The notes under the pieces were generated by a model, which had not been told where the DNA came from, made no database searches, and was given only the letters and a program-made list of their open reading frames with translations. A DNA stretch of 63,602 nucleotides, filler included, from Octopus bimaculoides (Eukaryota): NCBI RefSeq assembly GCF_001194135.2. It is 3 parts of 3 records of this genome, joined end to end, with 100 filler letters (N's around TTAATTAATTAA, not from the genome) between each part and the next. Parts side by side here need not be neighbours in the genome. Positions count along the whole stretch, not along the records: positions 1 to 31,724 come from NC_068989.1; 2 more parts are not named here. The stretch is one strand, 5' to 3'. The position numbers and the translations under genes are program-made. The first letter of the stretch is position 1. Each line of letters starts with the position of its first letter. Shown here one piece after another: positions 1 through 63,602 of the stretch.

Positions 1-11893: not shown

Positions 11894-12707
11894 TGTGTGT
11901 GTACGTACGTACGTGAATGTAATTTATGCACGTCCACAAATTAGCACGCATGTCGCTCCAATTTTAGGAAGACATTCGTCAAGACCCTAGCTGTATTTTC
12001 GTCAAATTATTTTTTCCGAGGCACCCGCGGATAGCGGTAAAAATCGATTTTCAACCTTAACTTTTACCAATTTTGATGTTTGCTAACATGATTTAAGTCC
12101 CTTCTTGCCATAGCGAAGTTAAAACTCTGTCTGTGCGTGTGTGTGTATGTGTGTGAGGGAGAGAGATAAGTTGTGTTGATGTATGTGTGTGTGTGAGGGA
12201 GAGAGAGTAAGTGACAGCGTTCACCAAAAATAAAAATGTATAATGTTTTTTTTTTTTCTCACACAACAATTAAGATATATTTATTTTAAATCATTTATTC
12301 ATTTTAAATCGTTCATCTTTCTTTCCCCCGCTCTCTCTCTCACACACACACACACATTACTTTGGGCGCGAAAGAGTTTTGCTTTTATTTTACGCCGAGG
12401 AAAAAAGTCTTTTGTTGAGAATCCATTTATTTAACAACAAAGATACANNNNNNNNNNNNNNNNNNNNNNNNNNNNNNNNNNNNNNNNNNNNNNNNNNNNN
12501 NNNNNNNNNNNNNNNNNNNNNNNNNNNNNNNNNNNNNNNNNNNNNNNNNNNNNNNNNNNNNNNNNNNNNNNNNNNNNNNNNNNNNNNNNNNNNNNNNNNN
12601 NNNNNNNNNNNNNNNNNNNNNNNNNNNNNNNNNNNNNNNNNNNNNNNNNNNNNNNNNNNNNNNNNNNNNNNNNNNNNNNNNNNNNNNNNNNNNNNNNNNN
12701 NNNNNNN

Positions 12708-14010
12708 TCCTCATTGCGACAGGACTTTAACACACTCCCACCAAAGTTACTTCTGGAGTTGTCATATGACGCTGATGGCCTTGCAGAGTGCCTGAGAATA
12801 AATGAACCGAAATTGCTCCCTGATCAGAGGCTGGTGTACGAAACTGTCGTCAATGCCGTTGAAAAACAGGCGGGCGGCATTTTTTTCCTCGATGCTCCTA
12901 GAGGTACTGGCAAATCCTTTGTAACACAATTAATACTTGCTAAGATTCGTCGCGAGAAACAAATTGCGCTAGCCGTTGCTTCCTCGGGAATCGCTGCTAT
13001 GTCATTCCCTTTACATTTGGTGAGGGCCGAGGTTCCTACTTGCAACATTGGCAAAAATTCAGTGGAGGCTGAAGTTCTTAGACAGTACCGTCTCATTGTA
13101 TGGGACGAATGCACAATGACCAATAAGGGTGCCCTTGAGGCACTGAACCGGTCACTGAAAGGTATCAGGGATTCTACAGCTTCTATGGGTGGTGTAACTC
13201 TATTGCTTTCAGGAGATTTCTGGCAAACCCTTCCTTTCATCCCTAAAGGGAGACGGGCTGATGAAGTGCGTGCATGCCTTAAGTTATCCACGTTAAGACC
13301 TTAAGCCTAAGTACAAACATGCTTGCGCACTTGCTTGGTGACAGCACGCCTGCAGCATTTGCTGAAGACATTTTAGCCCTTGGAGAAGGCAAGGTCCTTA
13401 GAAATGACAGGGGCGACATATCCATCTCTGAAGTGTACTACATCGTGGAAAACCCTTCCGATCTTTTGGAAACAGTGTTCCCCAATCTGGAAAGTAACAA
13501 TGCAGACATCAATTGACTTAATGAGAGAACCATCCTAGCCCCCAAAAAACGTAGCTGTCAGTGCTATCAACGACCAGCTCATAAGCCGAATTTCAGGTGA
13601 GGAGCGCATCTACAAATCGACTGACCGGATCTCTGACCCACAAAACATTGTCAATTACCCTATCGAGTTTCTCAACTCATTGGAGCCAGCAAGGGTTCCA
13701 CCTCACATTCTTAGGCTAAGAGTTGGATGCCCATTTATGCTAATCAGAAACTTGCTTTCGCCTAAACAGTGCAAGGGGACCCGCTTAGTAATCAACGCCC
13801 CACTTGATTGAGGCCACCATTGTTACAGGGTGCGGGAGGGGTGAAAATGCTTTCATTTCAAGAATGCAGCTTTATCCCTCGGGGTCAGACATGCCGTTTT
13901 ACTTCCGCAGATCGCAGTGAGACCATGCTTCGCCATGTCCATCAACAAACTCAAAGGACCAGATCAAATGTTATATGGTACTTTGATCGATGCTCAAACG
14001 ACTATGCTAC
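12708..14010 (+). pseudogene. Helitron RepHel PIF1-type helicase domain, disrupted
   Basis: FFLDAPRGTGKSF (Walker A), IVWDECTM (Walker B), LLLSGDFWQTLP, LRVGCPFMLIRNL, FAMSINK motifs with stops and frameshifts; 5' part lost in gap. Confidence 0.92.
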
Positions 14011-14129
14011 TTCGCCATCTTAATGAGGAGTTTCTGAGCTTACACAAAGTTTAGACAAAACAATAGTCATATCGCTTTCATAGTAAATGAATATAAGCTT
14101 TGATAGTAAATGAATATAAGTAGTGAGAG

Positions 14130-14300
14130 CTTGTTCGAAGTGTTATAGAGTTCCAGCTATGACTGTTCTGGCATTTTGTATAACAGAACTATAATATCTA
14201 GCGTGTCTTTCTTTTCCGTTTTTAAGACAGTATGGTAATATTTATGAGATATTTTGCTGCTATTTTTAGCAACACCAGTGACCTGTAAAAGCTCCCTATT
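14130..14300 (-). repeat. Degenerate dispersed repeat, related copies at ~15160-15230, 20550-20700 and 20740-20880
   Basis: Shared GCTAAAAATAGCAG..AAAT..C..AAAT..CA..CT..GTCTT..AAA motif between copies. Confidence 0.55.
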
Positions 14301-14824
14301 ATGTTGTGGAGTAGTGTAGTGTAATTTGTGAGAAGTGTGATGGCGCGAAGTTGGTATGGTTTTGTGTGTACTGAAGGACTTGGCATTGTTTTACTTTCGT
14401 GACTTCAGGAAAGTAAAAGAATCACCTGGATTTCAGTTCGTCTGTAGTGCAAAGTCATACCAACTTCAGACCAGTTGTGAGAGGGGTGGGGGGGTGGAAA
14501 GAACCTGTATTAGTTTATTATGGTGGTGTAGGGTGTTAGTAAGTTGTATTCATGTGAACGATTTGTGAGAATCGGAGAAATTTGCTTTCACACACTGAAT
14601 AACAATACTGTCTAAAAGTGGACAGTGTTGAGCGAAGACGAGTGAACAGCCGGGTTAGCTACTTTGCACTCTTGAATTTGGTGTTTCATACCTCTCTTTC
14701 AAATACTACCGGAGCCCATTAATGCGTTCATTTACATCATTGTCATTAAAAAAGTATGAATGTCACAGCCTCCCAATTTTACCTTTTCTGAAATATAGGA
14801 CAAGCCAGTTACGATCATATAGAC

Positions 14825-15121
14825 CAGGGGTTTTCAAACTGTGGTCTACGGACCACAGGGGGTCCGCAAAGACAAGACAGGGGGTCCGTGGACAGCAAAT
14901 ACTTTTTATGGGCAATTTGATTTTATATATGTTTTTTAATCGAAATCTTTTAATTGACAATAAACCTATTTGTTAAATACTGTTAAATAAATAGATATAA
15001 AGATATCTGTTATTTTAAGCAAATATTTATGTATAAATTTCATAAGCGTTTATAAGGGGGTCCCTAAGGTAAAGCCTGAAATATAAAGGGGTCCGCAAGT
15101 CAAAAAGTTTGAAAACCCCTG
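14825..15121. mobile_element. hAT (Charlie-like) MITE, 297 bp
   Basis: Perfect 16-bp TIRs CAGGGGTTTTCAAACT / AGTTTGAAAACCCCTG and perfect 8-bp TSD ATATAGAC. Confidence 0.95.
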
Positions 15122-15974
15122 ATATAGACCTATCATCAAATGCGTTTCAAGACCACAGTGTCTTTACATTCTTTTTAAAGCTGATATGGTATGATCTGAG
15201 GAAGATTTGGCTGATATTTCAAGCAGGCGGTGTGGCAGCATTAATTTTCCCTCGTTGGCTCGGGTATAAGGCCTTTGAGTCTAGACGTACAAAGATGACT
15301 TTTCATCGAATCGAGTCCTTGACGTGGTTCCCATTTGAAGCTTTAACTGCTTATGATGACATGAAGGTTATAACATCTCGTTAAACCCTTGGCTAGTAGG
15401 TTTAGTCCATTCTTTTTTTACTTCAGCACCAACACCTGGCCCCCTGAGTATCCTTAATGGAGTCCACTCTGTTGCAAGCACTTACTTGGGTTAGGTCTCC
15501 GGTTTGAGGACTCATTCTGCCCACCGATCTCACAAGCCCTGTGAATGGTCATGCACACTACTTTTTCTTCCTGACTAAATAATAAGAAAGCCCAAACCAT
15601 AGAATCTTAAACTATGGCTTTTTTTTTTCTCTTAACTCAAGACATATCGACTAGTCGAGTGAAGATTTAAGAGCTCGAATCATGTTACGATATGTTTGTA
15701 ATAAAAGAAATAATTACTTACAAAACTCTTGTTTGAATAATTCAAACTCATCTACCGTGACTGCAATAATAACAAAGAAATGCGCCGCACGTTAAGTATG
15801 GACGATGCAACGATGGAGGATCTGAGCAAAGTGTGAAAATTGCGATGTATAATGCAAAGATACAGGAAGGGAATTCATTTATTTTTCTCGTTAGTTCTGT
15901 ATAACTGCAAACCATGGCTGCTAAACGCAGAGCAACGGAGCAACGGAGCAATGTCGGCAATATAGAGTTATTGT

Positions 15975-16230
15975 AAGGCGGCGAGCTGGCAGAAGCGTTA
16001 GCACGCCGGGTGAAATGCTTAGCGGTATTTCGTTTGTCTTTACATTCTGAGTTCAAATTCCGCCGAGGTCGACNNNNNNNNNNTGTCTTTACATTCTGAG
16101 TTCAAATTCCGCCGAGGTCGACTTTGCCTTTCATCCTTTCGGGGTCGATAAATTAAGTACCATTTGCACACTGGGGTCGATCTAATCAACTGGCTTCCTC
16201 CCTAAAAATTTCGGGCCTAGTAGAAAAGAA
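15975..16230 (+). mobile_element. Full-length SINE family B
   Basis: GGCGAGCTGGCAGAA head, GAGTTCAAATTCC B box, GACTTTGCCTTTCATCCTTTCGGGGTCGATAAA core (Meta/MESC-like, inference); TSD TATAGAGTTATTGT / TATAGAATTATTGT. Confidence 0.9.
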
Positions 16231-17317
16231 TATAGAATTATTGTGTTAAGTCCTTATACTACGGATCATTTAGATAACCCACAGTGCCTTCATGACTAAG
16301 AAGAGTATCCTCCAATCTGACTAAACATTGTGACCAAGAGGAAACTGCCAAGCTTAACAAGTGCTTTGAACCGAAACTCTGGGATCTTGAGTTACTTTTG
16401 TAGCTTCACAGCTAATAAGAGATACACATACATATATATGTATACGTTTTATACGAGTGCGTGTACTTTGTGTGCATATGTGTGTGTGTATGTATGCTTG
16501 TTTGTCTGTGTGTGCATACATGTGCACGCGTGTGCGTGTATATATGTGTGCGTGTGTGTGTGTGCGTGCGTATGTGTGTGTTGTAAGAGAGAGAGAGAGA
16601 GAGAGAAAGAAAGACACAGAGATGAGTGTACGAGTGCGTGAATATGTAATAAGCATAAATATAGAATTTCCGTCTAATATTCACTTCCTTCTTTATAAAT
16701 AGTAGCATGTAGCATTGTATGTAATGGAGAGGAAGTTGTCAGCCATAAATAATGTTGGAACTTGGGTTTCAAATTAACTAGTTTTATTCCCTAATAGTCA
16801 CAACATTACATTTTGGAATAACCAAACTGATGGTAGAAATTGGCTTCTTCTGCACTAAAATATACTTGAAAATAAACATACAAACATAAATAAACGTATA
16901 TATTTTCAGTCTTTGCTTACATCGAAGATCCATAAAATTTCGAAATATTGAAAGCATAGGGAGAGTCGTATCGAAAAGAATTTTATTGTTCCCTTTGACG
17001 TTATTTTTCAGCCATTCAAGTTATTCTTTAGTCACACAACACTCGTATCTAAATTATCTTTTTTATTCTCCGATTTAATCTGAGATCTCATATCAAGTAA
17101 GGAAGCAAGGGTTTGAAAATTAGTGACTTTTGTAAACATGTTATTTTTGTACGATAATAATTATTGTTATATTTTGTCATTTTTTAATTTTTACTTTTTC
17201 TGTCGAAAGTTTTCTCTGTTTCATAAAAGGTGTATTCAGTGTAATTTATATCATGGCAAGCAATATTTGTTTGGTGTTGTAGGGAGGAAAATAAATACAT
17301 TTTATGTCGGCTATTGG

Positions 17318-17570
17318 GGAGGCGCGTGGCTTAGTGGTTAGGGTGTCATTATCATGATCGTAAAGATTGTAGTTTCGATTCCTGGACCGGGCGACGCGTT
17401 GTGTTCTTGAGTAAAACACTTCATTTCACGTTTCTCCAGTCCATTCAGCTGGCAAAAATGAGTAACGCTGCGATAGACTGGCGTCCCGTCCAGCTAGGGA
17501 ACACATACGCCATTGAAATCGGGAAACCGGGCCTATGAGCCCGGCTAGGCTTTAAAAAAGGGCGCATTTG
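17318..17570 (+). mobile_element. tRNA-derived SINE family D (CORE/V-like central domain)
   Basis: A box TGGCTTAGTGG, B box GTTTCGATTCC, TTGTGTTCTTGAGTAAAACACTT core; sister copy at 54761-55000. Confidence 0.85.
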
Positions 17571-17829
17571 TTTTATTTTATTGTGAAGAGAAGAGCGGTA
17601 ACATATCAACAGTGTGTCACACGTTCAGAAGAATTAATAGAATATAACATTTTCTTTGTTACTGAAATAGGTAAGACTAAATTTAGAATATTTAATAAAA
17701 TATCCGTGGTTCGGTGAAGTATCTTCAATGAATAGATTTGGACATGTGAACCGGAGGTGGGAAATTTGAATTAAAGCAAGTGTTTTTCTATTGGATATTT
17801 TATATTGGATACTCTTTCTGAGAGGTATC

Positions 17830-18170
17830 TAAACGTATCCCTCCTTACGGAGCATAGGCAGTCGACAATTTTTCTAAACTATTTTCGATTCTGGTCTGAA
17901 AGCCTTCCTCTATCGGACCTTGTTGGTTGTGAATTGTCATCGATTCTTCTGTAGATTTGCTTTTGGCCCTACGCAAACCCATTTTACCTCTCTAAGAAGA
18001 GATGGTTCATATTAGTCTGGCTTCTATTCGTTAACTCTTCCAACATGGGAAGATCTACCAGGAGCTAGTACTCTGCTACCATAGTTTCCAGGGTCATTGG
18101 AGAACACAAGCCACCATACTGCAAGAAAGAGTGAACCTTGCATGGAAGAGGTATCTAGTTATAAAATATT
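17830..18170 (-). mobile_element. Old retroposon fragment, possibly RTE-related
   Basis: GTATCCCTCCTTACGGAGCATAGG and CAGGGTCATTGGAGAACACAAGCCACC segments resemble RTE termini; heavily diverged. Confidence 0.3.
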
Positions 18171-18260
18171 TGTGGCGAGTTAAGAGATGTAGAGTTTACG
18201 ACTCACTGCAATAATAGATGGGTAAGAAAGGCAATAATGGAATAAAGATATTAGCAATAT

Positions 18261-18424
18261 GCGCAGGATTGGCTGTGTGGTAAGTAGCTTGCTTACCAAC
18301 CACATGGTTCCGGGTTCAGTCCCACTGCGTGGCACCTTGAGCAAGTGTCTTCTACTATAGCCTCGGGCCGACCAAACTCTTGAGTGTGGATTTGGTAGAG
18401 GGAAACTGAAAGAAGTCCGTCGTA

Positions 18425-18459
<35 letters not shown>

Positions 18460-18716
18460 NNNNNNNNNNNNNNNNNNNNNNNNNNNNNNNNNNNNNNNNN
18501 NNNNNNNNATGTATGTATGTGTGTTTGTGTGTCTGTGATTGTCCCCCCACCATCGCTTGACAACCGATGCTGGTATGTTTACGTCCCCGTAACTTAGCGG
18601 TTCGGCAAAAAGAGACCGATAGAATAAGTGCTGGGGTCGATTTGCTCGACTAAAGGCGTTGCTCCAGCATGGCCGCAGTCAAATGACTGAAACAAGTAAA
18701 AGAGTAAAAGAGTAAA
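18261..18716 (+). mobile_element. Full-length SINE family A (gap inside its microsatellite)
   Basis: Head GCGCAGGATTGGCTGTGTGGTAAG...GGGTTCAGTCCC, GCACCTTGAGCAAGTGTCTT core; 3' half matches 1-265. Confidence 0.92.
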
Positions 18717-18814
18717 TGTAATTGAAGGAAAACGGTGGGAAGCAGATAGTTCATTCTGGTTATTATTAGTTACTCCGCAAGTTTTTGCTCTGTTCGATGA
18801 ATAAAATATGAAAG

Positions 18815-18896
18815 ATGGCGGCTACGTTTCGCAACAATTTTATACTTGGCAAGAATATCGTTTTGCCTTTGTCGTACAGTCCTGCATACGCTAAAG
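18815..18896 (+). CDS. Candidate first coding exon MAATFRNNFILGKNIVLPLSYSPAYAK (phase 1)
   Basis: AAGATGGCGGC start (YY1-like motif overlapping ATG), open frame, AAG|GTAATG donor; unique sequence; no homology recognised. Confidence 0.4.
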
Positions 18897-19375
18897 GTAA
18901 TGCAGTTATTTTTTAGGCTACCTCCCACTGTTGCTTCACTGCAATATACTTAATTATAAATGGAGTTAATTTCGTGCAAAGTTATTATTAATTAGCTTGT
19001 CAATTAGTGATTTACTAATTAAAGAATATTTTTATGAAACTAAATTACTTTATAAAGTTTTTCCAATCTAACCTCGTAGATTTGCTCGGAATGCTCACAG
19101 AAATATCACAGATGGTTAATTTGCACATACGATTTAATTTGTAATGTAACAGATTGGTTTATTTTCAGCCATATAGATTATACATGTTATATATTTACTT
19201 AAAAGTCGTAAAATTGTATAATTAGATTTATAGTGACGTGTGTTTTTGACGGCATTCCTAACTAAAATAGCTATTAACTTCCGCTCTAAAGTAATAGTCA
19301 TTTTTAAATTTTAAACTATGAGAATATATTTTCTCTTTAGGATTTTCAATAAAACATCTATACCTCGAAGATCTC

Positions 19376-19745
19376 ATCAATATTGGTGTTTGTGTCATCA
19401 ATATCAGTGTTTATGTCCTCAGTTTTGGTGTTTGCGTCATCAATATCAGTGTTTATGTCCTCAGTTTTGGTGTTTGTGTCATCAATATCAGTGTTTATGT
19501 CCTCAGTTTTGGTGTTTGCGTCATCAATATCGGCGTTTTTGGCATCACTTTAGGCATTTGTATCATCAATAGTAGTGTATCAATATTAGAGTGTGTTCAT
19601 CAATATTGGTGTTTGTCTCATTAATTGATTGTTTATAATCATCAATATTGGTGTTTGTTTCATCAATATTTGTGTTTGTTTCATCATTATCACTATTCGT
19701 TTCACGAATATTGATGTTTGTTAGATCAATATTGATGTTCATCTC
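19376..19745. repeat. 21/42-bp minisatellite
   Basis: Three near-perfect 42-bp units at 19395-19520 (TCATCAATATCAGTGTTTATGTCCTCAGTTTTGGTGTTTGYG) within a degenerate 21-bp array. Confidence 0.9.
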
Positions 19746-21314
19746 TTCAATGTTGATATTTATCTCCAGTTTCATGCTACTCAGGCGTTGAAAAGTAATT
19801 CTTTATCCAGTTGACAAGCAGATCCTCCACAAATGATAATTCCAGCCGAACCGAAGTAAAAAGAATGAAGTGTTATATCTAGATATGCTCAAATTCAGTC
19901 TCATAATCCATTGAGTTGTGACATTAGTTCATATTATGGCCCCTTGATTAATTTGTTATTATGCAACAAGTCTATCAATCAAGTTCATCCTTCTCTAAGC
20001 TATACACAACAATGATAGGACCGGAGATCAATGCAGCAAACTAGTGAAATACCCGATAATTTATACAGCATCCCGGCTATTTAGCAGCATGTGGTACCTT
20101 TTTACAGCTAGGTGTATTAAGCCATTGGACGACTTAAAACCAAGTGCGTTTGGAACGGGACGAATCGCATCACCGGTAGTATATGAACAGCTGAACCATC
20201 GGTCAACAGGCAAATATTCCATCCATTCGACAAGCTTGCCAGCATTTAATTTTAAACAACCAATCAGCGGCAGAGTAATCAAATTTTCTCCACTTAATCG
20301 AAATAATTTCGTGGTCATATTTTGTTCCTAATCGCCAAGTTTGAAATGTTAAACGTTTTAAAATACAAAGTACATAAAAAAGGCACAACTAACTTTCAAT
20401 TCTGCTTTCGTTTATTTTATTTTTACTTCCTAAAAGAAAGAAAAAAAAAATGACATTTTTATAACTTCGTGTCATATAACAGCTTTAGTAGAGTTAGTGG
20501 CTATTGTAATTGAATGAACCAAAAAAAAAATTAAACAAGGTGACTAGAGAGACTCAACGTGATCGCTAAAAATAACAGCCAATTTACCCTTAAGTCAGCA
20601 TTACAGTCTCCAAACCTGGGAAAGGACACTTTAGATAATCTCATCCTAGATACACAATGGTTAAACAATGACAAGAACAACAAAATCTTTTTTGACAGAG
20701 GAAGGCCCATTTTCTTAAGTGTTAAGTATTAGTTCTATGGGAGTTTCTCCACAGCTACTCAAGTCGCTAAAAATAGCAAATAAATCTTCTTCAAAAGACA
20801 ACCTACCATCTTCAAATAGGAAAGAGGCATTGAATAATTTATGCCTGGATACACTATTCCTGAAAATCGACAGGATAGTCAAGACTGGAACATCTTTTTT
20901 ATCAGAGATTTGATACTTGCATCAGCACTGAATTGAAGGTCAGAGATTTATTGTTTATGCACCGACAGACAGTTCTCTTCGCAATCTCACTGCCTCACCC
21001 TTTGAGATAGTGTTGTAAAAGGTTAATAGTTGCACTAGAGACATTAGTCTCTCTCTATCACCTTTCAACAAAATTATATATTAAGAAACAGTAGAACAAT
21101 TAACAACATAATAAAAATCAGTTTTATTTTTGGTGATGCTTGGTTTTACAAATCCTGTGTCATTCAGCCTAGCAGCCACTGGTTAACTTGTAATCGGCAT
21201 TGGAAGGTTAAGGGCTTCGTTGATGCCTGCCAGAGGAGCAAGTAGCTGTCACGTCGAAGGCATCGTGGTGAAGAGGCTTAGAAAACGAAAGTAACGCTTT
21301 AAGTACTGGTTTTA

Positions 21315-21413
21315 CTACGCATGCGCACTCGATGGGCTTCCGGGAAGGCAAGTTCCTTGCGCATGCGTAGATTGTACTTCCTTAATGGCGGCCATAATTT
21401 CGCGCCACTACAA
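21315..21413. promoter_or_regulatory. Housekeeping-type promoter motif cluster
   Basis: Two NRF1-like GCGCATGCG sites as a 13-bp inverted pair (21315-27, 21358-70), CTTCCGG (ETS-like, 21337-43), ATGGCGGCCAT (YY1-like, 21385-95), TTTCGCGC (E2F-like, 21398-405), ACTACAA (21407-13); CpG-rich. Confidence 0.6.
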
Positions 21414-22372
21414 TGTCTTCTACTAAAGCCTCGAGTGGCCCAAAACTTTGTGATGGAAATTTGGTGGAAGGAAACTGTGCAGAGAAAATAAAATAAAAAC
21501 GGACAAAATAAAAAGCTGGAAGAAGACCTTTGAATATAGGTATTCTACGTCAGAACTGAATGGAAGTATGACAACAAAACTACTACTGTTGCCACTACCA
21601 CCACCACTACCTCCACTACCTCCACCACTACCACCACCACTACTGCTACTACTTCCACTTTTCTTGTAATTCGAACCATTTAACAAAGTTATACTTTTAA
21701 ATGTCGGTGACAGAGTGTTTGCATCTGCCTGCGGTTACCTAAAGATTGAAGTTTTATTATCAGTGTTGCTACGTGTTGTAATGCCTGAAATTTAATAAGG
21801 TAAACTTAGTGGGGGTTAGACAAGGTGTTTAGTCTACAAAAAACTTCCGTTAGTCATATATTTCACAGATTGTACTTCAAATATTTTTCATTAAATCTTT
21901 TTGTACTGGATTTATTGAAGGGGTTTTTTTTTTCATATAATTGTTATTGATTAAATATAGCTCCACATCATAGATTTAAATTCGGATGCGATAAATAGTC
22001 ACGTGTTTTGAGAATTCATGACTGGCATCCTTGGTGTTAAGACTTGATTTTCTTAGATAATTAAATGCCCTTTGTTGTTCTGACACCATGATATTTTCTA
22101 AACGTTCTCTCTCTTTCTCTCTCGCTTTCTTCCCTTTCTCTCTCTCTCTCTCTCTCTCTTTGTTTCTCTCTTCCCTTTCTCTCTCTCTCTCTCATTCTAT
22201 CTCTCCTCTATATGTGTGTACGTAATATATTAATTACGTTATACTCACATATACATATAATGTAATAATATATGTACACCCATGTATAAAGTAATGTGTA
22301 TATGTGTATATGTATGTGTATGTGTGTGCTTGTGTAACCTATACAATATTATTAATTAAGTTCTGTATACGG

Positions 22373-22580
22373 TCAAAGGGCGGTTTCGTAAATAATTAAT
22401 CCTTCCTACAAGGAAAAAATAATTAAATATTTGTCAGACATAGTGGTTCGAAATGTATAGCTTGGACACTTTTCGAAAGACCAAGCTATATATTTCCGAC
22501 CTGCCATGTCTGATGGATATTTGATTAATCTTTCCTCGTAGAGAAAATTAATTATATATAAAACCATTCGCAACCTTTAG
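22373..22580. mobile_element. Old palindromic (foldback) MITE
   Basis: ~95-bp diverged inverted arms centred on CTTGGACACTTTTCGAAAGACCAAG. Confidence 0.7.
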
Positions 22581-23160
22581 CTATATTGGGATCTTAATTT
22601 ATACTAAGGTATAAAACCTGCTCCTTTTTCTGACTTATGAATGATCATCGAACAGTTAACATGTATACATACATACATATACATACAAACTATATGCATA
22701 TTTTATATANNNNNNNNNNNNNNNNNNNNNNNNNNNNNNNNNNNNNNNNNNNNNNNNNNNNNNNNNNNNNNNNNNNNNNNNNNNNNNNNNNNNNNNNNNN
22801 NNNNNNNNNNNNNNNNNNNNNNNNNNNNNNNNNNNNNNNNNNNNNNNNNNNNNNNNNNNNNNNNNNNNNNNNNNNNNNNNNNNNNNNNNNNNNNNNNNNN
22901 NNNNNNNNNNNNNNNNNNNNNNNNNNNNNNNNNNNNNNNNNNNNNNNNNNNNNNNNNNNNNNNNNNNNNNNNNNNNNNNNNNNNNNNNNNNNNNNNNNNN
23001 NNNNNNNNNNNNNNNNNNNNNNNNNNNNNNNNNNNNNNNNNNNNNNNNNNNNNNNNNNNNNNNNNNNNNNNNNNNNNNNNNNNNNNNNNNNNNNNNNNNN
23101 NNNNNNNNNNNNNNNNNNNNNNNNNNNNNNNNNNNNNNNNNNNNNNNNNNNNNNNNNNNN

Positions 23161-23239
<79 letters not shown>

Positions 23240-23344
23240 GTATGTATATATATATACATGTATATATACATACATGCATGCATGCATACATACATATACA
23301 TACATGCATGCATACATACATAAATACATACATACATGTAGGCT

Positions 23345-23678
23345 GATGGACTAAGGGAAATCCACCTCTTTGGTGGAATTCATTTGGAAACTCAGGTATT
23401 ACGGATCTATGCGTGTCCCCATTCCCTCCTCAGAATAACATCGAAGCAGCAGGGAAAGTTTTCTTCAAACAGAAAACCACGCTGAAAGGGAAGCAATTTT
23501 AGTCGCGAGAGGGAATTATGAAAATAAATGACGGCAGATCTCCAGTTACAGAACTGCTGGAAGAAGTATGTGAACTCCCAAGAGGTGTGTTTTGAAGTTG
23601 ACTGAATAAAATTTGGTACGAAATTGTTTTGTTTTTTTAATGCCTAAAGGCCGGGTACTTTTTTTAACGTACCTCATA
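23345..23678 (+). mobile_element. Mariner 3' fragment
   Basis: FFKQKTTLKGKQF and LQNCWKKYVNSQEVCFEVD* match the mariner C-terminus; TIR-like ACTTTTTTTAACGTACCTCA+TA. Confidence 0.75.
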
Positions 23679-24075
23679 TGTTGGGCATGAAATTAAGAGC
23701 TCAAATTTCTTTTAATAATAATTTTTCATATTTTCATATTATTTCTTATTATATTTAGTTTGGAACAATGCATGTTAAATCCGTTAACATTTCTAAACCT
23801 GCTCGGCTTCATCTGCTGAATGGAGTGCGAACGAGAGTGGTGCTTTTATAGCCACATTTTCCTTTTAGTTTTTTTTTATGTAGATACCAAGGAACATAGG
23901 GCTGAAGTATAACTATCGAACTGGAAATATGCTCAACAGATATCTCTAAGTTACCTTCAGTAACTATGTGAGTATGTGAGCTTTGCTTGTAAGAGAGTGT
24001 GTGTGCGTATGTGAGTACATCTATAAATACATTATCTACATTTGACGGATATTCGTCCTCATCGTGTTTGTTGTT

Positions 24076-24121
24076 AACACAACGTTTCGGCTGATATACC
24101 CTCCAGCCTTCGTCAGGTGTC
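24076..24121 (-). ncRNA. Minimal type-I hammerhead ribozyme motif
   Basis: GACAC-CUGACGA-A-GGCUG-loop-CAGCC-GAAA-CG-U-U-GUGUU: core, stem I, stem II and palindromic ACGU stem III. Confidence 0.7.
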
Positions 24122-24165
24122 TTGGGGAAATTTCGAACCTGGGTTCTCATTCCTATCGATGTTAC

Positions 24166-24206
<41 letters not shown>

Positions 24207-25095
24207 TATTATTATTATTAATCAGGTCGCTGCCGTGAATCGAACTCGGAATCTTGGGGTTAGTAGCGATCGTGATACCCACCACGAGGAAATGATCAAG
24301 CTCAGTAACAATCTATTAAGAAACAACTACCCCAAGAACATACTATCTACTCCAATTATGNNNNNNNNNNNNNNNNNNNNNNNNNNNNNNNNNNNNNNNN
24401 NNNNNNNNNNNNNNNNNNNNNNNNNNNNNNNNNNNNNNNNNNNNNNNNNNNNNNNNNNNNNNNNNNNNNNNNNNNNNNNNNNNNNNNNNNNNNNNNNNNN
24501 NNNNNNNNNNNNNNNNNNNNNNNNNNNNNNNNNNNNNNNNNNNNNNNNNNNNNNNNNNNNNNNNNNNNNNNNNNNNNNNNNNNNNNNNNNNNNNNNNNNN
24601 NNNNNNNNNNNNNNNNNNNNNNNNNNNNNNNNNNNNNNNNNNNNNNNNNNNNNNNNNNNNNNNNNNNNNNNNNNNNNNNNNNNNNNNNNNNNNNNNNNNN
24701 NNNNNNNNNNNNNNNNNNNNNNNNNNNNNNNNNNNNNNNNNNNNNNNNNNNNNNNNNNNNNNNNNNNNNNNNNNNNNNNNNNNNNNNNNNNNNNNNNNNN
24801 NNNNNNNNNNNNNNNNNNNNNNNNNNNNNNNNNNNNNNNNNNNNNNNNNNNNNNNNNNNNNNNNNNNNNNNNNNNNNNNNNNNNNNNNNNNNNNNNNNNN
24901 NNNNNNNNNNNNNNNNNNNNNNNNNNNNNNNNNNNNNNNNNNNNNNNNNNNNNNNNNNNNNNNNNNNNNNNNNNNNNNNNNNNNNNNNNNNNNNNNNNNN
25001 NNNNNNNNNNNTAATAATAATAATAATAATAATAATATAATAATAATAATAGTAACATCGATAGGAATGAGAACCCAGGTTCGAAATTTCCCCAA

Positions 25096-25141
25096 GACAC
25101 CTGACGAAGGCTGGTGGGTATATCAGCCGAAACGTTGTGTT
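25096..25141 (+). ncRNA. Minimal type-I hammerhead ribozyme motif
   Basis: GACAC CTGACGA A GGCTG GTGGGTATAT CAGCC GAAA CGT T GTGTT. Confidence 0.7.
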
Positions 25142-25351
25142 AACAACAAACAAGATGAGGACGAATATCCGTCAAATGTAGATAATGTAAATAATTCCTC
25201 ATCTCTTAAATATAGAACTGTATATCTATATATATTGTTGTATTTCGGGATGGTCATTATTATTTTTTTTTTTTTGCCAAATAAACAACACACGCACTAA
25301 ATATTCGTTCTTCACTCGTTTATTACTGTTCTTTTTTTAACTCGTGTCCAT

Positions 25352-25397
25352 TGTCCGCAAATCTTTCGTCCCACATTTGTGACCTCTTCAGCGACAC
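25352..25397 (-). ncRNA. Degenerate hammerhead-like motif of a second family
   Basis: GTGTCG CTGAAGA G GTCAC AAAT GTGGGAC GAAA GATTTG CGGACA; stems imperfect, cleavage site not canonical. Confidence 0.35.
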
Positions 25398-25430
25398 TTT
25401 CCGTCTTCGTGTGTGCTCCTGCTCCGCTTA

Positions 25431-25468
<38 letters not shown>

Positions 25469-25889
25469 GAGAGTTTTCATACACGTCGAGTACTGGTGTC
25501 ATTAGTTCTATGACGAAGAAAGCCGGCACTATATGCAAAAAGGTGTGTGCGTTTTAAGGGTTACTGAGGCGAAACTGTATTGAAAGATACATTGTTGAAC
25601 CTTGAAACCATTCTTCCAACAAAACATACTCACTCGTTTTAGTTCACTTGTTCTTTTCTAATTGATTGATTTGTCTGAGTCATTTGTCACAGTTCTTGTA
25701 ACTTTGTCAGTCGGTTACCCATGACTGTATTTTCTCTTCGTATGTGTGCTATATTTATATCTATTATATATGTGTTATATTGTATCTATTATAGCTATTA
25801 TATATGTGTTATGTGTTATATTTATATCTATTGTAGGCAGTGAGTGTAATTGTGTGTGTGTATATGTGTGTGTTTGCCCTGATCTTCTG

Positions 25890-25891
25890 GC

Positions 25892-25931
<40 letters not shown>

Positions 25932-26094
25932 CGAAGATGATGATGACGAAGATGATGATGACGAAGATGATGATGACGAAGATGATGATGACGAAGATGA
26001 TGATGATGATAATGAGGATGATGATGATGTGTGTGTGTGTAAGCGTTTATGATAGAGCTGTCTGGTGGTGAGCTTGTGTGTGTGTGCGTGTGTG

Positions 26095-26126
<32 letters not shown>

Positions 26127-26160
26127 CGTGTGTGTGTGCGTGTGTGTGTATGTACGTCCT
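25890..26160. repeat. (GAT)n with 15-bp higher-order unit GAAGATGATGATGAC, then (GT)n
   Basis: Direct inspection. Confidence 0.95.
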
Positions 26161-26530
26161 GGTATGATTTTAACTTCATCTTGTAGTGGGGCTCTGGTTC
26201 GGGAATTCCAAGGTTTTGAAGAGTGTGGAATCATCTCTTAGCCACTATTCTCAGGTGTACTCTGATCCGGAGTGGTAGCACTTGTCAGGCTCCCAGCTCT
26301 TTGTTAGCATATGAACTCGAGCACGCAGAAATATCCAGAAATATCCTTCGTAGGTGTCAGAGTGAGAGGACCCTGAGGTCCCCAACTGTTGACACAACAG
26401 CCATCTAGCAGAGAGACACTGGTATAAAACCTGCGGTTTCTCATGATTCCAGATAATCTTGCTTCAGCTTGTCACAAGGTACTAATGACGGAGACTCAGA
26501 GTGGTATAGGAATGCGTTAAATAGCTCAGC

Positions 26531-26563
26531 GGGCTGCGTGTTTGAATCACGTCGGGGTCACCA
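26531..26563 (-). other. tRNA-Trp primer-binding site
   Basis: Minus strand TGGTGACCCCGACGTGAT(TCAAACACGCAGCCC), complementary to the tRNA-Trp 3' end including CCA; abuts an LTR. Confidence 0.8.
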
Positions 26564-26566
26564 CTT

Positions 26567-26944
26567 TATAGGAAAGTGGGTTATACATCATTAGATGTAC
26601 ACCTGACTTTCCTATATTAAATTAGAAATGAACGGAACGCAGAACTCTAAACTGATCAACAACAACAATATTTATTTATGGTGGAAAATATACAACTTCC
26701 AATTGTCCGGTTTCTGAGTAGCCTGAATGTAGATGTACTGTCCCTAGAGATGAATCGTTGGAGAGACAACTTGCTTCTTCCACACTCAATGAGAGCTTGT
26801 TTTAGACCGTCTTGCTTGTTCGCTGTCTGGCGTGGTAAGAGACAGAATTAAGCGGGAACACTTGGACGTTGAAATCCACGCATGTGTGGTTAAAGATGGA
26901 GTAATGGCGACTATGCCTTTTTGGCGCCATATGACGTCACTACA
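26567..26944 (-). mobile_element. LTR (Gypsy-like), ~378 bp; internal region absent
   Basis: Minus strand starts TGTAGTGACG and ends ...CTATA (mutated CTACA), contains AATAAA, followed by the PBS. Confidence 0.7.
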
Positions 26945-27100
26945 GTGGTATTCGTGTTATACAAACGTTTATCACTATAATTCAATAATGCTCAGATGTC
27001 TTTTTATAGTGACCTCATTTGTTACCCACATCTACTGAAAGTCCTATGGTGATAGCAAAATGGTGACATGTGCAGATCTAACTAGTTAGATGTACACAGC

Positions 27101-27550
27101 ACTACCTCCTCCAGGCATTTGATGTAGGCCTCCGTGGATGAAGAGGGTGGCTGTTGGAAGACTTTGAGTCTGGCAACAGGACTCTGCAGTATGCCACACT
27201 AGCGGGGGAAACCAATCATGTATGTCAGACAATTTCTGCGACCACATCACCCCTAACATCTGGCCACGTAACTCCCCAGACTGCATCCCCCTTGATTATT
27301 GTGTGGGGCGCAGTTGAGCGAGAAACCAACACAACCCCTTGTAACACCAAAGATGAACTGAAGGCAAGAATTATGGCAGTATTCACCAACTTAAACAAGG
27401 AGACCTTCCAGAAGAGTTGCAGGAGATTCCAAAGTCGTTTGGCGGCCGTGGTTGAAGCCAGTGGCGATTTTATTGAACAAGTTCATTCTTTAGTATTACA
27501 AGATATTTTAATGTAATTTTGGTAAATATATGTAAAAAATGAGATGTCAA
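27101..27550 (+). mobile_element. maT/Tc1-like transposase 3' fragment
   Basis: WQQDSA...DNFCDHITPNIWPRNSPDC.PLDY.VWGAVERETN..PCNTKDELKARIMAVF...VVEASGDFIE. Confidence 0.88.
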
Positions 27551-28247
27551 TNNNNNNNNNNNNNNNNNNNNNNNNNNNNNNNNNNNNNNNNNNNNNNNNN
27601 NNNNNNNNNNNNNNNNNNNNNNNNNNNNNNNNNNNNNNNNNNNNNNNNNNNNNNNNNNNNNNNNNNNNNNNNNNNNNNNNNNNNNNNNNNNNNNNNNNNN
27701 NNNNNNNNNNNNNNNNNNNNNNNNNNNNNNNNNNNNNNNNNNNNNNNNNNNNNNNNNNNNNNNNNNNNNNNNNNNNNNNNNNNNNNNNNNNNNNNNNNNN
27801 NNNNNNNNNNNNNNNNNNNNNNNNNNNNNNNNNNNNNNNNNNNNNNNNNNNNNNNNNNNNNNNNNNNNNNNNNNNNNNNNNNNNNNNNNNNNNNNNNNNN
27901 NNNNNNNNNNNNNNNNNNNNNNNNNNNNNNNNNNNNNNNNNNNNNNNNNNNNNNNNNNNNNNNNNNNNNNNNNNNNNNNNNNNNNNNNNNNNNNNNNNNN
28001 NNNNNNNNNNNNNNNNNNNNNNNNNNNNNNNNNNNNNNNNNNNNNNNNNNNNNNNNNNNNNNNNNNNNNNNNNNNNNNNNNNNNNNNNNNNNNNNNNNNN
28101 NNNNNNNNNNNNNNNNNNNNNNNNNNNNNNNNNNNNNNNNNNNNNNNNNNNNNNNNNNNNNNNNNNNNNNNNNNNNNNNNNNNNNNNNNNNNNNNNNNNN
28201 NNNNNNNNNNNNNNNNNNNNNNNNNNNNNNNNNNNNNNNNNNNNNNN

Positions 28248-28302
<55 letters not shown>

Positions 28303-28907
28303 TATGCGCACGTCCACACACAAGATATATTACATAACAAAAAATGAGACATGTACGCATATTTTCGGGAGGCTAAAGTTTGTGTGCAGGTTTATAAAAT
28401 GAGTGTGAGAAAATATTATGAGAGGGAAGGAGAGAATGTAAGAAAGGGAAAGAGGGAAAGAAAAAGAATGAGGATAGATAAAAAAATTAAGGGTGGGAGA
28501 GGAAGAGAGAGATGGTATAAGTAATAATAGCAACGATAACATTGATTACTGGCCTCCAACTGGTGTGATAGGTTCTAAGCAATCATTTGATGAATTAAAT
28601 TTAGCTTAATTGCTTGTTCATTTAAATCGGTCAGTGGGTGTTAGGTGAGAGGAGGTATCGCTTAAAACATGGTCGAAATTAATGTAAATATTGTGCATTG
28701 ACAAAGCAATTTATAAATAGATGTTTCGTCTAACATTCAGATGTGCTCAACTTATTGAAATATTAGATTAACTCCAGTATTTGATGACTGCATAATTTTA
28801 TTGAATTCAATTGAACGAACGTCCTTTGGAATTATGAAAATGTAATTAGAATATTGAACCTTGTGCTATATCACTAACTGAAAAAACTAAAGAGTTAAAT
28901 TTTTCTC

Positions 28908-29112
28908 GAAGGTCACTATGTTTTATTGTTTTCGCTACACACTGCAATCATTTTGCAGGTCTATTATTTTATCAATCTGTTCAAATTTCATACCGAGATA
29001 CTGTTTTGCATGAAGGTCACTGAACTTTGCTTTGTATTATGTTTTCGTTTTACAATATCATCATTTTGCAAGTCTTATTATTTATCAATCTGAACAGATT
29101 CATACCGAGATT
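28908..29112. repeat. Diverged ~105-bp tandem duplication
   Basis: GAAGGTCACT...ATCATTTTGCA...TTATCAATCTG...CATACCGAGAT repeated twice. Confidence 0.75.
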
Positions 29113-29567
29113 TCTTTCATTTTCGCATTTGAAAAGAATTTGTTGGTTAATCTGAATGGAAATGGTTTCGTTATTTTAAATTTGTAACTCTTTGTAACTT
29201 ACTCAGATTACCCTGCAGGTTGGAAAGTTGTTCAATTACAATTTAAAGAACATCATATTAAAACTCACATTTAGTAAGATGTGTGAACAGAGACAGTTAT
29301 TCCTCGCAGATTTATTTTGATTTTGTTTTTCTTCAATAAGCAAATATTTATTAAAAAAAATTATGAAAAATTTAGTTTACTTCATTTTTATACGCTTCAT
29401 CTGATAATATGACTGTTGCTAAGTCTATTGCTGCTATTATCTGCATTTTCTTTTGCGATCGATGTGATTCTTCCATGTTTCAGAATGCGCACGCGCTCGC
29501 ACACACACACGTACACACACTTACGCATACACTTACGGGTGTATGTGTTTGTGTGTGTGTGTGTGTA

Positions 29568-29598
<31 letters not shown>

Positions 29599-29752
29599 GC
29601 TGTGGGCGGGTAGAACATATGTCACCAACAACAAATCGATTAAGTCCTTTCGAATATACTTCATAGCAAGCATAGAATCAGGCTGTTCCTCCTTTCTCTC
29701 TCTCTCTCTTTCTCTCACACACACACACGCACGCACTCACACACACACACAC

Positions 29753-29788
<36 letters not shown>

Positions 29789-30799
29789 ATAAACACAAGT
29801 GCATACATCCCTACAGTAACTGATATACATATATAAACAAATACATTTTTAAAAAAAAAAAAGAAAAGAAAAGAAAAATCAGTGTTAGATCCTCGCCTGA
29901 AATTGAACCCCTACATTTCCTGCTGACATTTCAATTTCCTGCGAAATTGTATGTCTTTACTAATGTAGTTTATTTGCTGATATTAATTTCTTCTGGCAAG
30001 TCGGTTAAAACAAATCCAATAAATGACAGCTATTTATTCTATAAACTACATATTAATAAAAGCACAACATTACCCGTGAGAGTTACCTTTCTGCCTGAAT
30101 GCTGTAATGTACTACAGAACATATCAATAAATTTATTAGTCAACCCACTATAATGTTCTTTGGTACATTATAGTAATAAAGCTAAACAGTGTTAACACAC
30201 CAGTAATTTAATATACTGATTATGTTATTTCTCGTTAGATTTAATATTGTCATTCTACCCAAATTTTCAAATGATCGGTACAAGTTCACATTATATACTG
30301 CAAATTTAATCGACCGATATGTTCAATTTTGCTTGATTTTTCTGATTTTATATAAAATCTCACTTAAAATTCTTATATTGGTTCTCTAGATTATTGATGT
30401 ATTGAATTTTCTTTTTTGTTTTTTGTTTGTTTTTTTTTTGCGATCTGCAACCTGAATTAAATAATGGAAATTCATTTGGGAATATTTCCTTAGTTAAACT
30501 AGTTGTTAAAGATTAATGAGCTTAAGCCGTTACAGATGTTATCTGGACGCAGGCATAGTTTTGTTTAGAAGTTCGCTTCACAACTACATACGCGACATCT
30601 AACGAAAGAGTCTTCTACCATTGACTCGAGTAAACTTTGGTACACGAACATTCTTTAACAACTAGTTGGATTATTCCCGTATTGGAGGTAACTCTAGTTG
30701 GCCATGATGGAAGAGACAAACGTCTTCTAGTTCCAGAGTTTGATACTCTGAAAAGCAGGTTCGTATTCCATTGGCAATAAGGGCTACCCATTTTTTAAA

Positions 30800-31020
30800 A
30801 AGACGGCGAGCTGGCAGAATCGTTAGCAAGCCGGGCGAAATGCTTAACGGTATTTCGTTTGTCTTTACGCTCTGAGTTCAAATTCCGCTGAGGTCGACTT
30901 TGCCTTTCATCCTTTCGGGGTCGATAAATTAAGTACCAGTTGCGTACTGGAGTCGATCTAATCGACTGGCACCCTCCCTTCAAAAAATTTCGGGCCTTGT
31001 GCCTAGAGTAGAAAAGATTA
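30800..31020 (+). mobile_element. Full-length SINE family B
   Basis: High identity to 15975-16230 and to the reverse complement of 1772-1977. Confidence 0.92.
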
Positions 31021-32624
31021 TTCCCGTATTGGGTGCTAGACTTAATCCACTGTTCGGTTCAAGACCGCAATCATCCTTAACGGAGTTCACACAATCGCAA
31101 GCTTTCAAGTTATGCCCCCAGTTTGAGGGTAGCTTCCGTTTACCCCAGTAGTTTCGGAGACCCGGTAAACAGTCATAGTCGCTGCCTTAATCGTGGGAAA
31201 AAAATAATAAAATCTACGACTCCGCCGGATGAAAAGAAAACTAATTTACATACCTTCTTCGCTCCGGACTCGATAAACTGAGTTATACTGACACCTGTTC
31301 AATCAATTACACCTCTCTCACACCAACGAAGGAGCCTCGCTCTAAGCATAGCAGCCGAATTCCTTCAAAACACACTGTAACATTAAAAAAAGAATATATA
31401 TTAAGCAATATGGGCTGTAGACACCCATATAATGCCTTTCATCATAGGACGGCTTTTTATCAGGACTGAATCAAAACTAGACAACAGCAACAACAACGAT
31501 AACAAAATGGTGTACTCAAACCATTTCATTTTCAAAATCTTTACATGACATTTCTGAAACATAACCAAAACATTTAGAACAAAGCTGAAACTGCGAGATA
31601 ACGTTATTATATTTCTTCCTGTTATCACTACTCCATACATAATTCATTTAAAATACACCCAACTCTTCACACAAAAAAAAACCAGAACAACAATCCCCAC
31701 CCAACTCCCACCCCTACCCCCCAANNNNNNNNNNNNNNNNNNNNNNNNNNNNNNNNNNNNNNNNNNNNTTAATTAATTAANNNNNNNNNNNNNNNNNNNN
31801 NNNNNNNNNNNNNNNNNNNNNNNNTATATGTATATATATACACGTGTGCGTGTCTGTGTTTCGTCAAACAATGGAAATGCTCCTGTTACTTTGATATGCA
31901 TCAGGAATTTCATTGTATCAGTAATGTTTATAGAAGTTGATACATGATAGAAAATGTGATTAACAGCATTCTTTACTCAAAATCCCTACAATTGTTTCGA
32001 CATGTTATGCTATATTGTGTAATACTTCTCATACATCCAAGCTAAAAAATGCAGCTCTTCAGGTGATAGCCTAAAGAAGCCCGTCGTTAGACGGTCAAGT
32101 TATTTCATTCAATATGATAATGCCTACCGAAAGTGATGTTTCATTTCCAGCAGTTTATAGACAAAACTAATACCAGAGATATTGTGACAGACAAAATACA
32201 AACATAATCAAAATACATAATGCATGAATATACAAAAGAAAAAAATAAAAGTGTCCAGTTTACTATACGTTATCATTCTATGTTAATGGTCAGATTATAA
32301 GGGATGCTGTTTTAAACAGATTGAAGAATATTTAGTTGATAGACACTAAAATAACTTCGAAGGTTTTATAATAGCGCTAATAGAATACGTTGTAACGCAA
32401 TAATTATAAATCCATGTAAATGTGAATAATGGACAACGTTCAGAAGGCATATTCAGGCTCCTTTTTCCTAAGGTCACAAATTCAAATGAGTAGTATGCAG
32501 TATATTAAAAATATAGCAGTTGTAGTTACTTCATAATATAAAAATATGGAACATGATAAATGCTCGAACAGTTTAATAATCTCGTATTAAATTGAACAAA
32601 CTGACCAGATTCAATACGTCTTAC

Positions 32625-32741
32625 TTCCTGTCTCTTGGTGACAGGTAGTAGTGTGTATCTATGCACGAGGCAAAGCGGTTGGCTACTCTAACCAAATCGT
32701 ACAAAGGCAGATAACAATTCCGCCAAAGGGAAATAGTGCTC
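32625..32741 (-). CDS. Candidate internal exon (117 nt, phase 2-2) STISLWRNCYLPLYDLVRVANRFASCIDTHYYLSPRDR
   Basis: Acceptor CTTTATTTTATTTATAG, donor GAA|GTAAGA, one open frame, GC above background; no homology recognised. Confidence 0.25.
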
Positions 32742-33544
32742 CTATAAATAAAATAAAGCATTTAGTGATCGTAAAGTTATAAGGAAGATACGAACTGACC
32801 ATTTCAGTACTTATCAACTTTCTTCTGTTTTTTTTTTGTCAAGGCCTCACGGAACAAAACAACTGTCCCCAGTCTAGACACGAACACGCCTCTATTTAAA
32901 TTTAATTCACTAACCGCCAGTCTGTATATGTTTTGAACCAATAACAAAAATAGGACAAAGAAAAAATAGAATAAAAACATTAGTAGGCATCTTGTTTTAT
33001 ANNNNNNNNNNNNNNNNNNNNNNNNNNNNNNNNNNNNNNNNNNNNNNNNNNNNNNNNNNNNNNNNNNNNNNNNNNNNNNNNNNNNNNNNNNNNNNNNNNN
33101 NNNNNNNNNNNNNNNNNNNATATATATATATATAAATATATATATATATGTGCATGTGTGTGTGTGTGTGTGTGTATATACATACACACACATATATATG
33201 CATATATACAAATATATATAGTATATATATACACGCATACACACACATATATATAATATACATATACATTCCCATATACACATATAACCCATATATGCCT
33301 TCTAATAATATTCACACCGTTTTTACTGCTTAAATCTATATATGTTTGGTTGAAATTCTAACTCACATACAATGTAGCGTGTATATTCTTTTTATGTAGT
33401 CACATATGTATCTATACACATATGTGTGCTAATACCAACACACACACATGTTTTCATTCATGCATGACCACATAAATCCCTCCCATATACATTGCAACAC
33501 CCATAAAACCAGGAGAGAAATAGTAGGATAAAGTATAACGAAAG

Positions 33545-33590
<46 letters not shown>

Positions 33591-34700
33591 TTATATATTT
33601 TCATATTCATACTGAGTTTTTCTATAGACAGACATAAATGAATGTAAAATAAAGAATACAAAAATAGATGCGTATATCTATTTCCAAATGCAGGCATGTA
33701 CACCTCTTATAGCCATTCAAAACAGAAAAATAGAATTCAACATGATACAGTTAAATAGAATAAAATATACTATAATTTGCAGATATATGATTAAAATAGT
33801 ATATAACCCTATACATTTACTTATATAAACACACACACACACACATNNNNNNNNNNNNNNNNNNNNNNNNNNNNNNNNNNNNNNNNNNNNNNNNNNNNNN
33901 NNNNNNNNNNNNNNNNNNNNNNNNNNNNNNNNNNNNNNNNNNNNNNNNNNNNNNNNNNNNNNNNNNNNNNNNNNNNNNNNNNNNNNNNNNNNNNNNNNNN
34001 NNNNNNNNNNNNNNNNNNNNNNNNNNNNNNNNNNNNNNNNNNNNNNNNNNNNNNNNNNNNNNNNNNNNNNNNNNNNNNNNNNNNNNNNNNNNNNNNNNNN
34101 NNNNNNNNNNNNNNNNNNAAATAGTATATAACCCTATACATTTACTTATATAAACACACACACACACACATGTATAATGATAATAATAATAAACAAAGCA
34201 CATATTTTTGTGAGCTACCAAACTTCGTGCAATGACAATGCCTCAGATAACATTTTATAACACGCAAGGTGCCTTCATGCCAGCGCAAGGCTCTGCCCAC
34301 GTGGCATAGCAAGGTAAAACAAGACGATAGAAGACGAGAACGTACGGGAAAGGGCAAGATGAAAGTAGATGAAAAAGGTGGAAGTTTCACAACGCCAGGA
34401 AACGAAAATGAAAAGCGGGATAGAGTTGTGTCTCCTTTGACAGAAAAGTCGTAATACTAAATAGATAAAGGTCTAGAGTCAGTGGTACAACTGCTCATCA
34501 AGAGAAGGTGGTATTTTCCAATTCCCCAACAAGAACTTATCTATATGCATACATCTGCTGAATGTTTTTGATCTGGAATTCGGTAGTGTTGTGGAATTCT
34601 TAGATCTGGTACAGAAAAATATTCACAGGCGTTCAGTGAAATTATCATTTAGCTGCTGCTCTAATACGAACAGGCAAACATCACCAAGAGGCTACTCCCA

Positions 34701-34766
34701 GTTGTCACAATACAATGTCTGCAAGTTGATGAATACCACCTATTCTCCTCCATTTTCTTATTGCTA
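34701..34766. mobile_element. Single arm of the palindromic MITE seen at 47617-47824
   Basis: CACAATACAATGTCTGCAAGTTGATGAATACCACCTATT shared. Confidence 0.8.
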
Positions 34767-35079
34767 TATATATATATATAGATGGAGATGATTAAAACCG
34801 TCAGAAATTAGAGGAGCGCTAGGTAATAGTATAATTGAAAACAAGAGTGACATCCTATTTTGTGAAGGTAACTTCAAAAATCGCATTTGGCGAAATTTGG
34901 ACATACGACAGCTTAACATATTAGCAACGATATATATATATATATGCATATATATAGTTGAAAATAAATTAGATATCTCTACAAATCAAATTTTTATATG
35001 TAAAAGATGGAGGTGGAAACAGCGCAGTAGGAAATATAAGACCTTCCAATTTAGACCTTTCTAAATTGGAAGGTCTTAG

Positions 35080-35166
<87 letters not shown>

Positions 35167-35177
35167 CGTGTGTGTGT

Positions 35178-35216
<39 letters not shown>

Positions 35217-35661
35217 CAAACAAACACCTATGTATATATATATAAATATGTATGTATGCATGCATCTAAAAACTGCTTAGTCCTTACTGGAAGAGCTTTT
35301 GTCTACTGGTCAGAGATAGCCTATGGAACACCTGAATGAGATTTTCTAGAGCAAGGAGGCCTGTTAGAAATAGCCAACAATGTTCCTTAAACGATACACC
35401 GTGATACCAGACATCAAATCCAAATTTTTGTAGGTTGCATAAGCTTAAATATATTTAGATGCACAAATCTTACACACACACACACACACACGTGCACAGT
35501 CACACACACCTCACATGCTTACATACATATATACATGCACATACACAAACATATATGTACATATAGATGTATGTCTACGTATATATATTTATAAATATGT
35601 ATGTTTATACATATATGTATATATATATTTGTTTTGACGTGTGCATACATGCATATGTATA

Positions 35662-35753
<92 letters not shown>

Positions 35754-49570: not shown

Positions 49571-51441
49571 CTTAAAGATTATCTCTTTTTCACTTGCATA
49601 AGATGCGAGGCAAGGAAGTCCATCAGGTAGCTCATGATGCCCCCTTTTTCAACAGCAAGTACACCATCTACAAACTAATTGGTTAATTCTGATTAAATAT
49701 CATATTTCTCGACGCAATGTAACCTAGGTTGAGTGCCAAAAATCCAGTTACATACTGATTAATCAATTGCAAACCTATTGTCGGGAACGTTATTGCTCTC
49801 GAGAATTCGATCTTAAATACACAGAGCACAATACATAAATGATAAACCTAAATTTTACTAAACCGACATTAGATTTACATGTCAATCTCAAATCTCAGTT
49901 AATACAGTAGAACGTAGGTTGCATTCACACGTGTTTTATAGTAACATACTTGATCTCTTCCTTGCTTCATTTTCGTCAATTCTGAATTATCTATATTCTG
50001 GATGTCTCAATGAATTTCTATCAGCTTTCACAATTATCTCTACTCCTACAAACCTATAGCACAAGATAAAATATAATAGAATCAATACCACCATTATTTC
50101 AAATATTTATATGAGACTTGCTCTGTTTTTACATAAGTCTAGCTACTATATGTTTCCTGAGATAAGAGTAAATATTACATTATTGTCATTGTGGATATTA
50201 TGTTTTATATGTTTTCATCTTATAGACTGAATTCAATTTATCTAAGATGGCCACATTACGAAATATATGGTCTGTCAACTTAGTTATTCTTTTGCGACTG
50301 TACTATTAGCTTTGTGTGTACAAACACGTGTGAAATATAAAAAGTAAAGGAATTATAAAACTAATAATGCTAATTGTCATTTTAAAAGAAGGAGGATATT
50401 ATTGCTGCGAAGAATATTTGCTATTTTACTGATCATTAAGGGAACATTTTAGAATTTAATGGTGACGTTTTCTGTCAGGACTACGGTAATTTAAAAACGA
50501 ATGTGCTTCCTATTGATCACAGATTCCATTCTATTTTTGTTAGGCAAGCATAGAAAAAAGACTGTTAAGATATTACCGGACGTATCTGCAACTTTCAACT
50601 TCCTATGATTTACTTCTTAACTATTTAAGTATTCTTTTACCAAGGGTGACTCCAACCAAACTTCAGGCAATTTTTATCTCTCTTGACAGCAGACTGACGT
50701 TTTTATGATATATAAATCTTATAGACACTTTTTATTTGATACATATTTTGTATGGCTCACTTCATTGTAGTTATTTTCCCCTTTTCTAAGTCTGAGACCT
50801 CTTGTAAGATAGGTCTCTGTTGTACTCGTATGAGGAAAACAGAGCATAACAATTAAAGAGATATGCAATGTTTGAACAGTGGAATAGTTACAAAAGTTTC
50901 TTGAGAATAGAAAATTATGAGGAACAATAATAGTATATACCTGCTATAGAGCCTTGAAGTTTGTAGATATTCAATACATTGAATATCATGTGCCACCAGT
51001 GAATAAGGTAGAGATGTAACAGTGGTTAAATGAAGAACAACGCCACATATAAGCATTTTGAAACAAATGAATGAAGGAAGCAAACGTAGAAGGGAATTGG
51101 AAATGTGAAACGAATAAGGAAATGAATTGAAAAGCAAGATAAAATGTAAAGGGGGGAAGAAATGCGAAGCTGATCTAATCACACAAATCAAAAGATCGAG
51201 ACAGCATGGAGAAGATAATTCAGAATAAGTATCTGCGGAAGGAACAGGAATAATGGGAAAATAGAAACTGGAAATCATGTATGTGAATTTGTGCATATGC
51301 GCGTTTGATTGTATTGTTGTGATCTTGTATTTGCGTAGGAGTAAATAGACAAATTAACAATTATATGCAACGGGTCAGGCAGTACTCATGACGAGGCCAT
51401 AAACTTTGTATATCTGTTTCTTTATATAATTATTAGCATCC

Positions 51442-51499
<58 letters not shown>

Positions 51500-51578
51500 T
51501 ATGAACATTTGTATATACATATCTATATGTGTGCATGCATTTATGTATATACATACCAATATATGCACAAATATATAT

Positions 51579-51615
<37 letters not shown>

Positions 51616-52480
51616 CACNNNNNNNNNNNNNNNNNNNNNNNNNNNNNNNNNNNNNNNNNNNNNNNNNNNNNNNNNNNNNNNNNNNNNNNNNNNNNNNNNN
51701 NNNNNNNNNNNNNNNNNNNNNNNNNNNNNNNNNNNNNNNNNNNNNNNNNNNNNNNNNNNNNNNNNNNNNNNNNNNNNNNNNNNNNNNNNNNNNNNNNNNT
51801 ATATATATATATATGCGCATGTATATATATGCGAATGCATGCATGTACGGATGTGTATGAGTGTCCATGTAATTGTGTGTTGATATAAACGGTTACAGTA
51901 TACTATTAACGAGAATGACGGTAAATGAAAAACTGGATAGCGAACGAATCTATACAATGGAAAGGAAATAGAATAAGAGGAAATTTAGTAAGGGAATTAC
52001 AAGTACATTTGGAGAAAAAAAAACTTATATATATATGAAAGAGAATCTTTAGATATAAGGGCAAAGTGAGTACTTGAAAGAGAATGGAATATATGGGAGG
52101 AATGGCGCATAATAGCGCTTTAGGATAACGGAATTAATATTAAATTTAAATATTGAGAATTCTTCAGAGAATTGTCATATTCTACAATTCATTTATCTTT
52201 TAGAAATCAATTACTGAACTAAAACTTTTCAGTAGATTAATAATAATAGTTTTCACCTGATTATGTAGACAAAGAAACCTGGCTGAAATGAAAAATGTTA
52301 GATTTCGTTCTAAGTTTCCTAGTTTGCTTGTATTTTACAAATGCATATCCCTAGATAATTTGTAGATTCCCTATTACCTTAATATGCAGCGGTGAATTAC
52401 AATGGTACTCATTGTCACAACTAGACTGATGTATGCAAACCTGATTACTTCGTGAAACGAGCTTAATTCATTTCACTTAC

Positions 52481-52591
52481 CTTTCAAATAGCATGCGCAA
52501 AGGTATGATACTGACAGGGAAGCTCAAATCAGGATGGGGAAATCGATAATTGTTTCTTCCCATTAATTGTCTTATTATTCCAAATTTTAAT
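52481..52591 (-). CDS. Candidate internal exon (111 nt, phase 2-2) LKFGIIRQLMGRNNYRFPHPDLSFPVSIIPLRMLFE
   Basis: Acceptor TTGCTTTATTTTGCTACAG, donor AAG|GTAAGT, one open frame; no homology recognised. Confidence 0.35.
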
Positions 52592-54760
52592 CTGTAGCAA
52601 AATAAAGCAACAACATACAATGAAAAACATACGATAAGGGTTTAAACAATACTATTGAAATTAGCAAGACGGTTTCAGTGGGAATCCCAACGTACATTAA
52701 GTGAAATAACTTCATCTGAGTACTGACAATGGTCCAGATAACTAACCGATGTAACTTTATACATATGAGGACATAAGCAGTTTTCTTCTACTTATTAATT
52801 TATAATCCTTGTTTATATATAAAATGCACCACAATTATTTTTGCGGTGAGATATTGGATAATATCATGTTACAAGTGTGATATTCAATTTGAAAAAAGGA
52901 AAGAAACAAAAAACTGATTTAGATTAATCTCTTGAAGACAGAAAAAAAAAAAGCAAAGCGAGAAAAAAAACTCAACTTCATATTTGAAACAGATATAGGG
53001 TAAGAAATTAACTACATCAATTGAAACCTATCAATAAAGAAGCGCAAAATATATGCATAAAGATGTAGGACAAAAAATTTCGAAAGTTACCAGGAGTGGT
53101 GTTTACAATATTCCGCTAGATGGTGACATGTAAATACTATTGTTAATCGATATAGATAGCCATCTTCACCGTAAAAATAAGGAAAAGAAATAGACGAACA
53201 ACTCATTGTTGGAGCAGTTTAGACAGTGTTTACTGCAGAAGAGATATACTTAGAAAACCAACAAAGATATAAACCAAGTTATTGTAACTCTCTATGTCTG
53301 TCTTGATAATGTCTTTGTCTTGTGTTACTTTGTCTTGTGTTATTATATCTGATCAAACGCAGGTAGAAAAGAGAACAAATTGAATAACAGAGAAACAACG
53401 TGAAGAAAACTTACTTTATAAAGACAGACATGGACACAGATAAGCTGTTCAATTAAGTTTGAAAATATAATTGGAGAACAAATACGATGTAGTATCATAA
53501 TCATTTTGTGCCTAATGAGTACTATTTTTAAAATCTGTAGATTGTTATTTCCTGCTCTATTTGTTTTCAAATACTTAATTGACACATGAAAATCAGGGAA
53601 GGGATTTATTGAGGACGTGAACCTGGTAACTAAACTGACTAAATATTTTGGTCGAAAACGTTTTAATGTTCGTACAAAAAACATGACTGTATGTAAAACA
53701 TATAAATTAAAACTTATTATTTTCCTTCCTATATTTCTTTCCATACTGTGTAATACAGGTCAAAAATAGCAAACACATTAATTACTCTATGTAATTTTTC
53801 TAAACGTCTTGAATAGCAAAATGGGTAAAAATACCAAATGATTAGATATGCATATATTATGTTCTATTGCTATTAAACAACTTTGTTGTAGTTCTGTAAC
53901 TGTTGGACGAAAACGACAGGGATCTTTTCAGAAATAGTTTACTCATTGTAAAGAAAAGAAAAATACAAAGAGAGCAACTTAACGCGTAAGAGGTTAAACG
54001 TTATGAAATGCTTCTTACCATCGAACAACTAATACCACATTATTTCTTATAATGTGCAGTTTAAATAGCAGTCATTTATGCTGAAATATGTAGGTTAAAT
54101 AATAAATAAAAATGTATTAAACCAAATCGATAGTGTTAGAACACAACAACAATTCTAGCAATATTAAATTGCCTGACGGTTTTAGGTTTGCTACAACACG
54201 TATTATATTAACAGATTTAAAATATGTAAAATGTATTGAAGTGCCAGTATGTAACGTTTTTTTTTTTGTGTAAGTCTCTATTTCATCGTTGCTTTCTAAT
54301 GATAGAAATAAGAAGTGGAATAAAGTTAAACATCATCGATATTCCTCCCTGTGCCTATGAAATGTTGTATCCCTGCCGTAAGGCTTTATTTCCACACACG
54401 CCAGCTTAATTTAATTCGTCCTTAGTCGAAAGACACCTATTGTCCTGTTATTATTTTTATTGCATTTGTGTAACATTATTCGTTTTCTTTTCAATCCTTG
54501 TTTTTGTATACATTCGCTGCTTTCCTCCAAGGGATCTAATGTTCTTAGCTTAGTTTTCCCTCGGGGTTGGCCAGATTTTTTTTTCAGGAGTCGATGAAAT
54601 GAATGCCAGTTACGAACTGGGTTCAATGTAATCGACTAGTCCCTTACACCAAATTTCAGGTCTTGTGCCTATATTAGAAAGGATTATTACTACATTTGCT
54701 GCTGCTCTTAGCAACTCGGGCAGATTTTGTGTGACTCCACTCAGGCACATCTCCCTCGGT

Positions 54761-55000
54761 GGAGACGCGCGGGTTCGTAGTTAGGGTGTTTGACTCATGA
54801 TTGAAAGATTGCGTTTTCGGTTCCTGAACCGGGCGACGTCTTGTGCTCTTGAGCAAAACACTCCATTTCACGTTACTCCAGTCCGCTCAGCTGCAAAAAT
54901 GAGTAACCCTGCGACGGACTGGCATCCCGTCCAGATAGGGAATATATACACCATGAAACAGTGTAACAGGCCCTTACGAGTCGGTATGATTCGAAAAGGT
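54761..55000 (+). mobile_element. SINE family D, preceded by a family B tail fragment (~54570-54690)
   Basis: Colinear with 17318-17570. Confidence 0.8.
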
Positions 55001-55729
55001 AATATCTCACTCACTTATCACATTTTTTTTTTCGTCTTGTTTCCACTCTGCATGTCATTGATTAACCATTACAGCCATTTCTTTTTTCACAGATTTTCAA
55101 CACTCTTGAACCTGTCATTCCTGAAATTCTCCATCAACATCTGTTCAAGGAAGATATTAAGAGTATGAGATGTAGTGCCTATAAACTACGTAATAAGAAC
55201 ATGGGTTTATTGACCTCTTTCAGATCAAACCATTGTAGAGAAACCCTAATAATGACCAAGATAATGTTTTCAGAATAATTTATTGATTCATCAAAACGCT
55301 GTTTATAATTTAGAAAATTAGATCATTTTTTCCTTTCGTTTTATTTGAAATTTCTACTTTTAGCTGTATGCTTTGAAAAAAGATATTCATCTAGTATTAT
55401 GGGAATCAAACATTTTACTTCCAGCCTTATTTTCCTGTTTTCAAAAGCGCTCTGAAGTTGTGATATCTGAAGCATGAAAAAATTACGCTACACTAAATTA
55501 GAAAAAAAGAGAAAAAAATATTGGCGAAGATAAAGAAAGCGCTTTACATTATAAAGGAAAACAACTTCGTAAGAATTGCATAAAATTTTCAAAACCACTC
55601 ATTTACAATTGTTTCAGTTTATAACTTTCATATTCCACTTCAATGAATGTATTGTTAACTAATTTCTTTTAACACTTTCGGGTTTCTCATTAATACACGC
55701 GCACACTTATTCACAGAGACAAATGCATA

Positions 55730-56260
55730 CATACATACATACATACATACATACNNNNNNNNNNNNNNNNNNNNNNNNNNNNNNNNNNNNNNNNNNNNNN
55801 NNNNNNNNNNNNNNNNNNNNNNNNNNNNNNNNNNNNNNNNNNNNNNNATATATATATATATATATATACATACATATATATATATTTATATATATATGTA
55901 TAGATATATACATATATATACACACACATATATATATGCATATATATAAATATAAATCTATGTATATATATATATGTGTATGTATATAAATATATATGCA
56001 CACACATATATAAACATATATGTGTATGTACATATGTAGATATTCGCGTACATAGATACACACACAGACACAGACACACAGGGGTGTGTCGGTGTGTGTG
56101 TGTATATACGTATATATAGACACACACACATATATACATATATGTGTGTGTATACAGATATAGATGTACGTGCACATAGATACATACACATGCATACACA
56201 CGTATATACATATATACGTGTGCACGTGTATATACCCCTCTCCCCCCACACACACAACAT
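55730..56260. repeat. Degenerate TA/CA/TACA low-complexity tract
   Basis: Direct inspection. Confidence 0.9.
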
Positions 56261-56689
56261 ACACTTATATATAGATTGTGGCATGTATAATAAAAAAGAA
56301 AATTTCTTTAGCTTTGAAAATTATTTTACAGAATTTGAAAAAAAAAAATGGGCCTTTAGAAATTCATTAATGAGTTTATATATATAGATGTGCGTGTGCA
56401 TGCGCGCACGCGTGCATGTATTTGTAATTCTGCGTTTAAATAAAATGTACGCATATTTCAAACCTCATAGCCGCACAGACTTACACGCAAACGTGCACGC
56501 GCGCACACACCCACGCGCAGACACACACATAGAGGCAAACGAATATTTATGAATAACAGAATGACCAACCGCTTTAAAGCGATTATATTAGTTGTTTGCA
56601 GCTATTTACCTTATAATACCAAGTCTATTCCCTTTTAGAACTAGAGCTACGCTGTTCTATATTTGAGAGATGAGGAATTATGTACATTA

Positions 56690-56830
56690 TAGATGTTTTC
56701 GATCTAGTTTGGATTCTTTGCCATAAAATTTGAATTCTTTGCCAAAAAATTTGAATTCTTTGCAATCAAATTTGATTCCAAAGAATTCAAATTAGATGGC
56801 AAAGAATCCAAACTAGATCGAAAACATCTA
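56690..56830. mobile_element. Foldback MITE, 141 bp, nested in the PLE terminus
   Basis: Perfect 34-bp TIR TAGATGTTTTCGATCTAGTTTGGATTCTTTGCCA; internal AAATTTGAATTCTTTG repeats; TA duplication. Confidence 0.9.
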
Positions 56831-56903
56831 TATTTTACATTTGACGGATATTTGTCCTCATCTTGTTTTTTGTTAACGCAACGTTTTGGCTGATATAGCC
56901 TCC

Positions 56904-56975
56904 GGGCATATGGCGTAGCGGTTAAGAACACGGGGTACTAACCCCAAGATTCCGAAGTTCGATTCCAGGCAGTGA

Positions 56976-56979
<4 letters not shown>
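56904..56979 (+). promoter_or_regulatory. tRNA-like segment with Pol III A and B boxes
   Basis: A box TGGCGTAGCGG (56911-21), B box GTTCGATTCC (56957-66), GGGG-TACTAA-CCCC anticodon-arm remnant. Confidence 0.75.
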
Positions 56980-57029
<50 letters not shown>

Positions 57030-57090
57030 TAATAATAATAACATCGAAAAATACGTTAGGAATGAGAACCCAGGTTCGAAATTTTCCCAA

Positions 57091-57136
57091 GACACCTGAT
57101 GAAGCCTGGAGGGTATAGCAGTGGAAACGTTGTGTC
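57091..57136 (+). ncRNA. Hammerhead motif, stem II degenerate
   Basis: GACAC CTGATGA A GCCTG..CAGTG GAAA CGT T GTGTC; stem I perfect, stem II has two mismatches. Confidence 0.5.
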
Positions 57137-57296
57137 AACAAACAAGATGACGACAAATTTCCGTCTAATGTAAATAATGTAGAGCTACGCTATCTCCCGA
57201 TATGAACATTCTATACATTTATAGATGTCGTGTTCTATATACGCAGGTTCAGTACGTTAGAGAAGTTAACTAATATATTCAAATATTTGAAATAGA

Positions 57297-57459
57297 AGGC
57301 GCAAGTGTGGCTGTGTGCTAAGAGGCATGGCACTCAAACACTTTGTTCTGAGTTCGGTCCCACTCTGTGAAACATTGGGCAAGTTCCTTCAGTAGCTTCG
57401 GGCCAATCAAAGCGTTTTGAGTGGATTTGGTTGACGGAAACTAAAACAAGCCCGTACTG

Positions 57460-57460
<1 letters not shown>
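57297..57460 (+). mobile_element. Old SINE family A 5' half
   Basis: GGCGCAAGTGTGGCTGTGTG...GAGTGGATTTGGTTGACGGAAACT. Confidence 0.75.
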
Positions 57461-57497
<37 letters not shown>

Positions 57498-57501
57498 ACT
57501 A

Positions 57502-57545
<44 letters not shown>

Positions 57546-58218
57546 NNNNNNNNNNNNNNNNNNNNNNNNNNNNNNNNNNNNNNNNNNNNNNNNNNNNNNN
57601 NNNNNNNNNNNNNNNNNNNNNNNNNNNNNNNNNNNNNNNNNNNNNNNNNNNNNNNNNNNNNNNNNNNNNNNNNNNNNNNNNNNNNNNNNNNNNNNNNNNN
57701 NNNNNNNNNNNNNNNNNNNNNNNNNNNNNNNNNNNNNNNNNNNNNNNNNNNNNNNNNNNNNNNNNNNNNNNNNNNNNNNNNNNNNNNNNNNNNNNNNNNN
57801 NNNNNNNNNNNNNNNNNNNNNNNNNTATATATATATATATATATGCATACGAACACACACATATATGTATGTATGTATCTATATGGCAGTGATTTCAAAG
57901 TTCCCACCTGGTAGCCGTCGCTGGATTTTATGGGTATATGTATGTATAAATGTATTCTGTGTGTGTAGATATGTCAGTGTTAGAATTTTAAATTACATAC
58001 CTGAATATATTTTAACATTTTGTCAATATCATGTGAATATGTATAGTTCTGTTTCTATTTATCTATCTACACACACATACACACACACGTATACACATAT
58101 ATCCGAATTTTGTATGAATTAGGAAACGGCGACGAATGAAGTTTCATAAATAGAATTAGGTTAGGGCTCCTAAATGAATTTACAATATACGTACAAGCAT
58201 ACATACATACATGCATAC

Positions 58219-58278
<60 letters not shown>

Positions 58279-58542
58279 TCTAATTCTTACTTGTGCTTGA
58301 ATTTGTACACCTCGTCACAGAAAGAAACGGTTCTTTTAAAAAGTCTCTTAAAAGGNNNNNNNNNNNNNNNNNNNNNNNNNNNNNNNNNNNNNNNNNNNNT
58401 TAATTAATTAANNNNNNNNNNNNNNNNNNNNNNNNNNNNNNNNNNNNNNNNNNNNTCAAGGGTTGAACAGACAGAACACAACAAAGAGAAAAAGTTAGAC
58501 GAAAGCAGAGCAAACGGGAAAATATATTCTTTTAAACCTGAG

Positions 58543-58631
58543 ACTATAGTAGAAGACATCTGCCATAGGTGCCACGCAGTGGGACTGAACCTGGAACCAT
58601 GCGGTTGGGAAGTAAGACTCTTACCACACAG

Positions 58632-58636
<5 letters not shown>
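58543..58636 (-). mobile_element. SINE family A head
   Basis: GGTGCCACGCAGTGGGACTGAACCTGGAACCATGCGGTTGGG. Confidence 0.85.
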
Positions 58637-58667
<31 letters not shown>

Positions 58668-59449
58668 TGTGTTACAATATGCAATTCAGACTTCCAACAA
58701 AGATCTGCTCATGAGAGAAGTAGGATCAAATGACCCCCTAGCCTCTTTAAATTCCCTGTTGTAGATCACAGTTTTACATGAAAGGAGCAGAAATGTTGCT
58801 TAAGAGCGCATATATTCAAGGTGAAGGTTCTGTGTTTTCTTGAAAAAAGCACTTAAGTATTTGAATAATCGGATCCATTAATTCTATATCGGTACTCACT
58901 GCATTTTCAAGTATCTTATCTACATATCTTTATTGTATTAATGAGTGCACACTCACAGTTCTGTAATTTAAGTTACTTGACACTTGAAAGTCTTATTATT
59001 TTTAAAACAACAATCATATTGAACAATATCATATTAAAATAATCAATCGCAGTAAATTTGAACTGATTTTACTCAAAGACAGGAAGTTGTATTATGTTTA
59101 ATGAGGATTTTCCTTGAAAGACAATTGATTTTATAAATCAAAAATGTTCAATGTGAATAGGTTACATGTTTGAATACGTTTATAGAAATGGAATAAAACA
59201 AGCGATAAAACAAAAGAAATAACAATAATAAACAACTAATAAAACAGAAGAATCAACAACAACAACAAACAAAATATAAAAACATAATTAAAGTAATAAC
59301 TAAGAAATATAACACCAATCTCAGTTTGAACTCAGGTCTTCATGATTCATGTATTTGTAAGTTTATTGTATTTCACAGGTACTACAGCGGCATTGCCTCT
59401 AATAGAACAGTATTTCTTTCGTATTCTTTCCTATCTTTCACACAAATAC

Positions 59450-59482
59450 GCACACACATGTATATGTATGTATATATGTATG

Positions 59483-59516
<34 letters not shown>

Positions 59517-60355
59517 TGTATGTATGTATGTATGTATGTGTGTGTGTGTATGTATGTGTGTGTGTATGTGTGTGTGAGTGTGTGTGTCCTTGTGTTGANN
59601 NNNNNNNNNNNNNNNNNNNNNNNNNNNNNNNNNNNNNNNNNNNNNNNNNNNNNNNNNNNNNNNNNNNNNNNNNNNNNNNNNNNNNNNNNNNNNNNNNNNN
59701 NNNNNNNNNNNNNNNNNNNNNNNNNNNNNNNNNNNNNNNNNNNNNNNNNNNNNNNNNNNNNNNNNNNNNNNNNNNNNNNNNNNNNNNNNNNNNNNNNNNN
59801 NNNNNNNNNNNNNNNNNNNNNNNNNNNNNNNNNNNNNNNNNNNNNNNNNNNNNNNNNNNNNNNNNNNNNNNNNNNNNNNNNNNNNNNNNNNNNNNNNNNN
59901 NNNNNNNNNNNNNNNNNNNNNNNNNNNNNNNNNNNNNNNNNNNNNNNNNNNNNNNNNNNNNNNNNNNNNNNNNNNNNNNNNNNNNNNNNNNNNNNNNNNN
60001 NNNNNNNNNNNNNNNNNNNNNNNNNNNNNNNNNNNNNNNNNNNNNNNNNNNNNNNNNNNNNNNNNNNNNNNNNNNNNNNNNNNNNNNNNNNNNNNNNNNN
60101 NNNNNNNNNNNNNNNNNNNNNNNNNNNNNNNNNNNNNNNNNNNNNNNNNNNNNNNNNNNNNATACATACACACATACATGCACATATACACACATACATA
60201 ATACATAAACACATGCACATATACACACATACATACATACATACACTTACATAAGCACACATACATACACATAATACATACATACATACACACACATACA
60301 TACATACACACATGCATGAACATATACACACATACATAATACATATACACATACA
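59450..60355. repeat. TATG/TG and CATA/CA microsatellites flanking a gap
   Basis: Direct inspection. Confidence 0.9.
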
Positions 60356-60365
60356 NNNNNNNNNN

Positions 60366-60960
60366 AAGTGCTATACAAGTGTGGAAGATATCACCCACAT
60401 CATCAACAGCTGCTCCAAAATATCTACGAGATACTACCTGCCTCTGAGGTATGATATAGATGCAAAGACTATTTATAACACTATCTGCAGGAAGGATTGC
60501 CCTGATAATACACATCAAACGTATGTCAGAACCAGCATATATTCACACCTTTATTAACAAAGAATAATAATGGAACACTCCAATAAAAACAACAATTTGG
60601 TGCAAGCATAACAGACTTAATATTGTTCTGTGAGACAGGGATCAAAAGTCATGCACTGTTATAGAGGTCCGCTGTCCAGTAGATGTGAATGTACCATCAA
60701 AAGCCAAAAAAAAAAGAGAACCTTTATGGCGAATTAATAGGGAACTTACTGCTCTTGTACTCTGTCTATACATTTTCATTTGTATCTATCACCATATAGG
60801 CATTAGGCCTACAAAATTGACACAAAAACTAAGAAATACTCGGTTTTTGGAAGAAAGAACAAAAGAAACTGATGCAGATTCTCCAAATCCAATCTATTAG
60901 TGGCACAATGAAGATTTGTAAGACTTTCCAAAGATGCTCCATTTGAAATTCTTTAAATGA
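60366..60960 (+). mobile_element. RLE-type LINE (R2/R4/NeSL group) C-terminal pseudogene
   Basis: CCHC-like KC..VEDITHIINSCSKISTRYYLPLR; nuclease region CKHNR..IVL..DQKSCTVIEVRCPVDVNV; end LQIQSISGTMKICKTF; frameshifted. Confidence 0.8.
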
Positions 60961-61144
60961 ATCGATGGGCACACTTGGGTAAGTGCATCAACAGCTCAAC
61001 CAACACACAAACTCAACCACATATTTACAGAACCGGGAAGTCTCTTGAATCAACAAGCCTTGTGGCTTTGTTAGTAACCTGCTTGATCTCTCTTCAGAAG
61101 AACTTAGATAAAACTCAAAGAAAAACACATACAAGACTCTAAGG

Positions 61145-61215
61145 CAGCGTTTCTCAACCAATCTTAACCTGTGGACCACTTTGATTCTAATTTTACTTGA
61201 CTGGACCCCATCACC
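61145..61215 (+). mobile_element. hAT-like left-end fragment
   Basis: CAGCGTTTCTCAACC resembles a Charlie-type TIR; no partner found. Confidence 0.35.
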
Positions 61216-61324
61216 CCCAACTGCCATTTGAAAGATTTGAAAGAGATACGGTCTGTTCTATTAAGCAACCACAGACATGTTTCTCATTCATTTGTCTTTA
61301 CTATATTTATTTAGAAAAGGCATT

Positions 61325-61472
61325 AGGAAGGGTACGCAGCCATAGAAACCAAGCCGAAACAGATATGGAGCCTGAAGAGTCCTTCAGCTGGTCAGCTCCT
61401 GTCAAACCGTCCAACCTGTGCCAGAATAGAAAACGGACATTAAATGATGATGATGATGATGATGATGATGAT
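61325..61472 (+). repeat. Retroposon 3' tail ending in (GAT)n
   Basis: GCTCCTGTCAAACCGTCCAACC...AAAACGGACATTAAATGATGATG. Confidence 0.45.
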
Positions 61473-61519
61473 GTGGTGGGTTGGCAAAATCACGAGCCAA
61501 GTCAGACAAAATGCTTTGT

Positions 61520-61780
61520 GGCGTTTCTTCTGTTTTCTTTTATCTTTTACTTGCTTCAGGCTTTAGACTGCGGCCATGCTGGGGCACTGCCTTGAAGAAT
61601 TTTTAGTCGAATGAGTTGACCCCAGTACTCATTTTTTAAGGCCTCGTACTTATTCTAACACTCTCTTTTTGCTGAACCACTAAGTTATGGGAACTTAATC
61701 ACACCAGCACCAGTTGTCAAGCAGTGGTGGAGTACAAACACATATACAAAGTCATATACACACACGCGCACACACACAAA
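61520..61780 (-). mobile_element. SINE family A 3' half
   Basis: GACTGCGGCCATGCTGG...GTTGACCCCAGTACT...GTACTTATTCTA...GTTGTCAAGC. Confidence 0.8.
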
Positions 61781-62638
61781 TGAAACTAACACTTACATCC
61801 CATTTTAACAGACATATTTACCAAAATGACATAAAAATATCTTTAAGTACTAAAGAGTAAATTTACTCAATAAAATCGCCATTGACTTCAACCACGACCT
61901 CCAGACAATTTCAGAATCTCCTGCAAATCTTCTGGACGGTCTCCTTTTTTAACTTGATGAATGCTGCCATTATCCTTACCTTCAGTTCATCTTTGGTGTT
62001 ACAAGGAGTTTTGTTGGCCTCTCATTCAGCTGTGCTCTACACATAATGATCAAGGGGGGGGGGGCTGCAGTCTCGGGAGTTAGGTGGCCAGATGTTAGGG
62101 GTGATGTAGTCACAGAAATTGTCTGACAGCCATAACTGGCTTCTCCTCCTTGTGTGGCATGGTGCAGAATCATGGTGCCAGACATAGGGTCTTCCAGCAG
62201 CCACCCTCTTGACCCAGGGCAGCACTACTTCCTCCAGGGACTTGATGTAAGCCTCCGTGTTGAGTGTGAAGCGGCGTGGGAAGATGAATGGAGGCATAAC
62301 ATCCCCATCACTTGTGATTACTCCAAACACCATGATGTTGAGACTGGATGTTTGATTTTTATCACTCTTGGTACATGTTTTGGAGACATAGCAAGCCAAC
62401 GGTTGTTCTTTGTGTTCACCATAAGTTCGTACTATAGCTTCCGGCGTGAATGCCAAGCAGTACATCATGTCGTTTCCAAATTTCTGGCAGAGTGAATTGC
62501 GTCATGGTGTTATTTTTCTCACAGACAGTGCTCAACTGTCCCTACTATACTATGCAGTCGACAAAATCAAAAACAAACAATGTGCATGCGTGAAATTAAA
62601 AATACACAATGGCGACAATTTACCCATTGCACCCTGTA
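61780..62638 (-). mobile_element. maT/Tc1-like transposon, internally deleted; same family as 27101-27550
   Basis: 5' TIR TA+CAGGGTG at 62638; IMVFGVITSDGDVMPPFIFP...NTEAYIKSLEEVVLPWVKRVAAGRPYVWHHDSAPCHT...WPPNSRDC. Confidence 0.9.
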
Positions 62639-62641
62639 TAT

Positions 62642-62855
62642 ATCTATATATATAAAGCAGAGTTTGCATGTGTGTGTGTGTTTGGGTGTGTGTATGTTCC
62701 TTGTGCCTTCAAAAACACTTAGTTGCTGATTTTCATGAGTATCAAAAGATTCAGTAATCTTTTGGCTACCAAATAAAGTTTATTTTCATTTACATATTTC
62801 CATTATAAAAATTTCACATTATGATCTTTCTATAAGTCAACTATCATAAACAACA

Positions 62856-62893
<38 letters not shown>

Positions 62894-63235
62894 TCACATC
62901 TATGTCTATATAAAATTCTTTGTCTGTTTGTCTGTCTGTTCCCTATACATTCTCAAACAGCTCCACCAAATCAAATCAAATTTGACAAGGTAATACTATT
63001 ACATCCTGCGAGTGTCAATATGTAATTTTTATTTTCATTTGGATTGAAACAATATAACATTTTCTCGAAAATAATTTTTCTATAGTCAACTATAGTAACA
63101 GAAATTTTTACGACGACGACGTCACATTTTGCATATGAGTGTGTATGTGTCTGTGAGTGTGTATATGTTTGCACGTTCGTTACGTACGAGACAGCAAAGG
63201 ACATTTTATACCACTACGACGACGTCACATCTCTA
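62642..63235 (+). mobile_element. Tandem non-autonomous Helitron-like units ending in (ACG)nTCACAT
   Basis: Units begin TCTATATATATAAA (62642) and TCTATGTCTATATAAAA..TGTCTGTTTGTCTGTCTG (~62899), typical Helitron 5' ends; shared TTCTATA(A)GTCAACTAT motif. Confidence 0.5.
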
Positions 63236-63602
63236 TCATTCTCTCTTCATTCTGTCAACCATTCTGTCTGGCTTTTACCGTTGTAACGATGTCTGGTACA
63301 CAAAAAAAAATTATTACAGTTACCTTCATTGTTTACAGTATTCTCTGTAAAATGAAACGATGCGAAAATGACAGGAGTAGAAACGTATTTCTTCTTCCAT
63401 TACAAGTAATTGTCTGTTACTCGAATCATTCTAAGATGTCAGTGTCAAAGACTGGGCAAACAGGACAACGCTTTCTTGGTGGTTTTGATGTTAGTAGTAC
63501 ATGCAGATCTCTCCACAAGGAAATTTAACGAACTCCAAAGGCACACAAAAAACAAAACACAAGGAAAAACTTTTCTTCTCACTCACTAACGTGACACACA
63601 CT

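What the first reader, a model, noticed from the sequence alone, without database searches (positions are those of the whole stretch)
24076..25141. Hammerhead ribozyme motifs in both terminal repeats
Both copies (24076-24121 minus, 25096-25141 plus) have the CUGANGA...GAAA core, a 5-bp stem II, a 5-bp stem I and a loop-less palindromic ACGU stem III. That is the architecture of minimal PLE-associated hammerheads thought to cleave as dimers. Deviations: an extra A after A9 and a GUU cleavage triplet. With a third copy at 57091 and a half copy at ~56875, this suggests an abundant self-cleaving RNA family, possibly producing retrozyme-like or circular RNAs (inference).
Basis: partly seen in the sequence, partly recalled or inferred. 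Interest (0 to 1): 0.85.

Follow-up and report, generated by a model that had tools for sequence, protein, structure and literature searches.

The report
Penelope-type minimal hammerhead ribozyme pair
Two mirror-image copies of a short retroelement, inserted together in what looks like an octopus genome, each carry an intact minimal hammerhead ribozyme motif of the kind already known from Penelope-like retrotransposons, so the finding is real but ordinary.

Summary
Both copies (24076-24121 minus, 25096-25141 plus) read GACAC-CUGACGA-A-GGCUG…CAGCC-GAAA-CG-UU-GUGUU. They sit in 153-177-nt inverted arms that differ at two bases.

The "deviations" (extra A after A9, GUU site) are standard for minimal hammerheads of Penelope-like elements (PLEs).

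- **Chance:** a descriptor finds only these two sites in the piece and none in 400 Mb of random sequence.
- **Class:** the same core pattern hit at least 120 metagenome contigs. Both helices covary strongly there, and in some contigs the motif lies 53-82 nt after RT + GIY-YIG ORFs.
- **Family:** related copies occur in Octopus bimaculoides and three other sequence sources. The hammerhead is the best-conserved part of the unit.
- **Insertion:** the pair is one event. It is flanked by a 13-bp target duplication (11/13). The inverted copy lacks the 30-nt tail of the sense copy, as in relatives and as published for PLEs. This also supports the join across the gap.

Not shown: cleavage, a PLE ORF at this locus, or circular RNA. 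The inverted layout argues against processing here. Rfam misses the motif. Verdict: new member of a known kind, modest interest.

The parts
24015..24027 (.). Left target-site duplication, GTACATCTATAAA
   Evidence: It matches 25220-25232 at 11 of 13 bases and lies directly outside the left arm. Only 3 other sites on the plus strand and 1 on the minus strand of the piece match as well.
24028..24204 (-). Inverted, tail-less copy of the hammerhead-bearing unit. Its 3' end is at 24028.
   Evidence: Inverted repeat. It ends at the same unit position as the inverted copies in L009, L010 and L011.
24076..24121 (-). Minimal type I hammerhead motif, left copy. The predicted cut is between 24081 and 24080.
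   Evidence: The core is intact and helix II is 6 bp.
24167..24221 (.). (ATT)n microsatellite at the 5' side of the left copy
   Evidence: Relatives L001, L005 and L133 have an A-rich or AAT-like stretch at the same place.
24222..24360 (-). Sequence between the two copies, of unknown origin. It contains a B-box-like GAGTTCGATTC.
   Evidence: It has no similarity to the upstream parts of other family copies. ARAGORN and Rfam do not call it a tRNA.
24361..25011 (.). Assembly gap of 651 N between the two copies
   Evidence: The content is unknown. The orientation across the gap is supported by the flanking duplication.
25012..25051 (.). (AAT)n microsatellite at the 5' side of the right copy
25014..25219 (+). 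Sense copy of the unit, including the terminal tail
   Evidence: Similarity to P0001 and L133 continues past the end of the inverted repeat, to about 25219.
25096..25141 (+). Minimal type I hammerhead motif, right copy. The predicted cut is between 25136 and 25137.
   Evidence: The core is intact and helix II is 8 bp with a GGUA loop.
25190..25219 (+). 30-nt 3' tail, present only on the sense copy
   Evidence: The same asymmetry is seen in L009, L010 and L011. In L134 the tail sits inverted at the other end.
25220..25232 (.). Right target-site duplication, GTATATCTATATA

Best explanation
Positions 24028-25219 are one insertion of a short retroelement of the Penelope-like (PLE) type. It is probably a non-autonomous derivative about 200 nt long.

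**How it arose (inferred).** The insertion was made by target-primed reverse transcription, using an RT/GIY-YIG enzyme encoded elsewhere in the genome. As is typical for PLEs, the event left three marks:
- an inverted, tail-less copy (left, minus strand);
- a head-to-head sense copy carrying a 30-nt tail (right, plus strand);
- a 13-bp target-site duplication flanking the whole unit.

**What each copy carries (shown).** About 80 nt from its 3' end, each copy carries an intact minimal type I hammerhead. Helix III is reduced to the palindrome ACGU.

**How the ribozyme would work (inferred from established knowledge of this class).** Such a motif cannot close helix III alone. It is expected to become active only when two sense copies pair through ACGU/ACGU into a double hammerhead, either in a tandem transcript or in trans. 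It would then cut after GUU.

**At this locus (inferred).** The partner is antisense. A read-through transcript would therefore fold into a long hairpin rather than a ribozyme. The locus is most likely a young, inert relic of a family whose ribozyme acts on multimeric transcripts of master copies.
For: **Motif and chance.**

**Match to the published class features (PMC4209133).** All are present here: an unpaired nucleotide between A9 and G10.1, a G10.1-C11.1 pair, palindromic 15.2/16.2, helix I of 4-5 bp and a long helix II. That paper also reports pairs of such motifs 100-700 bp apart on opposite strands.

**Class-level test.** The pattern hit at least 120 metagenome contigs.
- Helix II has 2.17 extra pairs, against 0.66±0.09 in shuffles. 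Helix I has 1.97, against 0.90±0.08.
- The covariation score is 0.372, against 0.151±0.012. None of 500 shuffles reached it, and slid controls stayed at or below 0.182.
- ORFs end 53-82 nt upstream of the motif in three contigs. L109 carries RVT_1 and GIY-YIG, L075 carries RVT_1, and L065 has a sub-threshold GIY-YIG match. In L089 an ORF with both domains ends about 1.5 kb upstream.

**Family-level test.** The family includes P0001 from Octopus bimaculoides, 157 cluster representatives and 2,024 proteins. In 14 DNA copies the hammerhead is the best-conserved part: 28 of 46 columns are at least 90% conserved, against 20 of 108 elsewhere (Fisher 8e-7). N7 is free to vary.

**Insertion architecture.**
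- Target-site duplication.
- All four inverted copies stop at the same position and lack the tail.
- Inverted pairs with 88-97% complementary arms occur in L009, L010 and L011.
- In L134 a single unit is flanked by a perfect 12-bp duplication, with the tail inverted at the other end.
- This matches the description of PLE insertions in PMC8557442: an inverted 5'-truncated copy, a 30-40-bp tail at one end only, and resulting trouble for genome assemblies.

**One event.** The arms are about 99% alike, whereas other family members are only 72-81% identical to them.
Against: - No RT/GIY-YIG ORF lies in the window. None lies next to family copies in L009, L011, L134 or L135 either. The PLE link for this family therefore rests on motif class and insertion architecture.
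- Rfam hammerhead models give no hit, even at E≤10.
- Covariation within the family alone is weak: 0.178 against 0.138, with 7 of 500 shuffles as high.
- Older copies (P0001, L001, L005, L012) carry disabling changes, partly at CpG sites.
- Nearest-neighbour energies favour an inactive extended hairpin. The monomer is at -17.9 against -15.5 kcal/mol for the hammerhead fold. The double hammerhead is at -29.3 against -35.8 for two monomers.
- Cleavage was not tested.
- The class data set was selected for an intact core, so it tests only the helices.
Confidence: 0.8

Rival explanations
1. The two copies are 5'-truncated 3' ends of a full-length autonomous PLE, not a short non-autonomous element. 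The missing interior, possibly including ORF remnants, would lie in the gap.
For: PLE insertions are usually heavily 5'-truncated and often carry an inverted truncated copy (PMC8557442). In other animals the same hammerhead class sits just after RT/GIY-YIG ORFs. The gap hides an unknown length of sequence.
Against: Similarity among the octopus-like copies stops at the same A-rich boundary, about 45-60 nt upstream of the hammerhead. In L134 a complete 358-nt unit without an ORF is bounded by a perfect target duplication. No PLE ORF lies next to any family copy examined. The estimated gap of 651 nt is far too short for a 3-kb PLE, although that length is only an estimate.
Confidence: 0.15
2. The hammerhead-like string is a chance feature of an imperfect hairpin inside a repeat (a SINE or MITE) and has no ribozyme function.
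For: The minimum-free-energy fold is a plain extended hairpin that pairs G5-G8 with C15.2-U17. Rfam gives no hit. Old copies decay within the motif. At about 3e-9 per base, a relaxed descriptor would give some chance matches in a genome of gigabase size.
Against: There were no matches in 400 Mb of random sequence. The motif has features my descriptor did not require: the bulged nucleotide, G10.1-C11.1, the CG palindrome and a long helix II. The same pattern recurs in at least 120 contigs with covarying helices and neighbouring PLE ORFs. Within the family the motif is the most conserved segment, and the free position N7 varies.
Confidence: 0.04
3. The inverted repeat is a DNA-transposon structure (a MITE or foldback element with terminal inverted repeats), or an artefact of scaffolding across the gap.
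For: The arms are 99% complementary and flank an assembly gap. The right contig, 25012-27551, is short and lies between two gaps, so a scaffolder could have mis-oriented it.
Against: The arms are asymmetric: the right copy carries a 30-nt tail that belongs to the family. Relatives occur as single copies and as direct 129-nt tandems as well as inverted pairs. The 13-bp duplication sits at the outer ends in the given orientation. The two substitutions and the different microsatellite lengths argue against a duplicated read.
Confidence: 0.03

Closest known systems
Minimal type I hammerheads (min-HHR) of Penelope-like elements (Cervera & de la Peña 2014, PMC4209133; Lünse, Weinberg & Breaker 2017)
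   Same: The shared features are the CUGANGA/GAAA core, one unpaired nucleotide after A9, the G10.1-C11.1 pair and helix III reduced to a palindrome. A short helix I, a long helix II, the GUU cut site and dispersed or opposite-strand pairs are also shared. So is the insertion architecture with an inverted copy and a one-sided tail.
   Different: No RT/GIY-YIG ORF is seen at this locus or beside the family copies I examined. The unit appears to be a short ORF-less element. Cleavage was not tested.
Animal non-LTR retrozymes (Cervera & de la Peña 2020, PMC7229834; bioRxiv 10.64898/2026.07.22.740005)
   Same: Both are short, ORF-less hammerhead-bearing repeats thought to depend on PLE enzymes. Relatives of this family form direct tandem arrays of 129 nt, three copies in L010.
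   Different: The retrozymes described there carry mostly canonical type I hammerheads, and their repeat units (220-240 bp in a coral, about 300-350 nt in others) are larger than the 129-nt unit here. Here the hammerhead is the minimal type. The window holds an inverted pair, not a tandem, and no circular RNA evidence exists.
Smα/Sjα SINE-like elements of schistosomes (Ferbeyre et al. 1998; Laha et al. 2000, as cited in PMC6765202)
   Same: Both are short, dispersed, ORF-less retroposons that carry a hammerhead. A B-box-like GGTTCGAA lies about 20 nt upstream of the motif here.
   Different: Smα carries a canonical hammerhead with a helix III loop and a promoter (PMC6765202). Here neither ARAGORN nor the Rfam tRNA model recognises a tRNA-like head.
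Rfam Hammerhead_1 (RF00163) and related hammerhead models
   Same: They share the same catalytic core and type I topology.
   Different: No match was found even at E≤10, in the window or in intact relatives. The likely reason is that helix III and its loop are absent.

Membership tests
PLE-type minimal hammerhead (min-HHR) | Catalytic core C3-U4-G5-A6-N7-G8-A9 … G12-A13-A14 with an N-U-H cleavage triplet | tested here: met
   CUGACGA … GAAA … GUU is intact in both copies.
PLE-type minimal hammerhead (min-HHR) | Type I topology: helix I open-ended, helix II closed by a loop | tested here: met
   Helix I is GACAC/GUGUU at the two ends of the motif. Helix II is a hairpin of 6 or 8 bp.
PLE-type minimal hammerhead (min-HHR) | Helix III reduced to a palindrome at 15.1-16.1, with no loop or a tiny one, allowing a dimeric double hammerhead | tested here: met
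   A-CG-U is contiguous. The double-hammerhead pairing can be drawn without a pseudoknot.
PLE-type minimal hammerhead (min-HHR) | One unpaired nucleotide between A9 and G10.1, and a G10.1-C11.1 pair | tested here: met
   An extra A at 25108, with G25109 pairing C25128. The bulge is present, by design of the search pattern, in all 117 class sequences (T 68, A 36, C 10, G 3). It is A in all 14 family copies.
PLE-type minimal hammerhead (min-HHR) | Helices I and II supported by compensatory changes among relatives | tested here: met
   At class level the covariation score is 0.372 against 0.151±0.012, reached by 0 of 500 shuffles. Within this family alone the signal is weak, 7 of 500.
PLE-type minimal hammerhead (min-HHR) | Location in the terminal repeat or 3' end of an element that encodes RT plus a GIY-YIG endonuclease | tested here: inconclusive
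   No such ORF was found in the window or beside family copies. The same motif class lies 53-82 nt after ORFs carrying RVT_1 and/or GIY-YIG in other contigs. The insertion architecture here is PLE-like.
PLE-type minimal hammerhead (min-HHR) | Site-specific self-cleavage, as a dimer | not testable with these tools
   Only thermodynamic estimates are possible, and these favour inactive folds.
Rfam hammerhead families | Covariance-model score at or above the gathering threshold | tested here: not met
   No hammerhead match at the gathering threshold or at E≤10.
Animal non-LTR retrozyme | Direct tandem repeats, each with a type I hammerhead, giving unit-length circular RNA | tested here: not met
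   The window holds one sense and one antisense copy and no tandem. Relatives have 129-nt tandems. Circular RNA cannot be tested here.
MITE or foldback DNA transposon | Equal terminal inverted repeats at both ends of every copy, with a short fixed target duplication | tested here: not met
   The arms are unequal because of the 30-nt tail. Relatives occur as single units and direct tandems. The duplications are 12-13 bp.
Smα-type tRNA-derived SINE with hammerhead | tRNA-related head with pol III A and B boxes upstream of the ribozyme | tested here: not met
   Only B-box-like strings are seen by eye. ARAGORN and the Rfam tRNA model find nothing.

The most novel reading that the evidence does not exclude
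The unit is a complete, ORF-less, PLE-dependent mobile element, about 200-360 nt long, not a broken PLE end. Its hammerhead-plus-tail module of about 150 nt is held at 72-81% identity across several distinct invertebrate genomes. This may be because the module is both the processing site and the recognition site for the PLE enzyme. Where it forms 129-nt direct tandems, it would yield retrozyme-like RNAs, possibly circles, smaller than the retrozyme units described in the papers read here, built on a minimal rather than a canonical hammerhead.
Probability: 0.3. Interest if true: 0.5.

Novelty: new member of a known kind. Interest (0 to 1): 0.3.

Why it matters
The result adds a cephalopod-type genome to the many animal genomes that carry minimal Penelope-type hammerheads.

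It also gives a clean worked example of one PLE-type insertion: an inverted tail-less copy, a sense copy with its tail, and a target duplication.

Three practical points follow.
- Rfam-based annotation misses this whole class of ribozyme motif.
- Thousands of "proteins" in public databases are just translations of this repeat. One of them is the UniProt entry A0A0L8FV75_OCTBM.
- Such inverted pairs break short-read assemblies, as here.

The biological role of these minimal hammerheads is still open (PMC7761336). This locus does not settle it.

Tried and rejected
- **Rfam.** Searches at the gathering threshold and at E≤10 found no hammerhead, in the window or in relatives. A MIR396 "hit" in L010 is only the hairpin formed by an inverted pair.
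- **tRNA origin.** ARAGORN on the window and seven loci found no tRNA. The tRNA-like look of the sequences upstream of the units therefore stays unconfirmed.
- **Other copies in the piece.** BLAST of the arms against the rest of the piece found none.
- **Antisense-frame protein search.** Nothing found.
- **First metagenome scan.** A scan with a family-specific 22-mer found nothing.
- **Look-up of P0001's contig.** Not on record.
- **Literature.** Sequence strings and accession numbers searched in papers and supplements gave nothing. Lünse et al. 2017 is not held.
- **Bacterial promoter and terminator scan.** Not informative for a eukaryote.
- **Pfam on window ORFs.** Only a PIF1 helicase fragment matched. 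There was no RT or GIY-YIG.
- **The internal 139 nt (24222-24360).** No similarity to any fetched locus.
- **MITE and assembly-artefact readings.** Both were considered and rejected, for the reasons given under rivals.
- **Source organisms.** I could not identify the organisms behind ERZ21867824, GCA_052426985.1 or SRR11869384-94.

Full report
**What is in the sequence.**

The region holds two inverted arms, 24028-24180 and 25037-25189. They are 153 nt long and 99% complementary. BLAST extends the match to 177 nt, into an ATT/AAT microsatellite. A 651-N assembly gap lies between the arms.

Each arm contains the string GACAC-CUGACGA-A-GGCUG…CAGCC-GAAA-CG-UU-GUGUU, at 25096-25141 on the plus strand and 24121-24076 on the minus strand. 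This has:
- a type I hammerhead core;
- a 5-bp helix I;
- a helix II of 8 bp (right copy) or 6 bp (left copy);
- one unpaired A after A9;
- a helix III reduced to the palindrome ACGU;
- a predicted cut after U25136, or between 24081 and 24080 on the minus strand.

The arms differ by two substitutions and by microsatellite length. They are therefore two real copies, not one read used twice.

**Chance.**

A descriptor modelled on the published one finds only these two sites in the piece. It finds none in 400 Mb of random sequence of the same composition. My analytic estimate for the relaxed descriptor is about 3e-9 per base, or about 2e-4 per piece. No other copy of the arm lies in the piece.

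**Databases of known RNAs.**

Rfam gives no hammerhead match at the gathering threshold or at E≤10. It also finds none in intact relatives. This is a real negative for membership of the Rfam families. The literature says this class is atypical and usually lacks the non-conserved nucleotides of helix III (PMC7761336), which is the likely reason.

**Comparison with the literature.**

Cervera and de la Peña (PMC4209133) describe minimal hammerheads in the terminal repeats of Penelope-like elements (PLEs) and dispersed through metazoan genomes. Four features emerged there without being part of their search:
- a conserved G10.1-C11.1 pair;
- palindromic 15.2/16.2;
- families rich in covariation.

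They also report a helix I of 4-5 bp, a long helix II, and pairs of motifs 100-700 bp apart on opposite strands. The window's motif has all the sequence features.

Craig et al. (PMC8557442) describe PLE insertions as heavily 5'-truncated. They often carry an inverted truncated copy next to the 5' end and a 30-40-bp tail at one end only. They note that such structures break short-read assemblies.

**Relatives.**

A translation of the arm found one protein, A0A0L8FV75 of Octopus bimaculoides. It is 81% identical, and the similarity runs 33 nt past the end of the inverted repeat. The end of the repeat is therefore not the end of the element.

An exhaustive profile search found 157 cluster representatives. 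A profile of these found 2,024 proteins. All are translations of the repeat: TP[DE]EG encodes ACN-CCU-GAN-GAN-GG, and PKRC encodes CCG-AAA-CGU-UGU.

DNA was fetched for copies from three other sources:
- Logan assemblies of runs SRR11869384-94;
- ENA assembly ERZ21867824;
- NCBI assembly GCA_052426985.1.

I could not name these organisms. The window shares only this family and a mariner-like repeat with the 28 kb of ENA sequence compared. The ENA genome is therefore probably not a close relative of the window's genome.

**Family-level tests.**

In an alignment of 14 DNA copies, the hammerhead is the best-conserved part. Of its 46 columns, 28 are at least 90% conserved, against 20 of 108 elsewhere (Fisher 8e-7). 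G5, A6, A13, A14 and U17 are invariant, and the free position N7 varies.

Losses at G12, C15.2 and G16.2 are mostly CpG decay. Covariation within the family alone is weak: 0.178 against 0.138, with 7 of 500 shuffles as high. It includes a C-G to G-C swap at 10.3/11.3 in L001 and C-G to U-A at 10.4/11.4 in the window.

One caveat applies. The copies were found through a profile that includes the motif, which favours its conservation somewhat.

**Class-level tests.**

The pattern CCTGANGANGG-N10-24-CCGAAACGTTG matches the window's motif exactly. The pattern fixes the core but not the helices.
- Helix II has 2.17 extra consecutive pairs, against 0.66±0.09 in shuffles. Helix I has 1.97, against 0.90±0.08.
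- On a fixed-register alignment of 110 distinct sequences, the covariation score is 0.372 against 0.151±0.012. None of 500 shuffles reached it, and slid controls stayed at or below 0.182. All four Watson-Crick pair types occur at several positions.
- Four GC-rich contigs that look like bacterial chance matches were left in, which makes the test conservative.
- In L109, L075 and L065 an ORF carrying RVT_1 and/or GIY-YIG ends 53-82 nt upstream of the motif. In L089 one ends 1.5 kb upstream.

The class is therefore a structured RNA tied to PLEs, as published.

**The insertion.**

All four inverted copies stop at the same unit position and lack the last 30-35 nt. These are the window's left copy and those in L009, L010 and L011. 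The sense copies carry that tail.

In the window, the outer ends are flanked by GTACATCTATAAA (24015-24027) and GTATATCTATATA (25220-25232), which agree at 11 of 13 bases. The right copy of this repeat starts exactly at the family-defined 3' end. Only three other sites on the plus strand and one on the minus strand of the piece match as well.

In L134, a single 358-nt ORF-less unit is flanked by a perfect 12-bp duplication, with the tail inverted at the other end. Inverted pairs with 88-97% complementary arms recur in L009, L010 and L011. L010 carries three direct 129-nt units.

The window's arms are about 99% alike, while other family members are 72-81% identical to them. The pair therefore arose in one event. 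This also answers the gap question: the two contigs belong together in this orientation, although the gap's content is unknown.

**Autonomous or not.**

Similarity among the octopus-like copies stops at a common A-rich boundary, 45-60 nt upstream of the motif. No RT/GIY-YIG ORF lies in the window or next to any family copy examined. L134 shows a complete short unit.

I therefore favour a short non-autonomous, PLE-dependent element. This fits the recent proposal that animal retrozymes derive from PLE terminal repeats (bioRxiv 10.64898/2026.07.22.740005). Truncated ends of an autonomous PLE remain possible.

**Function.**

Nothing here shows cleavage. Nearest-neighbour energies favour an extended hairpin that pairs G5-G8 with C15.2-U17. 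That fold is at -17.9 kcal/mol, against -15.5 for the hammerhead fold. The double hammerhead is at -29.3, against -35.8 for two monomers. This agrees with the low in vitro activity reported for this class (PMC4209133).

At this locus the second copy is antisense. A read-through transcript would form a hairpin of at least 177 bp rather than a dimeric ribozyme. The retrozyme or circular-RNA idea is therefore not supported here, though tandem relatives make it plausible for the family.

**Verdict.**

This is a real, intact pair of PLE-type minimal hammerhead motifs created by one retroelement insertion. It is a new member of a known kind and of modest interest.

Noticed in passing
window 12714-13304 (+): ORF fragment matching the PIF1-like helicase family (PF05970, E 2.9e-39). 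It starts right after the assembly gap at 12448-12707 and is probably a Helitron-type remnant.
   Followed up: partly
window 27154-27516 (+) and L011 17572-17838: A 120-aa ORF that looks by eye like the C-terminal part of a mariner/Tc1 transposase. Pfam gives no hit. The DNA is 75% identical to a stretch of the ENA contig, so it is a repeat shared between the two genomes.
   Followed up: partly
window 7202-8584 (+): Several adjacent ORFs that look by eye like a decayed LINE (end of an endonuclease and start of an RT). Pfam found nothing.
   Followed up: partly
window 1780-1990, 2650-3000, 15900-16073, 18250-18420: Several SINE-like repeats with B-box-like strings (GGTTCGAA, GGTTCAGTCC, GAGTTCAAATTCC). 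Together with frequent microsatellites and six internal assembly gaps, and the single named relative, the piece looks like an octopus draft genome. ARAGORN calls none of them a tRNA.
   Followed up: no
window 25067-25300 (+), 23809-24285 (-); P0001: The open reading frames across the arms are spurious. UniProt A0A0L8FV75_OCTBM ("uncharacterized protein") and about 2,000 other predicted proteins in public collections are translations of this repeat.
   Followed up: yes
window 25073-25095 and 24226-24300 (-); L134 9870-9960; L010 190-290 (-): A B-box-like GGTTCGAA lies about 20 nt upstream of the hammerhead. T-arm-like strings lie further upstream in several copies, hinting at a tRNA-derived head as in Smα elements. 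Neither ARAGORN nor the Rfam tRNA model supports this.
   Followed up: partly
L010 301-690; P0002, P0003: Relatives form direct tandem arrays with a 129-nt period (three copies, 91% matches), each unit holding one minimal hammerhead. The unit runs from cut site to cut site.
   Followed up: partly
L134 9814-10195: A single 358-nt unit flanked by a perfect 12-bp target duplication, AATATGATTATT. The family's 33-nt tail is present in inverted orientation at the 5' end (29 of 33 bases match).
   Followed up: yes
L010 125-337: Rfam reports a MIR396 match (38 bits, below the gathering score of 80). It is only the hairpin formed by the inverted pair of units, a likely source of false microRNA calls in such genomes.
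   Followed up: yes
L013-L132 (JGI metagenome contigs): Many "metagenome" contigs carry animal PLE sequences with minimal hammerheads, that is, host DNA. From their record-name series I take many of them to be termite-gut, coral and gutless-worm samples, but no tool confirmed the sources. About four hits (L072, L083, L102, L121) look like chance matches inside GC-rich bacterial genes.
   Followed up: partly
window 25253-25276: A run of about 15 T lies roughly 35 nt downstream of the element's 3' end. I did not test whether it has any role, for example as a pol III terminator.
   Followed up: no
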